Source: an uncultured Candidatus Saccharibacteria bacterium | Lineage (GTDB): Bacteria; Patescibacteriota; Minisyncoccia; Phycocordibacterales; UBA1550 | Length of the DNA: 64,000 nucleotides | NCBI GenBank assembly: GCA_964642305.1 | Contig: CAZXOE010000002.1 | Location: 50,300 to 114,299 of the forward strand | Direction of reading: 5' to 3' | In this document: positions 1 to 64,000 of the stretch, piece by piece | Layout of the letters: the number at the start of each line of letters is the position of its first letter | Numbering within the stretch: the stretch's first letter is position 1 | Made by a program: the position numbers and the translations under genes | Notes under the pieces: model-generated | Database searches by the model: none | The model's input: only the letters and a program-made list of their open reading frames with translations | Told to the model about the DNA's origin: nothing

Positions 1-278
1 TTGCTATGTTGTTTGGGTACCTTAAATATTTTATAGTGCTTCTATTGTTCGCGCTTATTCCAAAACTCATCGCCTATCTAAAAAAGATGCCATTATCGTA
101 TGGAGGCGCGTACAGGATTAGTCTGTACGCGATAGTTCCAGCGCTCGCTTTGAAAACTTTAATAAACATTTTTGGTGTGTTCTTTCTTCCCGCATACTTC
201 ACGCTCCTTGTGTTTATGCTCATTGTTGCGATAAATATGAAGGAGAGAGATGAGCCAACATTGTTTGGAAGCAAATAA
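1..278 (+). CDS. membrane protein, C-terminal fragment (gene begins upstream of window)
   Basis: Hydrophobic ORF 6..278 running in from the window edge. No recognisable catalytic motif. Confidence 0.3.
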   Translation, partial: AMLFGYLKYFIVLLLFALIPKLIAYLKKMPLSYGGAYRISLYAIVPALALKTLINIFGVFFLPAYFTLLVFMLIVAINMKERDEPTLFGSK

Positions 279-897
279 AAATATGGACTACAAAAAAATT
301 GCAGAGGATTCGGTAATTAAAAAAACAGTTGACGCTCTTAAAGCGCGTAACATTTGTGCCGTTGTGGTGAATACAAAAGAAGAAGCGTTGGAAGAAATTA
401 AAAAACTTATCCCACATGGCGCGTCAGTGATGAACGGATCGTCTGCAACACTAGGCGAAATCGGGTTTGTTGAATACCTCAAAGAAGGGAAGCACGGGTG
501 GGACAATGTACACGCGAATATTCTGAATGAAAAGGATCCGACAAAGAAGGCTCGCCTTCGCAAAGAGTCAGTTCTCGCAGACTATTTTTTAGGAAGCGTA
601 CACGCAATCACAGAGGCAGGACAGCTTCTCATTGCATCAGCATCTGGGAGCCAATTGCCGAGCTACGCATTCTCATCAGATAATGTGATATGGGTTGCAA
701 GTGCAAATAAAATTGTCGTCGACCGAGAAGATGGTTTTAAGCGTATCGAAGATTACGTATTTCCGCTTGAGAATAAACACATGCAGAGCGTTGGCTATCC
801 CGGCTCTACAATCGGTCGCGTGCTCGTCTTTGAGCGCGAGATTATGCCAAACCGCCACCTCACGATGATTTTAGTAAAGGAGAAGCTTGGGTTTTAG
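250..897 (+). CDS. LUD-domain protein (LutC/YkgG-like, DUF162)
   Basis: 215-aa ORF whose length and sequence pattern resemble LUD-domain proteins. AAGGAG lies 4 nt upstream of the ATG at 250; an alternative start is the ATG at 283. Confidence 0.5.
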   Translation: MSQHCLEANKNMDYKKIAEDSVIKKTVDALKARNICAVVVNTKEEALEEIKKLIPHGASVMNGSSATLGEIGFVEYLKEGKHGWDNVHANILNEKDPTKKARLRKESVLADYFLGSVHAITEAGQLLIASASGSQLPSYAFSSDNVIWVASANKIVVDREDGFKRIEDYVFPLENKHMQSVGYPGSTIGRVLVFEREIMPNRHLTMILVKEKLGF

Positions 898-898
898 A

Positions 899-935
899 GT
901 AAAAACACCACCGCATAAATGCGATGGTGTTTTAG
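899..935. terminator. hairpin between convergent genes (bidirectional terminator candidate)
   Basis: acaccaccgcat-aaa-tgcgatggtgt stem with an A-run before and a T-run after. Confidence 0.4.
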
Positions 936-936
936 G

Positions 937-1554
937 TTACATACTGAACGCACTAATGAAAAACCAAAGGGCAAACCCAAGCAGAAGCACAGAAGACACC
1001 ATTGAAATATACTGCATGAGTTTAGGAGTAACCCACCTTCGCGCAACAGATGTTAGCGTAGAAAGTATCAGCCACCACGCAAATACTCCAAGCGGAATAC
1101 CAATGCCGTCAAGATATGCTATGAGGGTTGAGTTTTCCTGAGCGTCTTTTACAAGGATGGAGCCTAATATTGTCACCCAATAAATAAGATTGATGGGGTG
1201 CACAAAATTAAGAAGAAAGCCTGCAATGAACGGGTGTATATTGCTCTCTATATTGCCAATCTCTTTTTCCTTTAGTGCACCCTTTATTCCATTGATAGCA
1301 ATGTATGAAACAACTAGCCCTCCAATAACCCAAAGAAGTTTTAAGATCTCTGGGCGATTAAGGAAAAGAAGTATTCCTGCAATGGCGATATTGAGGTAGA
1401 TGAAATCCGCAAAAGTGCCTCCTAGCGAGACAAGAATTGCTTGACGAAACCCACCACGCAAGCCTCTGCGGAAGATCTCGATACTTACTTGCCCAAATTC
1501 AGCAGCAAGAACGAAGCCGAGCGCAAAATTTGTTAAGAATGTAACTGTAACCAT
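937..1554 (-). CDS. LysE/RhtB-family amino-acid exporter
   Basis: 205-aa polytopic membrane protein with six hydrophobic helices and LysE-like topology and length. Confidence 0.55.
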   Translation of the reverse strand: MVTVTFLTNFALGFVLAAEFGQVSIEIFRRGLRGGFRQAILVSLGGTFADFIYLNIAIAGILLFLNRPEILKLLWVIGGLVVSYIAINGIKGALKEKEIGNIESNIHPFIAGFLLNFVHPINLIYWVTILGSILVKDAQENSTLIAYLDGIGIPLGVFAWWLILSTLTSVARRWVTPKLMQYISMVSSVLLLGFALWFFISAFSM

Positions 1555-1607
1555 TTTCGTATTCTCCTATAAAAGAAGACAAATTAAAAGGATGTTCTGT
1601 CCACAGG

Positions 1608-2057
1608 CTACTCTTTTTCTTGTGGTAATGCAAGCATTTTATATACCCTAAGCCCCAACACAAAAAGCGCAGTCGAAACTATCGCCGACAATATACAATA
1701 AATACAAAAAGCTCCGATTTTGAATTTTTGAACATAGATGAAGTAAACAGATGAGAGAAAGCCGAGCGTTGTTGCAATCGGGATAAGTTTTGCGACCAAA
1801 AGATTTTTCGTATCCATATAGAGAAGCACAAGGAAGCCGATACCGAGATAAAATATCACGCCCCATGCTGAAAGTGGAACGCCAAAAAGCACTGAGTGTG
1901 GAGACTTTGAAACTGTGTCGCAACCGCTCGTTATGAAGCAAGGAATCGGCGCGCCGGAAACGCGCTTTGCAAGCAAAAATGCGGAGTCGGTAAAACCAAT
2001 GAGCGCTAGTATCATAATCGCCCAGATAATCAAATTAGATATATTGTTGTTCGTCAT
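1608..2057 (-). CDS. VKOR-family (vitamin K epoxide reductase-like) thiol oxidoreductase
   Basis: Loop cysteine pair CFITSGC, then S..S..FG.P.S.WG, and a C-terminal membrane CIYC (CXXC) active site. It lies adjacent to a DsbA-like gene. Confidence 0.65.
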   Translation of the reverse strand: MTNNNISNLIIWAIMILALIGFTDSAFLLAKRVSGAPIPCFITSGCDTVSKSPHSVLFGVPLSAWGVIFYLGIGFLVLLYMDTKNLLVAKLIPIATTLGFLSSVYFIYVQKFKIGAFCIYCILSAIVSTALFVLGLRVYKMLALPQEKE

Positions 2058-2157
2058 GATTGTGCGTAGAAATTGTAGTGAATTTTTAGTGTTTATGCAT
2101 TTAATTTTTATTTAAAAATTTGAAATTTGAAATTAAAAATTCTTGTGCAAGACCCTC

Positions 2158-2811
2158 CTAGTGCGCAAGCGCATATTCAATAAGTGCTTTTAGTTCTTCT
2201 TTAGAACGAGGGTTGGTAGATTTTTTGCCATTAATGAAGAATGTCGGTGTTTGATTTACTTGGGAAAGTTTGCCACTTTGCAAGTCGCGCTCTACCTTTG
2301 CTTTTACTGTGTCACTTTTTACATCAGCCTTGTATTTAGCAATATCAAGACCAAGTTTCTCCGCGTAGCCCTCGAAAATTATTTGAGCGCTCACACTTTC
2401 CGACCAATCGTTCTGGTTTTTGAAAAGCATATCTGCCATTTCCCAGAACCTACCCTGAGCGCCTGCTGCTTCAGATGCGTATGAAGCAGGAAGCGCGTTT
2501 TTGTGTTGCTGAAGAGGGAAGTGACGGTAAGTAAAAGAGATTTTGTCTTTATACTCGGCAAACATTTCCTCAAGCATTGGATAGTATGAACCACAAGCAG
2601 GACACTGAAAGTCGCTGTACTCCGTGAATGTCATTTTTGGTGCTTTTGAGCCCTTTGTCCAGTCGGTCTCGTCCAAAGGAAGGCTCATTGTGCCGTCTTT
2701 GCGAGGGAGTTCCGCTTTGGGGCCTGTGGCTACTTGATACGCGCCAATTCCTGCAATTGCGACAACTAGCGCCGCCGAAACCCAAATAATAATTCTTTTC
2801 TGTGTATCCAT
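2158..2811 (-). CDS. DsbA-like thioredoxin-fold disulfide oxidoreductase
   Basis: N-terminal TM anchor and a CPAC active-site motif (FQCPACGSY). It is paired with the VKOR homolog, as in the known VKOR-DsbA systems. Confidence 0.7.
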   Translation of the reverse strand: MDTQKRIIIWVSAALVVAIAGIGAYQVATGPKAELPRKDGTMSLPLDETDWTKGSKAPKMTFTEYSDFQCPACGSYYPMLEEMFAEYKDKISFTYRHFPLQQHKNALPASYASEAAGAQGRFWEMADMLFKNQNDWSESVSAQIIFEGYAEKLGLDIAKYKADVKSDTVKAKVERDLQSGKLSQVNQTPTFFINGKKSTNPRSKEELKALIEYALAH

Positions 2812-2839
2812 AATAGGTGTATGGTAGCAGATATTTTGA

Positions 2840-2900
2840 GCCCCGCAAAGTGTAACCTATCCGAGGTCAGGACTTCGGATAGGTTACACTTTGCGGGGCA
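2840..2900. repeat. 62-bp perfect hairpin (25-bp stem) in a divergent promoter region
   Basis: gccccgcaaagtgtaacctatccga / tcggataggttacactttgcggggc with a ~10-nt loop, about 27 bp upstream of the DsbA-like start. Confidence 0.5.
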
Positions 2901-2948
2901 TGCCAGAAGCTCGCGCACAAGCTGGTTTTCGGGTAGAATGATGAAATA

Positions 2949-3073
2949 TGAATCCCGTTAGAGGTCGCACAGTTTTTGTAGAATGGTGAGAAACGACTAT
3001 ACTGATAGGTGATACATTATTAATGAATACTAATTAACTACGGAAATTTTTAATAATTTCCTACCTCTAACGG
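2949..3073 (+). mobile_element. MITE-like mini-element copy 1 (TIR CCCGTTAGAGGT...ACCTCTAACGGG), ORF-less
   Basis: 12-bp terminal inverted repeats at 2954-2965 and 3063-3074. 9-bp direct repeats GATGAAATA at 2940-2948 and 3074-3082. The right end abuts the pgi ATG. The ends are homologous to the copies at 20241 and 40210. Confidence 0.5.
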
Positions 3074-3074
3074 G

Positions 3075-4379
3075 ATGAAATACCAGGGACACATAAAAGA
3101 AGGAGAGCATATCACTGTGGACAATGCTCGCGTGGAGGAGTATGTCGCAAAAATGCGTCTTGCAATGAGCGACAAAGCTTATTCAACCCCAGAAGCATCT
3201 CTGAGGTTGCCCTTTGACGAGGAGCTTCTAAAAAAATCAAAAAACCTCGCAAGCAAACTCGCGGGGCCAAAGCTCACGTATATTTTAGATATTGGCATCG
3301 GGGGGTCAAACCTCGGCGCAAGGGCGCTCTATGAAGCAACCGCTGGAACTATGGACGCACACACGCCATTTGCGCCAAAAATGCTTTTTGCGGACACATG
3401 CTCACCGGAGCTTCTTTCAGATATCACGGAGCTTCTCTTGAATGAAATAGGTGACAAAGAAGAAATTATAATTATTGTCGCAAGTAAGTCTGGCACAACG
3501 ACAGAAACAATCACAAATGCATCTGTGCTTGTCAGCGCGCTTGAACAAAAATTCGGATCACTCACGGATCGCATTGTGTGCATTACGGATGAGAAGTCGC
3601 CACTTTGGATTATGGCGGAAGATCAAAAATTCCATTTGCTTCCAGTTCCAAAAAATGTAGGTGGACGTTTTTCTGTTTTCTCGCCAGCCGGAGTGTTTCC
3701 GCTTCTGTGTGCTGGTATCCCTGGAGATGCGCTTATGCGTGGAGCGCAGTCCGTTATTCACGACGCTATTGAGAGAGGAGTAGAAAGTAATTCTTTTAAA
3801 TTCGCAAAAGATATTATTTCATGGCACGAACAAGGTAGAATCGTGTTTGATTTTTTTGCGTTTCACCCAGAGCTTGAGTCTCTTGGAAAATGGTATCGTC
3901 AACTTTTTGCGGAAAGTACAGGGAAAGAAAAAACAATTGACGGCGCGCCTACAACGCACCGCATGGTGCCAACTGTATCCATAGGTTCCACCGACCTCCA
4001 TTCTGTTGAACAAATGAACCTTGCGCAACAGAATATCTCAGCGCGTTTTCTTGTTCGCGCGCATGCTCCGCACTGGGAGCACCAGTTTTTGGCAGAGGAT
4101 AAAGTGTTTGCCCCACTCGTGCCAGGTGTTTCTAGGCGCGCTCCATGTGAAATTCTTGATGCCATTTATAAAGGGGTCACTGAAACATACAAGGAACGAG
4201 GAGTTTCATATGGTGAGATTTTGCTAACTGATCTTGATCCAGAGTCGCTTGGAGCGCTTATGCAGTTTATGATGTGTACCACGATGCATCTTGCAAAACT
4301 GCTTAATATCAATGCATTTGACCAGCCAAACGTAGAGGCATACAAGGAGGCTACGAGGAGGATTTTGAGCGGGAAATAA
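3075..4379 (+). CDS. pgi: glucose-6-phosphate isomerase
   Basis: DIGIGGSNLG motif (the PGI GIGGS signature). 434 aa, PGI-like throughout. Confidence 0.75.
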   Translation: MKYQGHIKEGEHITVDNARVEEYVAKMRLAMSDKAYSTPEASLRLPFDEELLKKSKNLASKLAGPKLTYILDIGIGGSNLGARALYEATAGTMDAHTPFAPKMLFADTCSPELLSDITELLLNEIGDKEEIIIIVASKSGTTTETITNASVLVSALEQKFGSLTDRIVCITDEKSPLWIMAEDQKFHLLPVPKNVGGRFSVFSPAGVFPLLCAGIPGDALMRGAQSVIHDAIERGVESNSFKFAKDIISWHEQGRIVFDFFAFHPELESLGKWYRQLFAESTGKEKTIDGAPTTHRMVPTVSIGSTDLHSVEQMNLAQQNISARFLVRAHAPHWEHQFLAEDKVFAPLVPGVSRRAPCEILDAIYKGVTETYKERGVSYGEILLTDLDPESLGALMQFMMCTTMHLAKLLNINAFDQPNVEAYKEATRRILSGK

Positions 4380-4437
4380 TATGAAAACATTTGGGACAAT
4401 GGAACACAGGCGTGACAAGAATGCACAAGATTCCTAA

Positions 4438-4472
4438 AACGCACAATCGCTACGCGATTGTGCGTTTTCCTG
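4438..4472 (+). terminator. intrinsic terminator after pgi
   Basis: aacgcacaatcg-ctacg-cgattgtgcgtt followed by a T-run. Confidence 0.6.
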
Positions 4473-4500
4473 TTCCTTTTGCTTGCCAGGATATGGTACA

Positions 4501-4605
4501 CCCCCACACCTACTTTTACCTTGTTATTTTTAGCTCGGAATAGTTCAAATTACCAGATTGTTCAGTATGCTGAAAAAATCACTAGGCAAAAAGTAGGTGT
4601 GGGGG
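4501..4605. repeat. inverted-repeat element (17-bp arms CCCCCACACCTACTTTT, ~70-bp spacer) abutting a TACAAT -10 box
   Basis: Left arm 4501-4517. Right arm 4589-4605 is a perfect reverse complement, immediately followed by TACAAT and then the ATG at 4643. A second copy lies at 34026-34130. Confidence 0.5.
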
Positions 4606-4642
4606 TACAATATACCCATTAGTAACTATTAATATTTTATTT

Positions 4643-5053
4643 ATGAAGCACATTGGAAAATACGCAGGTGTACTCGCAATTCTTGCAATGCCGGCAATCA
4701 CTTTTGCCGAAGGTGGCTTGAATGGCACATTGCAAACATTAATTACCATCGAAGATAACTCAAAGATGTTTGAGATGATTTCGCTCTGGGCGACCCTTAT
4801 TGTTGCTTTTGCGACAAGCATGATGGTGTGGGTTGGTGGGAGACATATGCATGGCGGAGTTTTTGGAAGCGTGCTAACTTTTTTTAGTATCGGTATGACA
4901 CTCATATTTCTCGGGATTGCGACAGAGGTGCCGTGGCTTGAAAACTTTGACCAGCTCTATCTAAAGATGATTCACGACTCACTATATATTATAGGCTACA
5001 TACTTATGGGTGTTGCCGCAAGCAAGCTTCTAAAAGTTATTAAAGGCGAATAA
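4643..5053 (+). CDS. small membrane protein (signal peptide plus 3 TM), unknown function
   Basis: 136-aa ORF with a hydrophobic profile. Confidence 0.4.
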   Translation: MKHIGKYAGVLAILAMPAITFAEGGLNGTLQTLITIEDNSKMFEMISLWATLIVAFATSMMVWVGGRHMHGGVFGSVLTFFSIGMTLIFLGIATEVPWLENFDQLYLKMIHDSLYIIGYILMGVAASKLLKVIKGE

Positions 5054-5067
5054 TTATTACTACTATT

Positions 5068-5337
5068 ATGGAACAAGCAGAACAATATAAAGCAGTGATA
5101 TCGGAGATTATTGCAAAGCAGAGCATTATTCTCGGCCCTGATATGGCTATTGCGCGAGCAAAAAAAGTTTCAGGTATTGAGATAGGAGATAAGGGGGAAG
5201 TGATAAGTGTTAATGGAGATCCTGCAGACGCGCTCAAGCGTCTCATAGACACGTATGTGGAGCTCTCTGGGCAGATTGTAAAAAACGCTCTCGGCCCAAT
5301 TTTTACAAAATATCCAGACATAGAACAGCGTCATTAG
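5068..5337 (+). CDS. hypothetical protein, possibly co-transcribed with the histidine kinase
   Basis: 89-aa ORF with tight spacing to the kinase gene. No recognised motif. Confidence 0.3.
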   Translation: MEQAEQYKAVISEIIAKQSIILGPDMAIARAKKVSGIEIGDKGEVISVNGDPADALKRLIDTYVELSGQIVKNALGPIFTKYPDIEQRH

Positions 5338-5340
5338 AAT

Positions 5341-7095
5341 ATGGTTTCCAAAGAACTTCTCCCTGTCATCGCAGTCCTTATCACCGTCTATATAGTGGTG
5401 GTTGTGTTTTCGTATTGGGGTGTGCACCGTATCAAGCGGGGCATTTACGCAAAAGATGCAGAAATGAAACGCAGACTCTATGAGCTTGCAATATTGAAGG
5501 AAATAGCAGACCGCACAGGTTACTCGCTCAATATTCAAAAAATTCTTGATGTTATTGTGGGTTCGCTTAATCAGTTCTTGGAGTATAGCGCCGTGTCGTA
5601 TATGTTGCTGGAACCTTCAAAAGTTGTCTTTAAAGTTGATCTGGAAAGATCGGTCTCAGCTGTTTTTATACAAGACATACGAGCGCGTATGCTAGGCTCT
5701 CTCTCGGCTTTGTTGGGTCGCGACCTAGCAGATATGGAAGTAGAAGAAACAATCACTGGCGCAATTATGATCGATCTCATTGAGGAACCAGTGCGTTCGT
5801 ACTTCAATATCCCTCTTGTAATTGGAGACCAGCTTGTTGGGGTACTTACAGTTTCCCACACAAAAGCAGGTCTATATAAGGAATCAGAGATGGAAATTCT
5901 TTATAAAATCGTGAACCAAGCGTCGCAAGCGGTCAGCAAGCTTGAGGAAGTGGTGAAAACAGAACAAGGGAAAATTGCCGCCATGCTTGAGAGCATGCTT
6001 GAAGGTGTGATTATGACCGACCGCGACTATCACGTCATTGCAGCGAACCCTGCCTCAAAAGTTGTTATTGGTTACAAAGGCGAAGCAGTCCCTACAATTT
6101 TTGATTTCATGGATGCGTTCAAAGGCGTGCTTGATATAAAAAGTAAGCTTGAAGAGGCGATTAAGCTGGACAAAATATTGACCATAGAGGAAATATTTTT
6201 TGGAAATAAGTATTATCAGGTAGTGGTGTCGCCTGTTAAGTCAAACGCTGGTGTCACAAAGGGCGAAATTTTGGGAGGAGTAGTTATTTTTCATGATGTA
6301 ACGCATGAAAAAGAAGCAGAAAAAATGCGAAGTGACTTCACGTCAATGATGGTGCATGAGCTCCGTTCCCCTCTTGGGAACATTAAAAAAATAGGCGAGA
6401 TGATGCGTTCATCAAAAATTTTGGAAGACAAACAGGCGTCTAGTGAATATGTTTCAATGCTTTACGATAGTTCGTCCTCAATGCTAGACCTTGTGAATGA
6501 CTTGCTTGACGTCGCGAAGCTTGAGTCCGGAAAGTTTTCTGTTGAAAAAAGCTCGGTTGATATAAAGGAGATTATTTCTGAGCGTGTGAAGTTTTTTGAA
6601 ACAAGCGCGCGTGATGCTGGCATAAGCCTAAACCTACTTATTGCAGATGGTGTTCCAAACAGTGTTTCGGTAGACGCGAAAAGGATCACGCAAGTGATTA
6701 ATAATCTTTTTTCAAACGCGCTTATCTACACACCAAAAGGCGGTACTGTAACAGCTGTTTGTTTTTTACATAAAAAAGGTAAGACTATTTCTGACGAGGC
6801 GCAGTCTGTGTCCGCCCCGTGGGTCTCAGACAGTATGTTTGGAGACACGGCTATTATTCAAGACAGCGTTGTAGTCGCCGTGACAGATACAGGAGAAGGT
6901 ATTACGCCTGAAAACATAGAGAAGCTTTTTAACAAGTTCACGCAGTTTGCGTCAAGCGCGCGCGACTCAGAGCACAAGGGGACAGGTCTAGGGCTTGTAA
7001 TAGTAAAAGGTATTGTGGAGGCGCACGGTGGTGTGGTTGGGGTTGGATCAAAACAAAAGACAGGAAGCACGTTCTACTTCACTCTTCCTCTTTAG
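5341..7095 (+). CDS. sensor histidine kinase (N-terminal TM, GAF/PAS-like, HisKA, HATPase_c)
   Basis: H-box HELRSPL and ATPase G-boxes (DTGEGI, GTGLGL). Confidence 0.8.
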   Translation: MVSKELLPVIAVLITVYIVVVVFSYWGVHRIKRGIYAKDAEMKRRLYELAILKEIADRTGYSLNIQKILDVIVGSLNQFLEYSAVSYMLLEPSKVVFKVDLERSVSAVFIQDIRARMLGSLSALLGRDLADMEVEETITGAIMIDLIEEPVRSYFNIPLVIGDQLVGVLTVSHTKAGLYKESEMEILYKIVNQASQAVSKLEEVVKTEQGKIAAMLESMLEGVIMTDRDYHVIAANPASKVVIGYKGEAVPTIFDFMDAFKGVLDIKSKLEEAIKLDKILTIEEIFFGNKYYQVVVSPVKSNAGVTKGEILGGVVIFHDVTHEKEAEKMRSDFTSMMVHELRSPLGNIKKIGEMMRSSKILEDKQASSEYVSMLYDSSSSMLDLVNDLLDVAKLESGKFSVEKSSVDIKEIISERVKFFETSARDAGISLNLLIADGVPNSVSVDAKRITQVINNLFSNALIYTPKGGTVTAVCFLHKKGKTISDEAQSVSAPWVSDSMFGDTAIIQDSVVVAVTDTGEGITPENIEKLFNKFTQFASSARDSEHKGTGLGLVIVKGIVEAHGGVVGVGSKQKTGSTFYFTLPL

Positions 7096-7125
7096 TTCTC
7101 AGCCCTAGCGGTATATAATATACCT

Positions 7126-10113
7126 ATGACCAAAAAAGTAATATTATTACTCACGCTTTTACTAGCAACATCTGCATCTGCCTCAGCTTTCTCTTTCCCC
7201 ACCAACCTCAAACTAGGTAGCAGAGGAGAAGAAGTAAAGAACCTCCAAATACTACTAAACCAAGATCCAGATACTCAGATAGCAGTAAGTGGAGCAGGTT
7301 CCCCAAACAATGAAACAACATACTTCGGCCCAGCTACAAAAAGAGCTGTAATCAATTTCCAAAACAAATACAAACAGGAAACACTAACACCGATAGGACT
7401 CACAAAGGGTACAGGATTTGTAGGAGCGCTCACAAGAAAGAAGCTCTCTACAATGGGAACATCAGGAACAACAGTAACTACAACAACACCTACAACATCC
7501 TGCCTAACCAAATACGACCCCAAGACAGGCAAACTCTGTGTCACAACAACCTCCACAGCTGTACAAACCTGCCTAACCAAATATGACCCCAAGACAGGCA
7601 AGCTCTGCTCTCAAATTACAGGAACATCATCTAGCTCAGTAACACCATCATCTATTACTTCAAATATCATCTCCCCAACACCAGCATACTCATTCTCTGG
7701 AGGAGGTGGTGGGGGAGGATACACAACACCATCAACATCTCAGACACAAACTCCCACTCCCACAAACGGAGGATGGAGCGCGTATGGAACCTGCTCAGCA
7801 ACAGCTTGTGGAACAACAGGTAACAGAGTACGCACCTGCAACAACCCCACTCCTCTAAATGGTGGAGCATACTGCTCTGGAACATCATCAGAAACCTGCT
7901 CTGCTCCAGCATGTGGAGTAAACACCTACACACTCACAGCAACAGCTGGAGCAAATGGAGTCATCTCTCCTCTAGGTGGCACCACTGTATCTCAAGGTGG
8001 AAGCCAGACATATACAATTACACCCAATGCAGGATACCAACTCGCAACATTAACAATCGGTGGTGGCCCAGTAAGCCCTGTTAGTTCATACACATTCACA
8101 AATGTTCAGGGGGATAATACGATTAATGCGACGTTCAGCGCGATACCAGAAGGAGCAAACCCCATCACACTCTCTCTCATACCTGCTAGAACATCTGGAG
8201 TAGCTCCACTCTCCGTATTCTTTGATGCCACAGGAACTACAGATCCCACTATGACCTCTAGACCATTCCATGATCTAGAATACACATGGGACTTCGGAGA
8301 TCCATCATCAGGCACTTGGGCAAATGGAGCACAACCAAATGTAAGTAGCAAGAACACAGCCACTGGCCCAGTCTCAGCTCATGTGTTTGAAACCCCTGGT
8401 ACTTACACAGTTACTCTCACTGCTTTTGATGGAGTGAATACTAATACAACTAATACTACGATTACAGTAGATGATCCAGATGTTGTCTTTGCGGGGACAA
8501 ATACTATCTGTGTTAGTTCAAACACTACACCTACAGCAGGAGCAAATGGATGTCCAACAGGAGCTCAGACAGTGATGCAACCAAACTTCGCAACTGCAAT
8601 CAATACTTATGCACTTACTAATAGAAGAGTGCTGTTTAAGAGGGGGGATGTGTTTACTGGAACAACATACGGATGGTTAAAAGTTGATGGACCTGGGATT
8701 ATTGGAGCGTTTGGAATTGATCAGACTATTAAACCAATTGTGCGTATAACTATTTCTTCAACATATAATACTCCTTATCTAGCTTTATCAAATAATAATA
8801 CTGCAGGTATAAATGACTGGAGAATAATGGATTTAGAATTTGACGGTCTTGGTAATATAAAATCGCAAGGCATCAGTGCATTTGGAAGTATTGACCAAGT
8901 TACTATTTTACGTATGAATATGCATGATATAGGTGTTGGAATCCTTTTTGATCCACAAGTTTTAGATTATCAAAATAGTTCTAGTCAAGATATTTATGGC
9001 AATATAACTGTAACTAATTTTCCTCTTCCTCGACATATCTACGATGAAATTGCAATTGTAGATTCTACTTTGACACCAGTCAGACCCAGTGCTTACGGGT
9101 GGAGAATTTACGCAAGCGCTAAACATTTTTCTATTATGGGTAATACTCTTGGTAATGTGTTTGACGATACGTCAATGGGTTACCATACTATACGTAATAA
9201 CTATGCACATAAGTATGTGTTGTCGAATAATACTTTTTCCAAATCTAAAGGGCTTGCGCTTAAGTTGCATGCGCCGGCATGGTGTGACGCCACAAGTCTT
9301 ACAAATCAATGTCTATTTAATGCAGTGGCGAGTACAATGCCAACCCCAACTTATAGTTACCTCACTAACACTCAACCAGTTGTATCAGTAATGGGTCAGA
9401 CTGGTGGTTACTCCGAACAGATTATTATTTCCGATAATAAAATTATTGGTAATAGTATTGCTGGCGATCCACCAGTATATTTATTTAATGTTGGGCCACA
9501 AAATGATGCAAAAGATGAACGATTGAAGGATATAATTTTGGAACGCAATTTTTTCAAAGCTGGATTAAATACACAAGCAGCTCTAATCATAACAGGTAGG
9601 GAAATAACTGCGCGAAATAATATTTGCGATCTAACAGGTGGAACAAACGGAAGAACATGTATCGAAGTAAAGCCGTATAGCCCTATCAGTCCCGCTCCTT
9701 TCCCAAAGGACATTTGGGTATATAATAATACAGCCTATAATGGAGATGTTACGGCTATAAGTCAGCCATCATTTTCTGCTGTAAAGGTTGACTTAGGTGC
9801 TGTTGATGTTGCTGTGAAAAATAATTTGGGTTATTCTCCGCTTTCTTTTGCTAGTCTTACAAGATTGCTTTACAACCTTAGTGCTTGCACGCCTTCTTGT
9901 GTTGTTGAATCAAATAATTCCACTGATTCTCAAATAAAAAACACATCCCCAGCTTGGGCCTCCTCAACCCCATCAACCCCCGCCGACTTCCGCCTCACCT
10001 CAGATAGCTACGGTCTAAACACAGGAACAGCAGTAAAAGTCTTCTCCGACTTCTTCCGTAACCTAAGACCACAAGGTAGTGCATATGACATGGGAGCAAT
10101 AGAAGGACTCTAG
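7126..10113 (+). CDS. secreted multidomain protein: peptidoglycan-binding domain, thrombospondin type-1 repeat, PKD domain, right-handed beta-helix
   Basis: Signal peptide. PG_binding_1-like LKLGSRGEEVKNLQ...YFGPATKRAVINFQ. Two Cys-pair repeats (CLTKYDPKTGKLC). TSP1-like GGWSAYGTCSATACG..RVRTCNNP..GGAYCSG. PKD-like WDFGDPSSG...GTYTVTLTAFDG. Confidence 0.65.
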   Translation: MTKKVILLLTLLLATSASASAFSFPTNLKLGSRGEEVKNLQILLNQDPDTQIAVSGAGSPNNETTYFGPATKRAVINFQNKYKQETLTPIGLTKGTGFVGALTRKKLSTMGTSGTTVTTTTPTTSCLTKYDPKTGKLCVTTTSTAVQTCLTKYDPKTGKLCSQITGTSSSSVTPSSITSNIISPTPAYSFSGGGGGGGYTTPSTSQTQTPTPTNGGWSAYGTCSATACGTTGNRVRTCNNPTPLNGGAYCSGTSSETCSAPACGVNTYTLTATAGANGVISPLGGTTVSQGGSQTYTITPNAGYQLATLTIGGGPVSPVSSYTFTNVQGDNTINATFSAIPEGANPITLSLIPARTSGVAPLSVFFDATGTTDPTMTSRPFHDLEYTWDFGDPSSGTWANGAQPNVSSKNTATGPVSAHVFETPGTYTVTLTAFDGVNTNTTNTTITVDDPDVVFAGTNTICVSSNTTPTAGANGCPTGAQTVMQPNFATAINTYALTNRRVLFKRGDVFTGTTYGWLKVDGPGIIGAFGIDQTIKPIVRITISSTYNTPYLALSNNNTAGINDWRIMDLEFDGLGNIKSQGISAFGSIDQVTILRMNMHDIGVGILFDPQVLDYQNSSSQDIYGNITVTNFPLPRHIYDEIAIVDSTLTPVRPSAYGWRIYASAKHFSIMGNTLGNVFDDTSMGYHTIRNNYAHKYVLSNNTFSKSKGLALKLHAPAWCDATSLTNQCLFNAVASTMPTPTYSYLTNTQPVVSVMGQTGGYSEQIIISDNKIIGNSIAGDPPVYLFNVGPQNDAKDERLKDIILERNFFKAGLNTQAALIITGREITARNNICDLTGGTNGRTCIEVKPYSPISPAPFPKDIWVYNNTAYNGDVTAISQPSFSAVKVDLGAVDVAVKNNLGYSPLSFASLTRLLYNLSACTPSCVVESNNSTDSQIKNTSPAWASSTPSTPADFRLTSDSYGLNTGTAVKVFSDFFRNLRPQGSAYDMGAIEGL

Positions 10114-10206
10114 TCTGAAAGAATACAGATCAGAAAAGGGGTAATTTTGCATTGTAAAATTACCCCTTTTCATAATTTACCAATGGGGGTATAATACAAA
10201 TTACAT

Positions 10207-10584
10207 ATGACAAAGAAAATATTAATTATTGATGACGATAAGATTTTTTCAAAAATCCTTCGTGATGGACTTATTGCTGGTGGAGAAGGGAGATACGAGG
10301 TGCTTTCTGCTTTTGATGGTGAAGAAGGTTTTGAAGTGGCCTCAAAGGAAAGACCAGACCTCATTATGCTAGATATGATGATGCCAAAAGTTACAGGCAT
10401 TGAGTTTCTGCGAAAGTATCGCAAGGAGGAGTTTGGAAAGAACACTCCAGTCATCGTGGAAACACAGCTCTCTGATCTTGAAAAAATGAGCGAAGGGGTT
10501 GAGCTCGGGGTACGAGGTTATATTATTAAATCGGATTATTCTCTTGATACGATTTTGCGACAAGTGGATGATATTTTGAAATAA
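10207..10584 (+). CDS. single-domain response regulator (CheY-like receiver)
   Basis: ILIIDDD at the N-terminus and a DLIMLDMMMP phospho-acceptor region. 125 aa. Confidence 0.75.
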   Translation: MTKKILIIDDDKIFSKILRDGLIAGGEGRYEVLSAFDGEEGFEVASKERPDLIMLDMMMPKVTGIEFLRKYRKEEFGKNTPVIVETQLSDLEKMSEGVELGVRGYIIKSDYSLDTILRQVDDILK

Positions 10585-10636
10585 CAAGGGGAACAACCGG
10601 GACAGGGAGAACAATTAACAATTAACAATAAACAAA

Positions 10637-11440
10637 ATGATTGATGATTCAAAAATTAAATTATTTAAAGCGTTCACAGTTTTAGCAATGCTATCTGCTG
10701 TTCTTGTGGGCGCGATGATTATATCCGAGGTGAAAGGATACCGCTTTATTGGTGGCGGAGTATCTGCGACAAATACAATTTCAGTTTCTGGAGAAGGAGA
10801 AGTATTTGCTACGCCAGACATTGCAAATATATCGTTTACAGTTCGTGAAGAAGCTAAAAAGGTTTCTGATGCGCAAGATAAGGTTACTATAAAAATAAAA
10901 TCAGCTCTTGCGAGCGTGAGGAAGCTTGGTGTTGATGACAAAGATATTAAAACTCAAAACTACAGTTCATATCCAAAGTATGAATGGCAAGAGGGGACTG
11001 TAACGTGCTTGGCAATTGGTTGCCCGCCTTCTCGCCCTGGCAAGCAAGTGATTGTCGGGTATGAGGTTTCGCAAACAGTTACAATAAAAGTTCGCGACCT
11101 TGAAAAGGCAAATGCGATAGTTGATGGACTCGCGACTGTGGGTGTGACAGAAATGCAGGGTCCAAATTTTGCAATTGATGATGAAGATGGTTTGAAGGCG
11201 GAGGCTAGAAAGATTGCGATAGACAAAGCTCGCGCAAAAGCAGAAGTACTTGCGAAAGACCTCGGGGTCTCGCTTGTTCGCATAGTGTCGTTCTCGGAGG
11301 GAGGTTACTACCCAATGTATGCTCGTGCTACTATGGTAAGCATGGAAAAAGGAATCGGTGGAGACGTGGGAGCTCCTGAGATTCCTCAAGGAGAGGAAAA
11401 AATCACTTCAAGTGTGACTGTGACGTACGAGATTAGGTAA
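10637..11440 (+). CDS. SIMPL-domain (DUF541, YggE-like) periplasmic protein
   Basis: N-terminal TM, then the I/V..G.GEV...PD.A pattern and a SIMPL-like repeat organisation. Confidence 0.55.
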   Translation: MIDDSKIKLFKAFTVLAMLSAVLVGAMIISEVKGYRFIGGGVSATNTISVSGEGEVFATPDIANISFTVREEAKKVSDAQDKVTIKIKSALASVRKLGVDDKDIKTQNYSSYPKYEWQEGTVTCLAIGCPPSRPGKQVIVGYEVSQTVTIKVRDLEKANAIVDGLATVGVTEMQGPNFAIDDEDGLKAEARKIAIDKARAKAEVLAKDLGVSLVRIVSFSEGGYYPMYARATMVSMEKGIGGDVGAPEIPQGEEKITSSVTVTYEIR

Positions 11441-11639
11441 AATCAGGCGAAAGTCTGAATGTCAAAAGTAATCCTAAAGGGTGGGCGCCTACGGCGCCCA
11501 CCCTTTACTACGATTCCACCGTGGGTTTGCATTTTTTTGTAGTTATGGTATAATAAACATAGCAATAAAGTAGTACATTGTAGTAACTACACGGCAACAC
11601 GGCAATTTCTATTAAACTTATTCTTGAAGGAGATGCAAA

Positions 11640-12539
11640 ATGTCGAAAAGAGATGGTAAGAAAAAAAATGCTCAAAACCACCCACCTGATAGCTATAAAC
11701 CGAAACAAAGGGCTGTTATTGAAACACCACAAACCGACCCAGCAATACTTTGGAACGGTCTGAACGGCATAATGGAAATTCAAGGTATGCGCTTTCGTTC
11801 ATCGAAAAATAAACTCGATGGCGAAAGGTGTGGATCTCCGCAGATATCAGTGCTCTCTGCTCCAGCAGGGACTGAGCTCTACGGCCTTGCGGGTTCAAGT
11901 ATCTATGTAACAGTCTTGAAGTTGCGTTTGCCAACGTTTCAATCTAATTTCCCTGTTGTTTCAGTAGATTACAAACGTCAAGAACGTCTGTGGAACTTCC
12001 TGAACAAGGTCTTCATTGAAACCGGGCTGAAACAGGCACCAGCGCAGCGCAAACATGCAAAACCAATGGCAGTAAGGGAGCGGTGCCACAGCAATAAGCA
12101 AAACACGAAAGTGTCTAGCTCCATTGATGACCTTGTTTCAGGTGTTTTAGGTAGGTACTCGTTTGAAAAGAACGGGGAGCCACAGGCGTATTTCCAGATG
12201 AAAACTATGGAATACACGAGCTACAAAGCGCGCGAAAAAAAGCAAGTGCTCATAGTGGAGGCAGTATCCGTTAGTCCTGGTCACAAACTCTACGATTACG
12301 TGCGCACGAAACCTCGGAAGCCGTTTGTATTTCACGACCAGCTCTCCCGGGATAACGTGCCGAACTTCAAGGGTGACTACGCCGGAGATTCAGAAAAGAT
12401 GTGGGAATTCCTGACCGAGCTCATTGCGAAACATCGCAAGAACGTTCTCGGCGGGGAGACGGGCTTCGTGCCTCTGGGTGGCGAAGTGGTAGAAGGTGGC
12501 GCAGAGGTCATTTACCTGGCCGACCGACGTGCCGCTTAA
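11640..12539 (+). CDS. hypothetical protein, compositionally atypical (GC-rich)
   Basis: 299-aa ORF with visibly higher GC than its neighbours. Canonical SD (AAGGAG) before the ATG. Terminators on both sides. Confidence 0.45.
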   Translation: MSKRDGKKKNAQNHPPDSYKPKQRAVIETPQTDPAILWNGLNGIMEIQGMRFRSSKNKLDGERCGSPQISVLSAPAGTELYGLAGSSIYVTVLKLRLPTFQSNFPVVSVDYKRQERLWNFLNKVFIETGLKQAPAQRKHAKPMAVRERCHSNKQNTKVSSSIDDLVSGVLGRYSFEKNGEPQAYFQMKTMEYTSYKAREKKQVLIVEAVSVSPGHKLYDYVRTKPRKPFVFHDQLSRDNVPNFKGDYAGDSEKMWEFLTELIAKHRKNVLGGETGFVPLGGEVVEGGAEVIYLADRRAA

Positions 12540-12870
12540 GGCAGAAAATTGTATGATTTGGACTCCCCGAAATTGGGGGAGTTTTTGTTTATCCAATTCA
12601 TAAAGTTTTTTGACGATCATTGACTTTTCCACACCCAAAGAGTATAGTAGGCGAAAGCCCTGCGGGGCTGTTTTTTTAGATAAGATATAACTGGGTACAA
12701 TATTTTAACAGCATTCGGACGCTGTGCAAGAGAGTACTCTCCCACGCGCTCCTCATTCGTCAAAATAACGAGCGAAGCGACATTAGAGTATCTACCCGCC
12801 AAAATTTTTCGTAGAAAAACTTAGGCGGGTGTGATTTCCAACTTCGCTTAACTCAAAGAAAATCAACATC

Positions 12871-13053
12871 ATGTCATTTATCCAATACATCAAAGAATCA
12901 AAGGGTGAGCTTGCTCATGTTACTTGGCCAACACGCAAGCAAACCATTGCTTTTACAATTCTCGTCATTGTGCTATCGATTCTGACGTCGCTTTACTTAG
13001 GAGCATTTGACACGTTGTTCACTACAATTATGAAAACGTTTTTCGTTCGCTAA
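12871..13053 (+). CDS. secE: preprotein translocase subunit SecE
   Basis: 60-aa single-TM protein immediately upstream of nusG, the conserved secE-nusG-rplK order. Confidence 0.7.
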   Translation: MSFIQYIKESKGELAHVTWPTRKQTIAFTILVIVLSILTSLYLGAFDTLFTTIMKTFFVR

Positions 13054-13072
13054 TTTTTTAATTTCACAAAAC

Positions 13073-13618
13073 ATGGCAAAACAAGAAACAACAGGCGAGC
13101 GCAATTGGTACGCAATCCACACATACGTGGGTTACGAAAACGCTGTACTCCGCAATTTAAAACAACGCATTGAGTCCCTCGGCATGGAGGACAAGATTTT
13201 TAATGTGCTTGTTCCTATGGAGAAGAAAATCAAGGTGAAAGGCGCGAAGCGTGTGGAAGTAGAGGAGAAAATTTACCCAGGATACATTCTTGTGGATATG
13301 ATTGTGACCGACGACTCGTGGTATGTGGTTCGCAACACCCCTCGCGTAACTGGTTTTGTTGGTGCTGGTGTAACCCCGGTTCCTCTTGCAAAACACGAAG
13401 CAGATGCGCTCTTCGCGCGCATGTCAGAAAGTACTCCAAAGCACAATGTTGACCTTGTGGTTGGCGACCAAGTTACTATTGTTGACGGCCCATTCAAGGA
13501 TCTTGAAGGCAAGGTTGCCGAAGTGGACGGCGAACGTGGTCGCGCAAAGGTACTTGTCTCAATGTTTGGTCGTGAGACACCTGTGGAGCTTGATTTCCTC
13601 CAGATTCATAAGATTTAA
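13073..13618 (+). CDS. nusG: transcription termination/antitermination factor NusG
   Basis: NGN domain (WYAIHTYVGYENAV) and a C-terminal KOW (GDQVTIVDGPFKDLEGKV). Confidence 0.85.
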   Translation: MAKQETTGERNWYAIHTYVGYENAVLRNLKQRIESLGMEDKIFNVLVPMEKKIKVKGAKRVEVEEKIYPGYILVDMIVTDDSWYVVRNTPRVTGFVGAGVTPVPLAKHEADALFARMSESTPKHNVDLVVGDQVTIVDGPFKDLEGKVAEVDGERGRAKVLVSMFGRETPVELDFLQIHKI

Positions 13619-13688
13619 TCCCTAGAAACTAACCGCTTGAAAAATCTCCCGAACTAAGGTAGACTCAACAAATTCCAATATTAATACT

Positions 13689-14114
13689 ATGGCAAAGAAA
13701 ATAACAAAAAAAGTAAAGGTAGTGATTCCCGCAGGCAAGGCAACTCCGGCGCCTCCTTTGGGGCCCGCTCTTGGTCAGGCAGGCGTGAATATCGGTGAGT
13801 TCGTTACCAAGTTCAACGATGCAACCAAGGACAAAATGGGGGATATGGTTCCAACTGTGATTACAGTATACGAGGATCGTACATTTACTTTTGTGATGAA
13901 AACTCCTCCAGCGTCAGGTCTTGTTATCAAGGCATCTGGAGTAGCTGGTGGCTCAAAGAAGCCAGGCACGAGCAAAGTTGGATCAATTACAAAAGCTCAG
14001 CTTCGTGAAATCGCAGAAAAGAAAATGCCTGACCTTTCCGCAAACGATGTGGAGGCAGCAATGAAAATCATCGCCGGAACAGCACGTTCAGCAGGAATCG
14101 AAGTTAAGGGTTAG
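13689..14114 (+). CDS. rplK: 50S ribosomal protein L11
   Basis: [22 protein letters not shown] is the L11 signature. Confidence 0.9.
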
Positions 14115-14116
14115 TA

Positions 14117-14152
14117 TTAAAAAAGACCGCTCAAAAGGCGGTTTTTTGTTAC
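14117..14152 (+). terminator. intrinsic terminator after rplK
   Basis: gaccgc-tcaaaag-gcggt followed by TTTTTT. No rplA follows. Confidence 0.5.
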
Positions 14153-14203
14153 TTTGAGACCTCCTAACCATTGTGTATACTATAGTTCTAATCATATAAA
14201 CAT

Positions 14204-14815
14204 ATGGCATCCTTCGAAAATAAAAGAAAGAATCCATCCTCATCAAATATTAGGTTTGGTGAGGCCAGGGTCATTCACGATTTACAAGAACTTAAAACCG
14301 TAGTTAAGGGTTTTCAAGATGCTGGCTTGAAAATTGTATTCACTCAAGGCGTCTATGACCTACTTCATGAAGGGCACGGTAAGTATCTTGAGTTAGCAAA
14401 AGAGCAGGGTGATATTTTGGTTGTGGGTATTGATAGTGATGAGCTTACTCGTAAACGAAAAGGCCAAAATCGCCCCGTAGTTCCTGAAGATGAAAGAATC
14501 AGAATGCTTACTTTTTTGCGTTCTGTGGACATTGTTACATTGAGAACGTTGTCAGAGACAGAAAAGGATATGGGTTATCTACACAAAGCAATCCGTCCAG
14601 ATGTTTTTGTGATGTCTAAAACGACAAAAGATTGGCCAATTGAACAACAAAGAGAAACAGAAAAACATGTCGGAAAGATTAAAATTTTTAAGCCACAAGC
14701 GGAAACGTCTAGCAGTGCCAGAATCCGCCATTTGATGATTGATGGAGCAACCGGCCTCGGTGAGAGAATCAATGATTTAGTACGAGAGTATTACGACGAA
14801 ATTAAAAAAATATAA
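14204..14815 (+). CDS. cytidylyltransferase-like nucleotidyltransferase (HxGH motif)
   Basis: FTQGVYDLLHEGHGKYL resembles the RfaE-domain-II/TagD-type HIGH nucleotidyltransferases. Confidence 0.5.
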   Translation: MASFENKRKNPSSSNIRFGEARVIHDLQELKTVVKGFQDAGLKIVFTQGVYDLLHEGHGKYLELAKEQGDILVVGIDSDELTRKRKGQNRPVVPEDERIRMLTFLRSVDIVTLRTLSETEKDMGYLHKAIRPDVFVMSKTTKDWPIEQQRETEKHVGKIKIFKPQAETSSSARIRHLMIDGATGLGERINDLVREYYDEIKKI

Positions 14816-15663
14816 TGAAAAAACGTTCTGCAGTTATTGCATTTATTCCAGTTATACACAGAGGTTATATTGATTTTATAAAAAAAACCGGTGTAACTTC
14901 TTTGTATTTACTTGAAGCATCAGATGCACCTGAGTTAGATTATCTTTCACGAGAAATACGAGCACTTACATACGAAGAAGCAAAAAAACTTTTATCTGCA
15001 CTTGGCCTTGAAGTGCATAAGTTTTCTAAGCATGTAGAAGAGCTTTCTGTTTCGGATATCGAGCTTTATATGCCAAACGAGGATATTTGCCATAGTGTGC
15101 AAGAACGTTTTTTAAAAAAGAAGAACATAATATTTATTGATACTTTTTTGCGTTGGGACTGGAACAAAACAGTTGGCTTCACATTAGCTATTCCGGAGGC
15201 AGATAGAATTGTAAAAAAGGACACAAAAGAGGCTCTAGAAGTATCAAAATATATGGGTGAACTTTTTAAGCAAGTGAATAATAGTTCAGATTGGTGGAGA
15301 CAGATTTCAGCTACTATAGTTAGTAACGAAAATAAGGTTATCACGGCCTACAATAAGCATCTCCCGAATGAATACGTTCCTTATATAGATGGAGACCCAA
15401 GAAATAATTTTAAACCAGGAGAGCACGTTGATTTGTATACATCACTTCATGGCGAAGCAGCTACAATAGCTGAAGCAGCAAGAAAAGGAATTTCACTTGA
15501 TAATGCAGAGATGTACGTAACAACATTTCCTTGTTCTCTTTGCGCGAGTCAAATAGCTGCATCGGGAATAAAAAAAGTATTTTTTACTGGAGGGTATTCA
15601 AATCTTAATGGAGTAAAGACTATGCGCGACGCAGGAGTCGAACTTATCTACATAGAGCAATAG
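14815..15663 (+). CDS. CMP/dCMP-deaminase zinc-binding domain protein with a ~170-aa N-terminal extension
   Basis: C-terminal HGEAATIAEA...PCSLCASQI (H-x-E, PC-x-x-C). The N-terminal half is unassigned. Confidence 0.6.
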   Translation: MKKRSAVIAFIPVIHRGYIDFIKKTGVTSLYLLEASDAPELDYLSREIRALTYEEAKKLLSALGLEVHKFSKHVEELSVSDIELYMPNEDICHSVQERFLKKKNIIFIDTFLRWDWNKTVGFTLAIPEADRIVKKDTKEALEVSKYMGELFKQVNNSSDWWRQISATIVSNENKVITAYNKHLPNEYVPYIDGDPRNNFKPGEHVDLYTSLHGEAATIAEAARKGISLDNAEMYVTTFPCSLCASQIAASGIKKVFFTGGYSNLNGVKTMRDAGVELIYIEQ

Positions 15664-15732
15664 CTAGTTTATAGAAACTAAAAATGACCGACAGAATTAA
15701 CTGACGGCCATTTTGTTTTCTATGGATTTAAA

Positions 15733-16233
15733 TTACTTACTTGAATCTTTATATCCTGCAAAGAGAAGCAGGGGTTCACTATTTTTGCCCTTCTTTTTTA
15801 CTCCCAACACAAAGTGCAAATGGAAGTGATTTACGCTACCACCTGTGTAATGTGTGTCACCAAAGCGAACTAAAAGAACACCAGCAGGTAGAGAAAATTT
15901 CTTCTCCAGTTTCTTTGTAATCTGAACAAGCTCAGTGAGTGCGGGAGTTTTTAATTCCGAAAAGGAAACAATGTGTTTACGGTGAACCAAAAGGAAATGA
16001 TGCTGGGTTCCCGCGTATGCGTTAAAGTTCTCAGTCACCACCCAATGCGTGCCGTGAAAAAGAATAGGTTTTGTGTGGTACTTAGGAACCGTCGTTTTTG
16101 AAGCAAAATCTACACAAAAAGGACAGACTTTGTCGCGTACAATTTGTTCATACACAGGTCTCTTTTCTCGCGCATGCGCTACATTTACTGTTGATTTGGT
16201 TTTTTTCATGAAGGGCTCCTTATGTGGGTACAT
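15733..16233 (-). CDS. HIT-family (histidine triad) protein
   Basis: HFHLHFVLG histidine-triad motif; CPFC is upstream. Confidence 0.65.
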   Translation of the reverse strand: MYPHKEPFMKKTKSTVNVAHAREKRPVYEQIVRDKVCPFCVDFASKTTVPKYHTKPILFHGTHWVVTENFNAYAGTQHHFLLVHRKHIVSFSELKTPALTELVQITKKLEKKFSLPAGVLLVRFGDTHYTGGSVNHFHLHFVLGVKKKGKNSEPLLLFAGYKDSSK

Positions 16234-16236
16234 TAG

Positions 16237-16258
16237 CTTTTTGATTTATATCAGAAAA
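16237..16258. promoter_or_regulatory. 22-bp palindromic operator-like site CTTTTTGAT-ttat-ATCAGAAAA
   Basis: 20/22 identical to a second site at 17299-17320. The two sites flank thyA. Confidence 0.45.
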
Positions 16259-16332
16259 CTGAGCCCTTGCCAATGTTTTCATAATAAAACATCCCCGCTC
16301 TTGATAGGGAGGGGATGAGTGTTTTTAATTAT

Positions 16333-17247
16333 TTATACCGGAGTCGGTATGGTCATTTTTGGGTGTGCTTCGTAGTCCGTAAGGGTAAAATCCTTTGGTC
16401 TGAAGTCAACGATGTTTCCATTCCCCTCTGCTAGGGTGACTGTTCCAAAAGGCATTGGCTCGCGGGCTATGAGCTCCTGTACAAATGGATACTGCTCCTC
16501 GTATATGTGTACATCATTGAAAGTGTAAACAAGTTCAACAAACGTATACCCAAGGATTTGCGCCAGCATCATTCCAAATGCTCCGTATTGAATGACGTTA
16601 AAAGCCCATCCAACCGGCAAATCACCGCTTCTTTGCATGTGGTGAATGGTGAGTTCCTTTGTGTCGGGATCAGTGAGAATATAAATATCCCCATGACACG
16701 GAGCAACTACCACTTTCCTTGTACCGTTGGGCCCAATAATTTCCGGTGGATACCAATTTGTAATACGGTGAGTTCGGAGGTGTGGTGCGCGTTTGATTTG
16801 TTCAACAACCGCGGTGATTTGGTTGAATTCACCACCGTCCCTTTTGGGAAATCTTGTCCAAACTGCACCATATGATGCTGTTCCAAGATCACCTTTAGGA
16901 AGACCAAAAATCGCACATTTTTCCTTCGTTACCCAACGGTCCCACCACTTGGGATTCATTCCAAATGATACGAGCTCATCGAGAGTTTGCGCTCCATTGA
17001 GAAAACCGATATGCTCGGCAATCGCACCACGAAACATTCCTTCGGTGATTTCACGAAGATTGATTACAGGGAAACCATTTTTCATCTTGTAGTGGAATTG
17101 AGCACCTGCAATCATTTTTGCCTCGCCTCCTTGAATAGGGCGGACAATTCTACCTTCCCTCATAATCTTTTCAAGAAGGTTTCTGTATTGAAAGTCTGGA
17201 ACCCTCTGATCAAGAGGAAGATATTTTATAACTGGAGGTGTTTTCAT
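16333..17247 (-). CDS. thyA: thymidylate synthase
   Basis: Active-site region VVAPCHGDIYIL...QRSGDLPVGWAFNV (PCH / QRS.D motifs). Confidence 0.85.
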   Translation of the reverse strand: MKTPPVIKYLPLDQRVPDFQYRNLLEKIMREGRIVRPIQGGEAKMIAGAQFHYKMKNGFPVINLREITEGMFRGAIAEHIGFLNGAQTLDELVSFGMNPKWWDRWVTKEKCAIFGLPKGDLGTASYGAVWTRFPKRDGGEFNQITAVVEQIKRAPHLRTHRITNWYPPEIIGPNGTRKVVVAPCHGDIYILTDPDTKELTIHHMQRSGDLPVGWAFNVIQYGAFGMMLAQILGYTFVELVYTFNDVHIYEEQYPFVQELIAREPMPFGTVTLAEGNGNIVDFRPKDFTLTDYEAHPKMTIPTPV

Positions 17248-17298
17248 TTTTTTGGTTCCTTAAGTAGGTGGTTAGGGTAATCACATGTATCTTACTAT

Positions 17299-17320
17299 TC
17301 TTTCTGATTTATATCAGAAA
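17299..17320. promoter_or_regulatory. 22-bp perfect palindrome CTTTCTGAT-ttat-ATCAGAAAG in the thyA/dut divergent promoter
   Basis: Perfect 9-bp arms. Paired with the near-identical site at 16237-16258. Confidence 0.45.
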
Positions 17321-17372
17321 GAGCGGGATTGTCAATCTTAAGTTATTTTCACAACATGCTACTATTCTATTT

Positions 17373-17795
17373 ATGAAGGTAGAAATTAAAAAAATAAATG
17401 GTATTGCGAGGCTGCCAATATTTGCAACAAAAGGGGACGCAGGTTTTGATTTGTTTGCTGTTGAGAATAAGATAATAAAAGCAGGTAAGCGTGAATTATT
17501 AGGGACAGGCGTGGCTATAGAAATCCCAGATGGGTACGTGGGTTTAGTTTGGGATAAAAGTGGTATCTCAAATAATTATGGGATAAAGACACTCGGGGGT
17601 GTTATTGATGCAGGGTATCGTGGTGAAGTAAAAATAGGACTAATTAATTTAAGCGACAGCGATTTTTTAATTGAAGCAGGAAACAAAATTGCACAAATGT
17701 TAATTCAAAAAGTAGAACACCCAGAACTTGTTGAGGTTGATGAATTATCAAATACAGAGAGAGGGGAGAATGGTTTTGGTAGCACAGGAAAATAA
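17373..17795 (+). CDS. dut: dUTP diphosphatase
   Basis: KGDAGFDL and GVIDAGYRGEV dUTPase motifs. Start chosen at MKVEIKK. Confidence 0.85.
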   Translation: MKVEIKKINGIARLPIFATKGDAGFDLFAVENKIIKAGKRELLGTGVAIEIPDGYVGLVWDKSGISNNYGIKTLGGVIDAGYRGEVKIGLINLSDSDFLIEAGNKIAQMLIQKVEHPELVEVDELSNTERGENGFGSTGK

Positions 17796-17801
17796 ATATT
17801 T

Positions 17802-18284
17802 ATGACAATTTCAATCATTGCCGCCATGGACAAAAAACGCCTTATTGGCGATGGTAAAAAAATACCGTGGTATTTGCCGGCTGACTTTGCATATTTCAAA
17901 GAGACGACAATGAGCAGGCCTATCATTATGGGAAGCACTACATTTGAGTCGATTGGAAAGCCGTTACCTGGGCGGAAAAATATTGTTCTCACACGAGGAG
18001 AGTTCACACGCGAAGGTGTTGACGTAGCACATTCATTGGAGGAAGCGCTCAAACTAACAAAAGATACTGATGAAGTATTTGTAATAGGTGGAGCAAATGT
18101 TTACACACAAGCACTACCGTTTGCAGACAAATTATACATAACATTTATAGACGGAGAGTTCACGGGGGATACGTTTTTCCCGCAGATTGATTGGTCAGAG
18201 TGGAAAGAGGTCAAAAGCGAGCGCCGCGAACCAGACGAACGCAATGCGTATGCTATGAAGTTTGCAGTTTTTGAACGCATTTGA
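17802..18284 (+). CDS. folA: dihydrofolate reductase
   Basis: ISIIAAMDKKRLIGDGKKIPW...GRKN..LTR is the DHFR signature. Confidence 0.8.
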   Translation: MTISIIAAMDKKRLIGDGKKIPWYLPADFAYFKETTMSRPIIMGSTTFESIGKPLPGRKNIVLTRGEFTREGVDVAHSLEEALKLTKDTDEVFVIGGANVYTQALPFADKLYITFIDGEFTGDTFFPQIDWSEWKEVKSERREPDERNAYAMKFAVFERI

Positions 18285-18314
18285 TAGTGGGTGGAATATG
18301 CTATATTTATTGTC

Positions 18315-19502
18315 ATGAAAGATACTCAAATTGAAAAACTTATCAAAGCTGAGAAAGTACGTCAGAAGAAGGTGGTTAACCTCATCGCGTCAGAAAACAT
18401 CGTTTCAGCAGATGTGCTTAAAGCACTCGGTTCAGAATTGACCAATAAATACGCGGAAGGATATCCGGGCAAACGTTACTACGGTGGCAATGAAGTGATT
18501 GATAAGATTGAAACCCTCGCACAAGAAAGAGCTCTTAAGCTTTTTGATCTAGATTCTAAAAAATGGCATGTGAACGTACAGCCTCTATCTGGTTCACCTG
18601 CAAACCTCGCGGTGTACACGGCGCTCATTCCGCAGGGTGGAAAAATTATGGGTATGAGTCTTACAAATGGTGGGCACCTTACGCATGGACACAAAGCGTC
18701 TGCTACGGGAAAATTTTGGCAACAAATTGCGTTTGGTGTAGATCCAAAAACAGAAGTACTCGACTATGACGCAATAAAGAAAATTGCAACAGAAAACAAG
18801 CCAAATATTATCGTCGCAGGCTTTACTGCGTACCCGCGCGTTGTTGATTACAAAAAGTTTAGAGAGATTGCAAGCGCGTGCGGAGCCTTGCTCATGGTGG
18901 ACATGTCACACACTGCCGGACTCACTGCGGGCGGTGCGTATCCGTCACCATTTCCACATGCGGACATTGTAACGACGACTGTCCATAAGACTCTTCGTGG
19001 GCCTCGCAGTGCGATGATTTTTGTTAAGCGTGAAAAAAATGCAGAAGGAAAAGAATTTGCTGACCTAATAGACAAGGCAGTGTTCCCAGGGTTGCAGGGC
19101 GGTCCACACGAGAACCAAATTGCGGCAGTCGCGGTGGCGCTTCGTGAAGCAAAAACCCCAGCATTCAAAAGTTATGCGAAGCAAGTTGTCAAAAATGCAA
19201 AAGTATTCGCGGATGAACTGCAGAAGCTCGGGTGGAGAGTGATTTCTGGGGGCACTGATAGTCATATGGTGCTAATTGATGTGTGGATGGATGGAAAAGG
19301 TTTGAGTGGGTCAGAGGCAAGTGATCTTTTAGAGAAAGAGGGAATCATTGTAAACAAAAATACTATCCCAGGTGAATCACGATCTGCGTTCGATCCATCT
19401 GGTCTCCGTCTCGGCACAGCAGCAGAAACAACCCGCGGTAAAAAGGAAAAAGATTTCAAGAAGATTGCAGAAAAAATCGATAATATTTTGAGAAAGAAAT
19501 AG
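18315..19502 (+). CDS. glyA: serine hydroxymethyltransferase
   Basis: LIASEN, YAEGYPGKRYYGG, and the PLP-lysine region TTTVHKTLRGPR. Confidence 0.9.
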   Translation: MKDTQIEKLIKAEKVRQKKVVNLIASENIVSADVLKALGSELTNKYAEGYPGKRYYGGNEVIDKIETLAQERALKLFDLDSKKWHVNVQPLSGSPANLAVYTALIPQGGKIMGMSLTNGGHLTHGHKASATGKFWQQIAFGVDPKTEVLDYDAIKKIATENKPNIIVAGFTAYPRVVDYKKFREIASACGALLMVDMSHTAGLTAGGAYPSPFPHADIVTTTVHKTLRGPRSAMIFVKREKNAEGKEFADLIDKAVFPGLQGGPHENQIAAVAVALREAKTPAFKSYAKQVVKNAKVFADELQKLGWRVISGGTDSHMVLIDVWMDGKGLSGSEASDLLEKEGIIVNKNTIPGESRSAFDPSGLRLGTAAETTRGKKEKDFKKIAEKIDNILRKK

Positions 19503-19578
19503 TGAAAAAGGGAGACCGGATCATTAAGGCTTTTGCTTTCTTCGTTTCAGTCTTACGTGGTATCATCTATGTACTAAC

Positions 19579-20211
19579 ATGAAAAAAGCTCCACTTATTA
19601 TTATTGACGGCATTGATGGTTCTGGAAAGACAACGCAGACAGAACTTCTAAAAGAGAGATTGTCCGATGGGCAAGTTATTTTTTCACGTCAGCCTGGAGG
19701 AACACCTCTTTCAGAGGCGATTCGCGACGTGTTTTCTTCCGTTGAGGCCGTGGAAGCGAGCGCCAAGACACAATTTTTTCTCATGTGGGCGTCACGCACA
19801 AACTGGCTTGAAAAAGTTGTAATTCCTAACACAGAAAAGGGGACACCCGTCATTTCCAATCGTGGAGATTCAGCAACTTACGCATACCAAGTATACGCGC
19901 GCGAGGCTCCGGAGCTTGAAGAAGAATTTTGGCGGTTGCGTGATTTTGTTATGGGGAAAAATAAACCAAAGATGCATATCATTATTGATATCTCCGCAAA
20001 GGAGGCGCGTCGTCGTATGAACCTGGACAAAAATCGTGTGAAATCACTTTTTGATATTAAGCCACTGGACTTTCATGAGCGCGCTCGATCGGGATTTAGG
20101 GCGTTCGCAAAAAAATTACCTGGCGAGGTTGTCATAATAGATGGGGAACGCGATAGAGAAGTTATACAAAAAGAAGTATACGAGCTTGTCAGTGACCTTT
20201 GTGGTTTTTAG
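19579..20211 (+). CDS. tmk: thymidylate kinase
   Basis: P-loop IIIDGIDGSGKTTQ. Confidence 0.8.
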   Translation: MKKAPLIIIDGIDGSGKTTQTELLKERLSDGQVIFSRQPGGTPLSEAIRDVFSSVEAVEASAKTQFFLMWASRTNWLEKVVIPNTEKGTPVISNRGDSATYAYQVYAREAPELEEEFWRLRDFVMGKNKPKMHIIIDISAKEARRRMNLDKNRVKSLFDIKPLDFHERARSGFRAFAKKLPGEVVIIDGERDREVIQKEVYELVSDLCGF

Positions 20212-20240
20212 TTTTACGCAGTCGTGGTATGCTCATTTTT

Positions 20241-20522
20241 ATGAATCCCGTTAGAGACCCCTCAGTTATGTATTACACCTATGTTATCGAGAACGATAAA
20301 GGTACATGGTATACTGGAAGTACGGGAGACCTACGGAAACGCTTTAGAGAGCACAACGAAGGGCAGGCCAACATGGACAAAAGGTAAAGGTTTGTGGAAG
20401 GTTATTTATTACGAAGCATGTCTTAATGAGCAAGATGCTCGGTCGAGAGGGATGTATTTAAAATCAAGAATGGGTAAGCGCTATCTAAAAAGTAGACTAA
20501 AGCGTTTCCTGTCTCTAATGGG
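20241..20522 (+). mobile_element. TIR mini-element copy 2 carrying a GIY-YIG nuclease ORF (TIR CCCGTTAGAGAC...GTCTCTAATGGG)
   Basis: Left end ATGAATCCCGTTAGAG is identical to the first 16 nt of copy 1. Right TIR at 20511-20522 abuts the argS ATG at 20523. Confidence 0.55.
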
Positions 20523-20526
20523 ATGA
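20268..20526 (+). pseudogene. GIY-YIG nuclease (YhbQ/UPF0213-like), interrupted by a +1 frameshift
   Basis: Frame 0 gives MYYTYVIENDKGTWYTGSTGDLRKRFREHNEGQ, the GIY-YIG core. Frame +1 continues TKGKGLWKVIYYEA...YLKSR. A 1-nt shift lies near 20370. The ORF track splits it into 20199..20387 and 20281..20526. Confidence 0.55.
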
Positions 20527-22241
20527 AAGAGAAACTAGAATCAATAGTTGCAGAGGCGCTCAAAGCGCTTGGAATTGAAACTGCGACTGTTACAATAGAA
20601 CGCCCCGCCGACATGGCGCACGGCGACTATTCCACCAACGCGGCTCTGGTTTACGGAAAGAAAGCAGGCATTCCACCGCGCGAGTTTGCGGAGAAACTAT
20701 TAGAAAAAATACGAGATGCATCACCATATGACATAGCAAAAATTGAAATCGCCGGCGCTGGGTTCGTCAATTTTTTCATGACCGCTGACGCGATAAGGGA
20801 AGAAAATAAAAAAGAAAAATGCTCTCTCGTCACTAGGTATTCAAAAAAGAATATTCTTGTGGAGCATTCTTCCCCAAATATCTTTAAACCGTTTCATATC
20901 GGGCATTTAATGAACAACATTGTTGGTGAGTTTGTCACAAGGGCAACAATAATAGGTGGCGGAAATGTCACGACTATATCTTTTCCATCAGATGTTTCCC
21001 TCGGGATTGCAAAAGCGGTGTTTGTCCTTCTTGAGGACAAAAAAGAAGGCAGAGATGTATTTGCGCTTTCAGATGAAGAAAAAATAACCGCATTTGGCGA
21101 AGCATACCGAAGGGGTGTGGAGTATTTTGACACGCGCCCCGATGAGAATGAAAAGGCAAAAGAGATAGCGCGCATCATTTATGACAAAGACCATTCATCA
21201 GAAACTCGCGCGTTTTTTGAACGCGCAAAAGAAATCAACACCGCATATCTTATAAAAATAATAAAGGAGCTTGGTTCTGTTATAGACGAGATAATTTATG
21301 AATCTGAGGCAGGTGAAATAGGGCAAGAGATTGTAGAGAAAAACACGGGCGAGGGAAAAGTGTTTGCAAAAAGTGAAGGCGCAGTGGTGTATGTCCCTGA
21401 TCCCGCGCGCAAGGATTTGCACACGCAGGTCTTTATCAACAGCGAGGGGCATCCGACATATGAAGCAAAAGATCTCGGCCTCATTGATTTGAAGTTCTCA
21501 AAATTTGCGCCCGATATTTCGTATTTTGTCACCGACACGGAGCAGGCATCGCATTTTAGGGTTGTGCTCGATGCCGCAGGGAAGCTTGGTGGTGTGTGGC
21601 CGTCGCGCGTAGAAAAAAGCATTCACATCCCGCATGGAAGAATGCTTTTCAAGGGGCAAAAAATGTCGAGCCGTCTTGGGGGTGTGCCGATCGCTCTTGA
21701 TGTTGTTGCAGTGGTGGAGGAAGAAGTAAGAGAGAGAGCAGGGGAGAAAATTGCGCACCTCGGTGCTCTAGAGAAAATGAAGCTGGAGCGTGAGATTGCG
21801 CTTTCTTCCCTCCGTGTGGCGGTCCTTCGTTCAAAGCCAGGTATTAATATTAATTTTGACCCCGAAACATCACTCTCGTTTGAAGGGGACTCAGGTCCGT
21901 ATCTTTTGTATACACACGCACGAACCGCGTCGCTTCTTGAAAAAGGGAAAGAAAAAGGATATGAGCCAACGTTTGCATCTGTGCCAGTAACACTTTTAGA
22001 AAGAGAGCTAGCGCAGTATGAGTTTGTTTTAGGGCAGGCGGTCACCGATCTTCATCCACAAAAATTAGTGACGTATCTTTTTGAAGTAGCGCAACTATTT
22101 AATGGTTTTTATGGAAGTACGCAAATCATCACAGAAGATAAAGAAACATCCGAGCATTACCTCGCCATAGTAAAGCGGCTCAAAGCAGTCCTCAAGGAAG
22201 GCCTCTGGGTGCTCGGCATTTCCGCACCGGAGAAGATGTAG
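20523..22241 (+). CDS. argS: arginyl-tRNA synthetase
   Basis: HIGH motif FHIGHLMN. Class-I ArgRS-like over 572 aa. Confidence 0.9.
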   Translation: MKEKLESIVAEALKALGIETATVTIERPADMAHGDYSTNAALVYGKKAGIPPREFAEKLLEKIRDASPYDIAKIEIAGAGFVNFFMTADAIREENKKEKCSLVTRYSKKNILVEHSSPNIFKPFHIGHLMNNIVGEFVTRATIIGGGNVTTISFPSDVSLGIAKAVFVLLEDKKEGRDVFALSDEEKITAFGEAYRRGVEYFDTRPDENEKAKEIARIIYDKDHSSETRAFFERAKEINTAYLIKIIKELGSVIDEIIYESEAGEIGQEIVEKNTGEGKVFAKSEGAVVYVPDPARKDLHTQVFINSEGHPTYEAKDLGLIDLKFSKFAPDISYFVTDTEQASHFRVVLDAAGKLGGVWPSRVEKSIHIPHGRMLFKGQKMSSRLGGVPIALDVVAVVEEEVRERAGEKIAHLGALEKMKLEREIALSSLRVAVLRSKPGININFDPETSLSFEGDSGPYLLYTHARTASLLEKGKEKGYEPTFASVPVTLLERELAQYEFVLGQAVTDLHPQKLVTYLFEVAQLFNGFYGSTQIITEDKETSEHYLAIVKRLKAVLKEGLWVLGISAPEKM

Positions 22242-22269
22242 GTCAGCAGACTAAAGTAAGCACGCTACT

Positions 22270-23005
22270 AAAGGGGTCAGGTACCTTTGATTTGTGATAT
22301 AGTCTTAGTATATAATACAAACATGCCACGACTACCACGCGTTGATGTTGGAGGAGAAATTTATCACGTCATTAATCGTGCAAATGCACGGTTGCCAATT
22401 TTTTTTAAAGAAGACGACTATAAACTTTTTGAGACAATTATTGAGGAAGCGCAGATTAAATTTGGTATGAGGATTCTCGCGTATTGTTTTATGCCAAATC
22501 ATTTTCATCTTGTATTACATCCAAACAGTGACGGTGATTTGCAGAAGTTTATGCAATGGCTCACGCTTACTCATACTCAACGCTGGCACACAAAAAATGG
22601 AACGACAGGAACTGGACATCTATATCAAGGACGATACAAGTCTTTTCTTGTCCAAGGCGACAGGCACTTACTTACTATTATTCGCTATGTAGAGAGAAAT
22701 CCACTGCGGGCAAAATTGGTCAAGAAAATTGAAAACTGGAATTTCTCAAGCCTCGCTAGGCGACTTTCTGGCAATCCTAAAAAGAATAAATTACTTGAAA
22801 AGTGGCCGATTGAAATGCCAAAGAATTATCTAGCCTTTGTGAACGAACCTATGAATAAAAATGAAGAAGATGTAATCAGGTACTCTGTTAATAGAAGCAA
22901 GCCTTTTGGATCGGACACATGGAGCAGTAGAATGATCGATAAGCACGGGCTAGAGGCGACGATGCGCAACAGGGGAAGACAAATCAAAGGTACCTGACCC
23001 CTTTG
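22270..23005 (+). mobile_element. IS200-like/RAYT unit bounded by 20-bp inverted repeats (AAAGGGGTCAGGTACCTTTG / CAAAGGTACCTGACCCCTTTG)
   Basis: The IRs at 22270-22289 and 22985-23005 are perfect reverse complements. The right IR overlaps the stop codon. Confidence 0.55.
22323..22997 (+). CDS. IS200/IS605-family Y1 (HUH) transposase, REP-associated tyrosine transposase-like
   Basis: HUH motif MPNHFHLVL and a catalytic Tyr region RYVERNPLRA. The TATATAATACAAAC promoter is fused to the ATG. Confidence 0.7.
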   Translation: MPRLPRVDVGGEIYHVINRANARLPIFFKEDDYKLFETIIEEAQIKFGMRILAYCFMPNHFHLVLHPNSDGDLQKFMQWLTLTHTQRWHTKNGTTGTGHLYQGRYKSFLVQGDRHLLTIIRYVERNPLRAKLVKKIENWNFSSLARRLSGNPKKNKLLEKWPIEMPKNYLAFVNEPMNKNEEDVIRYSVNRSKPFGSDTWSSRMIDKHGLEATMRNRGRQIKGT

Positions 23006-23013
23006 CGACATTA

Positions 23014-23049
23014 CCGCCCCGCATGGCTTGCGATATGCGGGGCTTTTTG
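23014..23049 (+). terminator. intrinsic terminator
   Basis: gccccgcat-ggcttgcgat-atgcggggc followed by TTTTT. Confidence 0.6.
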
Positions 23050-23116
23050 TGATATAATGCTTGTATATATTATGTATGTGTCTGCCCGTTAATTTTAATA
23101 ATTTATCCATCATCAT

Positions 23117-23497
23117 ATGAAAGAGAAAACACCAAAAACAAAAGAGAAAGAAAGTGGCATCGACATGCTTGCTCGTATGATGAAGCATGGTTTTGACCGC
23201 GTGGACAAACGGTTTGATGGTGTGGACAAACGGTTTGATGGTGTAGACAAACGTCTAGATGGTGTAGACAAACGTCTAGATGGTGTAGACAAGAGACTCA
23301 ACTCACTGGAGGCTGGGCAAAGCTCTATTGTTCAAGAAGTACTCGCTCTTAATCGTGCCCAAGAAGAAACCAATCGTCGCCTGACCTCAATAGAAAGGAA
23401 GCAGACAGGCATTCTTTCGAGCCTAGACGAGACGGTTACACGAAGTGAGTTTCGGGTGCTTGCAAACAAGGTCGCGGTTTTAGAAAAGAAGCGTTAA
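23117..23497 (+). CDS. small coiled-coil protein with five tandem heptad repeats (DGVDKRF/L)
   Basis: 5 x 21-bp tandem repeats (gatggtgt[ga]gacaaacg...) at 23193-23297. The rest is predicted alpha-helical and charged. Confidence 0.5.
   Translation: MKEKTPKTKEKESGIDMLARMMKHGFDRVDKRFDGVDKRFDGVDKRLDGVDKRLDGVDKRLNSLEAGQSSIVQEVLALNRAQEETNRRLTSIERKQTGILSSLDETVTRSEFRVLANKVAVLEKKR
23193..23297 (+). repeat. 5 x 21-bp tandem repeat (in-frame heptads)
   Basis: Direct reading of the near-identical 21-mers. Confidence 0.8.
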
Positions 23498-23616
23498 GCT
23501 AGTTATCCACACTTTCACACTGTATAGCTTGCGTTGCGCGGGGCTCTTCTGTGGTACAATAAACATATTATAAATGTTTTTAGCGCGCCCGCTGTCCGTT
23601 ATTTATTAAATTACAA

Positions 23617-26600
23617 ATGAAAAATATTTTCCATCGTTCCGCCGAGTTTATTGCAAAACACAAACACCATCACCATATCGCGCTCGCTACGCTCGCGCTC
23701 GTTATAGCAGGCGCAGGAGTGTACACATATCGGCACGAAATAGCGCAGGCGGCAACATATACTTTTACACAGTCCTCGTGGGCAGGCGGAGCTACTGCGA
23801 ACACCGCAGTGCACCCGACCAATCAATCAAGCTGGACGCAATATTCCGCAAATTCGGCAGATATAACTGCTGATGCAAGTAGTGTGAGACTAAACACGGT
23901 AAGCTACTCCTTTACAGATGACGGCACTAGCACTACCACCAGCCCAATAGCCACAGGTGGCGGTTTTTCAAGTGGTGCAAATTCCTCAACGGCGATTTCC
24001 GGTTCAGGCACAGGCGCGAGCGTGGGCTTGATGTTGAATGAATATGGCTGGGCAGTGGGAAATAGTGGAACCATACGAAAAACTGCCAACAGCGGGGAAA
24101 CTTGGTCTACCCAAACAAGTGGGACAACCAATGGTCTTAATAACCTCTACTTCATCGACTCCAATATCGGCTGGGCGGTGGGAGGTAGCGGAGTCATACG
24201 AAAAACCATAGACGGTGGTACAAACTGGCCTACCCAAACAAGCAGCGGGATAACCGCAAATGGTGTCCACTTCATCGACGCCAATACCGGCTGGGTGGTG
24301 GGAGGTGACGGAACTAATGGAATTATACGAAAAACCATCAACGGCGGAACAAGCTGGTCTACCCAACTAACGATAGGAGGCTATATGGATTTTTTCGATG
24401 TTCATTTCATTGACGCTAATACCGGATGGGCAGTGGGAAATCAAGCAACGATAAAAAAAACTATAGACGGTGGTACAACTTGGTCTACCCAAACAAGTGC
24501 GAGAAGTGCAGAACTTTACGCCGTCCACTTCATCGATACCAACACCGGCTGGGTGGTGGGAGCTTACGGAATACAAAAAACCATAGACGGTGGTACAACT
24601 TGGTCTACCCAAACAAGCGAGACACAATGGCTTCGCGGTGTCCACTTCATCGACGCCAATATCGGCTGGGCGGTGGGAGGTAGCGGAGTCATACGAAAAA
24701 CCATAGACGGTGGTACAAACTGGCCTACCCAAACAAGCGGGACAACCCAACAACTTAGAGGCGTCCACTTCACTGACGCCAATACCGGCTGGGCGGTAGG
24801 AGCAGCCGGCACCATACTCAAAACCACCAACGGCGGTACTACATGGACAGCTCAAACAAGCGGGACGACTCAGAATCTTAATAACCTCTACTTCGTATCT
24901 TATTATTCCAACCCCGGCACCTTCACTTCTGCAGATATTGACCTCGGGGCGAATGTTATCTTTAGTGGAAAAACATTAGATTGGACGGAAAGTTTGAACG
25001 GTGGCGATATTCAAATTCAAATGAGAAGCGCAACTACGCAAGGAGGGCTTTCTGGAGCGACATGGTACGGTCCGACTGGTACAGGGGATTATTATACAGC
25101 AAGTGGCGGTAGTAGTATAAACACTGTTCACAATGGTCATAGGTGGATTCAATACCGAGCAACTTTAACTACTCCTAATACAGCCCTTACCCCCACACTT
25201 GATTCTGTAACGATAAATTACACGCAATACGCAAGCGCGGGCGATTTAACTTCTTCTAAATATGATGTCGGGTCAGATACTCTTATTTCTAGACTTAGCT
25301 GGGTTGCGTCTACTACAACCACAGAAACTGTCGCTTTCCAGGTGCAGTCCTCACCGGACAACTCCACATGGACAGGTTGGTGCGGATTTAGCGAGACAGG
25401 CCCAACGTGCGATGGGTCAAACTATTTCACAGACGCGCACAATGGCGTAGCACTTGGCACTAGTCACCCGCTTCGTTCAGGCACTGGAGCAGGTGCTGAC
25501 AGATATTTCCAATATAAAGTATTCCTTGTTTCAGGCGGAGCTGTGACGCCAGAGCTAACATCTGTTACGGTGCAATATGTGATTAACGCGCCACCGGATG
25601 TTCAAAATGTCACTGCTGTGCAAAATGCAGATGGGACTGTGACGGTGAATTTTGATATGCGTGATACCGACACCAATGATGCTGGTGCCGCCACTCCAGG
25701 AAAAGTTATTTCTACACTGCAGTACAATAATGCGGCATGTGGTGCTGGACCTTCATGGGCTGATGCGGCCGCGGTTACTGGAGCTGTCGGCGCGAATACA
25801 ACCATTACTGCCACGTATCCAACAAGCGCGAGCTCCACTATTACATGGACTCCTTCTACCGACTGGTCGGATAAGTACTGCGCAACACAGCAAGTTCGTA
25901 TAAAATTGAATGACTCTGAGGGTGCAAATAATCTTGGGTATAGCACCGCGGCATCGTTTTTGCTCGATACCACAGCGCCTGTTGTAGCGTCAACCGGCGG
26001 TTTCCTTGTGGATTCCTCTGTAGGAGGAGCTGGACTTGCGGGCATAAAACTTACCGCAACAGATGACAGCACTATGCAGTATAGACTTTGCAATAATTCA
26101 GACTTTACAGCAGACGGATTGAACTCGGGTGCTGGTGCCTGCACAGAATGGAGCTCTGCTTCTGCGTCCGTTGACCTTACTACATCAGCAAATTCGTGGA
26201 ACACAGCTCTAGGCGCGGATGGAACAGAAACTGTATATATGCAAGTGCGTGATTTGTATGGCAACGTGACATCTAGGACAGCTAGCGCGCCAACGGTACC
26301 ACCATCGTTTATTGCAACTGACACAACAAACCTCAACAGCGACACGTACAGAGAGTTTTTGAGCTGGGGAAAAGCTTCATCAACTACATTTGGATCATAT
26401 AAGGTCTATTACAACACCACAGGCTCTGGTGCTAGCTATTCATTGCTTGGCACAGTTACAGATGTAAACCAAAATTACTATACACACACGATAACAACAG
26501 CAACAAGCTCAACACACTACTACAAGATGGTTACTGTTAGCGCGAACGGCGATATTTCAGAATTTACATCCGTAAAATCAGATGTCCCTGACGGCTCGGG

Positions 26601-29025
26601 AAGCACTGATGTTACGGCGCCGTATATACCATACGCCGGCATCGCGGTGTCGTCTGTGAGAAACACGTCTGCAAACATAACATTTAGCACGTATACAGAT
26701 GTTTCTTTGGCAGAAGGCGAGCTCGCAACCTCTACTGTGCGATACGCGAGCTATACTGGGAATGCGCCAACATCCTGCCCAACCACGTCTTCAACAAACT
26801 CAAACACATATGTTGTGAACCACAGCGTATATCTTACAGATCTAACTCCTTCTACCAGCTATGTGTTCTGTGTTCTTGCAAAAGATATTTCTGGGAATGT
26901 GAGTACGGCATCATATGTGGCGGAGTCTGGCGGAACATTTACAACCATAGGTGGCCCAAGAATAACAGGAGTGACACAAAGAGAAATTACAGACACATCC
27001 GCAACTATTTTCTGGAACACAGACACAAGCTCTGATTCAAAGGTGTATTTTTCAACTAGCGCGGGTGGCGTAAACGGAGCGACCCCAGTTACGGGAGCCG
27101 TTGTTACCACGTCTGGAACAAACGAAAATGGCACATTTTATCAGCATCAAATAGGGCTCACTGGTTTGACTCCCGGCCTAACATATTATTACAAGGTTTC
27201 CTCAACAGACGCTCTAGACTCAGAGTTGGTAGCAATAGATGACAATACTGGGCAATATTACAGTTTTGTAACCTTGAAGGACACAACCCCACCAATCATT
27301 ATGGGTACTTCTACGCCAGTGCTAGCGCCAACTGCCGCTGTTATTGTGTGGCAGACGGACGAAATGGCAGACTCGCAAGTATTTTATGATACCGTGTCGC
27401 ACGGAACAGACACATCCCTTTATCCAAAATACACAGCGACACAAAGCTACCCTACAAGCGTAAAGTCTATTTACCATGTAATGACACTGTCCTCAGACAC
27501 AGCAAATTCTGGAAGTGGTGGTGGAACGAACGCTCTTATAAAGGAGACACAGTATTACTATGTTGTGAAATCAACCGATTCAGCTGGCAACTCTTCTGTT
27601 TCGACGGGGACATTTACGACACCTGCAGACGGTAACGTTACTATTACTGTAGTGAGAGTAACCCAAGCATCAGAGGGTACACCACCAGACACAGCAGGCC
27701 CTGTTTTGTCTAGTGTGAAGGTCAGTGATATTACTCCGTTTGGAGCTACAGTTTCGTTTGATACGAATGAGGATGCTGTAAGTTTTGTTGAATACGGCAA
27801 AAGCGCGTCATTTGGCGATAGCGCTGGTAGCAAGACGTGGAGTAAAACACACTCCATAAAACTTCGCGGGTTAACTCTTGGCACTGAGTACTATATAAAA
27901 GTTTCTGCTGTAGATAAAGCAGGGAACACGGGTACAGGAGGTGAACAAACATTCAAAACATCGTTCCTTTCGGAGGATTTGAAAGACCTCACGAAGATAG
28001 AAAATATTGAGCAATTCCAAAAGGAGATTGAGGCAACGATTGAGTCAATCCTCCCGTCGCTCGTGCCTCCATTTATCACAAAGCCAGTCATTAGTGATAT
28101 CACAGAAGGTAGTGCAAAGATTTCATTTAGAACAAACATAAAAGCATTTCCAGTGGTTGTGTTTGCAGAGGATGGCGTATACGATGAAACAAAAGAAAAT
28201 CCGTATACAGGAGAGATGTCAGACACAACAGAAAAAGCTACGAGCCACGAGCTCGCCCTCACTGGTCTCAAGGGTAACACAAAGTATCATATTCAGGCGC
28301 GAGGGTTCTCTCTACCAAAGGTAATTGGCAAGTCAGCAGACGTGACATTTATCACAAAGGCGTCAAAGATTGCGGGTTCTATCGTGGAGCGCAAAAAAGA
28401 TTCGTTTACAGTGGTATGGACCACGGAACAGCCAACGTCATCAATTGTTGAGTTTAAAGATTTGAAGCGTGGCATAACAGGTCGTAAGACAGATGATGCA
28501 AAAAAGAAATCTCACTCTATGAAGATTGAAAACCTTCCTTCTGGAACTGCGTATGAAGTAAATCTTTCTGGAGTGACGGAGCAGGGGAATGTCGCAGAGG
28601 CTGGGTCGCCAATTTCTGTAACAACATCAACAGATACCACACCGCCAGTTATTTCAGGATTTAAAGTGGACAATGCTCTTGTTCCAGGCAGAACAGACAG
28701 AATCCAGACTATTGTGTCGTGGGTTACTGATGAGCCTTCAGACTCTACAGTTTACTATCAAGAAGGCGCTGGTACTCCGGGCGATACAGAGGAGCTTGCA
28801 AACAAAAATGAAGTGTTAGATTCGTATATTACGAACCACAGCGTTATTCTTCCAAGCTTGAAGCCAGGCACTATTTACCGATTAAAGGTTACATCAAGCG
28901 ATGACTCTGGAAACCTTGGTTCATTTGGCCCTCGCACAGTCATTACTCCAAAGCAGACTGAGTCCATCACCGATATCATTTTCAAGAACTTTGAAGACAG
29001 CTTCAAGTTCCTCCAGAAGATATAA
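23617..29025 (+). CDS. giant (1802 aa) membrane-anchored cell-surface protein: N-terminal TM, ~8 BNR/Ycf48-like beta-propeller blades, multiple FN3-like domains
   Basis: Repeated GW(A/V)VG..G.I.KT.DGGT.W..QTSGTT..L..VHF.D.N.GW blades. Later recurring ...YYYKVS..D..GN / TEYYIKVSAVDKAGN FN3-like beta-sandwich signatures. Confidence 0.65.
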   Translation: MKNIFHRSAEFIAKHKHHHHIALATLALVIAGAGVYTYRHEIAQAATYTFTQSSWAGGATANTAVHPTNQSSWTQYSANSADITADASSVRLNTVSYSFTDDGTSTTTSPIATGGGFSSGANSSTAISGSGTGASVGLMLNEYGWAVGNSGTIRKTANSGETWSTQTSGTTNGLNNLYFIDSNIGWAVGGSGVIRKTIDGGTNWPTQTSSGITANGVHFIDANTGWVVGGDGTNGIIRKTINGGTSWSTQLTIGGYMDFFDVHFIDANTGWAVGNQATIKKTIDGGTTWSTQTSARSAELYAVHFIDTNTGWVVGAYGIQKTIDGGTTWSTQTSETQWLRGVHFIDANIGWAVGGSGVIRKTIDGGTNWPTQTSGTTQQLRGVHFTDANTGWAVGAAGTILKTTNGGTTWTAQTSGTTQNLNNLYFVSYYSNPGTFTSADIDLGANVIFSGKTLDWTESLNGGDIQIQMRSATTQGGLSGATWYGPTGTGDYYTASGGSSINTVHNGHRWIQYRATLTTPNTALTPTLDSVTINYTQYASAGDLTSSKYDVGSDTLISRLSWVASTTTTETVAFQVQSSPDNSTWTGWCGFSETGPTCDGSNYFTDAHNGVALGTSHPLRSGTGAGADRYFQYKVFLVSGGAVTPELTSVTVQYVINAPPDVQNVTAVQNADGTVTVNFDMRDTDTNDAGAATPGKVISTLQYNNAACGAGPSWADAAAVTGAVGANTTITATYPTSASSTITWTPSTDWSDKYCATQQVRIKLNDSEGANNLGYSTAASFLLDTTAPVVASTGGFLVDSSVGGAGLAGIKLTATDDSTMQYRLCNNSDFTADGLNSGAGACTEWSSASASVDLTTSANSWNTALGADGTETVYMQVRDLYGNVTSRTASAPTVPPSFIATDTTNLNSDTYREFLSWGKASSTTFGSYKVYYNTTGSGASYSLLGTVTDVNQNYYTHTITTATSSTHYYKMVTVSANGDISEFTSVKSDVPDGSGSTDVTAPYIPYAGIAVSSVRNTSANITFSTYTDVSLAEGELATSTVRYASYTGNAPTSCPTTSSTNSNTYVVNHSVYLTDLTPSTSYVFCVLAKDISGNVSTASYVAESGGTFTTIGGPRITGVTQREITDTSATIFWNTDTSSDSKVYFSTSAGGVNGATPVTGAVVTTSGTNENGTFYQHQIGLTGLTPGLTYYYKVSSTDALDSELVAIDDNTGQYYSFVTLKDTTPPIIMGTSTPVLAPTAAVIVWQTDEMADSQVFYDTVSHGTDTSLYPKYTATQSYPTSVKSIYHVMTLSSDTANSGSGGGTNALIKETQYYYVVKSTDSAGNSSVSTGTFTTPADGNVTITVVRVTQASEGTPPDTAGPVLSSVKVSDITPFGATVSFDTNEDAVSFVEYGKSASFGDSAGSKTWSKTHSIKLRGLTLGTEYYIKVSAVDKAGNTGTGGEQTFKTSFLSEDLKDLTKIENIEQFQKEIEATIESILPSLVPPFITKPVISDITEGSAKISFRTNIKAFPVVVFAEDGVYDETKENPYTGEMSDTTEKATSHELALTGLKGNTKYHIQARGFSLPKVIGKSADVTFITKASKIAGSIVERKKDSFTVVWTTEQPTSSIVEFKDLKRGITGRKTDDAKKKSHSMKIENLPSGTAYEVNLSGVTEQGNVAEAGSPISVTTSTDTTPPVISGFKVDNALVPGRTDRIQTIVSWVTDEPSDSTVYYQEGAGTPGDTEELANKNEVLDSYITNHSVILPSLKPGTIYRLKVTSSDDSGNLGSFGPRTVITPKQTESITDIIFKNFEDSFKFLQKI
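24040..24870 (+). repeat. near-identical ~120-135-bp nucleotide repeats encoding the propeller blades
   Basis: Strings such as ccatagacggtggtacaacttggtctacccaaacaagc recur several times; this is the source of many spurious antisense ORFs. Confidence 0.7.
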
Positions 29026-29035
29026 AGAGGGGATA

Positions 29036-29096
29036 AAAATTCCCCGATACAAAAAAGCATCCGTAAGGATGCTTTTTTGTATCGGGGAATTTTCTT
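29036..29096 (+). terminator. long-stem intrinsic terminator after the giant gene
   Basis: ccccgatacaaaaaagcatcc-gtaa-ggatgcttttttgtatcgggg (21-bp stem) with flanking A/T runs. Confidence 0.7.
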
Positions 29097-29116
29097 CTTT
29101 ATATGTGAGCGTTTTT

Positions 29117-29185
29117 GGCGTTTCCTATTCTGTCTGTCCTATTACCTATTTACATCTATAGATGTAAATAGGTAATAGGACAGGA
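29117..29185. repeat. palindrome containing CCTATTTACATCTATAGATGTAAATAGG
   Basis: Imperfect ~69-bp palindrome whose 28-bp core recurs at 29779-29808. Confidence 0.6.
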
Positions 29186-29199
29186 AACGCTGGAAGTCT

Positions 29200-29763
29200 T
29201 TAAAGATTAAAATATTTTCGTACCCGAGACTCGTTTTCTATATCGCTAGCAGTAATAAGAAAAATATGTTCTCTCACATTAAAACAATCCCCTAAAAAAT
29301 CAACTTCTTTTTTGCATTCGAACGGTGTTATGAAAACAGATTTTTGGTATGGGTAGCAATTTGCTTTTTTTAACAGTTTATTTAATGCTTGCCTTGAGAA
29401 CTTCTTTTCTTCTGGTATATCAAACATTATTATTCGCCATTTTTTGTCCCACTTTTCGTGTTTATCAGACCTGTCTAATTTTAGATTATTTAGTCGAGCT
29501 TCTTTCCTGCCTTTGTCAGTAAGCGCAACATAAATCTCACCTCCACGATTCTCCATTTTTATTAAACCTTTATTTTTTAAACTTCCTGCTGAGCGTCTTA
29601 TTTTTAGTTTTATTTTCCCATCTTCAATATCAATATATTTGAGCAACTGCGCCAGGTTTGGAAGCGCGAGAATCATAACAAAAGCCCCAGTCGTTAGCAG
29701 AGAGGTTAGGATAATTTTTGAAATCTCACCTTTATCGTATTTTTGTGTATGGCTATTATTCAC
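29200..29763 (-). CDS. PaaX-like protein (winged-helix N-terminus, Cas2-fold C-terminal domain), N-terminal TM
   Basis: KWDKKWRIIMFDIPEEKK...QKSVFITP matches the PaaX C-domain / Cas2-like fold pattern (W.G.W..V.FDIPE....R.....L...G....SV). No cas genes or array nearby. Confidence 0.4.
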   Translation of the reverse strand: MNNSHTQKYDKGEISKIILTSLLTTGAFVMILALPNLAQLLKYIDIEDGKIKLKIRRSAGSLKNKGLIKMENRGGEIYVALTDKGRKEARLNNLKLDRSDKHEKWDKKWRIIMFDIPEEKKFSRQALNKLLKKANCYPYQKSVFITPFECKKEVDFLGDCFNVREHIFLITASDIENESRVRKYFNL

Positions 29764-29778
29764 TGTTAAAAGTATACC

Positions 29779-29808
29779 TATTTACATCTATAGATGTAAA
29801 TAGGTATA
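29779..29808. repeat. 28-bp perfect palindrome CCTATTTACATCTATAGATGTAAATAGG (second copy)
   Basis: Identical core to 29140-29170. The pair brackets the PaaX-like gene. Confidence 0.6.
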
Positions 29809-29933
29809 TGCGAAAAATGCGAGGGTCAACGAGTACACATAATTATACGATGCATGTAATAAGAGATGACCCAAAACCACGCCTTAAGACGGGGTTTTGG
29901 TTAGCCTTCGGCTTTGTGGTATTCTGAAAGAAT

Positions 29934-32900
29934 ATGACAGAATCTGAAAAGAAACTCTCTGATATTGCAAAACGCGAGGAGGAAACTCTTGCGAGCTGGC
30001 AGTCTGCTGATATTTTTGAAAAGACGCTTGAGCAAACTAAAAATGGTGAAAGTTTTGTTTTCTATGACGGGCCTCCATTCGCGACTGGCCTTCCGCACTA
30101 CGGACACATACTTGCAAGCACAATCAAGGATGCGATACCTCGCTATCAAACCATGCGTGGGCGATACGTTCGCCGTGTATGGGGTTGGGACTGCCACGGT
30201 CTTCCAATTGAAAACCTAATAGAAAAGGAGCTTGGGCTTGAACACAAAAAAGATATTGAGGAATATGGTGTAGAAAAATTTAACGAGGCGTCACGCGCTT
30301 CGGTGTATCGCTATGATGCAGAATGGAAAAAGTTTATTCCGCGAATCGGGCGATTCGTTGATATGGATCACTCATATAGCACGATGGATGCAGGCTACAC
30401 CGAAAGCGTATGGTGGGCTTTTAAGGAGCTTTTTAAAAAAGGTCTCGTGTATCAGGGTTTTAAGCCGATGCATATTTGTCCGAGGTGCGAGACAACACTT
30501 TCAAACAATGAAGTAACGAGTAACTATAAAGACATAACCGATATTTCAGTCACGGCAAAATTTGAGCTTGTTAAAGAGCCGGACACATACATTCTCGCGT
30601 GGACTACGACACCTTGGACTCTCCCAGGAAATGTGGCACTCGCAGTTTCTCCAGACTCTGAGTATGTGAAAGTAGCAATAGGGGACGAGAAATATATTTT
30701 GGCTGGAGAACGCGCTGAGGCAGCTCTTTCTGGGAAAGAGTACACAATAGTTTCGCGAATGAAAGGTTCTGAACTTGTTGGCGCAGAGTACAAACCAATT
30801 TTTGATTATTACTCAGAACAGGGAACGCTGGACAATCGCGAAAATGGATGGAAAGTGTACGGAGCAGAATTTGTAACAATGGAGAGCGGTACTGGAGTGG
30901 TGCACATCGCGCCAGCCTTTGGCGAGGACGATATGAATCTCGGCACAAAAGAAAATTTGCCGTTTATACAACATGTTGCAATGGATGGCACAATGAAAAA
31001 AGAAGTTCGGGATTTTACCGGTGTTTCTGTGAAGCCAAAGTCTGACGAAAAGGATGGACATCAAGCGACGGATATTTTAATTATTAAACACCTTGCAGGC
31101 GCTGGCGCGCTTTTTTCAAAAGAAAAAATTATTCACGCGTACCCGCATTGTTGGCGTTGCGAGACACCGCTTTTAAACTACGCGGCTCAATCGTGGTTTG
31201 TGAAAGTACCTGAACTAAAAGATAAACTTCTTGCAGAGAACGCAAAAACATCTTGGGTGCCAAAAAATATGCGCGACGGGCGTTTTGGAAAGTGGCTGGA
31301 AGGCGCGCGCGATTGGGCAATCTCGCGCTCGCGATATTGGGGAGCGCCAATTCCAGTGTGGGAATGTGAAAAATGTGAGGCGAGGGAAGTGTTTGGCTCT
31401 CGTGCGGAGCTTTCTCTGCGTGTGAAAAAATCCGGCAACAAATATATTGTAATGCGTCACGGCGAGGCAGAAAGCAATGTTAAGAGAGTTGTGAGTTCAA
31501 AAACAGACGGAAGCTCAGCGTACGGACTTACAGCAAACGGGCGCGCATTAGTAGAGGAGACTGGCAAGAAACTAAAAGAAAAAGGAATTGACATTATCAT
31601 CACGTCGCCTTTTGTGCGCACAAAGGAGACTGCGGAGATAGTCGCCGGAGCTATTGGTTTTGATACGCGAAAGATTATTGTTGATGAGCGCATCAAAGAA
31701 ATTGACACAGGGGTTTTTGACGGAAGATCAATTGACGAGTATCGCGGACACTTCGTTTCGATGGCGGAAAAATTCACAAAGAGACCCGAGGGAGGGGAGA
31801 ATTTGCTTGATGTGAAGCGTCGAGCCATGGCTCTTCTTGAAGATCTTGAAAAAGAGTACGCAGGCAAGACTATTCTTATTGTCACGCACGAATATCCTAT
31901 CTGGATGCTTATGACAGGAATAGAAGGAGCGAGCATTACGCGCGGAATAGAGATAAAAGACGGCAAAGAAGATTTTGTAGAGACCGGAGAAGTAAAAGAA
32001 ATACAGTACAGCCCATTCCCACACAATGCGGATTTTGAATTTGACCTGCACTTGCCGTACATAGACACTGTGGGTTTGTTGTGTAGTTGCGGTGGTAAAA
32101 TGAAGCGTGTCCCGTATGTTTTTGACTGCTGGTTTGAGTCTGGCTCAATGCCATACGCGCAGTTCCATTATCCGTTTGAAAACAAGGAACTTTTTGAAAA
32201 GAATTTTCCTGCGGATTTTATTGCTGAGGGTGTGGATCAAACACGTGGGTGGTTTTACTCCATGATGGTTCTTTCCGTTGCGCTCTTTGGTAAGGCTCCG
32301 TTTAAAAACGTAATAGTGAACGGAATGACGCTCGCGGAGGATGGGCAAAAGATGTCGAAGAGTCGCAAAAATTATCCCGACCCAGTGGATGTGATCAACA
32401 AATATGGCGCGGACGCTGTGCGTTATTATATGCTGTCGTCTCCGATAGTGCATGCGGAAGATCTTGCGTTTTCAGAAATGGGTGTAGATGAAGTTGTTAA
32501 AAAAAATATCGCTCGCCTTCTCAATGTGCTTTCCTTCTACAAGATGTATGGAGGAAGCGCTGCGCCTACCAAAGGGGAGAGTGAAAACCCTCTCGATCAA
32601 TGGATTCTCGCGCGTCTCGCAGAGCTTACGACAGAAATGACTAACGCTTTTGATAATTATGAACTTGATCGCGTGGTAAAACCTGTTGGACTTTTTATTG
32701 ATGATTTATCCACATGGTATATTCGTCGTTCACGAGAACGCTTTAAGTCAGATGAGACTGTGGATCGCGCGCATGCTATCGAAACGACACGCGTGGTACT
32801 TTTGGAGCTCTCAAAACTTATTGCGCCTGTGATGCCGTTTCTCGCGGAGCATATATATCAAAATGTCGGAGGTAACAAGGAAAGCGTGCATCTTGAAACT

Positions 32901-33425
32901 TGGTCGAAATCAAAAGAAGTAAACTCAGAAATTCTTGCAAGAATGGAAGAAGTTCGTCGAGTCGTCTCTGTTGCTCTTGAGGATCGCGCGAACGCCGGGT
33001 TGAAAGTTAGGCAACCACTTTCTTCGGTAACAATTCCATCTGTACTCAAAATTAATGTTTCTGATGAGGCGATCATCACCGATGAAATTAATGTGAAGCG
33101 TGTAATACGATCAGATGCTCATGATGCAAAAATTGAGATTGATAGAGAGATTACTCCAGAACTCAAAAAAGAAGGGCAGTTTCGTGATGTACTACGCACT
33201 GTACAAGAGTTACGCAAATCTGAGAATCTTAATCCTGCTGATAAAGTAGTGTTAAATGTGCATACTGATGATGATGGTAAAGAATTTCTGGAGTTATTTA
33301 AAGATGATTTAAAGAAGACCGCACTTTTGCTAGATATTCGTTTTACTAGTGATTTATTTGCGCAAGGGGGGAGCGCAAGCATTTCTTTTGATAAATTTTC
33401 TTTTGATTTTACTTTAGATAAATAA
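29934..33425 (+). CDS. ileS: isoleucyl-tRNA synthetase with an inserted histidine-phosphatase (PGAM-like) domain
   Basis: HIGH (PHYGH) and KMSKS present, plus the editing domain (WTTTPWTLPGN). A ~220-aa insert between VWECEKCE and HLPYID contains RHGEAESN...SPFVRTKETAEI. Confidence 0.9.
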   Translation: MTESEKKLSDIAKREEETLASWQSADIFEKTLEQTKNGESFVFYDGPPFATGLPHYGHILASTIKDAIPRYQTMRGRYVRRVWGWDCHGLPIENLIEKELGLEHKKDIEEYGVEKFNEASRASVYRYDAEWKKFIPRIGRFVDMDHSYSTMDAGYTESVWWAFKELFKKGLVYQGFKPMHICPRCETTLSNNEVTSNYKDITDISVTAKFELVKEPDTYILAWTTTPWTLPGNVALAVSPDSEYVKVAIGDEKYILAGERAEAALSGKEYTIVSRMKGSELVGAEYKPIFDYYSEQGTLDNRENGWKVYGAEFVTMESGTGVVHIAPAFGEDDMNLGTKENLPFIQHVAMDGTMKKEVRDFTGVSVKPKSDEKDGHQATDILIIKHLAGAGALFSKEKIIHAYPHCWRCETPLLNYAAQSWFVKVPELKDKLLAENAKTSWVPKNMRDGRFGKWLEGARDWAISRSRYWGAPIPVWECEKCEAREVFGSRAELSLRVKKSGNKYIVMRHGEAESNVKRVVSSKTDGSSAYGLTANGRALVEETGKKLKEKGIDIIITSPFVRTKETAEIVAGAIGFDTRKIIVDERIKEIDTGVFDGRSIDEYRGHFVSMAEKFTKRPEGGENLLDVKRRAMALLEDLEKEYAGKTILIVTHEYPIWMLMTGIEGASITRGIEIKDGKEDFVETGEVKEIQYSPFPHNADFEFDLHLPYIDTVGLLCSCGGKMKRVPYVFDCWFESGSMPYAQFHYPFENKELFEKNFPADFIAEGVDQTRGWFYSMMVLSVALFGKAPFKNVIVNGMTLAEDGQKMSKSRKNYPDPVDVINKYGADAVRYYMLSSPIVHAEDLAFSEMGVDEVVKKNIARLLNVLSFYKMYGGSAAPTKGESENPLDQWILARLAELTTEMTNAFDNYELDRVVKPVGLFIDDLSTWYIRRSRERFKSDETVDRAHAIETTRVVLLELSKLIAPVMPFLAEHIYQNVGGNKESVHLETWSKSKEVNSEILARMEEVRRVVSVALEDRANAGLKVRQPLSSVTIPSVLKINVSDEAIITDEINVKRVIRSDAHDAKIEIDREITPELKKEGQFRDVLRTVQELRKSENLNPADKVVLNVHTDDDGKEFLELFKDDLKKTALLLDIRFTSDLFAQGGSASISFDKFSFDFTLDK

Positions 33426-33428
33426 TTT

Positions 33429-34016
33429 ATGTCGCATCATATCTACCACACTCGTGGAATTATTTTGAGTAGCTCTGCGGTCGGCGAATCAAACCGCGTT
33501 TATAAAGTTTTTACTGAGGAGCTCGGGCTTATTCTAGGAACGGCACAATCAGTGAGAGAGGGGAAGTCGAAGCTTAGATACACACTCCAAGATTTTTCTA
33601 TTGTGAATGTTGATCTTGTGCGAGGAAAAGAAGTGTGGAGAATAGTGAGCGCAGGTGGGCATCAAACACTAGGCACTATAAAAAAAGACCCTGTTCGACT
33701 AAAACTTTTTGCGAGCTACTCCTTTTTACTGTCGAGACTTCTTCATGGCGAGGGAAGAGATCAAGAACTTTTTGATGAGATAGTACGCGTCGCGGATTTT
33801 ATAGAAAAAACAGCAATTCCACAGGAACTAACATTATCATTTGAAGCACTATCTACTATGCGTGTCCTCGTGCATTTGGGTTATATGGACCAAGAAGGGT
33901 ATGAAAAGTTTTTGAGTAAAAATACATACTCAGTTAGTATTTTGGAAAATTTTGAAAAAATACGCTCAAAAGTTCTTCACAAAATTAACACATCGTTAAG
34001 TGCTTCACATTTGTAG
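33429..34016 (+). CDS. recO: DNA repair protein RecO (short form)
   Basis: N-terminal OB-fold pattern GIILSSSAVGESNRVYKVFTEELGLILGTAQSVREGKSK. Confidence 0.55.
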   Translation: MSHHIYHTRGIILSSSAVGESNRVYKVFTEELGLILGTAQSVREGKSKLRYTLQDFSIVNVDLVRGKEVWRIVSAGGHQTLGTIKKDPVRLKLFASYSFLLSRLLHGEGRDQELFDEIVRVADFIEKTAIPQELTLSFEALSTMRVLVHLGYMDQEGYEKFLSKNTYSVSILENFEKIRSKVLHKINTSLSASHL

Positions 34017-34025
34017 TCGTGATAC

Positions 34026-34130
34026 ACCACCATACCTACTTTTACAAAAAATGAAGTTGTGCCAAGGCATGACCATGGCTTAGTTAGGTCGAATCTATTG
34101 ATTAGGCTATACAAAAAGTATGTGTGGGGG
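34026..34130. repeat. second copy of the 17-bp-arm inverted-repeat element, right arm abutting TACAAT
   Basis: caccaccatacctactttt ... aaaagtatgtgtggggg|tacaat, followed 3 nt later by the ATG at 34140. Confidence 0.45.
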
Positions 34131-34139
34131 TACAATAGA

Positions 34140-36053
34140 ATGATGTCAGATGATGTAAAAAGCAAAATCTCCGAGCTTGAAAAGCAGCTGTACTCAAAGG
34201 ATTTCAAACAACACAGAGTGGGGGATATTTTGCCACATAAAGAAGTTTCAGGTGCGCCGTCGTGGGACGCGAAAGAGGAAGCAATATCCCTCCGTGAAGA
34301 CGAGGTTGCCAGTATAAAACGCCACAATCTTATGAAAAAATTTGTTAAATATTCTATGTGGTTTTTTGCGCTAGCTGTTGGGGTCGCGGTGTTTATTTGG
34401 TGGCGCGGTTCAAATATTATTTCTGGAGACAAACTTCTCATTGATATTGAGTACCCAGTTACAATTTCTGGAGGCGAGCCTTTTGAAACAAAATTTGCGA
34501 TAACAAACAACAATAAAGTCGCAATTGAAGCCTCAACCCTTTTTGTAGAGTATCAAGAAGGTTTTTACTCCGTTCCAGGTAAGGTAGAAATCCCTCATAT
34601 ATCAAAAAATATTGGCATAATTACACCCGGACAATCAATTTCAGAAACTATAAACACAATGCTTTATGGAGAGGAGAATACCAGCAAGGAGGCCCGCGTG
34701 ACTTTTGAATATCGTATGGCTGGCTCAAATGCAACCATTAAAAAAACTACAAGATATGCTATAAAAATTTCTTCGTCGCCTGTTAATCTCAGTCTCTCGA
34801 TGCCAAAAGAAATTAGCTCTGGACAAGACATAGAATTTTCTGTTGATCTTAGTTCAAACAGTAGAGATTCACTAGGAGCGCTTCTTGTTGAAGCCGTATA
34901 TCCGCTTGGATTTAGTTTTCAAAGCGCAACACCAGCTCCAACATACGGAGAAAATGTTTGGCGTGTTTCTGGGTTGTCCCCTCATGAAAAAATAACAATA
35001 AAGATTCGTGGTTATGTAGAGGGGCAGGAGAGTGAAGAAAAGGTAACAAAAGTTTCCGTTGGCACAGAAGACCAGAGAGACGAACGTATTATTGGTATCT
35101 TGTATAATGCGGCTAGCGAGTCAAGCCTAATTGCAAAACCGTTTCTTGAAATTGACATAGCTGTGAACAATAATAGATCGCAGGATAATGTTACATCCTC
35201 AGGGAAAGGTGTTCGTGTTGATGTATTTTGGCAAAATAACAATTCAACAAGAATTACAGATGCTGTCATTGAGGTAAAGCTCAAAGGTGCCGCTCTCAAT
35301 AAATATTCTTTATACGCGTCCGGAGGAGGTTTTTATAGATCATTGGATAATACTATTATTTGGGACAAAATAGGGAATAAGGATCTCGCCATCATAGAGC
35401 CTTCTGCAAGAGGTACAATGAGTTTTAGCTTTTCGCCAATCGCTCTTGGTGTTGGCGCGGAGCATCCTATAAAGAATCCACAAATAATTTTTGAGGTTCG
35501 CGCGCGAGCGAATAGAATTAGTGACGCGAGCTCATCAGAAAACCTGTCTACATTTGTGACGCGTAGTGTAAAATTTGAAACAGATTTGAAGGTTATTGCG
35601 AAAGGATTGTTTTTTTCTGGACCATTTCAAAACATAGGACCAATACCACCGCAGGCTGACAAAGAAACAACCTACACTATCTCCCTAAACGCGCGCAATT
35701 CATCAAACAATGTTTCAAATACAGTTGTAAAGACAACCTTACCTATCTATGTGAAGTGGCTTGGAAAGATTGATCCTCTAGGTGAGGATATAACGTTCAA
35801 TGACAGCACAGGTGAGGTAATATGGAACGTTGGGCGCATACCATCTGGAGGCTTCCGCGACACGTCGTTTCAAATTTCGTTTATTCCTAGTGTGAGCCAT
35901 ATCAATCGCGCGCCACTACTCACTGGTGATATCACTATTTCCGCGATGGACGACTTTACAAAGACCGAGGTTCGAGACAAAAAACCCGCGTTGACCACCT
36001 ATATTTCCGGCGACCCACAATTTAGCCCAAATGACGCAAATGTGGTAAATTAG
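34140..36053 (+). CDS. membrane-anchored extracellular protein, unknown function
   Basis: Coiled-coil N-terminus, one TM (FALAVGVAVFIWW), and a large predicted beta-rich ectodomain. The ORF track begins at a GTG at 34059. Confidence 0.5.
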   Translation: MMSDDVKSKISELEKQLYSKDFKQHRVGDILPHKEVSGAPSWDAKEEAISLREDEVASIKRHNLMKKFVKYSMWFFALAVGVAVFIWWRGSNIISGDKLLIDIEYPVTISGGEPFETKFAITNNNKVAIEASTLFVEYQEGFYSVPGKVEIPHISKNIGIITPGQSISETINTMLYGEENTSKEARVTFEYRMAGSNATIKKTTRYAIKISSSPVNLSLSMPKEISSGQDIEFSVDLSSNSRDSLGALLVEAVYPLGFSFQSATPAPTYGENVWRVSGLSPHEKITIKIRGYVEGQESEEKVTKVSVGTEDQRDERIIGILYNAASESSLIAKPFLEIDIAVNNNRSQDNVTSSGKGVRVDVFWQNNNSTRITDAVIEVKLKGAALNKYSLYASGGGFYRSLDNTIIWDKIGNKDLAIIEPSARGTMSFSFSPIALGVGAEHPIKNPQIIFEVRARANRISDASSSENLSTFVTRSVKFETDLKVIAKGLFFSGPFQNIGPIPPQADKETTYTISLNARNSSNNVSNTVVKTTLPIYVKWLGKIDPLGEDITFNDSTGEVIWNVGRIPSGGFRDTSFQISFIPSVSHINRAPLLTGDITISAMDDFTKTEVRDKKPALTTYISGDPQFSPNDANVVN

Positions 36054-36060
36054 GGATTAT

Positions 36061-37479
36061 ATGGAAAAGAGCTCAGCGGACATTATGGAAAAGATTACGT
36101 CGCTTTCCAAGCGGAGAGGCTTCGTGTACCCATCATCAGAAATATACGGTGGCGTTGCGGGTGTATATGACTACGGACACTACGGCGCGCTACTCAAAGA
36201 AAATATAAAGAACGAATGGTGGAAACATATGATCCAGCTTCGCGACGATGTGTATGGTTTGGATAGCGCTATTTTTATGCACCCACAAGCATGGGTAGCC
36301 TCGGGCCACGTGGGAGGTTTTAACGACCCACAAGTAGATTGCAGAAACTGCAAGTCTCGTTTCCGTGCAGACCATATTCTTGAAGGATTTGGAATTGTTG
36401 CTGACAAGATGCCTATTGATTTTTTGAACACCGAGCTCGACAAACTTCGCGCTGAGAAAAAACTCGTATGCGCAAAGTGTGGGTCTGCTGACCTTACTCC
36501 AGCAAAGTCATTTTCAATGATGGTTAAATCAAATCTTGGTTCGCCTGTGGATATTTTGACAGAAGAAAATGTAATCTATTTACGCCCAGAGACATGCGGG
36601 GGTATTTATTTGGAATACAAAAACACTCTGGACTCTCTACACCCTAAACTTCCATTTGGTATCGCTCAGGTAGGTAAAGCTTTTCGTAATGAAATCGCTG
36701 CGCGCCAATATATTTTTAGGACGCGTGAGTTTGAACAGTTGGAAATGCAATATTTTCATAATCCAGCACAGACTAAGGAGCTGTATGAAATGTGGAAGGA
36801 AATCCGCTGGCAGTGGTTTTTATCGCTCGGTATTCCAGCAGAAAAAATTCGATGGTACAAACACGAAAAACTCGCGCACTATGCGAGCGACGCTTACGAC
36901 ATTGAATACGCGTACGGTTTCTTTGGAGGTGATTTCAAGGAGGTAGAAGGTATACACGCGCGAGGAGATTGGGACTTATCACAGCACTCAAAGTTTTCAG
37001 GCGTTCCATTAGACTATTTTGATGAAGAAACAAAGACGAGATTTACCCCACACATTATGGAAACGTCAGTTGGACTCGGGCGATTGTTCCTCATGTTTAT
37101 GGACAACGCATACACCGAAGTTGGTGAGGGTGAAGACTTGAGAGTATTTTTGAAATTCCCTCCAAAGCTCGCACCTATCAAATGTGCCGTATTCCCACTT
37201 CTTAAAAATAAGCCTGAACTCGTAGAAAAAGCCCGCGAAGTTTTTGCTATGCTTCGCACTGAATTTATGTGTGAGTTTGACGACAACGGCAACGTAGGTA
37301 AGCGTTATCGTCGTCAGGACGAGATAGGCACACCATTCTGTGTAACTATAGATTTTGACACACTTGGCGAAACTCCAGAGCACAAAGACACCGTCACCGT
37401 CCGCGACCGTGATACGGGAGAGCAAAAACGCCTTCCTATAGCAGATTTGACAAATTACATCAAATCTGCTATACTTTAA
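36061..37479 (+). CDS. glyQS: glycyl-tRNA synthetase (alpha2 dimeric, class II)
   Basis: N-terminus RRGFVYPSSEIYGGVAGVYDYGHYG is the eukaryote/archaeal-like GlyRS signature. Confidence 0.85.
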   Translation: MEKSSADIMEKITSLSKRRGFVYPSSEIYGGVAGVYDYGHYGALLKENIKNEWWKHMIQLRDDVYGLDSAIFMHPQAWVASGHVGGFNDPQVDCRNCKSRFRADHILEGFGIVADKMPIDFLNTELDKLRAEKKLVCAKCGSADLTPAKSFSMMVKSNLGSPVDILTEENVIYLRPETCGGIYLEYKNTLDSLHPKLPFGIAQVGKAFRNEIAARQYIFRTREFEQLEMQYFHNPAQTKELYEMWKEIRWQWFLSLGIPAEKIRWYKHEKLAHYASDAYDIEYAYGFFGGDFKEVEGIHARGDWDLSQHSKFSGVPLDYFDEETKTRFTPHIMETSVGLGRLFLMFMDNAYTEVGEGEDLRVFLKFPPKLAPIKCAVFPLLKNKPELVEKAREVFAMLRTEFMCEFDDNGNVGKRYRRQDEIGTPFCVTIDFDTLGETPEHKDTVTVRDRDTGEQKRLPIADLTNYIKSAIL

Positions 37480-37532
37480 GTAGTTTCAAATTTGGCAATT
37501 TTGCCAACTTTTTGATGAGATAAGGAGAATGA

Positions 37533-37685
37533 TATGGCATATAATGACTGGAGAATAAAGCCAGTGATTATTGGCTTTATTTTGGGCACAGGATTTCTTC
37601 GGTTTGCTGGATTTAGCTGGGAGGCATCGTTAGTCCTCGCTTCGGGGATTTGTTACCTTGCATTGATGATTGAAGAAGCACCATG
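37533..37685 (+). CDS. possible 50-aa small membrane protein
   Basis: ATG...TGA read directly (MAYNDWRIKPVIIGFILGTGFLRFAGFSW...). It is below the 60-aa ORF-track cutoff. Confidence 0.25.
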
Positions 37686-37699
37686 AATTGTTTGAGAGC

Positions 37700-37784
37700 A
37701 AAAGGCTGTCCTGCGATGGCCTTTTTTCTTTTCCACAACTGTCACCTAAGAGACGATATAGCGCCTCTTAGGTGACAGTTGGGT
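37700..37784 (+). terminator. two tandem intrinsic terminators
   Basis: aaggc-tgtcctgcgatg-gcctt+TTTTTT, then caactgtcacctaagag-(12-nt loop)-ctcttaggtgacagttg+TTTTTTT. Confidence 0.65.
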
Positions 37785-37824
37785 TTTTTTGTTTGTTGGG
37801 TGAGGTTTATGCTACACTGCCCAC

Positions 37825-39093
37825 ATGAAATTCAAGAAAAAAGTATTACCTAATGGCCTCCGTATGCTCGCGGTGCCGATGGTGGACAACCCCACCGTGA
37901 CCGTACTTGTCCTCGTTGAAGCTGGATCAAAGTACGAATCAAAAGATAAAAACGGACTCTCGCATTTTCTGGAACACATGTGTTTCAAGGGCACTACCAC
38001 TCGCCCAAACACAAGCGACCTTGCAAAAGAGCTGGACACGCTCGGATGCGAGTTTAATGCATTCACCGGGCAGGAGTTCACTGGATACTATGCAAAAGGA
38101 AAGGCGGGAGATTTTCCAAAACTTATTGATATTATTTCTGATCTCTATCTAAATCCACTTCTCAAAGAAGATGAGATTGAAAAAGAAAAGGGCGTGATTG
38201 TGGATGAGATAAATATGTATGACGATATGCCGATGCAAAAAGTACATGAGGTGTGGATGAACCTTTTGTATGGCGACCAACCAGCAGGATGGCCACTAGC
38301 AGGACCTCGCGAGATTGTGCGCGGAATGACACGAAAGGATTTTGTGAATTACCGCAAACTGCACTATGTAGCAGAGGCAACCACAGTGATTATTTCTGGC
38401 AATGTGGAGGCCAGCAGAGCATTTAAGGAAATTGCAAAAAGTTTCAAGGGAATTACTGAGAGTAAAAAAGGTGGCAAGAAAAAAACGCGCGACACGCAGT
38501 CGGGTCCGCAAGTCGCGCTAAAAAATAAGGATACAGATCAAACACATTTTATTTTAGGAGTAAGGTCGTTCCCAACTTATGATAAAAGAAATCCAATTCT
38601 CTCTGTACTAGGCGGAGTACTAGGGAGCGGAATGTCCTCACGATTATTTCGTAAAATTCGCGATGAGATGGGGGTAGGGTACTATGTGCGCGCTGGCAAC
38701 AGCACTTCAACAGACAGCGGGTATTTTGCAGTTTCGGCAGGGGTGGCAAACGAGCGCCTTCCGGAGGTTCTGCTCGCGGTGATAAACGAACTCAATGAAC
38801 TAAAAACCAATCTTGTTTCAGATGAGGAGCTATCAAAAGTGAAAGAGCATATTATTGGAATGATGTATCTTGGGCTTGAGTCGTCCGATGACCTTGCGGA
38901 ATACTATGGTACCCAGGAGGTGATGCGTCGTGAAATGCGTACCCCAAAAGAGCGCGAGAAGATTATTCGTTCTGTAACAGCGGATGATGTGCGAAAAATG
39001 GCGCGCAAGATTTTTGTGGACAAGAATCTTAACCTCGCGCTTATTGGACCTACAAAAGATGACGCGTCATTGAAAGCGCTTCTTAAATTTTAG
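37825..39093 (+). CDS. M16-family (pitrilysin/insulinase-like) zinc peptidase
   Basis: Inverted zinc motif HFLEHMCFKGT (HxxEH). Confidence 0.75.
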   Translation: MKFKKKVLPNGLRMLAVPMVDNPTVTVLVLVEAGSKYESKDKNGLSHFLEHMCFKGTTTRPNTSDLAKELDTLGCEFNAFTGQEFTGYYAKGKAGDFPKLIDIISDLYLNPLLKEDEIEKEKGVIVDEINMYDDMPMQKVHEVWMNLLYGDQPAGWPLAGPREIVRGMTRKDFVNYRKLHYVAEATTVIISGNVEASRAFKEIAKSFKGITESKKGGKKKTRDTQSGPQVALKNKDTDQTHFILGVRSFPTYDKRNPILSVLGGVLGSGMSSRLFRKIRDEMGVGYYVRAGNSTSTDSGYFAVSAGVANERLPEVLLAVINELNELKTNLVSDEELSKVKEHIIGMMYLGLESSDDLAEYYGTQEVMRREMRTPKEREKIIRSVTADDVRKMARKIFVDKNLNLALIGPTKDDASLKALLKF

Positions 39094-39117
39094 ACACCTC
39101 TGTGCTATGATGTTTAT

Positions 39118-40188
39118 ATGAAAAAGCCCGAAAAGGACACAGTTATTTCCATCACAGCAGGAACCATTGTAAAAGGCCTCGCTATACTCGTGGGTGCGTG
39201 GGTTTTGTGGGTCTTGCGTGACCTTGTGATGATTGTTGTAACATCAGTCATCCTAGCTTCCTCTATTGAACCAGGAATCAAATTCCTTTCCCGTTTTCGT
39301 GTACACCGTATTCCAGCGGTGCTTCTTACTTACCTTGCAACTGCCGGTTTATTTTTCGGGCTTATTCTTGGTTTCGTACCCCCAATTGTAAATGAAGCGT
39401 CTGACATCACTCAAAAACTTCCTAGTATGATACAGGCTGTTGATAAGAATATTCTTGGAGATAAAAATATTTTATCTAATGTATTTTGGGGCGACAACAA
39501 AGCAACAGCCTCCTCTGTAAATCCATCTATTGAAGATTTGTTTGGGAGAATTTCTGGAGTAAATTCGGCATCACAAAATGTGCTTGGCGCGGCTGGAGCA
39601 ATATTTGGTGGAGTATTTAGTTTTATTCTCATAGTCATCCTTTCTTTTTATTTTGCTATGCAAGAGCGCGGTATTGAGAATTTTTTAAGAATTATAATTC
39701 CATTTGGAAAAGAAGAGTACGCGATAAATCTTTGGGAGCGCTCAAAAGCAAAAATTGGAAAGTGGATGCAGGGGCAACTTCTTCTTGGTGTGCTAATTTT
39801 CGTGCTTGTGTATTTAGGTCTCACCATATTCGGTGTTCCATACGCTATGTCTCTCGCACTTCTAGCGGGTCTCTTGGAAATTATTCCAGTCTTCGGGCCA
39901 ATCCTCGCTGCGATCCCTGGTGTTATCCTTGCCTTTACTGTTGGTGGCACCACCCTCGCGGCAATTGTCACAGGTTTCTATGTCCTCGTTCAGCAGTTTG
40001 AAAGTCACCTTATTTACCCACTCGTAGTGCGAAAGGTCGTTGGTGTTCCCCCAATTCTTGTTATTCTCGCGCTTATTATTGGAGCCAAGCTCGGAGGGTT
40101 CCTAGGTATTCTTATCTCAGTGCCTGTCGCCGCAGCTATTATGGAGCTCGTTGAGGACATAGAGAGAGAAAAAGGTATGATTGTTTAA
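39118..40188 (+). CDS. AI-2E family transporter (PerM/UPF0118)
   Basis: ~8 TM. C-terminal VQQFESHLIYPLVV...ISVPVAAAI is the typical AI-2E family pattern. Confidence 0.6.
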   Translation: MKKPEKDTVISITAGTIVKGLAILVGAWVLWVLRDLVMIVVTSVILASSIEPGIKFLSRFRVHRIPAVLLTYLATAGLFFGLILGFVPPIVNEASDITQKLPSMIQAVDKNILGDKNILSNVFWGDNKATASSVNPSIEDLFGRISGVNSASQNVLGAAGAIFGGVFSFILIVILSFYFAMQERGIENFLRIIIPFGKEEYAINLWERSKAKIGKWMQGQLLLGVLIFVLVYLGLTIFGVPYAMSLALLAGLLEIIPVFGPILAAIPGVILAFTVGGTTLAAIVTGFYVLVQQFESHLIYPLVVRKVVGVPPILVILALIIGAKLGGFLGILISVPVAAAIMELVEDIEREKGMIV

Positions 40189-40209
40189 ATTGCAGTCGTG
40201 GTTACTTGT

Positions 40210-40327
40210 CCCGTTAGAGATAACTCAGTTATGTTTTCGGCGATAATGGGATATACTGAGATTACTATTATTAGAAGTTAAATATAATTAAGATAAGGAA
40301 ATTTAATAATTTCCTATCGCTAACGGG
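40210..40327 (+). mobile_element. TIR mini-element copy 3 (CCCGTTAGAGATA...TATCGCTAACGGG), ORF-less deletion derivative
   Basis: Left end shares cccgttagaga..ctcagttatg with copy 2. Right end shares ggaaatttaataatttcctaNNNctaacggg with copy 1. It abuts the metG ATG. Confidence 0.5.
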
Positions 40328-41896
40328 ATGACAGAAAAAAAATTCTACATCACTACGCCTATTTTTTACGCGAATGCGGAGCTCCATTTAGGGCACACAT
40401 ATACGCTTGTTTTGTCAGACGTTTTAGCGCGATATCATCGCTTTGTAGGAGACAATACTTTTTTCCTAACAGGCTCCGATGAGCATGGCGACAAAATTGT
40501 GCGTTCTGCGCAAAAGGAAGGCATGGGGCCTCAGGCGTTTGTAAATATAAATGTCGCAAAAATGGAGGTGCTTATTCAGGAGCTTGGTATATCAAATGAT
40601 CTATTTATTCGCACCTCCGATCAAGAGCATCATTGGTCAGGAGCAAAGAAGCTGTGGCACGCGCTTGAGGAAGCTGGTGATATTTACAGGGGCACATACA
40701 AAGGGCTTTACTGTGTTGGGTGCGAGGCATTCATTACCGAAAAAGAATTAGTGAGTGGCAAATGTCCTTTGCATGACGCTCCACCAGAGCATATTGAAGA
40801 AGAAAATTATTTTTTCAAACTTTCAAAATATGGCCCTGAAATAAAACGATTACTTGAAAGTGGAGAATTAAAAATTACTCCCCATTCACGAGTAAATGAA
40901 ATAGTTTCACTCATCTCTGGTGCGAACGGAGAGAGTGCTTTGGTAGATGTGAGTATCTCTCGCCCAGAGCGCGCGATACCGTGGGGGATACCTGCGCCAA
41001 GTGACCCAACACAGCTAATGTATGTGTGGTGCGACGCGCTTTCAAACTACATTTCTGCTCTTGGCTACGGTACAGACAATGATGAAAATTTCAAAACTTT
41101 TTGGCCAGCGGATATTCAGGTGTTGGGCAAAGACATACTTCGTTTCCACGCGCTCCTTTGGCCAGCATTTTTATTGTCAGCGAAGATTCCGCTACCACGC
41201 GAGCTTTTGGTCCATGGGTTTGTCAATTCAGGAGGGAAGAAGATGTCTAAGTCCTTGGGTAACGTGTTGAGTCCGGGTGAATTTATTTCAGAGTATGGCA
41301 GGGACGCGCTTCGGTATTACCTTACGAGAGAGGTAACTCCCGTGGATGATTGGGATTTAACCCGAGAAAAATTTAAAGAAGTTTACAATGCAAACCTGGC
41401 AAATGGCTTGGGGAACCTTGTATCACGCACTTTAAAAATGGCTGAATCGTATTTTGGAGGAGTGGTAAAAGGTGACGCGACACGTGTACCTCCTATTAAA
41501 ACAAAAATGTCCGATGTGGAAACGTTTGATGAAATTGCAGGTATTAATATTCCATATATTATTACAAATGACATTTTGCCACGTTACCATAAACATATGA
41601 GCGCGAATGAGATAAATAGAGCAGCGGACGTAATTTGGGAGCTCATTGGGCATCTAGATCAATTTGTTACAGATTATGAGCCATTTAAGCTTGTGAAGAC
41701 AGACAAGGAGTCTGCGGAGGCTGTAATTTGGTGTCTTTTGTACGGACTTCGCGAGGTTGGCCAAATGCTTACGCCAATGATGCCAGATACAGCGCAAAGG
41801 ATTATAACGCTTGTTGGCGCATCCGATGTCAAGGCTGATGAAATGGTCTTTAATGCAAAAGCACTCACCGAACCGCTTTTTATGCGCAAAGAGTAG
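40328..41896 (+). CDS. metG: methionyl-tRNA synthetase
   Basis: HIGH motif (ELHLGHTY) and KMSKS. Confidence 0.9.
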   Translation: MTEKKFYITTPIFYANAELHLGHTYTLVLSDVLARYHRFVGDNTFFLTGSDEHGDKIVRSAQKEGMGPQAFVNINVAKMEVLIQELGISNDLFIRTSDQEHHWSGAKKLWHALEEAGDIYRGTYKGLYCVGCEAFITEKELVSGKCPLHDAPPEHIEEENYFFKLSKYGPEIKRLLESGELKITPHSRVNEIVSLISGANGESALVDVSISRPERAIPWGIPAPSDPTQLMYVWCDALSNYISALGYGTDNDENFKTFWPADIQVLGKDILRFHALLWPAFLLSAKIPLPRELLVHGFVNSGGKKMSKSLGNVLSPGEFISEYGRDALRYYLTREVTPVDDWDLTREKFKEVYNANLANGLGNLVSRTLKMAESYFGGVVKGDATRVPPIKTKMSDVETFDEIAGINIPYIITNDILPRYHKHMSANEINRAADVIWELIGHLDQFVTDYEPFKLVKTDKESAEAVIWCLLYGLREVGQMLTPMMPDTAQRIITLVGASDVKADEMVFNAKALTEPLFMRKE

Positions 41897-42019
41897 TTTG
41901 CCTATTCTTTTTGTCGTTGCGAGGCACGAAGCAATCTACGGGTTAATTCTGGCTTGCTTCTGAACTAGCAAGTTCACGTCTTGGACGCAACCCACGCAAT
42001 GACAGGAATTAAAAACACC

Positions 42020-42844
42020 ATGCTTCCACAATACTTCGACATCCATGCGCACGTAAATGACGAGCGTTTTAGTGAGGACAGGATTGAAGTGCTTGAGCGA
42101 ATGCGCGAGCACGGAGTTTTTGCTATTATTGTCGGCACAGATTATCAAAGCTCGCAAGAAGCCGCCAACATTGCTTCATTTGTGGAGGACGGTGTGTATG
42201 CCTCTATTGGTGTTCATCCGATTGACGACAGAAATGAAAAATTTCGTGAGCCGTTTTTTGCAGAGCTCTCAGTTGGGCCGCGCGTGGTGGCGGTGGGGGA
42301 ATGTGGCCTCGACTATTCACGCCTAGCAGATGTTTCTGATGTTGCTCTTGAAAAAGCGCGCCAGAAAAAACTTTTTGAAGAACAAATAGATTTTGCTTTG
42401 GCGAGAAATTTACCACTGATGATTCACTGTCGCGATAGCGACAAGGCTCTTGCTGATGCGCACCGCGATGTGCTCGCGCTACTGAAAACAAAGAAAAATA
42501 TAGTGGCGGGGCGTCTTCGCGGGAACATACATTTTTTTTCGCAGACTATTGATATTGCCCGCGAATATTTTGCTCTTGATTTTACAATTTCAATCACCGG
42601 CGTTATCACATTTTCTAATGAGTATGATGAAGTAGTGCGTTTGTCGCCACTTGATAAAATAATGTCCGAGACAGACTGCCCATATGTGGCGCCTGTGCCA
42701 TACCGTGGAAAAAGAAACGAGCCTATTTATGTGGAGGAAATTGTAAAAAGAATAGCAGAGATTCGTGGTGAGGATTTTGAAACCGTGCGTTCTGCTCTTG
42801 TCCAAAACGCTCTCCGTGTTTTTAACATTACACCACACATCTAA
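42020..42844 (+). CDS. tatD: TatD-family metal-dependent hydrolase/DNase
   Basis: FDIHAH N-terminal metal-binding motif. 275 aa. Confidence 0.75.
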   Translation: MLPQYFDIHAHVNDERFSEDRIEVLERMREHGVFAIIVGTDYQSSQEAANIASFVEDGVYASIGVHPIDDRNEKFREPFFAELSVGPRVVAVGECGLDYSRLADVSDVALEKARQKKLFEEQIDFALARNLPLMIHCRDSDKALADAHRDVLALLKTKKNIVAGRLRGNIHFFSQTIDIAREYFALDFTISITGVITFSNEYDEVVRLSPLDKIMSETDCPYVAPVPYRGKRNEPIYVEEIVKRIAEIRGEDFETVRSALVQNALRVFNITPHI

Positions 42845-42976
42845 TCTAGGAGCTTCCAGAAGTCATTCTGCTGAACGAGGACCGCCCTTTCTAAAGAGTT
42901 TTTGACTTTCTACCCCCTCTCTGGTAGGATACGCAAGTTACTAGGTTAACGGGGGGAACCCCAAAAAATTGAAAAT

Positions 42977-43447
42977 ATGAATCATCAAGAACACACGGAG
43001 CCTCGCATTTACGAGCTAGGCTACCATCTCGTTCCAACGCTATCTGAGGAGCAAATTCCAGGAGTGTCGGGAGCCGTGCGTGGTATGATTGAACGGATTT
43101 CCAAGGACATCATTGCCGAGGAATTACCCGTATTCATCGACCTCGCCTACACTATTGTAAAAACAGTAGACCATAAAAATAAGCGTTTTGACGAAGCTTA
43201 TTTTGGATGGGTTAAGTTTGAAGGATCTCCAGCAGGAATAGCAGAGCTTGAGGAAGGACTCAAAAAGGACGAAAATGTCCTTCGTTATCTCATTGTAAAG
43301 ACTATTCGCGAGAATACATTTATTGCGAAGAAATTTACTGGAGCAAAAGTAAAAGAAGTCGCAGAGGAGCCAGTCGCAGAGGAGCCTGTAGTGGAAGCTC
43401 AGTCTGAGGAAGTACTGGACAAGGCTATTGAAGAATTGGTAAAATAA
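42977..43447 (+). CDS. rpsF: 30S ribosomal protein S6 (with an acidic C-terminal tail)
   Basis: IYELGYHLVP..MIERI and the rpsF-ssb-rpsR context. Confidence 0.8.
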   Translation: MNHQEHTEPRIYELGYHLVPTLSEEQIPGVSGAVRGMIERISKDIIAEELPVFIDLAYTIVKTVDHKNKRFDEAYFGWVKFEGSPAGIAELEEGLKKDENVLRYLIVKTIRENTFIAKKFTGAKVKEVAEEPVAEEPVVEAQSEEVLDKAIEELVK

Positions 43448-43451
43448 GATC

Positions 43452-43907
43452 ATGTATATCAACAAAGCAATGGTTTACGGCAACTTGACTCGCGATCCTG
43501 AAATGAAGGCGATTCCGTCAGGTCAGCAGGTGACGAGTTTCAGTCTTGCGACAAATCGTGTCTGGAAGGACAAGAGCGGAGCAAAGCAGGAGAGTGTGGA
43601 TTATCACAATATTGTGATGTATGCAAAACTCGCGGAGCTCGCTCATCAGTACTTGAAAAAAGGTTCGGGTGTGTATATCGAGGGTCGCATGCAGACGAGA
43701 AGTTGGGATGATGCAAGTGGTGTTAAAAAATACCGAACAGAGATAATCGCAGACTCAATGCAGTTCGGACCTCGCGCAGGTGGCGCTACAGGAGGAAGCA
43801 GTAACGCACCAGCTAGCTCAAAGGCTACTCAAACTACAGCACATGAGCCACTTGAAACTATTGAGTATCCGCAGGAAGATATCAATCCAGACGACATCCC
43901 CTTTTAG
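43452..43907 (+). CDS. ssb: single-stranded DNA-binding protein
   Basis: OB-fold core and a C-terminal DDIPF tail. Confidence 0.85.
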   Translation: MYINKAMVYGNLTRDPEMKAIPSGQQVTSFSLATNRVWKDKSGAKQESVDYHNIVMYAKLAELAHQYLKKGSGVYIEGRMQTRSWDDASGVKKYRTEIIADSMQFGPRAGGATGGSSNAPASSKATQTTAHEPLETIEYPQEDINPDDIPF

Positions 43908-44051
43908 AAAATCAATGAGCGAAGCGAATATGATTTTCTTATCCGCCTAAGTTTTCGAATTAACAAATTCGTGGCTCTGCCATAAACTTTTATTTGAAAA
44001 ATTTTGGTGGGTGGGGAGGTCCAGTCTAGCCATATCAATTAAAAACAAACT

Positions 44052-44261
44052 ATGAAAAAGAACACACAATGCTACTTTACGACAAACAACGTTAAGCTTA
44101 TCGACTACAAAGATGTCGATATCCTAAAGAAGTTTCTCACTCCTCATGCTCGTATGATCGGTGGCGGACGCACAGGCGTATGCTCAAAGCATCAACGCCA
44201 GCTCGCGTCGGCAATCAAACGCTCACGTTTTATGGGGCTTCTTCCATTCGTTGCGAAGTAA
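44052..44261 (+). CDS. rpsR: 30S ribosomal protein S18
   Basis: CYFTTNNVKLIDYKDVDILKKFLTPHARM is the S18 signature. Confidence 0.85.
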   Translation: MKKNTQCYFTTNNVKLIDYKDVDILKKFLTPHARMIGGGRTGVCSKHQRQLASAIKRSRFMGLLPFVAK

Positions 44262-44357
44262 CAAGCACAAAAAATCCTCGAGACAATGTCTCGGGGATTT
44301 TTTGTGCTTGTTTTGAGCCCGCACTCGCTTTCGACTTTAAGACTTGTGACTTTCTGA

Positions 44358-44933
44358 CTATTTTTTGTCTATTCTTTCCGCATACGTCCCAGTTTCTGTA
44401 TTTACACGAATGAGATCTCCTTCATGAATAAACATCGGCACATTGATAGTCGCACCAGTCTCGAGGGTTACAGTATTTGAACCGCCAGACACGGTGTTGC
44501 CACGAACTGCTGGAGGAGCCTCACTTACAAGGAGCTCAACCTTAATAGGGAGCTTAACCCCAATAACCTTCTCATCAAAAAGCATTGCAGTAACGAGAGT
44601 GTTTGCTTTAAGAAATCCCTCCTTTCCGTCGAGAATTTCCGTCTTGAGGGCGAAGCGGTCTGATGGTTTCTTTGGATCGCAGAACCATGATTCGCCTTTG
44701 CCAGAGTAAAGATATTTGATTTCTTTTGTCTCGATATCAGCCTCCTCTGCTCGGTCTGATTGCTGAAAAGTCTCTTCCACAACACGCCCAGTAACGAGGT
44801 GTTTAAGTTTGGTCTGGTTGGTAGGGCGACGCTTTTGCTTCTGCGCAACGTGCGAGGACATAACTATGTACGGCTCGCCTTTCAAAACAATACACTTCCC
44901 GGGTTTAATTTCATTGTAATCAATAATTGCCAT
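44358..44933 (-). CDS. efp: elongation factor P (non-canonical modification loop)
   Basis: EF-P over its full length, but the loop reads VAQKQKRRPTNQTKL instead of VKPGKGQAFARVKL. Confidence 0.85.
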   Translation of the reverse strand: MAIIDYNEIKPGKCIVLKGEPYIVMSSHVAQKQKRRPTNQTKLKHLVTGRVVEETFQQSDRAEEADIETKEIKYLYSGKGESWFCDPKKPSDRFALKTEILDGKEGFLKANTLVTAMLFDEKVIGVKLPIKVELLVSEAPPAVRGNTVSGGSNTVTLETGATINVPMFIHEGDLIRVNTETGTYAERIDKK

Positions 44934-44971
44934 AATCTGCCTATTTTACTGGTTTTCAGAGAAATAGCAAA

Positions 44972-45997
44972 CTACTCCGCTTCTTTTAATTTCGCGCGGA
45001 TTTCCTTCAGAATGGAAGCGCGTACCACCTTATTCTCTTTGTCTGCAAGAAATATACACGCTGAATCATAACCGCGACCGATTTTTATATCGCCATAAGA
45101 GTATGAAGAGCCGGACTTCTGTAAAATCTCAAACTTTTCTCCGAGACCTAAAATCTCGCCTTCTTGTGAGATGCCTTTGCCGTGCATCAAGTCAAACTCC
45201 GCCTGTTTGAATGGCGCCGCAACTTTGTTCTTAATAACCTTTACGCGAGTGCGACTCCCCACCACTTCCTCTCCTTTTTTAATCTGCGCAATACGACGAA
45301 TATCCAAGCGCACTGATGTATAAAACTTAAGCGCCTTACCTCCCGGCGTTGTTTCCGGGTTTCCAAACATCACACCTATTTGCATACGAATTTGATTTAT
45401 AAAAATAACAATTGTTTTAGAATTGGCAACTATTGCGGTGAGCTTGCGAAGCGCCTGTGACATTAAACGCGCCTGCTTGCCAACATGATGCGCGCCCATA
45501 TCTCCCTCAATCTCGTCTTTTGGAGTGAGAGCCGCTACAGAGTCTACAACAATGACGTCAATTTTTCCTGATCGCACAAGGCTCTCCACTATCTCAAGCG
45601 CTTGCTCTCCTGTGTCTGGCTGAGAAATGAGAAGTTCATCAATATTTACTCCGAGCTTTTTTGCATACTCCGGATCCATAGCGTGCTCTGCATCAACAAA
45701 CGCGCAGATGCCACCCATTTTTTGCGCTTCAGCAACGACATGAAGAGTGAGCGTCGTCTTCCCAGAAGACTCTGGCCCAAAAATTTCAACGATACGTCCG
45801 CGTGGGAGACCACCAACACCAAGTGCGTAGTCCAAACCAATGGACCCGGTTGAGATAGCATCCACCCCAACTTTTGGCTTGTCGCCGAGCTTCATAATCG
45901 CGCCTTCGCCAAACTTTGCCTGGATCGATCTTATTGTATCCTCAATGTTTCCACCAATCTCTTTTTTTTCCTTTGCTGGTTTTTTTGCTAATGCCAT
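44972..45997 (-). CDS. recA: recombinase RecA
   Basis: GPESSGKTT Walker A; canonical RecA sequence throughout. Confidence 0.95.
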
Positions 45998-46127
45998 GGT
46001 TGATTTTTAAGGAGCATAGCGACTATAAAAATCACCACCCCGTTAAATAATTTCGCTTTGCGAAATTCCTGCTCTGCAGGATTTAACCGGGGTAAATAAC
46101 CCTAGTGTCACCTCGTCCTTTATGTTA

Positions 46128-46601
46128 TTAAAAATTATTAATCGTGCCCGATGCCTGCCCCGTAGGAAGTAGGCCTTTTGTGTCCGTTAGTTGTTCCAGC
46201 GGGGTCGTCGTTGCAGAAATTGTTCCCTCTGTTCTTCCCGTTCTCTCAGTTGCCCCTGTTCCCACCAAGTTCATCTCTATCGTTTTCTCAACAGTTCTCT
46301 CGTAATTATCTTTTGCGGTAACCCTAATTATATTATACCCAGGAGCGAGTATCAATTGAGCGCGAAAGTTACCAGCTAGATCAACAGGCGTCTGAGTGCC
46401 GTTTATTGAGAGGTTATTTGTATGGATACCGCGACCAATGACTACAATTGCGGGTGTTGTCGTTGAATACCCATTTAGGGGACTTTCAATGATAATTCTC
46501 GGGCCACGAATATAGTCATTCAGGACAAAATATGAATAGCCAATCACTATTATTGTTCCAAGTATTGCGAATGTCCGTTTTAGTATTGTTCTGCCGTCCA
46601 T
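46128..46601 (-). CDS. membrane-anchored hypothetical protein
   Basis: 157-aa ORF with an N-terminal TM. No motif recognised. Confidence 0.35.
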   Translation of the reverse strand: MDGRTILKRTFAILGTIIVIGYSYFVLNDYIRGPRIIIESPLNGYSTTTPAIVVIGRGIHTNNLSINGTQTPVDLAGNFRAQLILAPGYNIIRVTAKDNYERTVEKTIEMNLVGTGATERTGRTEGTISATTTPLEQLTDTKGLLPTGQASGTINNF

Positions 46602-46635
46602 GTGTTTATCGAGGGGAAATACGATGCCTAATGCG

Positions 46636-46693
46636 TCTTTGCGAGTACTCGAAGCAATCTACAGGTTCTGGATTGCTTCGAGTACTCGCAAAG
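46636..46693. repeat. 58-bp hairpin (23-bp stem) at the 3' end of ftsK, member of a dispersed repeat family
   Basis: tctttgcgagtactcgaagcaatc-tacaggttctg-gattgcttcgagtactcgcaaaga. It shares CGAAGCAATCTACRGGTT with 41925-41945. Confidence 0.6.
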
Positions 46694-46708
46694 ACCAGGT
46701 GGCGAGTC

Positions 46709-49018
46709 TTACACATCAGTCGCGCCCCCCGCCTTCTCAATCACCTCGCGCGCCTTCGCTCCATCCCCTGGCCCAATGACACCTCGCTCCTCAAGCATAT
46801 CAATTAGTCGAGCGGCGCGCGCGTAGCCCACCTTGAGGCGTCTTTGGAGATACGAAGTAGACGCTTTTCCTGCCTCAATAATTATCGCGCGCGCATCCTC
46901 ATACAAGTCATCATCATCGTTGCCATCACCCTCCTCCTCAAATGACGAGCTAAATATAGAATCACGTTCGTTGCTAATGCTTCCGGACGACAAATTTATT
47001 TCATCTGTGTCTGGCAGACCGTCGGTCGGCATATTAGCCAAATACTTTACAACTGTCTTCACCTCTGTTTCCGACATAAAGGCCGACTGAATACGGGTGG
47101 GCTTGGACATTTCACCAGATATATAGAGCATATCACCAGCACCAAGAAGCTTCTCAGCTCCAGATGCGTCCAAAATAGTACGAGAGTCAATTTGTGATGA
47201 CACTTGCAGAGCCACACGCGCAGGTACGTTTGCCTTGATGAGGCCCGTGATGACATTCACAGACGGACGTTGTGTTGAGAGAATGAGGTGAATACCCACC
47301 GCGCGACTCATTTGCGCTAGGCGCACAATAGCGCTTTCAAGCTCACGAGGGTATGCCTGCATAATATCCGCAAGTTCGTCCAGGATGATGACAATATAAG
47401 GCATACGCTCCGGCATTCCTGCGTCTGCGCTCCCACCCAGTTCTTCCTTTTCCCCTCGTGCACCCTTGTTCTTCTCGTTCTTCTTGAGCGCAACTTCAAG
47501 CACGTTTTTATGATACGAAGAAATGTCACGCACAGACTCCGCTTCAAGTACATTATAACGGCGGTCCATTTCTTTTGCCGCCCACTTAAGCGCGAGAATT
47601 GCTTTTTTCGCGTCTGTAATTACTGGTGTAAGCAAATGGGGGATTTTGTTGTAGAGAGTAAGTTCAACACGCTTTGGGTCTATCATAATAAAACGCATCG
47701 CTTCCGGTCCATTTCTAAAAAGTAAAGAGTTTACAACTGCATGAATTGTTACAGATTTTCCAGAACCAGTCGCGCCGGCGATTAGCACGTGAGGCATTTT
47801 TGCCAGGTCCGCATAGTAGAGCTTCCCAGAAACACCACGTCCGAGTGCCACAAGAAGAGGCTTTGCAGAATTACGATATTCGTCCGAAGAAAAGAGTGTC
47901 TTGAGACCAACAACAGTTTTTGTGGAGTTTGGTACTTCAATGCCCACGAGCGACTGCCCTGGGATAGGCGCTTCTATACGAATAGGGTGAGCAGCGAGCG
48001 CGTACGAGAGCTCGTTTTGAAGTCCAACGATGCGCGCGAGCTTCACACCTTCTGCTGGTTTCAACGCGTAGCGTGTGACAGACGGCCCGATAGAAACCTC
48101 GTCCATTTCAACAGTGATACCGTACTGCGCGAGTGTTCGTTTTATGATGTTTGCATTTGCTTTAATGTCTCCGACACCTGGCTTGCCACGGTCTCCTTCA
48201 AGTATCGAAAGCGGTGGGGGAACATATGTTGTGTTCATCACTTGGTTCATTGAAATACCCGACTCGTCTGCTGGCGTGATATCCTTTTTGATCTTTGCGA
48301 TGACCTGAGCTATCTTCGCAGGCTTTTCTTCTTCCTCAGTTTCTTCTTTTTTTACTTCATCATTATTTGTTTGTATCGCTACTTCCTCGTCAACGTATTC
48401 ATCCTCACCATCTTTCTTTCTCCAGAAAAGCAGAGTGCTAAAATCTGGCTTCGCATTAAACATCACAAGGAATGATATAGAAAGAAATGCAATTAGAAAT
48501 AATGTCGCTATATAAGTATCAAAAAGTTTAACAAGCGGAGAAGAAACAATTTGCCCTAGTATTCCTCCAGACATATCTCCTGAAAATATATTCACAAGAC
48601 CAAGCATAGAAAAAAGAAAAAGAAACGCGCCTATGCTCGCGGTAACAGCAATATTCGGTCGTGACTCGCGGAAAAAAGAAATACCAAGAAGAAATAGTAG
48701 GAGAGGGAGAGCAAAGTATCCGACACCCAAAAGATATTCAAATCCGTTGTAGACTTTTCCACCAAGTAACCCCGCATAGCCCCAAGGAGCGACAGAGAAA
48801 AAGATTCCAACTACAAAAAATAAAATCGCTATTACACTATGGCGTATCTCGTCAGAAAGTCCACCAAGGAAAGAGATACCTCTAAACAAAGAAGCTCCTT
48901 CATTAGAACCTTTGATTATTTTTTTAGGAACCTTTTCGTCATTCTTTCTACGCCCATTCTTTTCTTTCTTTGCCATATGAGTATTGATATATAGTAACAG
49001 ATAAAAACATTCCTCCAA
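46709..49018 (-). CDS. ftsK: DNA translocase FtsK/SpoIIIE
   Basis: N-terminal TM block, Walker A GATGSGKS, and a C-terminal gamma winged helix (YARAARLIDMLEERGVIG). Confidence 0.85.
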   Translation of the reverse strand: MEECFYLLLYINTHMAKKEKNGRRKNDEKVPKKIIKGSNEGASLFRGISFLGGLSDEIRHSVIAILFFVVGIFFSVAPWGYAGLLGGKVYNGFEYLLGVGYFALPLLLFLLGISFFRESRPNIAVTASIGAFLFLFSMLGLVNIFSGDMSGGILGQIVSSPLVKLFDTYIATLFLIAFLSISFLVMFNAKPDFSTLLFWRKKDGEDEYVDEEVAIQTNNDEVKKEETEEEEKPAKIAQVIAKIKKDITPADESGISMNQVMNTTYVPPPLSILEGDRGKPGVGDIKANANIIKRTLAQYGITVEMDEVSIGPSVTRYALKPAEGVKLARIVGLQNELSYALAAHPIRIEAPIPGQSLVGIEVPNSTKTVVGLKTLFSSDEYRNSAKPLLVALGRGVSGKLYYADLAKMPHVLIAGATGSGKSVTIHAVVNSLLFRNGPEAMRFIMIDPKRVELTLYNKIPHLLTPVITDAKKAILALKWAAKEMDRRYNVLEAESVRDISSYHKNVLEVALKKNEKNKGARGEKEELGGSADAGMPERMPYIVIILDELADIMQAYPRELESAIVRLAQMSRAVGIHLILSTQRPSVNVITGLIKANVPARVALQVSSQIDSRTILDASGAEKLLGAGDMLYISGEMSKPTRIQSAFMSETEVKTVVKYLANMPTDGLPDTDEINLSSGSISNERDSIFSSSFEEEGDGNDDDDLYEDARAIIIEAGKASTSYLQRRLKVGYARAARLIDMLEERGVIGPGDGAKAREVIEKAGGATDV

Positions 49019-49030
49019 AGCCTATATTTT

Positions 49031-49180
49031 CTAATGGACACTGGCAATCATTGACTTTTCTCAAATGTCCGTTATATAATGGACAAACATTACGAAGTTC
49101 GAGATAAAGGACATATTCTAAAAAAAGCACGAAATAAAGGACACCTTAAAGACACACAATGGACTACAATAAGGACATCA
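49031..49180 (+). promoter_or_regulatory. promoter (TTGACT-18-TATAAT) with a periodic array of AAGGACA / ATGGACA repeats
   Basis: GGACA cores at 49036, 49081, 49109, 49139 and 49173, spaced ~28-45 bp, spanning the -10 box, the leader and the first codons. Confidence 0.45.
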
Positions 49181-50031
49181 AAGACAATAGGCTCGTGAGC
49201 CATACACCGACCAACGGAGCGCTTGTTTTTGGTGCTACTATTTCAAAAAAGTGTGAGCGCCTTGCTACCGCAATTTACCTCGTTACCAATTTTCTATCGG
49301 ACACAGAGCCGATGAAGCCCCGCCTTCGCTCTCTCTCGCTAGAGCTTGTCCGAGACGCGTCTCTCGTGAAAAACGGGAGTCAGGCAATGGAGGCAAATGT
49401 CCTTGAAGCGCTCCGCGCGAATATTCTTGAAACACTTTCTTTGTTTGAACTCGCATTTATTGCAGGCTTAGTATCCGAGATGAACTTCACTATTTTGAAG
49501 AGGGAATACGTTTCGCTTAGGGACATGATTGAGGTGAAAAAAGCATCTCGCGAGTCGCATACAGACAGCATCCTTGGTGACAACTTTTTCAGCGTATCGA
49601 ACCCAGAGCCCCTAAGGTCAGACCTTAAGAATTTGAGCCCAAGGTCGGACCTTTATGCATCCTCAGCAACCCGCACCCCCGCCTCCCCTAAAGGACATTC
49701 TATAGGACAAACAGTTATCACAATGTCCGATAGAAACACAAAAGGACAATCCGTTTTAGTGCATCCGTCTTTGCGAGGAGGTACTCCGACGCGGCAATCC
49801 AGCACCCCATCATCCACTCCCCGCGCAATCACAGATGTAGCAAAAGAATCTCGCCGGTCACGCATTTTAAAACTTGTAAAAGACAATCGTGAAGTTACCA
49901 TAAAGGACATTGCAAATCATTTTGCGGACTTATCAGAAAAGACAATTCAGCGTGAACTTATGTCCTTTGTAGAACGCGGTGTCCTTAAGAAATTTGGAGA
50001 ACGTCGCTGGTCACGTTATTCATTAGCATAG
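49159..50031 (+). CDS. hypothetical protein with a C-terminal winged-helix (DeoR-like) DNA-binding domain
   Basis: C-terminus RILKLVKDNREVTIKDIANHFADLSEKTIQREL. Low-complexity S/T/P-rich middle. Confidence 0.4.
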   Translation: MDYNKDIKDNRLVSHTPTNGALVFGATISKKCERLATAIYLVTNFLSDTEPMKPRLRSLSLELVRDASLVKNGSQAMEANVLEALRANILETLSLFELAFIAGLVSEMNFTILKREYVSLRDMIEVKKASRESHTDSILGDNFFSVSNPEPLRSDLKNLSPRSDLYASSATRTPASPKGHSIGQTVITMSDRNTKGQSVLVHPSLRGGTPTRQSSTPSSTPRAITDVAKESRRSRILKLVKDNREVTIKDIANHFADLSEKTIQRELMSFVERGVLKKFGERRWSRYSLA

Positions 50032-50040
50032 CGGATATAA

Positions 50041-50107
50041 TAAGGCCCGGCCTCGGATACCAGAGCATAACCAAGGCCCGGCCTCGGGTACTCTCGAGGC
50101 CGGGCCT
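50041..50107. repeat. REP-like GC-rich palindromic doublet (AAGGCCCGGCCTCG...)
   Basis: aaggcccggcctcgg ... aaggcccggcctcgggtactctcgaggccgggcctt. Related to the palindromes flanking RAYT #2. Confidence 0.6.
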
Positions 50108-50869
50108 TATTATCCACACCTTACTCTCATCACCACTTGCTTGTTTCTTGCCCCATTTTCTGCTATTATATACCCGTGTGGAGAGGTTGGTAAGTATCGT
50201 TAAATGTGTCTGCATTCCGCATCCACTTTCAACTTCGAATCAGCTGATTCGTGGCTCGGCCATGAAAACTTTCAAGCGACTAGTTTGGAAGTTATCCACA
50301 CATATACTTTGCAGGTTAATCTTGCACCGTATATAATGTATGTAAGTTCAGTGCGTAGATTAATTTCTGCGTTACTGAATTTAGGCGTAGTGAATGTGTC
50401 CGCACATTTGCGCGTCATTAAAATAGAAACTCCCGGCTTACGATAGATTGCAAGCAAGGGGAGAGTCCATTGAAAACTAGGTCCGTTGCGAAAAGATATT
50501 CGCTGTATCCAAGGACTGCCATTGGGTACCCTCAAGGGCAGTCCTTGGATATCTTCTCGCACCGGATCTTGCATAGAAAACATATCTCACAATTAGGTAT
50601 GTTCTCATTGTTTGCTCGCATCTGCATTCTTGTCAGTTGCGAATCAGCTGATTCGTGTCTTGGACATAAAATTGTCCAGGTCAGTTGTCAGATGTATTTG
50701 CAAAGCAAATTTCTATGGCCTCGATCCGTGTGGTCGAAGCACTACCGCATGACCGACAAAACGACAGAATAAAAAAAGTTCACTTAATTAAAGTGTGCAC
50801 GAAAACCTTCCTCAACTGCAAAGACGAAGAGGGAGCACACTGTGCGATTAGAAACATATCAATTTATTT

Positions 50870-53800
50870 ATGACTACAATTATTTCATCAAAGTCTGCAA
50901 AAATTACTGCAGGTTTGGTAGGACTTATTGCTGGTGTTGCAATGTTTGCAATCACAGCTCAAGCCGCTACATTTACAACAAACCTAAAGCAAGGCAGCAC
51001 AGGTGCTGATGTAAAGAACCTTCAAATGGTTTTGAACATGAGCGCTGACACACAGGTTTCAGTATCAGGTGCAGGTTCACCTGGTAACGAAACTTCATAC
51101 TTCGGTCCTGCAACAAAGGCCGCAGTTGTAAAGTTTCAGAATAAGTACGCATCAGAGATTCTTGCGCCAGTTGGTTTGACCAGCGGTACAGGATACGTTG
51201 GTGCGTCAACACGCGCAAAGTTGAACACAATGGAAGGAGGTTCAACAACAAGCATGGTTCCTGGTTGTACTTCAACAGTTGGCTTTAGCCCAACAACAGG
51301 AGCTTCATGTGCTTCAGGAGTAGTGACAACAACTACTTTAGTTCCTGGTTGTACTTCAACAGTTGGCTTTAGCCCAACAACAGGAGCATCATGTGCAACA
51401 GGTGCTGTAACAGCATCAGGTCCAGTATCAGCATCACTTGCAAACGACAACCCTGCAGCATCTGCAGTTATTGCCGGACAAGCAACTGCTGATCTTCTCC
51501 ATGTTGCTTTCACAGGTAACGGTACAATCACCAACGTTAAGTTGATGCGTACTGGTATCTCAGCAAACACAACTCTTTCAAACGTTTACCTATACAATGG
51601 TAACACTCGTTTGTCTGACGCTGCTTCGGTGAACAACACAGATAGCACAATCAGTTTCAACGGTCTTAACCTTTCAGTTAATGGCTCACTTACACTTTCA
51701 GTGAAGGCTGACATCGCAGCAGGTACTGCAGGTCAGATTGTTGGTGTAAATCTTATTGGTTACACAACATCAGGTAGCGGAGAGACAACTGCAAATATTT
51801 CAGGTAACTACATGAATATTGCATCAGCACCATCAACAATGACTGCTGCTACTGCAGCTGCAAACACTGTAGGTTCTACCGCAACAGTAAACGCTGGAAC
51901 AACCGGCTTTACATTCTGGTCATCTCCAGTAACTGTAACAAACCGCCTCGGTCTTCTTACAGGAGCTAACTTCAGATACGTTGGATCAGCTCCCGCAGAT
52001 GCACTTGAGAATATTCGCCTTTACGTGAACGGTGTTGCAGCAGGCGCTACAGGTGTTTTGAACACATCAACGAACCTTGTTTCGTTTGATTTTGCTTCAA
52101 GCCCAGTAACATTGAACACCGGTGCTTCAACAATTGATGTTCGCGCTGACGTTGTAAAGGGCTCAAATCGTACAATTACGATTTCTCTTGCAAACGCTGC
52201 CGACCTCATGATCCGTGATTCACAGCTTGGTGTAAACGTTGCAGTAACAAACAACAGTTCAACAGGAACTACTGTTACTATTAACCCAGGTTCAGTTACA
52301 GCATCCGTAGACTCAACATACAATGCAACAACAGTGGCAGGCGGTACAACCGGCGCTATTGTAGGGCAGTACACATTGAAGGCTTACGGTGAAGATGTAA
52401 AGGTAGACACACTTAAGGTTACTTTTGCTACAACTTCAGCTATAACAACACTTGACAACGTTGCGCTTTACGCAAACGGTGTACAGGTAGGTTCATCAGC
52501 AAACTTCCTCGGAACAGCTGCTCTAACCTTCACTTTGGGCTCATCTCTTATCCTTCCAGCCAATACAACTGTAACTCTTACAGTTAAGGCTGATATGATA
52601 GACAGTACAGGGTCTGCATACACATCAGGTACAGTAGCTACAGTACTTGGAGGTGTTGCAAGCAATGCGCAAGGACAGAGCTCATTTGAAACTCTTTCAG
52701 TAGCAAGTACTGCTATCACAGGCAACACTCTTACTGTAGGAGCTAGCGCAGGTACGTTTGTTCGAACCTCAGGTTTCGTAACATCAACATCCTCACCTAA
52801 TACACAGAATGTAAAGATTGGATCGTTTACGCTCCAAGCTGGATCAACTGAAAGTATTAGTGTAACAAGTATTGGTGTTAAGCCTACATTAGGTGGATAC
52901 AACGGTGGTACAGCAAACGCTATTACCAACTACAGTACACTTACTGTTAAGAATGGTTCAACAGTTCTTGGAACTCCAGTTGGTAACCCAGCTGCAGCAA
53001 CATCAACGTTCTCATTCAGTGGTATCAACATTCCTATTAACGGATCAGTTACATTTGATGTATACGCCGACATTGGAGGCGCAGCATCATCAACAGCAAA
53101 TCCTACTATCACTGCAGACATGGCGGTAACATACCGAGGTGCTGTAAGCAACACAACAACAACCTCAGCAGCTGCTGGCGTTGCTATTGCTTCAGCTTCT
53201 GCTACTTTGGCGGCTCCAACATTGGTGTCATCATCAGCAGTTGCGCAGTATGTAGTAGGTGGTTCATCATTCGGTATTGCAACCTTTAAGTTGTCAACAG
53301 CCGCACAGGGAACATCAGCTACAGTTAACAAGCTTGCGTTCGCAACTACAGGACAGGATGCTATTGTAAGCATTACTGTAGGTGGCGTTACACAGGCGGT
53401 AACAGGATCAGGTGCCTCAGCAACAACAACAATCTCAGGTCTTAACATCAATGTTCCTTACACAGGTGTTGATGTGCCTGTAACCGTTAAGTTCTCTGGT
53501 TTCCTCGGTTCAACAACAGGTGGTTCACTTTCATCTGGTATTGCTTCAACACTCGTAACACTTAGTTACGTAGAAGGAACATCAGGTACAGGTGCAGCTA
53601 TCACTTCTTACTCACCTGTGTCTTCAAACACAATGATGTTGTACGCCTCAAAGCCTACGGTTTCAGGGCCTTCATCATCATCAGGTATCCTTTCATCAGG
53701 TGTACAGAAGATCGGAGAGTTCACAGTTGCGGCTGACACCAACGGCAAGATTGCTGTTGCGACAACCTCAATTACGTTCTCAACATCAACAACTGGAACA

Positions 53801-54124
53801 ATTAACGTAACAGACGTTAAGCTTTCAGATGACGGTGGTTCTACAGCAATTGCAAACTCAAACACTGTCGCTGCACCACTTTCTGGAACAGCATTCACAA
53901 TTGGGTTTACAACACCTTACGAAATCTCAGCAGGTACTTCAAAGACCTTCTCGATTTACGCTAACGTGACTGGTGCATACGGAGCATCTGGAGTAACCTC
54001 ACTTTCAACCGCGCTTACCTCTGCTGCAACATTCCTTTGGAATGATGTAACTACAGGTTCAACTGGTTTGACAGGAACAGGTATTCAGAACTTTGGTGTA
54101 GGTGCATACACTCTTAGAAACTAG
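50870..54124 (+). CDS. cell-surface protein: N-terminal TM, peptidoglycan-binding domain, two Cys-pair repeats, long Ser/Thr/Gly/Ala-rich beta-rich region
   Basis: The N-terminal ~110 aa are paralogous to the 7126 protein (LKQGSTGADVKNLQMVLN...YFGPATKAAVVKFQNKY). Confidence 0.6.
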   Translation: MTTIISSKSAKITAGLVGLIAGVAMFAITAQAATFTTNLKQGSTGADVKNLQMVLNMSADTQVSVSGAGSPGNETSYFGPATKAAVVKFQNKYASEILAPVGLTSGTGYVGASTRAKLNTMEGGSTTSMVPGCTSTVGFSPTTGASCASGVVTTTTLVPGCTSTVGFSPTTGASCATGAVTASGPVSASLANDNPAASAVIAGQATADLLHVAFTGNGTITNVKLMRTGISANTTLSNVYLYNGNTRLSDAASVNNTDSTISFNGLNLSVNGSLTLSVKADIAAGTAGQIVGVNLIGYTTSGSGETTANISGNYMNIASAPSTMTAATAAANTVGSTATVNAGTTGFTFWSSPVTVTNRLGLLTGANFRYVGSAPADALENIRLYVNGVAAGATGVLNTSTNLVSFDFASSPVTLNTGASTIDVRADVVKGSNRTITISLANAADLMIRDSQLGVNVAVTNNSSTGTTVTINPGSVTASVDSTYNATTVAGGTTGAIVGQYTLKAYGEDVKVDTLKVTFATTSAITTLDNVALYANGVQVGSSANFLGTAALTFTLGSSLILPANTTVTLTVKADMIDSTGSAYTSGTVATVLGGVASNAQGQSSFETLSVASTAITGNTLTVGASAGTFVRTSGFVTSTSSPNTQNVKIGSFTLQAGSTESISVTSIGVKPTLGGYNGGTANAITNYSTLTVKNGSTVLGTPVGNPAAATSTFSFSGINIPINGSVTFDVYADIGGAASSTANPTITADMAVTYRGAVSNTTTTSAAAGVAIASASATLAAPTLVSSSAVAQYVVGGSSFGIATFKLSTAAQGTSATVNKLAFATTGQDAIVSITVGGVTQAVTGSGASATTTISGLNINVPYTGVDVPVTVKFSGFLGSTTGGSLSSGIASTLVTLSYVEGTSGTGAAITSYSPVSSNTMMLYASKPTVSGPSSSSGILSSGVQKIGEFTVAADTNGKIAVATTSITFSTSTTGTINVTDVKLSDDGGSTAIANSNTVAAPLSGTAFTIGFTTPYEISAGTSKTFSIYANVTGAYGASGVTSLSTALTSAATFLWNDVTTGSTGLTGTGIQNFGVGAYTLRN

Positions 54125-54318
54125 TTTTACTAGGGACTAAGTAACAACGAAAAGAGTCTTAGTCTCAAATTAGGTCAATGCGTCGCTTCAGAGAAATTAT
54201 CTCGAACGAGCTAAACCCAAAACGAAACTAACCTCCCTGCCCGCCACTGCCTGTCGCTCCTGAATTAGCAAATTCACGTCTTGGACGCAAATGAGCAGTT
54301 AGGCGATGGCAGGCGGGA

Positions 54319-54357
54319 ATTCAGAAAAAGACCCCTTTCTCTTACGAGAAAGGGGTC
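54319..54357 (+). terminator. intrinsic terminator
   Basis: gacccctttctc-ttac-gagaaaggggtc with flanking A and T runs. Confidence 0.6.
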
Positions 54358-54375
54358 TTTTTCGTGCTCAAATCC

Positions 54376-54411
54376 CCAAGCTCCCCAAGGCCCGGCCTAT
54401 GTACATAGGCC
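54376..54411. repeat. 36-bp perfect palindrome CCAAGGCCCGGCCTATGTACATAGGCCGGGCCTTGG (REP-like, left of RAYT #2)
   Basis: Read directly; identical to 55109-55144. Confidence 0.85.
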
Positions 54412-54434
54412 GGGCCTTGGTATATAATACAAGC

Positions 54435-55088
54435 ATGAGGAAGCTCAATTTTTCTATTCATGAATACTACCATCTCTACAGTCGTGGTACCGACAAACGT
54501 ATTATATTTAGCGATGAAGAAGACAAGCAAAGATTTTTACATCTCTTGTATCTCTGTAATACTGACAGCAGTCTAATATTTAGAGAGATACCCATAGGCC
54601 GGGCCTATGAAGAGAGAAAAGGAGATACTTTGGTTAATATTGGAGCATATTGCATGATGCCAAATCACTTCCACCTACTTGTTAGAGAGAAGAAGGATGG
54701 TGGAATCACGAAATTTATGGGTAAATTACTAACATCGTATTCAATGTACTTTAACAAGAAATATAAGCGTACTGGGACTTTGTTTGAGAGTAGATTTAAG
54801 GCAAAGCATGCTAATGATGATAAATACTTGAAGTATTTATTTGCTTATATTCATCTAAACCCAGTTAAGATTATTGATCCAAAATGGAAGGAAAATGGGA
54901 TTAAGGATCGAGATAGTGCTGAGGAATATCTAGAAAGTTATCAATATTCGAGTTACGCGGATTACGTAGGCGACCATCGTAAGGAGAGCAACATCCTTAA
55001 TAAGCGAGTGTTTCCAGAGTATTTTTCAAAGCAGCAGGAATTTAAAGAATTCATAAAAGAGTGGCTATCCTATGGCAATATAGTGTAG
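54435..55088 (+). CDS. IS200-like Y1 (HUH) transposase / REP-associated tyrosine transposase (RAYT)
   Basis: HUH motif MPNHFHLLV and a Tyr region YIHLNPVK. The TATATAATACAAGC promoter is fused to the ATG. The ORF track's upstream extension is discounted. Confidence 0.7.
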   Translation: MRKLNFSIHEYYHLYSRGTDKRIIFSDEEDKQRFLHLLYLCNTDSSLIFREIPIGRAYEERKGDTLVNIGAYCMMPNHFHLLVREKKDGGITKFMGKLLTSYSMYFNKKYKRTGTLFESRFKAKHANDDKYLKYLFAYIHLNPVKIIDPKWKENGIKDRDSAEEYLESYQYSSYADYVGDHRKESNILNKRVFPEYFSKQQEFKEFIKEWLSYGNIV

Positions 55089-55108
55089 CCCCGAGGACTA
55101 CCAAACCA

Positions 55109-55144
55109 CCAAGGCCCGGCCTATGTACATAGGCCGGGCCTTGG
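55109..55144. repeat. 36-bp perfect palindrome, identical second copy (right of RAYT #2)
   Basis: Read directly. Confidence 0.85.
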
Positions 55145-55209
55145 TGGTAAAGTTATCCACAATAAAGTTAGGTGTTTCGGGGGTGGATTGGTAGAATTAG
55201 AGGAATTAT

Positions 55210-55851
55210 ATGAACGAAAATATAAAAGCGAAGATGATGAATGTATGGAGGATTTTTTGGAAAGTGGTAGCGGGTATTATTGCCATATTTGTCATCGTAA
55301 CCTTATTGCGTGTTCTGTATGTTTCAAAAAATACACCAGAGCAGGTAGCGAAAATTCATGCGACGAAACTCACTATGGATGATGTGATGGGGGTGAATTT
55401 ACCGCCTGACCCGGGTGTGGAAGCCGATAAAACTGTTGAAGGGATTGATGCCAATAAAAATGGCATCCGCGACGATGTAGAGCTCGCAATTTTCAAAGAG
55501 TACCCGAATTCGGCAAAAACTAGAGCTGTGCTATTGCAGTATGCGCTGGCGTTGCAGATGGAGGCAACACAACCATTCCCGAATAAAGAAACTGTTACTG
55601 AGGTGGTTAGAGAGCAAAGCAGATCAGGTTCATGTGTTGGCGACATACTTGTACCAAGAGAAAGTCCTGAATTTTCGAGAAGCTATTCTGATGTGGAAAA
55701 GATTTATATGTATATTAATTTTATTAAAGATAAACAACTTAATACTAACGAAAGGAAACAAGCAAGAAAGGATTTTGTTAGATATGTAGGAAGCTATAGT
55801 GAGTCAGAAAATGAGGTTTGTGATATTGATATTTCAGCGCTTCAAAACTAG
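55210..55851 (+). CDS. membrane-anchored hypothetical protein
   Basis: 213-aa ORF with an N-terminal TM. Confidence 0.4.
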   Translation: MNENIKAKMMNVWRIFWKVVAGIIAIFVIVTLLRVLYVSKNTPEQVAKIHATKLTMDDVMGVNLPPDPGVEADKTVEGIDANKNGIRDDVELAIFKEYPNSAKTRAVLLQYALALQMEATQPFPNKETVTEVVREQSRSGSCVGDILVPRESPEFSRSYSDVEKIYMYINFIKDKQLNTNERKQARKDFVRYVGSYSESENEVCDIDISALQN

Positions 55852-55857
55852 GATTTT

Positions 55858-58800
55858 ATGAGTTATTTTTTATTAAAATTTAAAGTAATCATAACGGTTA
55901 TTCTACTCTCGTTATTTTCATTTCCAGTTTTTGCTCAAACTGGAGACAAGATCTGTTCGTCAAATGGGTATACTGTAGCCACTGTTAATGGAGTGCTTAC
56001 AGATGAAGACGAAGCTATTTTTAATAGAGACAGTCTAGAACTTCTTTTACCTATTGCATACCACGGGGAAAAACTAACCATAGAGTACCTCTTCAACCCA
56101 ATCCACTCTGGTGGATTTGGAGACCTTATGAATTCTGTAGCGCAAAAAGCGTTTGAGAATGAAGTCGTTGCAGACTACGACCTCATTGAAATGCTAAAAG
56201 ACGCAAGCCAGAAAGTTAAAACTCAAAAGTTACTTCTCGTTGCCCATTCTCAGGGCAATTTTTATGCAAATAGTTTTTATGATGTAGTCACAACACAAGC
56301 AGGTGGGGTTCCTGCCCAGTCTATAGGCGTCTATTCAGTTGCAACACCTGCCAGTCGCGTAGCCGGCAACGGGAAATGGCTTACCTCTGATACCGATAAG
56401 GTCATTGCTGGAGTTGTTGGTAATTTGCCTTTCAGAAAAATAAAGGCACCAAACACACATATTGAGTTGCAGTCTGGCGATGATTTTTCGGGGCACGGCT
56501 TTAGTGAAATATATTTAAAATATCGTTCAAATGAAATTGTTAAGGATATAACTTTCTCTCTAGGCGGTCTTTCAGAAAATAGTATGCAGGATACTGGAGC
56601 GCCATGCATTTCACCTCCAGAAATTAGTCTTGCGCACAAGCAACAAGGTTTAGTGTACGCAATTACTGACCCAGTTTTGAACCCACTTGGAGCTGGTACG
56701 CTATGGACACTTGGAAAAGGGGTGAGCGCTTCTATTTATGTAGCCAACACAAGTATTGCTATCGCCGTTGGCACTTATCATATTGCAGTAAATACTGCCA
56801 TCTGGACATATAACACAGCGGTAGCCACCGGAAAAGCTGTTGGTAGTGGCGTGGTTTCAGTTTCCTCTTCTGTGTACAATGCTATTGTCTCGGCATTTTC
56901 CAGTGGAAGTTTTGCAAGCAATAACAGCGCTGGGCCAATCTTTGCAGTAGAATCCCAATTACAAAACACACAGACTCAACCAGCGGTAAGTGTTGTGGAT
57001 AAAATAACTCCCGCAACAGTAACACTAAAGTTATCAAATGCTCAGCCATCAGTTGAAGCACCGCAATCGCCTCAAGCTAATCAAACTGCCCTCGTATTTG
57101 AGCCGAAGGTGCAAGAGGGGACGAATGCGCCAAAGCTTGTGTTTGTTGGGTCGTTTTCCACAGGTGGGGGCTCGCCAACACAGCAAACACAGCAAATCCT
57201 TGGCACACAAACAACAGCGCCAGTAGAGGAGGTGGTTGTGGTAGTAGATGAAACAGTTGCGAATGAGGGCGCGGCCTTGGCCGCGCCCTCATTATCCGCA
57301 CCCCAGTGCTTGCAAACACTCGCCGTCGACGGATGCCTCCTCGCTACGACAACGGTGCGTTTTGAGTGGCCAGAAGTTGCCGACGCAGACCATTATTTAG
57401 TCAACAAAAATGGCTCATACGCCACAACGACAGAAACAGCACATGATATTGAATTAAAGGATTTTTCGAATTACATAATGGAAGTTGTGGCGATTGGCGC
57501 CGACGGGCAGGCGAGTGCTACAAGCACGCAGGCAGTTTCCGTGGCGACAATCCCGATCGCTATTAACGAAATAGCGTGGATGGGGACGGTTGCATCGGCA
57601 AATGACGAATGGTTTGAAATAAAAAATAACACAAATCATACAATTGACCTCACTCAGTGGGAGCTAAATGCTAAAGACGGCGCGCCACATGTGGTGCTCA
57701 CAGGTACAATCGCTCCACGCACGTACATTATTTTTGAACGAAAAGATGACACGGTAGTCGCTGATATTGAAGCCCACGCAACAACCACTGGTGCATTAAA
57801 TAATGGAGGTGACCAGCTAACACTAATGCGTAATTCAGTTATTTTTGATCAAACCCCAGAGGGGTCGTGGGCGGAAGGATTCAATAGTACATCAAGCAGG
57901 AAAACAATGGAGCGTTATTCCTCGCGAGAGCCAGGCACTGACCCAGAAAACTGGGGGACCAACCTCGGCTACATTAAAAATGGAATTGATGCTGAAGGAA
58001 ACGCGATTGACGGCACTCCTGGAGAGCAAAATTCAGTAAGCACCCTTATAAACAAAGGGGAGGATATCACGAGTGATTTCACGCTTAATGCAGACGAGGA
58101 GCGATATGTTGTGCCTGAGGATGATGTTTTGGTGTCCGCGTCTGCAGCTCTAACGGTTGCGCCTGGAGTCGAAATTAATTTTTACAATAATGGGAGACTG
58201 CTTATTAACGGCATCCTTGACACGCAAGGAACTCCAGAAAACCCCGTGATATTCAGGTCATTTGACGATTCAGCTTCAGGGGCGATTGTTTTTTGGAATA
58301 CAACTGGCACATCAACAATTGATTATGCTCGTATCGAAAGTACTAGGGGTTTAATAGCGCGCGGAGCAAGCACGACAGTTGAGATTTCCAATACAGAATT
58401 TTCTGGGAATGCCACTGCTATTGAATTATATAATGGGGCACATGCGTCACTCGCGTCATCAACGATAAAGGATACATTTGAGTATGACGCAATCGGAGTA
58501 TATTACAGCACGATGACTATCGTATCCTCAACAATATCAAACACTATTGAAGGAGATGCAATAGGAGCGTATTACAGTAACGTTACAATCGCATCTTCAA
58601 CAATATCAGATACGCTTGATGGTGACGCCATCGGAGTTTATTACAGCACGATGAATATTGCGTCAACGACGATTGACGGCACCCCAGACAGAAATGGTAT
58701 CTTTTCGTACAAGTCCGTGCTGGATATTGAAAATTCTACAATACGCAACACGGAAGACGATGCAATTATTCTTTCAAATAGCACATCAACAATAAAAAAC

Positions 58801-59325
58801 TCTACGATAGAGGGTGGCACTATTAACGAATGGGGGAGTGGAGTGAGTATTTATAAGGGTACAGCAATAATCGCAAGCACGACAATCTCAGATATTACAG
58901 GATGGGCTGGTATCTCCGTGGATGAGGCGACACTGTCAATTTCTAGTTCAACAATAAAAAATGTAGAGGGTTATGGACTATATGCCTATAATGCAACATC
59001 GACAATATCAAACGTGGTGGTAGAAAATGGCGGGATTAGCGGTGTTGAAATTAATCAAGGAACAGCAACTATTACTAATACGAGCGTTTCAGGATTTACT
59101 GAAGGAGCTGGTGTCTCTGTTTCATTGAACCGCGAAGGAAACTGGCAAAAAATGGAGGCTGTGCCAGGAGTTGTTGCTAGTATCTCTAATTCAGAGATTA
59201 CGGGGAATGCAATAGGAGTCGAGATGGAAGTCGGTTCTGCAATAATAGCACCCGATGTTTTTGTGCAAGAAAATACAAAAAATATTGTCGTTTGTTCGCT
59301 AGTAGGTGAATGTCTTGAGCAATAG
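55858..59325 (+). CDS. secreted protein: alpha/beta-hydrolase (GHSQG serine-hydrolase motif) + lamin-tail domain + parallel beta-helix repeats
   Basis: Signal peptide. LLVAHSQGNFY nucleophile elbow. LTD-like INEIAWMGT..NDEWFEIKN. C-terminal repeated ~22-aa beta-helix turns (..SSTI.NT.EGDAIGVYYS..). Confidence 0.6.
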   Translation: MSYFLLKFKVIITVILLSLFSFPVFAQTGDKICSSNGYTVATVNGVLTDEDEAIFNRDSLELLLPIAYHGEKLTIEYLFNPIHSGGFGDLMNSVAQKAFENEVVADYDLIEMLKDASQKVKTQKLLLVAHSQGNFYANSFYDVVTTQAGGVPAQSIGVYSVATPASRVAGNGKWLTSDTDKVIAGVVGNLPFRKIKAPNTHIELQSGDDFSGHGFSEIYLKYRSNEIVKDITFSLGGLSENSMQDTGAPCISPPEISLAHKQQGLVYAITDPVLNPLGAGTLWTLGKGVSASIYVANTSIAIAVGTYHIAVNTAIWTYNTAVATGKAVGSGVVSVSSSVYNAIVSAFSSGSFASNNSAGPIFAVESQLQNTQTQPAVSVVDKITPATVTLKLSNAQPSVEAPQSPQANQTALVFEPKVQEGTNAPKLVFVGSFSTGGGSPTQQTQQILGTQTTAPVEEVVVVVDETVANEGAALAAPSLSAPQCLQTLAVDGCLLATTTVRFEWPEVADADHYLVNKNGSYATTTETAHDIELKDFSNYIMEVVAIGADGQASATSTQAVSVATIPIAINEIAWMGTVASANDEWFEIKNNTNHTIDLTQWELNAKDGAPHVVLTGTIAPRTYIIFERKDDTVVADIEAHATTTGALNNGGDQLTLMRNSVIFDQTPEGSWAEGFNSTSSRKTMERYSSREPGTDPENWGTNLGYIKNGIDAEGNAIDGTPGEQNSVSTLINKGEDITSDFTLNADEERYVVPEDDVLVSASAALTVAPGVEINFYNNGRLLINGILDTQGTPENPVIFRSFDDSASGAIVFWNTTGTSTIDYARIESTRGLIARGASTTVEISNTEFSGNATAIELYNGAHASLASSTIKDTFEYDAIGVYYSTMTIVSSTISNTIEGDAIGAYYSNVTIASSTISDTLDGDAIGVYYSTMNIASTTIDGTPDRNGIFSYKSVLDIENSTIRNTEDDAIILSNSTSTIKNSTIEGGTINEWGSGVSIYKGTAIIASTTISDITGWAGISVDEATLSISSSTIKNVEGYGLYAYNATSTISNVVVENGGISGVEINQGTATITNTSVSGFTEGAGVSVSLNREGNWQKMEAVPGVVASISNSEITGNAIGVEMEVGSAIIAPDVFVQENTKNIVVCSLVGECLEQ

Positions 59326-59326
59326 T

Positions 59327-59370
59327 CCCCATAGGTCCGACCTCTGTCTACAGAGGTCGGACCTATGGGG
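59327..59370. repeat. 44-bp perfect palindrome (CCCCATAGGTCCGACCTCTGT|AGACAGAGGTCGGACCTATGGGG), REP-like / terminator
   Basis: Read directly. The half-site is related to CATAGGCCGGGCC of the RAYT palindromes. Confidence 0.7.
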
Positions 59371-59477
59371 AGACCCGTGGGGAAAAGTTATCCACAATTA
59401 GGATAAGGACGAGCTAGGGGATTGGATGTGCGGTTGGTATAATACAAGTAATATTAGCAAAATAATTTTGGATATTT

Positions 59478-59984
59478 ATGGGAAATTTAATTACTAAAAA
59501 AACATTGAGCTGGGCTGTTGTAATTGTTGTAGCTGGGTGGTTAATTGTGTCTGCGTTCAGTAAACCCGCTGACAAAGAAACGGGGTACACTGCAACCCAA
59601 ACTGCGACTTCAAGTAAGACCGTGGCTACGACTACGACGACCGCTACTGCTCCAAAAAAGACCACTACACCCGTTGCTAGTCAGCCTGTAACAATGAGTT
59701 ACCAGAAGGCGCTTGAAAACTACAAAGATAATCTTCGTATTCAACTTAGCGGTACTAGTTTTTGTCAGGCGTCACCAAATAATGTGATGTACAAAAGTGG
59801 CACGAGTATTATGATTGATAACCGATCAGCTCAAACCAGAAATATAAAAATCGGAAGCGCGTCGTACACTATTGAAGGGTACGGCTTCAAGATAGTTAAA
59901 CTCTCAAGCGCTACATTGCCAACAACGCTATTAATGGATTGTGGGACACAGCAAAACATAGCAAAGATTTTACTTCAGAAATAG
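59478..59984 (+). CDS. membrane-anchored Thr-rich hypothetical protein
   Basis: 168-aa ORF with an N-terminal TM. Confidence 0.4.
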   Translation: MGNLITKKTLSWAVVIVVAGWLIVSAFSKPADKETGYTATQTATSSKTVATTTTTATAPKKTTTPVASQPVTMSYQKALENYKDNLRIQLSGTSFCQASPNNVMYKSGTSIMIDNRSAQTRNIKIGSASYTIEGYGFKIVKLSSATLPTTLLMDCGTQQNIAKILLQK

Positions 59985-60021
59985 CCTCAGAAAGAGTCTC
60001 AGAAACACCCGAAAAAACAAA

Positions 60022-60070
60022 ATAAAAAGGACCGCCCTTTTTGAATTCTTAAGGGCGGTCCTTTTTATTT
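60022..60070. terminator. intrinsic terminator
   Basis: aaaggaccgccc-tttttgaattctt-aagggcggtccttt plus TTTTT. Confidence 0.6.
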
Positions 60071-60169
60071 TGTTGCTTTTGGCTGTTTCTGAGCGATTTA
60101 CATAGGGTAATACTATGTAAATCAGTAAGGCCTTGCTGTTTTTGTTAAAAATGTGGTATAATATATAAA

Positions 60170-60313
60170 TGAACGATGTAGCTAAATCAATAGCAGGTTT
60201 CGTGGCAATTGTACTCGTGGGACTTGCTGGTGTGGCTGTCTCAAATGTAATGAAATTGGGGGACATGAACGCCCTCGTCCTAACGGTTGACAATGTTATA
60301 AACACACGCTAGT
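60170..60313 (+). CDS. possible 47-aa small hydrophobic protein, leaderless
   Basis: TGGTATAAT lies 8 nt before the ATG. Reads MNDVAKSIAGFVAIVLVGLAGVAVSNVM... Confidence 0.25.
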
Positions 60314-60526
60314 ATAGCCCTGAAGCCCGAAGAAGTAGGCTGTTTCAGAGAAATGGAACATAGGACCTGCGGAGGTCGACTCATAGCCTGAAAAGGCTTG
60401 GCTTTGCGACTTAAACAATATGTTTGAGTCGCCGTTTCTTTAAAAAGTGGCGAGCAACCTACTGCTCACAACGGAACACCTTGGTGTTTTGTTGTCAGTC
60501 GTAAGTTGTCAGTCGTAAGTTACATT
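60314..60526 (+). promoter_or_regulatory. long structured 5' UTR of rplJ (candidate L10 leader autoregulatory element)
   Basis: ~210-nt GC-enriched untranslated region ending in a 14-bp tandem direct repeat TTGTCAGTCGTAAG x2 just before the start. Confidence 0.4.
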
Positions 60527-61141
60527 ATGGCAATTACAAAACAAAAGAAAGTAGAACTCGTCGCAACAATGAAGGATCGTCTTGCTGATGCAAAGTCAAT
60601 CGTCTTTGTAAACTTCAAAGCACTTTCAGCAGCTGATACAAAAACGCTTCGTAGGAAGCTCTCAGCAGACAATGTTGGATACTTTGTAACAAAGAAGACT
60701 CTAGCAAAGCGTGTACTCGGCGACCTCAAAGCGAAAGGCGAGATGCCCGAGCTTCCAGGGGAACTTGCGATAGCATACGGAGAGGATCTCCTTGCTCCAG
60801 CACGCGAGACATATGCATTCCAGACGACTTCACGCGACAAGGGTTCAATCTCAATTATGGGAGGAATCTTTGACGGAGAGTACAAAACAAAGGAGGAAAT
60901 GATGGCAATTGCTATGATTCCACCGCTACAGGTACTCCGTGGAATGTTCGTAAACATCATCAATTCACCAATTCAGCGTTTCGCTATTGCGATGGGAGAA
61001 ATCGCCAATTCTAAAGGCGTGGCACCGGTAGTAAAAGTAGCAGAGGTGGTGCCAGCCCCAGTAGCAGAAGTAGCCGAGGTGGCCACTGAGGCGCCCGCAG
61101 AGGTAGCAGCAGAAGAGGTAAAGGAGGAAGCAAGTGCTTAA
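60527..61141 (+). CDS. rplJ: 50S ribosomal protein L10
   Basis: Canonical L10 N-terminus ([11 protein letters not shown]....S.VF..F.....) with an acidic/Ala-Val-rich C-terminal tail. Confidence 0.85.
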
Positions 61142-61164
61142 TTAATTTTTTAATCAATATTACT

Positions 61165-61554
61165 ATGACAGAAAACAAAGATGTGGTAGTTCCTGCAAAG
61201 TTCAAGGACTTGGTAGAAAAGATCGAGACAATGACTGTTCTCGATCTTCACGAGCTTGTAAAGGTGCTCGAGGAGAAGTTCGGTGTTTCAGCAACTGCAG
61301 CAGCAGCCGCTCCAGCAGCAGCAGCCGCAGGCGCAGAGGAGAAGGATTCATTCAACGTAGAACTTTCAGCTTCAGGCGACACAAAAATCGCCGTTATCAA
61401 GGTTGTAAAGGAAGTTCTTGCTCTTGGTTTGAAGGAGGCAAAGGACCTTGTAGACGCAGCGCCTTCAATGCTAAAGGAAGGCATGAAGAAGGCAGACGCA
61501 GACGAGTTCAAGAAGAAATTGGAGGAAGCAGGCGCAAAGGTAACTTTGAAGTAA
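61165..61554 (+). CDS. rplL: 50S ribosomal protein L7/L12
   Basis: Ala-rich hinge and a C-terminal ...[22 protein letters not shown]... Confidence 0.9.
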
Positions 61555-61558
61555 TCGC

Positions 61559-61620
61559 ATTGCACTCCAAAAGAAAAACCCAAGGAAACTCCTTGGGTTT
61601 TTCTTTTGGAGTGCAATATT
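61559..61620 (+). terminator. strong intrinsic terminator after rplL (26-bp stem)
   Basis: ttgcactccaaaagaaaaacccaagga-aa-ctccttgggtttttcttttggagtgcaa. Confidence 0.7.
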
Positions 61621-61883
61621 CAAAGTTACCTTTGCGCCTGCGGCGAGTGGTGTCAGGAGAACACCTGTTCTCCTGTGGAGGAGAGCAGTGAGCTTGTACT
61701 CAAGCGAGCGTTGAGAGAGTGGGTGAGAAGCGAGCGTGCGGAGCTTCGCAAGGCCGGACTGAGCGAAGGCGAAGGAGGCGGGGTAGCGCAATTCGCCAGC
61801 AGGCGAATATGTGTGACCTCAAGGAGGAGTACTCTCCGACGGCTGGTGCAAAGGTTACTCTCAAGTAACCCGCAGTAAATGCT
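61621..61883 (+). ncRNA. candidate structured non-coding RNA (class unassigned)
   Basis: GC- and purine-rich island with no protein-like ORF. 5' AGUUACCUUUGCGCCUGCGGCGAG pairs with 3' CUCCGACGGCUGGUGCAAAGGUUAC. Several internal hairpins. Bracketed by two terminators. Confidence 0.35.
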
Positions 61884-61928
61884 AAAAAAAAGGGGTGTGG
61901 CCTTACGGCCACACCCCTTTTTTTTCCT
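61884..61928 (+). terminator. intrinsic terminator
   Basis: AAAAAAAA-aggggtgtggcc-ttac-ggccacacccct-TTTTTTTT. Confidence 0.75.
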
Positions 61929-61958
61929 TTGTATCTATAAAATGTTATACTACCCCTC

Positions 61959-62597
61959 ATGGACACTCTCGGAAAATTATTTGGAAGCCAGGCGCGTGTA
62001 AAGATTTTGCGCTTGTTTCTACTAAACTCACAGGATGCATACGATGTGCCAATGGTTGCGGAAAAGAGCAAAGTTTCAGTGGCAGAGGCGAGGCGCGAAC
62101 TCACACTACTCAAGGCTGCTGGGGTAATATCCAATAAGTCTTTCACAAAAGAAATATTTTCAAAAAAGAAAGATGCAAAACCGAAGAAAAAAAGAGTTCA
62201 AGGTTTTCAGCTTAAAACAACCTTCCCGCTACTGGCATCTCTTAAAGGTTTGATTGTTTCTGAGACCCCTCTGAACAGAGATGAAATAGCAAGGCGATTT
62301 AAAGGCGTTGGAAAAATCAAATTTCTAGCCATTTCCGGCATTTTTATTGACGAGCCTGAGGCGCGCGTGGACGTGCTAATAGTTGGCGACGACCTCAAAA
62401 AACGCTCTATTGAGAACGTTTTACGCACAATTGAGGCAGAAATAGGTCATGAACTCTCCTACGGAGCCCTAGAAACCTCTGAATTCCTTTACCGCGTGAG
62501 TGTGTACGATAAATTTGTGCGAGATGTGCTTGATGGCCGTCACGATACTGTCATAGACCGAATAGGGGCGGAGGAGGTAAAGCCAGTCATATTGTAG
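61959..62597 (+). CDS. hypothetical protein, N-terminal winged-helix-like
   Basis: RVKILRLFLLNSQDAYDVPMVAEKSKVSVAEARRELTLL is HTH-like. The rest is unassigned. Confidence 0.35.
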   Translation: MDTLGKLFGSQARVKILRLFLLNSQDAYDVPMVAEKSKVSVAEARRELTLLKAAGVISNKSFTKEIFSKKKDAKPKKKRVQGFQLKTTFPLLASLKGLIVSETPLNRDEIARRFKGVGKIKFLAISGIFIDEPEARVDVLIVGDDLKKRSIENVLRTIEAEIGHELSYGALETSEFLYRVSVYDKFVRDVLDGRHDTVIDRIGAEEVKPVIL

Positions 62598-62759
62598 AGT
62601 TATCCACAGCCCCCTTTCTTTCGTTATATCTATAATGGTATAATAAAAGGGTAGGAATCAAGCTACTCTGCTCGCCGGCGCAAACCGCAGGCGCTGTGCA
62701 AGTGGAATTGATGATACGAGATAATTTATTAGTTTTAGTTTTAAAAATATAAAAAAGAT

Positions 62760-63452
62760 ATGCCTATTATTTCAGATTGGGGAGTACAGTTGAGTAGCGC
62801 GTTTACTGGCATCGGTATAGAGGTGTTACAGTTTCTTCCAAAGCTTCTCCTCGCAATCATTATCTTTATTGCAGGATGGGTTGTTGGTTCAGTTTTATCT
62901 GACGTTGTTTCAAAAATTATTAAGGCAATCAAGGTTGATTCAGTCCTTGAGAGCGCGGGAGCTCGCGGTCTTCTAGACAAAGCAGGTTTTAATTTGAACA
63001 CTGGCGCATTCCTAGGAGGATTGGTTAAGTGGTTCATCATCATCGTCTTCCTTGTTACAGCACTTGATATTTTGAAGCTTCAGGCTGTTAACGCATTTTT
63101 GACGAATGTTGTCCTCGGTTACATTCCACAGGTTATTGTTGCAACCTTGATTTTGGTTGTTGCGGCAGTTCTCGCTGATCTCGCTCAGAAAGTTTTGGCA
63201 GGTGGCGCTCGCGCTCTTGATTCAAAGCATGCAGGGATGGTTGGTGGTGTAGCTCGTTGGGCAATCTGGATTGTTGCAATTCTTGCGGCATTGAACCAGC
63301 TCGGAATTGCTGGTGGAATGATGCAGACACTCTTCACAGGACTTGTAGCAATGCTTGCTATCGCAGGTGGTCTTGCATTTGGTCTTGGTGGCAAAGAAGC
63401 AGCAGCAAATTACATCGAGAAGCTCCGTGGAGATATCTCGAATCGTCGCTAG
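62760..63452 (+). CDS. membrane protein with duplicated 'conserved TM helix' repeats (MscS-associated type)
   Basis: Two ~100-aa internal repeats (..LAIIIFIAGWVVGSVLSDVVSKIIKAIKVD.. / ..LILVVAAVLADLAQKVLAGGARAL..). Confidence 0.45.
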   Translation: MPIISDWGVQLSSAFTGIGIEVLQFLPKLLLAIIIFIAGWVVGSVLSDVVSKIIKAIKVDSVLESAGARGLLDKAGFNLNTGAFLGGLVKWFIIIVFLVTALDILKLQAVNAFLTNVVLGYIPQVIVATLILVVAAVLADLAQKVLAGGARALDSKHAGMVGGVARWAIWIVAILAALNQLGIAGGMMQTLFTGLVAMLAIAGGLAFGLGGKEAAANYIEKLRGDISNRR

Positions 63453-63502
63453 TTAGTAGGTAGAATTAGGATAGAATATCGAATATGGAATAGAATTTCA
63501 GG

Positions 63503-63530
63503 AAAAACCCGCCTTTTAGGCGGGTTTTTC
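63503..63530. terminator. intrinsic terminator flanked by GAAT/ATTC repeat blocks
   Basis: AAAAA-cccgcc-tttta-ggcggg-TTTTT. Confidence 0.6.
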
Positions 63531-63591
63531 TGTGGATTTACCCCATTATTCAACATTCGAATTTCAATATTCAATATTCTACCAAAAGTCC

Positions 63592-63619
63592 TTGACATAG
63601 CTTTTCTTTTGTATATAAT
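63592..63619 (+). promoter_or_regulatory. consensus sigma70-type promoter (TTGACA-16-TATAAT)
   Basis: ttgaca at 63592-63597 and tataat at 63614-63619. Confidence 0.55.
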
Positions 63620-63625
63620 GGCTGG

Positions 63626-63724
63626 ATTGTTGCATATGAGTATCGGAACCAAATATACCCCCGGCGGGACTAGATAGGAACCATTACGGCTTCTATTTTA
63701 CCCGCGTTATCGCGGGTTTTTTTA
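63626..63724 (+). ncRNA. candidate small RNA / leader (promoter-to-terminator unit ~100 nt)
   Basis: Begins ~7 nt after the -10 box and ends at acccgcg-ttat-cgcgggt+TTTTTTT. Contains only a 12-codon ORF (MSIGTKYTPGGTR). Confidence 0.3.
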
Positions 63725-64000
63725 TTCCGATGAGAACGCTCATCGATTGTTGATTGTCAATAAGGGTTTCTCTTTAAAAATTTTCGTGATGAACCACGAC
63801 AGTTTTGAGCGAGGCGAAGTGAAAATTTTGAGGCATATAAACATATGTCGAAAGATTTTCGCAAAGCCACAGCCAAAACTGTCGCGGTGAAATAGAAACA
63901 TTTTTAGAGAGGAGCCCATCATTCTGTCACACGCACCGTTAAGGAGGTCTTTGAGTGCGTGTAGACAGGCAGGTAAAAATAAAGTCCCTGTTTTAAGCAA

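What the first reader, a model, noticed from the sequence alone, without database searches (positions are those of the whole stretch)
49031..50031. Iteron-like AAGGACA array in the promoter, leader and coding region of a winged-helix gene
GGACA cores, mostly as (A/T)AAGGACA, occur at 49036, 49081, 49109, 49139, 49161 and 49173 with ~28-45-bp spacing across the TTGACT-18-TATAAT promoter and 5' UTR. At least six more AAGGACA/TGTCCTT occur inside the 873-bp CDS. About 0.1 would be expected by chance. The protein ends in a DeoR-like wHTH. Autoregulatory operator sites or replication-initiator iterons are both possible. The next 800 bp (50040-50870) are non-coding and contain two DnaA boxes.
Basis: seen in the sequence. 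Interest (0 to 1): 0.5.

Follow-up and report, generated by a model that had tools for sequence, protein, structure and literature searches.

The report
Regulator gene studded with own operators
A small DNA-binding regulator gene found throughout one large group of ultra-small (CPR/Paceibacteria) bacteria carries about twenty copies of one 9-base site (TAAARGACA) over its promoter, leader and entire coding sequence, so densely that the sites have shaped its codons; this is most likely extreme self-repression, not a replication origin.

Summary
GGACA occurs 17 times in 49000-50040 (16/kb against 1.75/kb elsewhere). The true site is a 9-mer, T-A-A-A-(G/A)-G-A-C-A, on both strands and in all codon frames. 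It is not a quirk of this genome. In 80 homologous loci (30-71% protein identity) the gene and its upstream region carry 4-16 GGACA/kb against 1.1/kb in the flanks. Coding regions hold 506 sites against 218 after synonymous shuffling. An inverted pair brackets the -10 box (TGTCC-gtTATATAAT-GGACA), further sites fill the leader, and the rest run to the stop codon with no fixed spacing.

The protein has an N-terminal four-helix bundle whose best structural matches are the pentameric Avd/23S-IVS proteins. A roughly 80-aa disordered linker joins it to an invariant C-terminal DeoR-type winged helix. The best reading is a multivalent autorepressor that also sits beside the divergent ftsK-recA operon.

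The origin or iteron reading is not supported. Synteny is chromosomal and conserved, there is no skew switch, no Rep or DnaA gene was found, and site spacing is irregular. The two "DnaA boxes" belong to a conserved promoter element (59 of 70 loci) for the next transcription unit. The same sites also mark a second locus (cca/xth) in metagenomes. Binding by this protein is inferred, not shown.

The parts
46709..48976 (-). ftsK (755 aa), first gene of the divergent operon ftsK / small membrane protein (46128-46601) / recA (44972-45997)
   Evidence: Pfam FtsK_SpoIIIE 7.6e-60, FtsK_gamma, FtsK_alpha; RecA 4e-138. Divergent ftsK neighbour in 80 of 81 loci.
49032..49040 (+). Site TAATGGACA just upstream of the -35 box, between the two divergent promoters
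   Evidence: PWM 14.0 bits.
49051..49080 (+). Promoter of the regulator gene: TTGACT - 18 nt - TATAAT
   Evidence: 11 of 12 match. The same -35/-10 with flanking sites is seen in L001, L002, L003, L004, L006, L009, L010, L023, L048, L050.
49066..49085 (.). Inverted pair of sites bracketing the -10 box: TGTCCgtTATATAATGGACA (core operator)
   Evidence: Palindrome I7. PWM 15.9 and 15.6 bits. Minus-strand upstream sites peak at -100..-80 over 81 loci.
49105..49154 (+). Three direct sites in the 5' leader (TAAAGGACA 49105, TAAAGGACA 49135, TTAAAGACA 49146); in close relatives the last one doubles as the Shine-Dalgarno sequence
49159..50031 (+). Regulator gene, 290 aa: N-tail 1-16, four-helix bundle 17-141, disordered linker 146-222, DeoR-type wHTH 222-286
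49169..49186 (+). Two sites in codons 4-10 (ATAAGGACA, TCAAAGACA), translated as NKDIKD
   Evidence: The N-tail has 17.6 GGACA/kb over 81 genes.
49295..49525 (.). Weaker sites in the four-helix-bundle coding part (49295+, 49347-, 49398-, 49517+)
   Evidence: N-domain density is 4.3/kb, 2.1 times the synonymous-shuffle expectation.
49689..49748 (.). Cluster of four sites in the linker (TAAAGGACA 49689+, TATAGGACA 49701+, TATCGGACA 49724-, AAAAGGACA 49740+). They encode the only conserved islands of the linker, KGHSIGQ...MSDRNTKGQ
   Evidence: Linker density is 12.1/kb, 2.5 times shuffle.
49877..49988 (.). Five sites in the wHTH coding part (49877+, 49901+, 49936+, 49961-, 49980-), encoded as VKDN, IKDI, EKTI, MSF, GVLK
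   Evidence: wHTH density is 7.1/kb, 3.0 times shuffle. GTC is used for Val in 44 of 50 [GN]VL[KED] against 23% elsewhere.
49615..49652 (.). Two 11-bp palindromes AGGTCNGACCT inside the linker (translated RSDL...RSDL); not part of the TAAARGACA array
   Evidence: Four in the window against 0.04 expected; the other two form the hairpin at 59333-59364. Present only in close relatives.
50037..50113 (+). Nested GC-rich inverted repeats after the stop codon (terminator-like)
   Evidence: I1 19-nt arms 100% complementary; I6 14-nt arms.
50110..50118 (+). First TTATCCACA box, abutting the terminator hairpin
50292..50337 (+). Next promoter: AGTTATCCACA-N7-TTTGCA(G)-18-TATAAT. This is the conserved 'DnaA-box' promoter module of the downstream unit
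   Evidence: 10 of 12. Box in this gap in 59 of 70 loci, 1.33/kb against 0.027/kb. Aligned contexts.
50338..50869 (+). About 530-nt untranslated leader (or separate RNA) ahead of the 1084-aa PG_binding_1 surface protein gene (50870-54124); 5' hairpin at 50343-50383
   Evidence: Conserved blocks in 10 close loci. Hairpin with compensatory changes. No Rfam match.

Best explanation
The array is a dense set of operator sites for the product of the gene that carries it. The protein belongs to a Paceibacteria-wide, uncharacterised family. Each winged-helix domain is proposed to read one asymmetric 9-bp site: GGACA/AGACA in the major groove and the A/T tract TAAA beside it.

The N-terminal four-helix bundle, whose best structural matches are homopentamers, is proposed to join several chains. 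The roughly 80-residue disordered linker would then let the DNA-binding domains reach sites of any spacing and orientation. When protein accumulates, the inverted pair around the -10 box and the leader sites would exclude RNA polymerase or block early elongation. The sites across the coding sequence would raise local avidity through looping and bridging, and may act as roadblocks or as a cis sink. The result would be tight, cooperative negative autoregulation.

The upstream site between the divergent promoters would couple this to the ftsK-recA operon. The same factor also has other targets, namely the cca gene body and a promoter beside cca/xth in related metagenomic genomes.

Shown here: the sites, their family-wide conservation, selection on them at the DNA level, the promoter geometry and the domain architecture. 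Inferred: that this protein is the binder, its oligomeric state, and that the regulation is negative.
For: (1) Local enrichment of 9-69 fold, unique within 64 kb.
(2) Conserved across 80 loci from GTDB species genomes at 30-71% protein identity: 4-16 GGACA/kb over gene plus upstream against 1.1/kb in the flanks. GGACA is the top enriched 5-mer in most loci.
(3) DNA-level selection. There are 506 coding sites against 218 after synonymous shuffles, with 54 of 81 genes at z>2. Every gene region shows a 1.8-3.0 fold excess. Sites fall in 5 of 6 frame/orientation classes with the same T(-4)AAA flank. Codon choice follows the site: AAA-GGA in 67 of 76 KG[HQ] (GGA 31% elsewhere), GAC in 175 of 204 KD[INKT] (44% elsewhere), GTC in 44 of 50 [GN]VL[KED] (23% elsewhere).
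(4) Operator geometry. TGTCC-gtTATATAAT-GGACA spans the -10 box in many loci, with direct sites down to the SD/ATG.
(5) At a second locus the same 9-mers lie on the -35 hexamer (TGTCC[TTTACA]) and the spacer of another promoter, which is repressor-type placement.
(6) The wHTH is the most conserved part of the family (SEKTIQRE, LKKxGERRWS invariant), matching an invariant site.
(8) A regulator placed divergently to the operon it controls is a common bacterial arrangement (general knowledge). ftsK is the divergent neighbour in 80 of 81 loci.
Against: There are no binding data. The assignment of the site to this protein rests on 'the TF gene with the densest cluster is the binder'.

The wHTH does not vary, so protein-site covariation could not be tested.

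The N-domain has no sequence-level match to PF05635. Four-helix bundles are common, so the pentamer is only an analogy.

The sense-strand bias (342:164 in coding sequence, 146:44 upstream) is not predicted by orientation-free binding.

More than ten gene-body sites is far beyond what known looping repressors use, so their role is unexplained.

Only 64 kb of this genome and 4-kb flanks of the others were visible, so the size of the regulon is unknown.
Confidence: 0.62

Rival explanations
1. The sites are operators, but for another, unidentified DNA-binding protein. This gene would be only its most heavily controlled target, along with cca and the neighbouring promoter, rather than the binder.
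For: The same 9-mers occur at the cca/xth loci, next to the TTATCCACA element, so a broader regulon exists. No covariation or binding evidence ties the site to this wHTH.
Against: Across 80 loci the array always travels with this gene and stops at its borders: flank GGACA copies show no TAAA context. 16 of 120 random metagenomic double-site hits fall exactly on a family member. The family's invariant wHTH matches an invariant site. Autoregulation is the commonest reason for a transcription-factor gene to carry the top cluster of a motif.
Confidence: 0.15
2. The array is a centromere-like or nucleoid-organising platform, in the manner of ParB-parS. The protein would nucleate on its own gene beside ftsK to mark a chromosomal position for segregation or translocation, with transcriptional effects secondary.
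For: Binding sites lie inside the binder's own gene, as with parS in spo0J/parB (general knowledge). There are many sites and a probable multivalent protein. ftsK adjacency is invariant. No other strong site occurs in 64 kb.
Against: There are no ParB, CTPase or ATPase partner domains. The sites sit precisely on the -10 and -35 promoter elements here and at the second locus. The second locus (cca/xth) is a separate place in those genomes.
Confidence: 0.08
3. The element acts at the RNA level. UAAAGGACA repeats in the mRNA would be bound by the protein (Avd-like and some winged-helix domains bind RNA) or by the ribosome's anti-SD (AAAGGA), giving translational autoregulation or pausing.
Against: A third of the sites are antisense with the same extended consensus: T(-4) is 68-90% in the minus classes. 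The best-conserved pair includes an arm upstream of the -10 box, which is not transcribed. At the second locus the sites flank and cover promoter elements in both orientations. The C-A after GGA and the T at -4 do not match the anti-SD.
Confidence: 0.07
4. This is an iteron-type replication origin with its initiator gene, with the DnaA boxes and non-coding DNA downstream as the unwinding region.
For: Repeated sites lie inside a winged-helix protein's own gene, as in RepA_N plasmids (general knowledge). Two perfect TTATCCACA boxes lie within 830 non-coding bases.
Against: Spacing is irregular and orientations are mixed, and no tandem family was found. There is no Rep or DnaA domain, and no DnaA signature in any frame of the window. 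Chromosomal synteny is conserved in 66-80 of 81 loci. Cumulative GC skew rises on both sides; the dip at 44-54 kb partly follows the minus-strand efp-recA-ftsK genes (44358-48976) but continues through plus-strand DNA to 54 kb, and is flanked by rising skew on both sides. TTATCCACA occurs 8 times in the window, mostly 20-45 nt upstream of -10 boxes, and at a fixed place in a promoter in 59 of 70 loci.
Confidence: 0.02

Closest known systems
Looping autorepressors with auxiliary operators inside coding DNA (lac O2 in lacZ, gal OI in galE, E. coli DeoR with three operators)
   Same: The primary operator overlaps core promoter elements. Extra sites lie within transcribed or coding DNA. A multimeric repressor bridges the sites.
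   Different: Those systems use 2-3 palindromic operators. Here there are about 20 asymmetric 9-bp sites spread over the regulator's own entire coding sequence. They are conserved as a density rather than as fixed positions, and they constrain codon and residue choice.
DeoR-family regulators (Pfam PF08220 HTH_DeoR + PF00455 DeoRC)
   Same: The winged helix scores above the Pfam threshold for HTH_DeoR, with a similar recognition-helix signature (SEKTIQREL against the family's S..TIRRDL, the latter from memory).
   Different: The domain is C-terminal rather than N-terminal. There is no DeoRC sugar-phosphate domain. The partner domain is a four-helix bundle.
Avd / '23S rRNA intervening-sequence' four-helix-bundle proteins (PF05635; PDB 2gsc, 2rld, 4dwl, 8ub7)
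   Different: No sequence-profile match was found. Those proteins are single-domain and, for Avd, bind reverse transcriptase and RNA. None is known to be fused to a winged helix.
RepA_N-type plasmid replicons (origin iterons inside repA) and ParB-parS (parS inside parB/spo0J)
   Same: Binding sites for a DNA-binding protein lie inside its own coding sequence.
   Different: Here there are no Rep or ParB domains and no regular iteron register or 16-bp palindrome. The gene is chromosomal, syntenic and housekeeping-linked, and the sites sit on promoter hexamers.
MraZ (arrays of short direct repeats upstream of the division-gene cluster)
   Same: Short asymmetric repeats are read by an oligomer, and a division gene (ftsK here) neighbours the array.
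   Different: The fold is unrelated. MraZ repeats have fixed 10-bp phasing and lie only upstream of the operon.

Membership tests
DeoR family transcriptional regulators | HTH_DeoR winged helix (PF08220) | tested here: met
   24.4 bits against a cut-off of 21, aa 232-278; 60 of 60 family members match.
DeoR family transcriptional regulators | HTH at the N-terminus followed by a C-terminal DeoRC effector/oligomerisation domain (PF00455) | tested here: not met
   The HTH is C-terminal. No DeoRC hit even at E<=10 in 60 members. The N-domain is a four-helix bundle.
Iteron-regulated replicon / replication origin | Tandem direct repeats of constant length and register | tested here: not met
   Adjacent-site spacing is broad (9-45 bp), with mixed orientation. 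Repeat finder gives only 2-3-copy short families.
Iteron-regulated replicon / replication origin | Initiator of a Rep family (or DnaA) encoded at the site | tested here: not met
   Pfam and NCBIfam give HTH hits only. No DnaA motif in six frames of the window.
Iteron-regulated replicon / replication origin | GC-skew switch / replichore boundary at the locus | tested here: not met
   Cumulative skew rises before 44 kb and after 54 kb; the dip between partly follows the minus-strand efp-recA-ftsK genes (44358-48976) but continues through plus-strand DNA to 54 kb.
Iteron-regulated replicon / replication origin | DnaA-box cluster specific to the locus | tested here: not met
   8 perfect boxes are scattered in the window, 6 of them intergenic and promoter-proximal. 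There is a single box at a fixed promoter position in 59 of 70 loci.
ParB-parS partition systems | ParB N-terminal/CTPase domain and palindromic 16-bp parS | tested here: not met
   No ParB-family hit. The site is an asymmetric 9-mer.
PF05635 / Avd four-helix-bundle proteins | Four-helix bundle of this topology | tested here: met
PF05635 / Avd four-helix-bundle proteins | Sequence-profile membership | tested here: not met
   No PF05635 hit at E<=10 in 60 members. hmmsearch of PDB sequences gives 0 hits at E<=10.
PF05635 / Avd four-helix-bundle proteins | Homopentameric assembly | not testable with these tools
   Only monomer prediction is available. The pentamer is known for Avd (PMC6182149) and is suggested by the five chains A-E listed for 2gsc and 2rld.
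Autoregulated repressor (functional class) | Sites overlapping the core promoter of its own gene, conserved across orthologues | tested here: met
   The inverted pair around the -10 box is conserved in many loci. Upstream density is 11.5/kb over 81 loci.
Autoregulated repressor (functional class) | Specific binding of the gene product to those sites | not testable with these tools
   Needs EMSA, DAP-seq or ChIP.

The most novel reading that the evidence does not exclude
A lineage-wide transcription factor of a new architecture (Avd-like multimerisation hub, long disordered tethers, C-terminal winged helices) coats its own gene from promoter to stop codon. The gene body serves as a multivalent binding platform (roadblock, loop anchor or cis-acting sink). 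This requirement has written the operator into the protein: the disordered N-tail and linker are largely 'translated operators' (KDI, KGH/KGQ, MSD, VLK). The same factor, together with the promoter-proximal TTATCCACA element, would control cca and other core genes in Paceibacteria, making it one of the few global regulators of these reduced genomes.
Probability: 0.3. Interest if true: 0.75.

Novelty: new variant of a known kind. Interest (0 to 1): 0.55.

Why it matters
CPR/Patescibacteria have very few recognisable regulators, and almost nothing is known about how they control transcription. This work gives a concrete, testable cis-element (TAAARGACA) and a candidate trans-factor present in at least 562 species-level genomes. 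It also gives a promoter grammar (the TTATCCACA upstream element) and two target loci linked to chromosome handling and repair (ftsK-recA, xth) and to tRNA maturation (cca). More generally, it is a clear case where regulatory DNA embedded in a coding sequence visibly dictates codon and amino-acid usage across a whole clade. It also suggests that a multivalent hub-and-tether repressor can use an entire gene body as its operator.

Tried and rejected
(1) Origin or iteron reading. It was rejected on skew, absence of dnaA or Rep, irregular spacing, conserved synteny and the promoter role of the DnaA boxes.

(2) 'Amino-acid conservation explains the internal copies'. This was rejected by synonymous shuffles, frame analysis and codon usage.

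(3) A genome-wide abundant word. This was rejected because the flanks sit at or below chance and lack the TAAA context.

(4) Known RNA families in 48900-51000 or in the whole window: none at gathering score, and only noise at E<=10.

(5) Sequence homology of the N-domain to PF05635 or to any PDB chain: none. Only fold similarity was found.

(6) Literature searches for a described Patescibacteria regulator or motif returned nothing relevant.

(8) Protein-site covariation could not be tried, because the wHTH is invariant in every locus retrieved.

(9) The identity of the transcript driven by the cca/xth-side promoter is unresolved. There is no Rfam family and no evident sequence conservation on visual comparison of nine loci (no alignment was run).

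Full report
**1. The observation.**
The region was read directly.
- AAGGACA occurs 21 times in the window on both strands, and nine of these lie between 49107 and 49986. Shuffles give 9.7 for the whole 64 kb.
- The pentamer GGACA occurs 17 times in 49000-50040, which is 16.3/kb. The rest of the window has 1.75/kb, about the chance level for a 5-mer on two strands.
- Aligning the 17 copies shows a longer unit, T-A-A-A-G-G-A-C-A, in both orientations. Inside the ORF it falls in all three codon phases.
- AAAGACA variants with the same flank also occur. With the definition "RGACA preceded by at least 3 of 4 of TAAA", the 1.05-kb locus has 16 sites and the other 63 kb has 14.
- A weight matrix built only from other genomes puts all ten hits of at least 14 bits in the window inside 49030-49990.
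- The promoter TTGACT-18-TATAAT (49051-49080) matches 11 of 12 positions.
- Two details of the finding need correction. The position 49161 is GGACT, the start codon context. An antisense site at 49066-49074 was overlooked; with 49077-49085 it forms TGTCCgtTATATAATGGACA, an inverted pair bracketing the -10 box (I7).

**2. The gene and its protein.**
ORF 49159-50031 encodes 290 aa with a C-terminal HTH_DeoR winged helix (PF08220, 24.4 bits, aa 232-278). Nothing else is recognisable in Pfam or NCBIfam.
- It has 1286 database relatives. All are from Parcubacteria/Patescibacteria (Yonathbacteria, Nomurabacteria, Paceibacterota), named "hypothetical" or "DeoR family".
- Alignments show an invariant wHTH (SEKTIQRE, LKKxGERRWS), a conserved N-terminal domain, and a variable linker. 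The only conserved islands in the linker are KGHSIGQ and MSDRNTKG(H/Q).
- AlphaFold2 on a 60-sequence alignment gives a four-helix bundle (17-141, pLDDT above 90), a disordered linker (146-222) and the wHTH (222-286).
- Avd is a pentameric barrel (PMC6182149).
- There is no sequence-level link to PF05635 or to any PDB chain. The relationship is therefore "looks like", not membership.

**3. The array is a property of the family.**
Eighty loci were fetched from GTDB species genomes, at 30-71% protein identity.
- In nearly all of them GGACA is 4-16/kb over the gene plus 300 nt upstream, against about 1.1/kb in the flanks. It is usually the most enriched 5-mer, and AGACA/AAGAC is often next.
- Over 81 genes there are 506 coding-region copies against 218 after shuffling synonymous codons within each gene. 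54 of 81 genes have z>2.
- The 200 nt upstream hold 190 copies, 11.5/kb.
- The flank T(-4)A(-3)A(-2)A(-1) is present at upstream and coding sites (T at -4: 83% and 73%) but not at GGACA copies in the flanks (29%).
- Every part of the gene is enriched: N-tail 17.6/kb, linker 12.1/kb, wHTH 7.1/kb and N-domain 4.3/kb. Each is 1.8-3.0 times its synonymous expectation.
- Sites occupy five of the six frame/orientation classes, translated as KG(H/Q), KD(I/N/K), (K/S)RT, MS(D/F) or (G/N)VLK.
- Codon choice is decisive. KG[HQ] is AAA-GGA in 67 of 76 cases, while GGA is 31% of other Gly codons. Asp in KD[INKT] is GAC in 175 of 204 cases against 44% elsewhere. Val in [GN]VL[KED] is GTC in 44 of 50 against 23%.
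- Positions turn over between lineages. Density is what is conserved, and it is highest where the protein is least constrained.
- The N-terminal tails of distant members (MDYKKDIKD, MNNQKDTQ, MDNQGHQKD...) read like translated sites.

**4. Geometry.**
Upstream regions of diverse loci share one plan. It runs TTGACTTT-N-CAAA-TGTCC-GTTATATAAT-GGACA, then two to four sense-oriented (A/T)TAAAGGACA copies, the last usually 7-8 nt before the ATG, where AAAGGA is the Shine-Dalgarno sequence.
- Minus-strand copies upstream concentrate at -100..-80, the promoter. Plus-strand copies fill -140..-1.
- Adjacent sites are 9-45 bp apart with no dominant register, in ++, +-, -+ and -- combinations.
- This is repressor-type placement over the -10 box plus a loose cloud of monomer sites. 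It is not an iteron array.

**5. Context.**
Synteny is strongly conserved.
- recA, a small membrane protein and ftsK lie on the opposite strand, with ftsK divergent in 80 of 81 loci.
- Downstream, after a 200-1480-bp gap, lies a large PG_binding_1 surface protein in 70 loci.
- The site at 49032-49040 lies between the divergent promoters.
- The window has no dnaA signature, no tRNA, and no cca or xth.
- Cumulative GC skew rises on both sides of the locus. The dip at 44-54 kb partly coincides with the minus-strand efp-recA-ftsK genes (44358-48976), but it continues to 54 kb through plus-strand DNA, so gene strand does not fully account for it.

**6. The "DnaA boxes".**
Perfect TTATCCACA occurs eight times in the window, against about 0.5 expected.
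- Six copies are intergenic, in the orientation of the downstream gene. Several of these directly follow a GC-rich hairpin, and they lie about 20-45 nt before a TATAAT-like box.
- In the gap downstream of the regulator gene a box is present in 59 of 70 loci. There are 62 boxes in all, 1.33/kb against 0.027/kb elsewhere, and most of these loci have exactly one.
- The box always sits in the module (G)AGTTATCCACA-N4-9-TTTGCAG-N16-18-TATAAT. In the window this is 50292-50337.
- The boxes therefore mark the promoter of the next transcription unit, not an origin.
- That unit begins with a long leader of about 530 nt here. It has blocks conserved among the ten closest loci and a 5'-terminal hairpin with compensatory changes. 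No Rfam family matches.

**7. Other targets.**
- Sixteen hits lie exactly on a family member.
- Seventeen contigs carry cca and thirteen carry xth.
- At these loci two to eight sense-oriented sites sit in cca near residues 140-150. L119 has an eight-site insertion, translated as ...KGHSNNSKGHFNSENVLYKILKDKNFYKGH....
- An intergenic promoter beside cca/xth reads TAAAGGACA-c-TTATCCACA-N3-4-TGTCC[TTTACA]-N2-4-TGTCCTTTA-...TATAAT. The sites cover the -35 hexamer and the spacer.
- The 9-mer is thus an operator used at more than one promoter. The combination of gene-body and promoter sites recurs.
- What that promoter transcribes is unknown.

**8. Interpretation.**
The simplest model joins these facts.
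- The invariant winged helix reads one asymmetric 9-bp site.
- The Avd-like bundle multimerises.
- The long disordered linker lets several DNA-binding domains of one particle reach sites of any spacing and orientation.
- Occupancy of the -10-flanking pair and the leader shuts the promoter. The gene-body sites add avidity through loops or bridges, or act as roadblocks or a cis sink.
- The steps not shown are that this protein is the binder, its stoichiometry, and the sign of regulation.

The rivals are set out above. They are another binder, a centromere-like platform, an RNA-level element and an origin. The origin reading is contradicted on every testable point. The sense-strand bias and the sheer number of gene-body sites remain unexplained by the standard repressor picture. 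That is where a new mechanism could lie.

**9. Novelty and score.**
Autoregulatory operators and intragenic auxiliary operators are known. New here are three things:
- an uncharacterised, clade-wide regulator architecture;
- an operator array that spans the regulator's whole coding sequence and is conserved as a density;
- visible imprinting of the operator on codon and residue choice.

I rate it a new variant of a known kind, with interest 0.55.

Noticed in passing
window 23503, 32706, 50110, 50292, 55153, 56994(-), 59388, 62600; L001-L080 downstream gaps: The perfect DnaA-box 9-mer TTATCCACA is a promoter-proximal element in this lineage. It occurs 8 times in 64 kb (about 0.5 expected), mostly 20-45 nt upstream of a -10 box. 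It sits at a fixed place, (G)AGTTATCCACA-N4-9-TTTGCAG-N17-TATAAT, in 59 of 70 homologous gaps. Whether DnaA or another factor reads it is unknown.
   Followed up: partly
window 50338-50869 (hairpin 50343-50383; conserved blocks about 50430-50485 and 50711-50776): A roughly 530-nt untranslated leader, or separate RNA, lies between the regulator gene and the 1084-aa surface-protein gene. Blocks are 75-95% conserved in the ten closest loci, and a 5'-terminal stem-loop shows compensatory changes. No Rfam family matches. A long gap (200-1480 bp) is conserved in 70 loci.
   Followed up: partly
L116 7287-7342; L128 374-442; L139 2043-2080; L141 8619-8663; L149 10423-10484; L172 8340-8380; L102 1366-1396: A second operator locus occurs in related metagenomic genomes. 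A promoter beside cca/xth has TAAAGGACA sites flanking the TTATCCACA box and covering the -35 (TGTCC[TTTACA]) and the spacer. The RNA it drives is unidentified and runs convergent to cca or xth.
   Followed up: partly
L119 2606-2740 (in cca, 2052-3788) and 4097-4308 (upstream of rpsO, 4356-4667); L143 3675-3716; L139 3140-3172: CCA-adding enzyme genes carry 2-8 sense-oriented TAAAGGACA sites at the same position (about aa 140-150). In L119 this is an eight-site insertion translated as KGH/KD-rich filler. L119 also has a nine-site cluster upstream of rpsO.
   Followed up: partly
window 49615-49625, 49642-49652 (and 59333-59364): The 11-bp palindrome AGGTCNGACCT occurs four times in the window (0.04 expected). 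Two copies lie inside the regulator's linker (translated RSDL...RSDL) and two form an intergenic hairpin. Linker copies are found only in the closest relatives (L003, L004, L006, L057). They are possibly small hairpin elements tolerated by the disordered linker.
   Followed up: partly
window 50229-50267 and 50633-50671: A 39-nt direct repeat (82% identity, 404 bp apart) occurs in the downstream non-coding region, the second copy within the predicted leader. Each copy holds the perfect 16-bp palindrome CGAATCAGCTGATTCG. A similar GAATCAGCTGATTC occurs in L003's leader. Its function is unknown.
   Followed up: no
window 50506-50551: A 19-bp-arm hairpin (TATCCAAGGACTGCC...GGCAGTCCTTGGATA) in the leader contains AAGGACT/AGTCCTT. 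This is one base off the operator core and has no TAAA flank. The equivalent position in L012 and L001 holds a different hairpin.
   Followed up: no
window 44358-48976 and 50870-54124; L001-L080: The gene order recA - small Glucodextran_B-like membrane protein - ftsK | regulator | long gap | PG_binding_1 surface protein is conserved in 66-80 of 81 Paceibacteria loci. efp was annotated next to recA (44358-44933) in the window only and was not tested in the other loci.
   Followed up: yes
window 54306-55088: An IS200-like Y1 transposase (PF01797) lies directly downstream of the surface-protein gene.
   Followed up: no

What the first reader, a model, noticed from the sequence alone, without database searches (positions are those of the whole stretch)
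50040..50870. ~830-bp gene-free region packed with repeats, hairpins and two DnaA boxes
No credible ORF, though the ORF track has only short overlapping frames. Contents: a REP-like doublet (50041-50107); TTATCCACA at 50109 and 50292; a ~410-bp direct repeat of tctgcattc...gaatcagctgattcgtg (50207-50252 and 50621-50657); a 14-bp-stem hairpin atccaaggactgcc...ggcagtccttggat (50508-50549); and a TATAAT box at 50333. Candidates are one or more ncRNAs, a degraded mobile element, or a regulatory/replication-associated region.
Basis: seen in the sequence. Interest (0 to 1): 0.5.

Follow-up and report, generated by a model that had tools for sequence, protein, structure and literature searches.

The report
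Conserved structured leader RNA, CPR bacteria
The "gene-free" 830 bases hold two conserved promoters and a large folded RNA, absent from RNA family databases, that sits in front of a major cell-surface protein gene across a whole class of ultra-small (CPR) bacteria; small mobile repeats have inserted into its tolerant loops.

Summary
The region is not an origin, a dead transposon or a hidden gene.

It lies in a Candidatus Yonathbacteria-like (Paceibacteria, CPR) chromosome between an HTH-protein gene and a secreted peptidoglycan-binding protein gene. Its parts are:
- a REP-type hairpin cluster;
- an upstream promoter (50141-50169);
- a TTATCCACA box (50292) directly upstream of a second, invariant promoter (TTGCAG-17-TATAAT, 50309-50337);
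- a ~430-nt + strand RNA core (about 50343-50770);
- a structured distal module that runs to the ATG at 50870.

Twenty-three distinct homologues (234-532 nt) share a multi-helix fold. Twenty-two base pairs show compensatory changes, against 10.3±1.8 in shuffles and 6-9 in slid controls. No reading frame is conserved and no Rfam family matches.

The same box-promoter-RNA-gene layout occurs in 61 of 80 Paceibacteria loci.

The "14-bp hairpin" is a REP copy in an apical loop. The "direct repeat" is two copies of a small mobile palindromic element.

Best reading: a long structured 5′ leader of a probably highly expressed surface-protein mRNA. Its regulatory mechanism is unknown. An independent ncRNA is the main rival.

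The parts
49159..50031 (+). Upstream gene: 290-aa protein with a C-terminal DeoR-type winged HTH. It is syntenic neighbour of the element in all relatives.
   Evidence: Pfam HTH_DeoR E=2.5e-5. tblastn synteny in L001-L015 and in the other 61 loci.
50037..50113 (.). REP-type composite hairpin (three AAGGCCCGGCCTCG arms) directly after the stop codon of the HTH gene. It is terminator-like and a member of the RAYT-associated repeat family of this genome.
   Evidence: The same arms flank the RAYT-like ORF at 54306-55088.
50110..50118 (+). TTATCCACA box 1 (exact DnaA-box consensus), upstream of promoter P_up. It is conserved at this spot only in some relatives (e.g. L102).
50141..50169 (+). Upstream promoter P_up: -35 TTGTTT (50141-50146), 17-nt spacer, extended -10 TGcTATTAT (50161-50169). 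The inferred start is near 50176, at an inverted box-like GTGTGGAG (50176-50183).
   Evidence: The motif TTGCTTG..TTTTCTGCTATnnT-N6-7-GTGTGGAG recurs in most Yonath-type homologues. TTGACT-17-TGnAATAAT occupies the same place in distant Paceibacteria. The promoter is inferred from sequence only.
50209..50267 (+). Copy 1 of the palindromic mini-element (tctgcattc ... CGAATCAGCTGATTCG ... TGGCTCGGCCA), inserted between the two promoters. Most relatives lack it at this position.
   Evidence: The window has the longest P_up-to-box spacing, 122 nt against 27-105.
50292..50300 (+). TTATCCACA box 2, 8 nt upstream of the -35 of P_main. Preceded by G, it is invariant in the Yonath-type set and present at the syntenic spot in 61 of 80 Paceibacteria loci. 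It is often a tandem pair, GTTATCCAC-GA-GTTATCCACA.
50309..50337 (+). Main promoter P_main: -35 TTGCAG (50309-50314), 17-nt spacer, -10 TATAAT (50332-50337). The inferred start is near 50344.
   Evidence: Invariant TATATAAT and TTTGCA in all genome-derived homologues. Promoter scan gives 10 of 12 matches. No experimental start site is available.
50343..50770 (+). Core structured RNA.
- P1: 50343-50353 / 50373-50383, a 5'-terminal hairpin.
- P3: 50430-50433 / 50458-50461.
- Invariant CAUUGAAAACUAG: 50467-50479.
- P4 (long-range): 50463-50470 / 50715-50722.
- P5: 50479-50490 / 50558-50569.
- P6: 50576-50586 / 50596-50606.
- P8: 50732-50740 / 50747-50754.
- Conserved 3' tail: ...GACCGACAAAACGACAGAAU, ending at 50770.
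   Evidence: 72-82% nucleotide identity in syntenic relatives. Alignments A2/A3 and RNAalifold. Covariation test. Coordinate map. G·U pairs fix the strand as +.
50506..50551 (+). REP-family hairpin (CCAAGGACTGCC..GGGTACCCTC..GGCAGTCCTTGG) at the apex of helix P5. Homologues carry other REP variants, or nothing, at this apex.
   Evidence: The loop GGGTACYCTC is shared with the REP at 50073-50108.
50607..50710 (+). Variable domain 2 of the RNA, holding copy 2 of the palindromic mini-element (50621-50671). This domain is absent from 15 of the 23 aligned homologues.
50771..50869 (+). Distal leader module. It comprises hairpin P9 (50793-50798 / 50835-50840), the invariant TGTGCGATTAGAAA (50841-50854), and an AU-rich stretch to the start codon. 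The motif lies a fixed 27-29 nt before the ATG in the 11 TGTGCGATTAG-type distal modules (21-23 nt in two TGTGCGTTAG-type ones).
   Evidence: the stems covary (GUGUGC/GCACAC, GCGAAC/GUUCGC, CACGAAC/GUUCGUG).
50870..54124 (+). Downstream gene: 1084-aa secreted protein with a signal peptide and an N-terminal PG_binding_1 domain. It always lies directly downstream of the element on the same strand.
   Evidence: Pfam PG_binding_1. Translation. Synteny.

Best explanation
The region is the control and leader region of the gene for a secreted peptidoglycan-binding surface protein (50870-54124) in a Paceibacteria (CPR) bacterium.

Two tandem sigma-70-type promoters drive transcription on the + strand:
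- P_up, with an inferred start near 50176;
- P_main, with an inferred start near 50344. It has a conserved TTATCCACA operator just upstream of its -35 element.

The P_main transcript begins with a 5'-terminal hairpin (P1) and folds into a conserved multi-helix RNA core of about 430 nt here (234-532 nt in relatives). A long-range helix (P4) closes the core. Several junction and loop sequences in it are invariant. A second structured module (hairpin P9 plus the invariant UGUGCGAUUAGAAA) follows and ends 29 nt before the AUG.

I read the whole ~525 nt as a cis-acting 5' leader.
- Shown: conservation, the fold, the strand, the promoter motifs, and strict linkage to the gene.
- Inferred: that transcription reads through into the gene. 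Also inferred: that the leader acts by protecting the mRNA 5' end and/or by binding a protein or small ligand that sets the output of a very highly expressed surface protein.

The TTATCCACA box is a transcription-factor site. DnaA is the obvious candidate, but this is not shown. It is not an origin.

The REP hairpins and the palindromic 'direct repeat' are small mobile elements that landed in places the RNA tolerates: helix apices, variable domains and the inter-promoter spacer.
For: - **Synteny and conservation.** The order FtsK <- | -> HTH gene -> region -> PG-binding gene holds in L001-L009 and beyond. Window 50290-50775 is 72-82% identical at nucleotide level in relatives whose flanking proteins are 45-70% identical.
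- **Structure.** Tested on 23 distinct sequences with 52 pairs:

| Measure | Observed | Shuffled | Slid controls |
|---|---|---|---|
| Cells forming a standard pair | 94.8% | 90.2% | 29-46% |
| Pairs with compensatory change | 22 | 10.3±1.8 (0 of 500 reach 22) | 6-9 |

  Insertions and deletions fall at helix apices. G·U pairs fit only the + strand.
- **Not coding**.
- **Promoters.** The box, -35 and -10 of P_main are invariant, and P_up is conserved. Both are also visible in distant Paceibacteria.
- **Linkage.** GTTATCCACA sits at the syntenic site in 61 of 80 loci. A signal-peptide/PG-binding gene follows on the same strand in every case examined.
- **Structure continues to the start codon.**
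  - P9 covaries, and the downstream motif keeps a fixed 27-29 nt distance to the ATG in most distal modules.
  - In the Zambryski-like group the whole ~430 nt up to the ATG is conserved in blocks, with a 17-bp covarying helix.
  - No intrinsic terminator lies between the RNA and the gene.
  - No proximal -10 element is conserved in sequence or position (my reading of the sequences).
- **Family breadth.** Weak covariance-model hits (E 0.003-8) in 17 distant loci all fall at the syntenic position and strand. There is a single copy per locus.
- **Expression.** Secreted PG-binding-domain proteins are among the most highly expressed genes in cultured Paceibacteria (PMC10936435). Orthology to this gene is inferred, not shown.
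Against: - There is no transcript data. The start sites, read-through into the gene and RNA abundance are all inferred.
- This genome uses few Shine-Dalgarno sites (9 of 48 genes). Many genes carry extended -10 promoters 6-9 nt before the ATG, a leaderless style. A weak proximal promoter for the surface-protein gene therefore cannot be excluded.
- The strong hairpin P9 could act as a U-less terminator.
- Sequence conservation in the Yonath group drops sharply after the 3' tail (about 50770). Insertions of 60-330 nt are tolerated between the core and the ATG, as expected for a separate RNA gene.
- No expression platform, ligand or protein partner was identified.
- The invariance of P1 in the metagenome set is partly an artefact of ascertainment, because the search pattern required it.
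Confidence: 0.55

Rival explanations
1. The element is an independent, stable, trans-acting or housekeeping-type ncRNA gene (about 50344 to 50770 or 50841). It has its own strong promoters and ends at the 3' tail or at hairpin P9. The surface-protein gene is transcribed separately from a weak proximal, leaderless-type promoter. The constant adjacency would then reflect conserved gene order or co-regulation.
For: - The invariant promoter, the single copy per locus and strongly conserved unpaired nucleotides are typical of RNP-type or ornate ncRNAs.
- Conservation drops after about 50770, and large insertions are tolerated before the gene.
- The genome commonly uses leaderless-style promoters.
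- P9 is a strong hairpin. Gene-end hairpins in this genome (REPs) also lack U-tracts.
Against: - The RNA is never found away from the PG-binding gene or in another orientation. This holds in 61 FtsK-anchored loci and in the metagenome loci that were selected by the RNA itself and had enough sequence downstream to check.
- Covarying structure and an invariant motif continue to 16 nt before the ATG.
- No conserved proximal -10 element exists. TGCGATTAG lacks the critical -7 T, and AT-rich hexamers near the ATG differ in sequence and distance between relatives (my reading).
- No canonical terminator was found.
- It is not RNase P: L015 has a genuine RNase P elsewhere. It is not a tmRNA (ARAGORN) and matches no Rfam family.
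Confidence: 0.28
2. The region is a replication origin or a replication-associated region marked by DnaA boxes.
For: There are two exact TTATCCACA boxes within 190 nt, in a large non-coding region.
Against: - There are only two boxes and no AT-rich unwinding element. GC content is 0.435, the same as the flanks.
- No DnaA or DnaN domain was found in the ~31 ORFs scanned.
- The cumulative GC skew shows only a local dip that matches the minus-strand genes, not a global switch.
- The same box lies 22-45 nt upstream of -10 elements of four other genes in the window.
- The box sits at the same promoter-proximal position in 61 of 80 related loci.
Confidence: 0.02
3. The region is a junkyard of mobile repeats or a degraded mobile element (a REP/MITE cluster) with no function of its own.
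For: - REP-type hairpins lie at 50037-50113 and 50506-50551.
- There are two copies of a palindromic mini-element.
- A RAYT-like gene lies 3.4 kb downstream.
Against: - The repeats make up only about 240 of 830 nt and are exactly the parts that are missing or different in homologues.
- The non-repeat parts are the conserved ones, and they covary.
- The shortest homologue (L094, 234 nt) has no repeats at all but keeps the core.
Confidence: 0.03
4. The region is a frameshifted or unannotated protein-coding gene.
For: ORFs of 100 and 103 aa overlap the region.
Against: - Neither ORF has a Pfam hit.
- The window's 116-codon open frame aligns to fragments in different frames in the relatives.
- L109 and L110 have no open stretch of 40 codons or more on either strand.
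- Length varies from 234 to 532 nt through non-triplet indels at hairpin apices.
- Substitutions are compensatory in stems.
Confidence: 0.01

Closest known systems
Long structured 5' untranslated regions of highly expressed envelope or S-layer mRNAs that act as 5' stabilisers (E. coli ompA leader, Lactobacillus slpA leader, B. subtilis aprE leader). Named from my own knowledge of the literature.
   Same: - A strong promoter or promoters.
- A stem-loop at the very 5' end of the transcript (P1 starts 0-1 nt from the inferred start).
- The downstream gene encodes an abundant secreted or surface protein.
- It acts in cis.
   Different: - The known examples are 50-150 nt simple hairpins with little sequence conservation.
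- This one is 230-560 nt, multi-domain, and has invariant unpaired nucleotides conserved across a bacterial class. That implies a specific partner or tertiary fold, not just a protective hairpin.
- Stabilisation was not tested here.
Large 'ornate' bacterial RNAs of unknown or recently emerging function (OLE, GOLLD, ROOL, HEARO/omega RNA, raiA motif RNA).
   Same: - Size class of several hundred nucleotides.
- Many helices with covariation.
- Highly conserved junctions.
- Variable-length insertions at helix tips.
- Restricted to one lineage.
   Different: - No match to any of their Rfam models, even at E<=10, including for compact homologues.
- The genomic context differs: it is not in prophages, not next to IscB/TnpB, and not next to oapA.
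- It is always fused upstream of one gene family.
Riboswitches and protein-binding leaders upstream of cell-wall genes (for example the ydaO/yuaA c-di-AMP riboswitch, or ribosomal-protein leaders).
   Same: - A conserved structured element in the 5' region of a cell-envelope gene.
- A closing long-range helix (P4) around a conserved core.
- Possible mutually exclusive pairings at the 3' side: the CUUCGA segment can pair upstream (P4) or downstream (GGUCGAAG).
   Different: - No Rfam match.
- The core is several times larger than typical aptamers.
- No terminator or start-codon-sequestering platform adjoins the core.
- 60-330 nt of partly variable sequence separates the core from the ATG.
- The ligand or protein partner is unknown.
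REP/BIME elements and REP-associated tyrosine transposases (RAYTs).
   Same: - Short GC-rich imperfect palindromes are scattered in intergenic DNA, sometimes as doublets.
- A Y1-transposase gene is flanked by the same hairpins (54387-54418 and 55111-55142).
   Different: - The transposase scores below the NCBIfam cut-off (44 against 80 bits).
- Some copies sit inside an RNA element and inside a coding linker (49614-49653).
- A second palindromic element is nested inside REP arms in relatives.
DnaA acting as a transcription factor at single or paired DnaA boxes near promoters (dnaA autoregulation; the B. subtilis DnaA regulon). Named from my own knowledge.
   Same: - An exact TTATCCACA consensus.
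- One or two boxes in tandem about one helical turn apart, just upstream of the -35 element.
- Also present inverted at the start of P_up.
   Different: - Binding by DnaA is untested.
- In this genome the box marks several surface-protein promoters, which is not a known DnaA regulon theme.
- Another factor could recognise it.

Membership tests
Bacterial replication origin (oriC) | A cluster of several DnaA boxes (usually 3-4 or more) with an adjacent AT-rich unwinding element | tested here: not met
   Two boxes lie 182 nt apart. There is no AT-rich tract, and GC content is 0.435, like the flanks.
Bacterial replication origin (oriC) | Adjacency to dnaA/dnaN and a global GC-skew switch | tested here: not met
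   No DnaA or DnaN domain was found among the ~31 ORFs scanned. The skew shows only a local dip over the minus-strand genes.
Conserved structured RNA (generic criterion) | Homologues keep base pairs through compensatory substitutions more often than controls do | tested here: met
   22 of 52 pairs show double changes, against 10.3±1.8 in shuffles (0 of 500 reach 22) and 6-9 in slid controls. 94.8% of cells are paired.
Any Rfam 15 family (including RNase P, tmRNA, SRP, 6S, OLE, GOLLD, ROOL, HEARO, raiA, ydaO) | A score at or near the family's covariance-model gathering threshold | tested here: not met
   No hits in the 64-kb window at gathering score. At E<=10 only chance hairpin matches appear, for the window region and for compact homologues L094 and L065. 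ARAGORN finds no tmRNA. L015 has RNase P elsewhere.
Sigma-70-type promoter | -35 and -10 hexamers with 16-18-nt spacing, conserved in position among relatives | tested here: met
   P_main is TTGCAG-17-TATAAT and invariant. P_up is TTGTTT-17-TGcTATTAT and conserved. Activity was not tested.
5' leader (cis-regulatory RNA) of the downstream gene | Constant linkage and orientation to one gene family, with no terminator or conserved promoter in between | tested here: met
   The element is adjacent and co-oriented in every locus examined. No intrinsic terminator was found. Covarying structure runs to 30 nt before the ATG.
5' leader (cis-regulatory RNA) of the downstream gene | A continuous transcript from the leader into the coding sequence | not testable with these tools
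   No transcriptome data are available here.
Riboswitch | A conserved aptamer plus an adjoining expression platform (terminator/antiterminator or start-site sequestration) | tested here: inconclusive
   A conserved core closed by P4 exists. Alternative pairings of the CUUCGA segment are possible. No terminator or start-codon-masking helix was found.
Riboswitch | Specific ligand binding | not testable with these tools
   This needs in-line probing, ITC or a similar assay.
REP/BIME repeats with RAYT | Multiple copies of a short imperfect palindrome in intergenic DNA | tested here: met
   7 arm matches against 0.14 expected. Further variants lie at 49614-49653, 50534-50546 and 60027-60063. REP variants occupy the same RNA apex in relatives.
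REP/BIME repeats with RAYT | A Y1 (IS200-like) REP-associated transposase gene flanked by the repeats | tested here: inconclusive
   The ORF at 54306-55088 hits Pfam Y1_Tnp at 40.9 bits (above its cut-off of 23). It hits NCBIfam REP_Tyr_transpos at 44 bits (below its cut-off of 80). REP hairpins flank it.
Protein-coding gene | A reading frame conserved among homologues | tested here: not met
   frames are not conserved, and two homologues have no open stretch of 40 codons or more.

The most novel reading that the evidence does not exclude
The core (about 50343-50770) is a new class of large functional RNA specific to Paceibacteria, not a passive stabiliser. Two forms of this reading remain open.

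- It could be a riboswitch-like or protein-sensing regulator with an unusually big, multi-junction sensor.
- It could be an IRES-like ribosome-recruiting leader. This organism mostly uses leaderless, Shine-Dalgarno-free mRNAs (9 of 48 genes with an SD), so an internal start codon 525 nt into a transcript may need a dedicated recruiting structure.

Either would be a new RNA mechanism in ultra-small symbiotic bacteria, controlling their major surface/attachment protein.
Probability: 0.2. Interest if true: 0.85.

Novelty: new variant of a known kind. Interest (0 to 1): 0.62.

Why it matters
CPR/Patescibacteria make up a large share of bacterial diversity, yet almost nothing is known about their RNA biology or gene regulation.

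- **A new RNA family.** This locus offers a class-wide, covariation-supported structured RNA of several hundred nucleotides with no Rfam family.
- **A promoter architecture.** Tandem promoters plus a DnaA-box-like operator recur at surface-protein genes.
- **A link to attachment.** The RNA is tied to the secreted peptidoglycan-binding proteins that are among the most expressed genes in cultured Paceibacteria and are suspected to mediate host attachment.
- **A regulatory handle.** If the RNA is a sensor or a ribosome-recruiting leader, it would be a direct handle on how these symbionts control their cell surface.
- **A practical lesson.** REP and MITE insertions into permissive RNA loops can disguise a functional RNA as "repeat junk". 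The compact 234-nt homologues give a good starting construct for structure probing.

Tried and rejected
- **Rfam.** Gathering-score scan of the whole window; E<=10 scans of the region and of compact or distant homologues. Only chance miRNA/snoRNA-like hairpin hits appeared.
- **Known housekeeping RNAs.** ARAGORN found no tRNA or tmRNA. I considered RNase P because of superficial resemblances (CCCGGCUUA, ACGACAGAA). I rejected it because there is no covariance-model hit and L015 carries a true RNase P elsewhere in the same locus. tmRNA, SRP and 6S were considered from memory of their motifs and rejected for lack of any matching feature.
- **Sequence-only extension.** Iterated nhmmer with the 5' domain did not reach beyond the Yonath group. 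A covariance model gave only weak hits, but they were positionally consistent.
- **oriC.** Rejected (see rivals).
- **Coding.** Rejected.
- **Pairing of the two 16-nt palindromes.** This appears as a long-range helix in the MFE fold of the full 839 nt. I rejected it because copy 1 lies upstream of the main start site and is absent in relatives.
- **Pairing of the 3' tail AUGACC with GGUCAU of the core.** Rejected because the core side covaries with the P4 partner instead.
- **TGTGCGATTAGAAA pairing with the P6 strand AAUCGCA.** Rejected because the window's own P6 has a different sequence while the motif is unchanged.
- **TGCGATTAG as an extended -10 element.** Judged unlikely because it lacks the -7 T.
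- **Helix P7 against P8 at the 3' side.** This could not be resolved because there is too little variation.
- **Literature.** Five searches found no description of this RNA or of the box in CPR.
- **Not used.** The protein-homology and structure-prediction tools were not needed.


Full report
**Where we are.** FtsK-anchored loci from species-level genomes place the window in a Candidatus Yonathbacteria-like member of the Paceibacteria (Parcubacteria, CPR); FtsK is up to 85% identical.
- The finding lies between a 290-aa protein with a C-terminal DeoR-type HTH (49159-50031) and a 1084-aa secreted protein with an N-terminal PG_binding_1 domain (50870-54124).
- Upstream on the other strand are FtsK, RecA and EF-P.
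- Downstream are a RAYT-like Y1 transposase ORF and large surface proteins.
- This gene order is kept in L001-L009 and, for the HTH gene / gap / PG-binding gene, far beyond.

**Checking the observation.** All the listed features exist, with coordinates off by at most 1-2 nt.
- The REP-like arm AAGGCCCGGCCTCG occurs three times at 50042-50108. It occurs four more times (2 mismatches) as two hairpins flanking the RAYT-like ORF: 7 matches against 0.14 expected.
- TTATCCACA is at 50110 and 50292. The window has 8 exact copies against 0.47 expected.
- The "410-bp direct repeat" is two ~40-60-nt copies 404 nt apart. Each contains the perfect palindrome CGAATCAGCTGATTCG.
- The hairpin at 50506-50551 has 19-nt arms.
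- TATAAT is at 50332-50337.
- As RNA, the + strand of 50032-50870 folds 90 kcal/mol better than shuffles (z = -18.6). The - strand gives z = -9.2.
- Rfam finds nothing in the whole window, and nothing but chance hairpin matches at E<=10.

**A conserved RNA.** blastn and nhmmer show that window 50290-50775 is conserved at 72-82% nucleotide identity at the syntenic position in eight species-level relatives. The flanking proteins in those relatives are much more diverged.
- The alignment shows an invariant GAGTTATCCACA - N8 - TTGCAG - N17 - TATAAT. After that come alternating invariant blocks and variable stems with obvious compensatory changes.
- One metagenome scan used a pattern built on the -10 box and the first hairpin. 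It added 35 loci, giving 28 distinct versions from 234 to 532 nt from the -10 box to the conserved 3' block.
- On a 23-sequence alignment I tested a curated structure (P1, P3, P4, P5, P6, P8; 52 pairs), with these results:

| Measure | Observed | Shuffled | Slid controls |
|---|---|---|---|
| Cells forming a standard pair | 94.8% | 90.2% | 29-46% |
| Pairs changed on both sides | 22 | 10.3±1.8 (0 of 500 reach 22) | 6-9 |

- P1's outer stem never varies. That says nothing either way, and in the metagenome sequences it is partly forced by the search pattern. The support comes from P3-P6.
- Conserved G·U pairs would be C·A on the other strand, so the RNA is on the + strand.
- Length differences are insertions at helix tips. 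The minimal versions (L094 234 nt, L092 246 nt) fold into the same core.
- No reading frame is conserved.
- In window coordinates the helices are as follows:

| Helix | 5' arm | 3' arm |
|---|---|---|
| P1 | 50343-50353 | 50373-50383 |
| P3 | 50430-50433 | 50458-50461 |
| P4 | 50463-50470 | 50715-50722 |
| P5 | 50479-50490 | 50558-50569 |
| P6 | 50576-50586 | 50596-50606 |
| P8 | 50732-50740 | 50747-50754 |

- The 3' tail ends at 50770.
- At the 3' side, a hairpin CUUCGAYC/GGUCGAAG (P7) competes with P4 and P8. The data cannot decide between them.

**What the repeats are.**
- The 50506-50551 hairpin sits exactly at the apex of P5. It shares its loop (GGGTACYCTC) and AAGG...CCTT arms with the REP at 50073-50108. 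Homologues carry other REP variants, other inserts or nothing at that apex.
- Copy 2 of the palindromic element lies in a variable domain (50607-50710) that most homologues lack.
- Copy 1 lies between the two promoters, where the window has the longest spacer of all relatives.
- The same palindromic element occurs in other places in relatives, often nested inside REP arms.
- These are therefore small mobile elements in permissive sites, not parts of the conserved RNA.

**Promoters and the "DnaA boxes".**
- Box 2 (50292-50300) lies 8 nt upstream of the -35 of the invariant promoter. In many relatives it is a tandem pair, GTTATCCAC-GA-GTTATCCACA.
- A second conserved promoter lies about 170 nt upstream (TTGTTT-17-TGcTATTAT, 50141-50169). 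An inverted box-like GTGTGGAG sits at its inferred start.
- Distant Paceibacteria have TTGACT-17-TGnAATAAT at the same place.
- GTTATCCACA is found at the syntenic site in 61 of 80 loci, usually as the only copy in ~20 kb.
- In the window, the box also precedes the -10 elements of four other genes. Those I scanned encode large secreted proteins and a mechanosensitive channel.
- With no dnaA/dnaN among the ORFs scanned, no AT-rich element and no skew switch, an origin is excluded for practical purposes. The box is a transcription-factor site.
- DnaA is the natural candidate from the consensus, but this is untested.
- The neighbouring HTH protein seems to have its own repeated motif, ATAAAGGACA, at its own promoter.

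**Leader or separate RNA gene?** Evidence for a leader:
- The element is always directly upstream of, and co-oriented with, a signal-peptide/PG-binding gene. This holds in the FtsK-anchored loci and in those RNA-anchored metagenome loci that had enough downstream sequence to check.
- No intrinsic terminator follows the core.
- RNA-level selection continues beyond the core:
  - Hairpin P9 keeps pairing with three different stem sequences.
  - P9 is followed by the invariant TGTGCGATTAGAAA, at a fixed 27-29 nt from the ATG in 11 of 13 distal modules.
  - Another subgroup (L007 type) has a different but also covarying distal module.
- In the Zambryski-like group the whole ~430 nt to the ATG is conserved in blocks. 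It has 38 predicted pairs, 24 of them with compensatory changes, including a 17-bp helix.
- No proximal -10 element is conserved.

Evidence against a leader:
- The genome has few SD sites (9 of 48 genes) and often uses leaderless-type promoters.
- P9 could be a U-less terminator.
- Insertions of 60-330 nt are tolerated between the core and the gene.

I put the leader model at about 0.55 and an independent ncRNA at about 0.28.

**Breadth and identity.**
- A covariance model of the 5' domain finds one copy per locus.
- In 71 more distant loci it gives only weak hits. However, 17 of the 22 hits fall at the syntenic position and strand, which covers about 1.5% of the searched sequence.
- Together with the shared motif YYUUGAMAAY..AUA and the shared promoter architecture, this suggests one old, fast-evolving family across Paceibacteria.
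- It matches no Rfam family, even for compact versions. It is not RNase P.
- I found no description in the searchable literature.
- One paper reports that secreted PG-binding-domain proteins are among the most highly expressed genes of cultured Paceibacteria (PMC10936435). That fits the strong tandem promoters. Orthology to this gene is my inference.

**Mechanism, with its status.**
- Shown: a conserved fold, the strand, conserved promoter motifs, linkage to the gene, and mobile inserts at permissive sites.
- Inferred: the start sites, read-through into the gene, and function.
- The 5'-terminal P1 hairpin is what a 5'-end protective stabiliser looks like.
- The invariant junction and loop sequences are CAUUGAAAACUAG, the P6 loop ACACAA, the P3 loop GGCUUACGAUAGAUUGCAAGC and the 3' tail. 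Together with the closing helix P4, they argue for a specific tertiary fold or bound partner. I therefore expect a regulatory role beyond stabilisation, but cannot name the signal.

**Verdict.** This is a real and interesting feature: a new, class-wide structured leader/ncRNA family with a distinctive promoter-operator architecture, overlaid by REP-type insertions. It is a new variant of a known kind (structured cis-regulatory/leader RNA). There is a modest chance (about 0.2) that it is a new type of sensor or ribosome-recruiting RNA.

Noticed in passing
window 54306-55142: A RAYT-like Y1 transposase ORF (Pfam Y1_Tnp 40.9 bits; NCBIfam REP_Tyr_transpos 44 bits, below its cut-off of 80) is flanked by REP hairpins at 54387-54418 and 55111-55142. 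The gene is syntenic in L001-L009, so it looks like a resident REP/RAYT system rather than a recent insertion.
   Followed up: partly
window 49614-49653: Two REP-like palindromes (AAGGTCAGACCTT and AAGGTCGGACCTT) lie inside the HTH-protein ORF, in its disordered linker. There they encode ..LRSDLK.. and ..PRSDLY... REP insertion into coding sequence appears to be tolerated.
   Followed up: no
window 49066-49177: ATAA[A/T/C]GGACA is repeated 4-5 times at ~30-nt spacing in the promoter/5' UTR of the HTH gene (at 49066-, 49076, 49104, 49134 and 49168). Matches with up to one mismatch number 15 in the window against 5.2 expected, and they cluster here. This is a candidate autoregulatory operator array for the HTH protein.
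   Followed up: partly
window 23503, 55153, 59388, 62600: TTATCCACA lies 22-45 nt upstream of -10-like boxes of other genes. These are a 1802-aa BNR/fn3/Ig protein, a 213-aa plus 1155-aa beta-helix/LTD pair, a 168-aa protein and a mechanosensitive-channel protein. This may be a surface/envelope regulon sharing the box.
   Followed up: partly
whole window (48 gene starts): Only 9 of 48 genes have an SD-like motif. Many have an extended -10 element (TGnTAnnnT) 6-9 nt before the ATG, for example at 29934, 37825, 39118 and 61959. This suggests widespread leaderless mRNAs.
   Followed up: partly
window 29934-33425: The isoleucyl-tRNA synthetase-like protein carries an inserted histidine-phosphatase (His_Phos_1) domain at residues 505-671.
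   Followed up: no
whole window: There are no tRNA genes and no Rfam family at gathering score in 64 kb of an otherwise housekeeping-rich chromosome segment.
   Followed up: no
L003 8521-8534 and 9369-9382; L085, L098, L109 (regions printed): The palindromic element TTCGAATCAGCTGATTCG..GGCTYGGMC..TAGAC is nested inside REP arms (AAGGTCNGAMC ... GGTCGGACCTT) in several relatives. This suggests a composite mini mobile element family in Yonathbacteria.
   Followed up: partly
L094 5612-5845 and its upstream region: This is the shortest homologue (234 nt): it lacks P5 and both variable domains. The sequence just upstream of its box is identical to the window's (CTAGTTTGGAAGTTATCCACA), while the RNA itself resembles L007. 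This may reflect recombination between lineages.
   Followed up: no
alignment A6 columns 255-271 / 363-379 (L065, L064, L080, L028, L056, L042, L015, L038): Zambryski-like Paceibacteria leaders contain a 17-bp long-range helix with many compensatory changes. It encloses a conserved GUGUCGAA..UCGGC junction. Its relation to the P4/P7/P8 region of the window's RNA is unresolved.
   Followed up: partly

What the first reader, a model, noticed from the sequence alone, without database searches (positions are those of the whole stretch)
54376..55144. RAYT/IS200-like transposase flanked by two identical 36-bp perfect palindromes
CCAAGGCCCGGCCTATGTACATAGGCCGGGCCTTGG occurs at 54376-54411 and 55109-55144, bracketing a 218-aa HUH/Y1 transposase (MPNHFHLLV...YIHLNP). 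Related GC-rich palindromes occur at 50041-50107 (doublet), at 59327-59370, and as a half-site inside the transposase CDS (ccataggccgggcctatg, 54594-54611). These are GC-rich hairpins in an AT-rich genome, associated with a Y1 transposase. That is the signature of a REP/RAYT system, which is rarely reported in reduced CPR-like genomes.
Basis: partly seen in the sequence, partly recalled or inferred. Interest (0 to 1): 0.6.

Follow-up and report, generated by a model that had tools for sequence, protein, structure and literature searches.

The report
Resident hairpin-flanked Y1 transposase-like gene
A small candidate-phyla-radiation (CPR) bacterium carries a transposase-like DNA-cutting gene that stays at one chromosomal position and has matching DNA hairpins in its promoter, inside its coding sequence and after its stop codon; this is a previously undescribed, CPR-wide variant of the known REP/RAYT kind of system, not a hopping insertion sequence.

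Summary
Two identical 36-bp perfect palindromes (54385-54420, not 54376-54411; 55109-55144) bracket a 217-aa HUH/Y1 gene (54435-55088). A related palindrome lies inside the CDS (54593-54609). Related hairpins lie at 50043-50108 and 59326-59371.

The protein is a class-2 Y1 enzyme (NHFH ... YIHLNP). Its predicted fold is closest to E. coli RAYT bound to a REP hairpin. By sequence it is far closer to TIRYT/subclass-2.1-type proteins than to E. coli RayT or IS200 TnpA.

In 80 homologous CPR loci, upstream and downstream hairpins match each other in 43 of 50 loci (permutation mean 2.6). About 46% of loci also carry a cognate copy at a fixed position inside the CDS. The upstream hairpin sits on the -35 region of a leaderless promoter. 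Gene order around the gene is conserved (FtsK ... rplJ/rplL), so the gene is a resident, not a mobile IS.

Not supported: a dispersed high-copy REP population (one satellite locus in about 74 kb) and a GT[AG]G guide.

Verdict: a REPtron/TIRtron-like module, a new variant of a known kind. The nuclease and autoregulation mechanisms are inferred.

The parts
54385..54420 (.). Left 36-bp perfect palindrome (long form: two inverted 18-nt arms, CCAAGG-CCCGG-CCTATGT / ACATAGG-CCGGG-CCTTGG). It overlaps the -35 region of the gene's promoter.
   Evidence: Exact match. Inverted repeat I13. DNA fold -21.2 kcal/mol, z -7.9.
54400..54428 (+). Promoter-like site: -35 TGTACA (54400-54405, the centre of the palindrome), 17-nt spacer, -10 TATAAT (54423-54428). 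The ATG follows 6 nt later, which implies a leaderless mRNA.
   Evidence: Consensus scan, 10 of 12 matches. The same -10-N6/7-ATG geometry occurs in 43 of 80 homologous loci, and only 2 of 80 have an SD-like motif.
54435..55088 (+). Y1/HUH gene, 217 aa. HUH = H78-F79-H80 (54666-54674). Y motif = Y138-I-H-L-N-P (54846-54863). C-terminal YSSY tail.
   Evidence: Pfam Y1_Tnp 1.5e-10. NCBIfam REP_Tyr_transpos 44.8 bits, below cut-off. N77, H78, H80, Y134, Y138 and N142 invariant in 120 homologues. AF2 pLDDT 89.9. Best PDB match 4er8_A.
54593..54609 (.). In-CDS palindrome CATAGG-CCGGG-CCTATG. It equals the inner part of a flanking arm and encodes I53-G-R-A-Y57 in a loop N-terminal to the HUH motif.
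   Evidence: A cognate in-CDS copy at the same place (<= 2 mismatches) occurs in 32 of 70 homologous loci, against a null of 5%. The loop is a ~17-aa insertion relative to the TIRYT-type paralogue. pLDDT is lower here.
55105..55148 (.). Right palindrome. It contains the same 36-mer (55109-55144), extended to 44 bp, and starts 17 bp after the stop codon. No T-tract follows it.
   Evidence: DNA fold -27.3 kcal/mol, z -9.9. No terminator-like call.
50043..50108 (.). Satellite copy 4.3 kb upstream, directly after the stop of the 290-aa gene. It comprises an extra left arm (50043-50057) plus a full hairpin AAGG-CCCGG-CCTCG / CGAGG-CCGGG-CCTT (50073-50108).
   Evidence: Fold -26.8 kcal/mol, z -6.6.
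59326..59371 (.). Hairpin of the same architecture but a different sequence (CATAGG-TCCGA-CCTCTGT / ACAGAGG-TCGGA-CCTATG), directly after the stop of the 1155-aa gene. It is nearly identical to the gene-flanking hairpin of a sister lineage (L207 9878-9917).

Best explanation
This is a REPtron/TIRtron-like module. It consists of a chromosomally resident, vertically inherited class-2 Y1 (HUH) single-strand DNA nuclease/transposase gene, of the RAYT/TIRYT lineage rather than IS200, together with its own cognate DNA hairpins.

Shown:
- The gene has an intact HUH/Tyr active-site signature and a RAYT-like fold.
- It keeps the same chromosomal position across many CPR lineages.
- In most lineages, hairpins of the form (N)2-6-C-A-AGG-N5-CCT-T-G-(N')2-6 lie about 20-50 bp upstream of the start and 0-60 bp downstream of the stop. 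In about half of lineages one also lies at a fixed in-frame position in the CDS.
- These copies are the same within a locus and differ between loci.

Inferred:
- The protein binds these hairpins when they form in single-stranded DNA, during replication or transcription.
- It cuts and rejoins beside them through a 5'-phosphotyrosine intermediate at Y138, as E. coli TnpA-REP and IS608 TnpA do.
- Because it acts mainly in cis, this copies and homogenises the hairpins around its own gene and occasionally seeds a copy a few kb away (50.0 kb, 59.3 kb).
- The upstream hairpin covers the -35 region of the gene's leaderless promoter, so binding there most likely represses the gene's own transcription.
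For: Protein identity:
- Pfam Y1_Tnp.
- All 34 aligned members hit NCBIfam REP_Tyr_transpos and none hits the IS200 model.
- The motifs NHFH, LFESRF and YIHLNPVK parallel E. coli RayT EHMH, IWQPRF and YIYINPVK.
- Catalytic residues are invariant in 120 homologues.
- The AF2 model (pLDDT 89.9) matches 4er8_A, RAYT bound to a REP hairpin, best: E 3.8e-6, TMt 0.67, ahead of the IS608 and ISDra2 TnpA structures.
- hhalign against the TIRYT-type paralogue in the same window gives probability 99%, E 2e-18.

Cognate hairpins:
- 55 of 80 loci have an upstream hairpin, 56 of 80 a downstream one, and 66 of 80 at least one.
- Upstream and downstream cores are identical in 43 of 50 loci (permutation mean 2.6, max 9). 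The internal core is identical to a flanking core in 22 of 27 loci (mean 2.0, max 7).
- An internal copy with <= 2 mismatches occurs in 32 of 70 loci. The null is 5%, and a control CDS segment gives 0 of 70.
- Two paralogues on one contig (L142) each have their own hairpin family.
- Cognate-core density is 4.4/kb within 260 bp of the gene and <= 0.06/kb beyond 1 kb.

Residency:
- The order FtsK-C2-C1-Y1-(C3)-C5-C9-rplJ-rplL is shared by about 22 of 50 long loci. These include homologues at 53-58% identity.
- There is a single copy of this family in about 74 kb and no tnpB partner.

Promoter.
Against: - There is no biochemical evidence. Cleavage sites and the strand used are unknown.
- No conserved guide tetranucleotide lies beside the hairpins.
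- Loop (N5) orientation relative to the gene is random (UP 40 Y / 38 R). That fits symmetric double-stranded operator recognition as well as hairpin recognition.
- The protein fails the NCBIfam RAYT equivalog cut-off (44.8 against 80 bits). A profile of the family finds no PDB sequence at E <= 10.
- Dispersal, the hallmark of REPs, is nearly absent in the sampled 74 kb.
- Between close relatives the gene diverges faster than its housekeeping neighbours: Y1 64% against L10 93% and FtsK 90%. In-situ allele replacement therefore cannot be excluded.
Confidence: 0.62

Rival explanations
1. Operator-only model. The Y1 protein, or another factor, recognises the palindromes as double-stranded symmetric operators. 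The module would then be an autoregulated gene whose product has a host function unrelated to copying hairpins. Matching copies would be maintained by selection for binding, not by nuclease-mediated copying.
For: - The hairpins are near-perfect palindromes with conserved half-sites CAAGG/CCTTG around a 5-bp centre.
- Loop orientation is random.
- The upstream copy sits on the -35 region of a conserved leaderless promoter.
- There are almost no dispersed copies.
Against: - The N5 centre, which a dimeric operator reader would not need, is copied faithfully among the up, internal and down sites of a locus.
- Copies downstream of the stop codon, copies inside the CDS and satellites kb away have no obvious operator role.
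- The HUH and Tyr catalytic residues are invariant in 120 homologues, which argues for retained nuclease chemistry.
- Long forms are two inverted units, as in REPINs.
Confidence: 0.2
2. Autonomous IS200/IS605-type insertion sequence. The two palindromes would be the left-end and right-end hairpins of a mobile unit that transposes as a single-stranded circle.
For: - Pfam names the domain 'Transposase IS200 like'.
- Identical hairpins bracket the gene.
- About half of the homologous loci lie in other gene contexts, and Y1 lies on either side of the C3 gene in different lineages.
Against: - The Y motif is Y---NP, not the Y---Q of IS200 TnpA.
- There is no hit to NCBIfam transpos_IS200.
- The best fold match is RAYT.
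- The 20-kb synteny is conserved down to 53-58% identity.
- There is one copy in 74 kb and no tnpB.
- The ends are perfect, identical palindromes rather than distinct imperfect LE/RE hairpins.
- The upstream hairpin doubles as the promoter -35 region.
Confidence: 0.08
3. The hairpins are generic intergenic structures, such as terminators, mRNA stabilisers or sites for an unrelated factor, and merely happen to flank a Y1 gene.
For: - All hairpins outside the CDS lie directly after stop codons of + strand genes.
- Two clearly terminator-like hairpins (60016-60074, 61559-61617) share the AAGG-N5-CCTT core.
Against: - The flanking palindromes have no T-tract and no terminator call.
- There is locus-specific co-variation of the up, internal and down copies across 80 loci.
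- A copy inside the CDS cannot be a terminator.
- Paralogue-specific hairpins occur on one contig.
Confidence: 0.05

Closest known systems
REPtron: E. coli rayT (TnpA-REP, Quentin subclass 2.2 / Bertels group 2) with its flanking REP/BIME sequences
   Same: - Single-copy, vertically inherited HUH/Y1 gene with the Y---NP motif, flanked on both sides by cognate palindromic hairpins.
- Long forms are two inverted units, like REPINs.
- Each paralogue has its own hairpin family.
- The predicted fold is closest to 4ER8 (PMC6006769, PMC3479197).
   Different: - No 5' GT[AG]G guide.
- No high-copy dispersed population in the sampled 74 kb.
- Sequence similarity to RayT is barely detectable (hhalign probability 6%).
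- Below the NCBIfam equivalog cut-off.
- The protein is longer (217 against 165 aa), with a conserved C-terminal tail.
- It has a hairpin at a fixed in-CDS position and one on the promoter -35 region.
TIRtron / TIRYT (Di Nocera 2013) = TnpAY1 subclass 2.1 (Quentin 2018) = RAYT group 1 (Bertels 2017)
   Same: - The key motifs match Table 1 of PMC6006769 for subclass 2.1: NH[YF]H, Y[IV]HLNP, an SS-containing tail, and a length of about 220-240 aa.
- hhalign against the TIRYT-type paralogue in the same window gives 99% probability.
- Flanking repeats have low genomic copy number.
- Some published TIRs are self-complementary (PMC3733652).
   Different: - Subclass 2.1 was reported to have no REP-like hairpins. 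Its TIRs carry GGGGWSAS, which the target's hairpins lack but the paralogue at 22.3 kb has.
- The target family has a ~17-aa loop insertion that carries the in-CDS hairpin.
- Pfam detects no C-terminal HTH.
TnpAY1 subclass 2.4 (Cyanobacteria/Bacteroidetes) with REPs inserted in frame inside tnpA-REP
   Same: A cognate hairpin lies inside the coding sequence without breaking the frame, in a surface loop (PMC6006769 section 12).
   Different: [quoted passage not shown] Here the site is fixed, N-terminal to the HuH motif (aa 53-57), and is kept in the same frame across lineages.
- Subclass 2.4 REPs carry GT[AG]G feet. These do not.
IS200/IS605 TnpA (IS608, ISDra2)
   Same: - HUH/Y1 fold (Foldseek E about 2e-4).
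- Hairpins next to both gene ends.
- Presumably ssDNA chemistry.
   Different: - Y---NP instead of Y---Q.
- No IS200 model hit.
- Single resident copy in conserved synteny.
- Identical perfect palindromes instead of distinct LE/RE hairpins.
- No tnpB.

Membership tests
TnpAY1 class 2 (RAYT/TnpA-REP-like sensu Quentin et al. 2018) | HuH motif plus Y motif of the form Y---NP (class 1 / IS200 has Y---Q) | tested here: met
   NHFH (aa 77-80) and YIHLNP (aa 138-143). N77, H78, H80, Y138 and N142 are invariant in 120 homologues. The definition comes from PMC6006769.
TnpAY1 class 2 (RAYT/TnpA-REP-like sensu Quentin et al. 2018) | Low copy number per genome and no IS features (no tnpB, no near-identical copies) | tested here: inconclusive
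   There is one copy of this family and one 26%-identical paralogue in 64 kb, and no tnpB neighbour. The whole genome is not available.
RAYT proper (NCBIfam NF047646 REP_Tyr_transpos equivalog; E. coli RayT type) | Score at or above the curated cut-off of 80 bits | tested here: not met
   44.8 bits. All 34 family members are sub-threshold, while E. coli RayT scores 179.
RAYT proper / REPtron | Gene flanked on both sides by cognate palindromic hairpins | tested here: met
   Identical 36-mers at 54385-54420 and 55109-55144. Flanks match in 43 of 50 homologous loci.
RAYT proper / REPtron | Canonical REP: 5' GT[AG]G tetranucleotide at the foot of the hairpin | tested here: not met
   7 of 252 hairpin feet (2.8%), against 4.8% in random 12-mers of the same loci. 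None is at the window's hairpins.
RAYT proper / REPtron | The same hairpin is present as a dispersed, high-copy intergenic family (REP/REPIN population) | tested here: inconclusive
   Only one satellite with the same core (50043-50108) in about 74 kb. Density beyond 1 kb is <= 0.06 cores/kb over 386 kb of homologous loci.
RAYT proper / REPtron | Structural similarity to TnpA-REP bound to a REP hairpin (PDB 4ER8) | tested here: met
   Top Foldseek hit is 4er8_A: E 3.8e-6, TM 0.52/0.67. It is a model-based comparison, at 15% identity.
TIRYT / subclass 2.1 / RAYT group 1 | Motifs NH[YF]H and Y[IV]HLNP, a C-terminal tail with an SS motif, and a length of about 238 aa | tested here: met
   NHFH, YIHLNP, YSSY (aa 171-174), 217 aa. 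hhalign against the TIRYT-type paralogue gives probability 99%. The comparison with the published table was by inspection only.
TIRYT / subclass 2.1 / RAYT group 1 | Flanking long terminal inverted repeats, commonly with GGGGWSAS, and no REP-like hairpins | tested here: not met
   The target is flanked by hairpins without GGGGWSAS. By contrast, the paralogue at 22323-22997 has 25-bp TIRs with GGGGTCAG.
TIRYT / subclass 2.1 / RAYT group 1 | C-terminal helix-turn-helix domain (Bac_DnaA_C, HTH_23 or HTH_28-like) | tested here: not met
   Pfam at E <= 1 finds only Y1_Tnp. The model shows short helices at 144-211. A remote HTH is not excluded.
IS200/IS605 insertion sequence | TnpA with Y---Q and a match to the IS200 transposase model | tested here: not met
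   YIHLNP. No NF033573 hit at E <= 0.01 for any of the 34 members.
IS200/IS605 insertion sequence | Mobile: variable genomic context and multiple near-identical copies | tested here: not met
   Conserved 20-kb synteny in about 22 of 50 long loci and in L207 and L112. Single copy in the sampled DNA.

The most novel reading that the evidence does not exclude
A CPR-wide family of domesticated Y1 nucleases (about 890 clusters at 50% identity) forms a self-referential three-hairpin module. The enzyme's cognate DNA hairpin is built into its own promoter (-35 region), into a fixed loop-coding position of its own reading frame, and into its 3' end, and all three evolve in concert. If the enzyme really acts on these sites, the gene would carry its own substrate inside its coding sequence. 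That would be a built-in autoregulatory or self-editing (recombination or switch) circuit, and a minimal REP system that maintains itself without a dispersed population. Subclass 2.1-like Y1 proteins were previously reported to have no hairpins at all.
Probability: 0.3. Interest if true: 0.75.

Novelty: new variant of a known kind. Interest (0 to 1): 0.55.

Why it matters
RAYT/REP systems are the textbook case of a domesticated transposase co-evolving with short DNA hairpins. They have been studied almost only in Proteobacteria and Cyanobacteria, and the largest Y1 subclass (2.1 / group 1) has no known DNA partner.

Here a 2.1-like family that is widespread in CPR/Patescibacteria shows clear, statistically supported cognate hairpins with a simple consensus (CAAGG-N5-CCTTG). 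One copy is at a fixed in-frame position and one is on the promoter.

- This gives a directly testable substrate for an uncharacterised enzyme class.
- It gives a minimal model for how protein and hairpin specificities co-evolve.
- It corrects the annotation of thousands of CPR 'transposase' genes, which are residents in a conserved position next to the rplJ-rplL cluster and not evidence of active IS elements in reduced genomes.

Tried and rejected
- **Genome-wide count.** It did show that the same stem occurs as a dispersed hairpin family in other CPR genomes (Collierbacteria, Saccharibacteria). No Y1 gene lay in those blocks.\n- **PDB by sequence.** phmmer and a 34-sequence profile found no meaningful hit. 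Only the fold search was informative. The afdb50 library was unavailable.\n- **Guide tetranucleotide.** No GT[AG]G enrichment and no conserved base outside the stems.\n- **Strand or orientation rule for the loops.** None found. Upstream and downstream copies are in inverted or direct orientation about equally often.\n- **TTATCCACA (DnaA-box-like) as part of the element.** Rejected as element-specific. It often abuts the hairpins (19 of 58 within 40 bp), but two thirds of the boxes are far from any hairpin, and boxes lie 30-42 bp upstream of -10 boxes of unrelated genes.\n- **Rfam.** Nothing above gathering score. The sub-threshold microRNA-type hits are generic hairpin matches.\n- **Intrinsic terminator reading of the flanking palindromes.** No T-tract and no terminator call.\n- **Housekeeping-level conservation.** Rejected. 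Y1 is 64% identical where L10 is 93% and FtsK 90%.\n- **Organism name.** The cluster look-up returned no names. The CPR/Parcubacteria-type assignment rests on named homologues (Yonathbacteria, Niyogibacteria).\n- **Extending the source genome.** A 10-kb extension downstream added no hairpins.
Full report
**1. Observation**

The 36-mer CCAAGGCCCGGCCTATGTACATAGGCCGGGCCTTGG occurs exactly twice in the window, at 54385-54420 and 55109-55144. No match was expected in 100 dinucleotide-preserving shuffles. The right copy is part of a 44-bp perfect palindrome, 55105-55148.

Between the two copies lies one ORF. The longest reading starts at 54306 (260 aa; this is also the database gene call P0001) and runs through the left palindrome. 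All homologues start at the position of ATG 54435, which gives 217 aa.

- A half-site at 50043-50057 plus a full hairpin at 50073-50108.
- A hairpin at 59326-59371.
- CATAGGCCGGGCCTATG inside the CDS at 54593-54609.

GGCCSGGCC occurs 8 times against 0.21 expected, all between 50.0 and 55.2 kb. As single-stranded DNA the flanking hairpins fold at -21 to -27 kcal/mol, with z-scores of -8 to -10. The in-CDS hairpin folds at -5.6 kcal/mol. The window is about 43% GC.

**2. The protein**

- Pfam: Y1_Tnp, E 1.5e-10.
- NCBIfam: the only hit is REP_Tyr_transpos, at 44.8 bits against a cut-off of 80. The same holds for all 34 aligned family members. None hits the IS200 transposase model.
- Motifs: NHFH (aa 77-80), LFESRF and YIHLNPVK (aa 138-145). 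These parallel EHMH, IWQPRF and YIYINPVK of E. coli RayT.
- In the classification of Quentin et al. 2018 (PMC6006769), Y---NP defines class 2 (RAYT-like) and Y---Q defines IS200. The combination NH[YF]H, Y[IV]HLNP, an SS tail and about 238 aa is listed for subclass 2.1 (Bertels group 1, the 'TIRYT' of Di Nocera 2013).
- N77, H78, H80, Y134, Y138 and N142 are invariant in 120 homologues.
- Sequence searches of the PDB found no meaningful hit.
- An AlphaFold model (pLDDT 89.9) matches 4er8_A best. That entry is E. coli RAYT bound to a REP hairpin (E 3.8e-6, TM 0.52/0.67). It ranks ahead of the IS608, ISDra2 and IS200 transposases (E >= 1.9e-4).
- Profile comparison with E. coli RayT is weak (probability 6%).
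- Profile comparison with a second Y1 gene in the same window (22323-22997) is strong (probability 99%, E 2e-18, 171 columns).
- That paralogue is a typical TIRYT. It is flanked by 25-bp terminal inverted repeats (22270-22294 and 22980-23004) that contain GGGGTCAG, which fits the published GGGGWSAS motif.
- Relative to the paralogue, the target family has a ~17-aa insertion (about aa 41-57). This is the loop that carries the in-CDS palindrome. The model is least confident there.

**3. The family and its hairpins**

The family is large.
- A word-indexed search gave 7,693 hits. The 120th best is still 59% identical, and named hits are Yonathbacteria, Niyogibacteria or 'Patescibacteria group'.
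- An exhaustive profile search of 1.84 billion representatives gave 890 clusters at E <= 1e-30.

I fetched 80 homologous loci from metagenomes, one from a genome collection (L112) and one from a 349-kb contig (L207).

In most of them the gene is bracketed by palindromes, about 20-50 bp upstream of the start and 0-60 bp downstream of the stop. The hairpin sequences differ between loci but share one architecture:
- A stem of 6-17 bp ends in C-A-A-G-G, followed by five central bases and then C-C-T-T-G.
- 'Long forms', like the window's 36-mer, are two such units in inverted orientation (L122, L123, L149, L154, L207). This is the geometry of a REPIN.

With a deliberately simple detector ([>= 3 bp]AGG-N5-CCT[>= 3 bp]), the counts were:

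| Hairpin position | Loci (of 80) |
|---|---|
| Upstream | 55 |
| Downstream | 56 |
| At least one | 66 |

Several of the remaining loci have hairpins of the same build with another core (L144, L150, L189, L142).

Co-variation is strong:

| Comparison | Observed | Control |
|---|---|---|
| Upstream and downstream AGG-N5-CCT cores identical, in either orientation | 43 of 50 loci | across-locus permutation: mean 2.6, max 9 |
| In-CDS core identical to a flanking core | 22 of 27 loci | permutation: mean 2.0, max 7 |
| Flanking 15-mer found at +130 to +195 of the CDS with <= 2 mismatches | 32 of 70 loci | cores from other loci 5%; another segment of the same CDS 0 of 70 |

The in-CDS copy is always in the same reading frame. 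It codes (Q/I)-G-x-x-(L/Y), for example IQGLPLD or IGRAY, so the peptide changes with the hairpin.

On contig L142 two paralogues lie 5 kb apart, and each has its own hairpin family. This is the rule described for RAYTs.

No GT[AG]G guide is associated with the hairpins (7 of 252 feet against 4.8% in controls), and no base outside the stem is conserved. The orientation of the asymmetric centre relative to the gene is random.

**4. Promoter**

The consensus scan places a -35 hexamer TGTACA at 54400-54405, the exact centre of the left palindrome. A 17-nt spacer follows, then a -10 TATAAT at 54423-54428, six bases before the ATG.

Across the family:
- 53 of 80 loci have a >= 5/6 TATAAT hexamer ending 3-12 nt before the start codon, with a sharp mode at 6-7 nt (43 loci).
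- Only 2 of 80 have a Shine-Dalgarno-like motif.
- The hairpin centre lies mostly 20-30 bp upstream of the -10 box.

The gene is therefore most likely expressed as a leaderless mRNA from a promoter whose -35 region is the hairpin. Autoregulation through this site is an inference.

**5. Resident or mobile**

An all-against-all comparison of flanking ORFs shows a conserved order: FtsK(-) - C2 (HTH protein) - C1 (large PG-binding surface protein) - Y1 - (C3) - C5 (large beta-helix protein) - C9 - rplJ - rplL.
- About 22 of 50 long loci share this order, including L112 at 53% identity.
- L207 (58% identity) shares the whole 20 kb, from EF-P and RecA to rplL.

No tnpB is adjacent. There is one gene of this family in the window plus 10 kb. 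This excludes a plain, currently hopping IS200-type element.

Two caveats apply:
- In different lineages the gene lies on either side of C3.
- Between close relatives it diverges faster than housekeeping neighbours. Window against L123: L10 93%, FtsK 90%, Y1 64%. Fast co-evolution with the hairpins, or in-situ allele replacement, is therefore possible.

**6. Dispersal**

This is the weak point of the REP reading.
- In the window all copies of the cognate core lie within 4.4 kb of the gene.
- Ten further kb downstream (L204) add none.
- Over all loci the density of cognate cores is as follows:

| Distance from the gene | Cognate cores per kb |
|---|---|
| within 260 bp | 4.4 |
| 260-1000 bp | 0.14 |
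| 1-6 kb | 0.007-0.06 |
| beyond 6.1 kb (51 kb, window only) | 0 |

Satellites do exist:
- The 50.0-kb copy.
- Examples in L123, L137 and L161.
- The 59.3-kb hairpin, which is nearly identical to the hairpin that flanks the Y1 gene in the sister lineage L207. It looks like a copy of a hairpin type that was, or elsewhere still is, gene-cognate.

Hairpins with the very same stem (AAGG-CCCGG-CCTTG...) are dispersed at ten or more sites in a Collierbacteria genome and at several sites in a Saccharibacteria genome. I could not link them to a Y1 gene.

**7. Interpretation**

The best-supported reading is a REPtron/TIRtron-like module of a resident class-2 Y1 enzyme.

Shown:
- The enzyme class.
- Residency in a conserved chromosomal position.
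- The three-site hairpin architecture and its co-variation.
- The overlap with the promoter.

Inferred from the biochemistry of TnpA-REP and IS608 TnpA (PMC3479197, PMC3333891):
- The protein binds the hairpins in single-stranded DNA, then cuts and rejoins beside them.
- Acting mainly in cis, it keeps the local copies identical and rarely seeds new ones.

Rivals are rated in the corresponding fields:
- An operator-only role for the palindromes.
- An autonomous IS.
- Unrelated terminators.

**8. Novelty**

The kind is known (REPtrons, TIRtrons, and REPs inserted in subclass 2.4 genes). The following were not found in the literature I could search:
- A CPR-wide family nearest to subclass 2.1, which was reported to lack hairpins, with clear cognate hairpins.
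- A CAAGG-N5-CCTTG architecture without a GTAG foot.
- A fixed in-frame copy N-terminal to the HUH motif.
- A copy that forms the -35 region of a leaderless promoter.

I rate it a new variant of a known kind, of moderate interest.

Noticed in passing
window 22270-23004: A second, divergent Y1/HUH gene (22323-22997, 224 aa, 26% identical to the target). It is flanked by perfect 25-bp terminal inverted repeats, AAAGGGGTCAGGTACCTTTGATTTG at 22270-22294 and its reverse complement at 22980-23004, which overlaps the stop codon. The TIRs contain GGGGTCAG, the GGGGWSAS motif of published TIRYT/TIRtrons. Each TIR is itself self-complementary (CAAAGG-N9-CCTTTG). The gene uses the same leaderless promoter string, GTATATAATACAAaCATG.
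   Followed up: partly
window 23503, 32706, 50110, 50292, 55153, 56994(-), 59388, 62600; homologous loci L122-L201: The perfect DnaA-box-like 9-mer TTATCCACA occurs 8 times in the window (0.47 expected). In 503 kb of homologous CPR loci it occurs 58 times (about 3.8 expected). Six window copies are intergenic, 30-42 bp upstream of TGGTAnAAT -10 boxes. 19 of the 58 lie within 40 bp of a Y1-type hairpin, mostly 0-8 bp. It looks like a general promoter-upstream element of these genomes. Its binding factor is unknown.
   Followed up: partly
window 1-64000: All 18 occurrences of AGG-N5-CCT lie between 42.8 and 61.6 kb. None lies in the first 42 kb. Shuffles give about 11.5 spread evenly. It is unclear whether this is avoidance elsewhere or local enrichment.
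   Followed up: no
window 60016-60074 and 61559-61617: Two long perfect hairpins directly after genes (the 168-aa gene and rplL), with A-tracts and T-tracts like bidirectional terminators. They nevertheless have the same AAGG-N5-CCTT core as the Y1 hairpins: AAGG-ACCGC-CCTT / AAGG-GCGGT-CCTT, and CCCAAGG-AAACT-CCTTGGG.
   Followed up: no
L207 9878-9917 versus window 59326-59371: The hairpin that flanks the Y1 gene in a syntenic sister lineage (CCATAGGTCGGACCTCTGTATACAGAGGTCCGACCTATGG) is almost identical to the window's 'diverged' hairpin after the 1155-aa gene. This suggests turnover of hairpin types, with older copies left behind.
   Followed up: partly
L142 5945-6665 and 11281-12026: Two Y1 paralogues of the family lie 5 kb apart on one contig. 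Each is bracketed by its own hairpin type: TACATAG-N7-CTATGTA for one and GCAAGAAC-N-GTTCTTGC for the other.
   Followed up: yes
L048, L087, L090, L116, L120 (Collierbacteria JACRNH01); L043, L053, L110 (Saccharibacteria CAZBVQ01): Dispersed families of long hairpins with the same stem as the window's palindrome. Collierbacteria has AAGGCCCGGCCTTGC-loop-GCAAGGCCGGGCCTT, at least 10 copies with variants CCTGG, CTTGG and TCCAA. Saccharibacteria has CCAGGCCCGGCCTAGAA...TTCTAGGCCGGGCCTGG in 3 copies. No Y1 gene lies in the fetched 8-kb blocks.
   Followed up: partly
window 29134-29183 and 29773-29808; also 29036-29093, 2840-2899, 46635-46695: Other long perfect palindromes unrelated to the Y1 hairpins. 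Two of them share the unit TATAGATGTAAATAGGTA and lie 600 bp apart after the 1802-aa gene.
   Followed up: no
L204 10694-17400 (about 63.5-70 kb in window-equivalent coordinates): Downstream of the window's last gene there is a stretch without protein calls other than a LAGLIDADG homing-endonuclease ORF (14425-14934). This is probably an rRNA operon with an intron-encoded endonuclease.
   Followed up: no
window 55210-55851 (C3 family) and homologous loci: A ~210-270-aa membrane-anchored protein with no Pfam hit is the most constant direct neighbour of the Y1 gene. It lies upstream of it in some lineages, downstream in others, and on both sides in L190.
   Followed up: no
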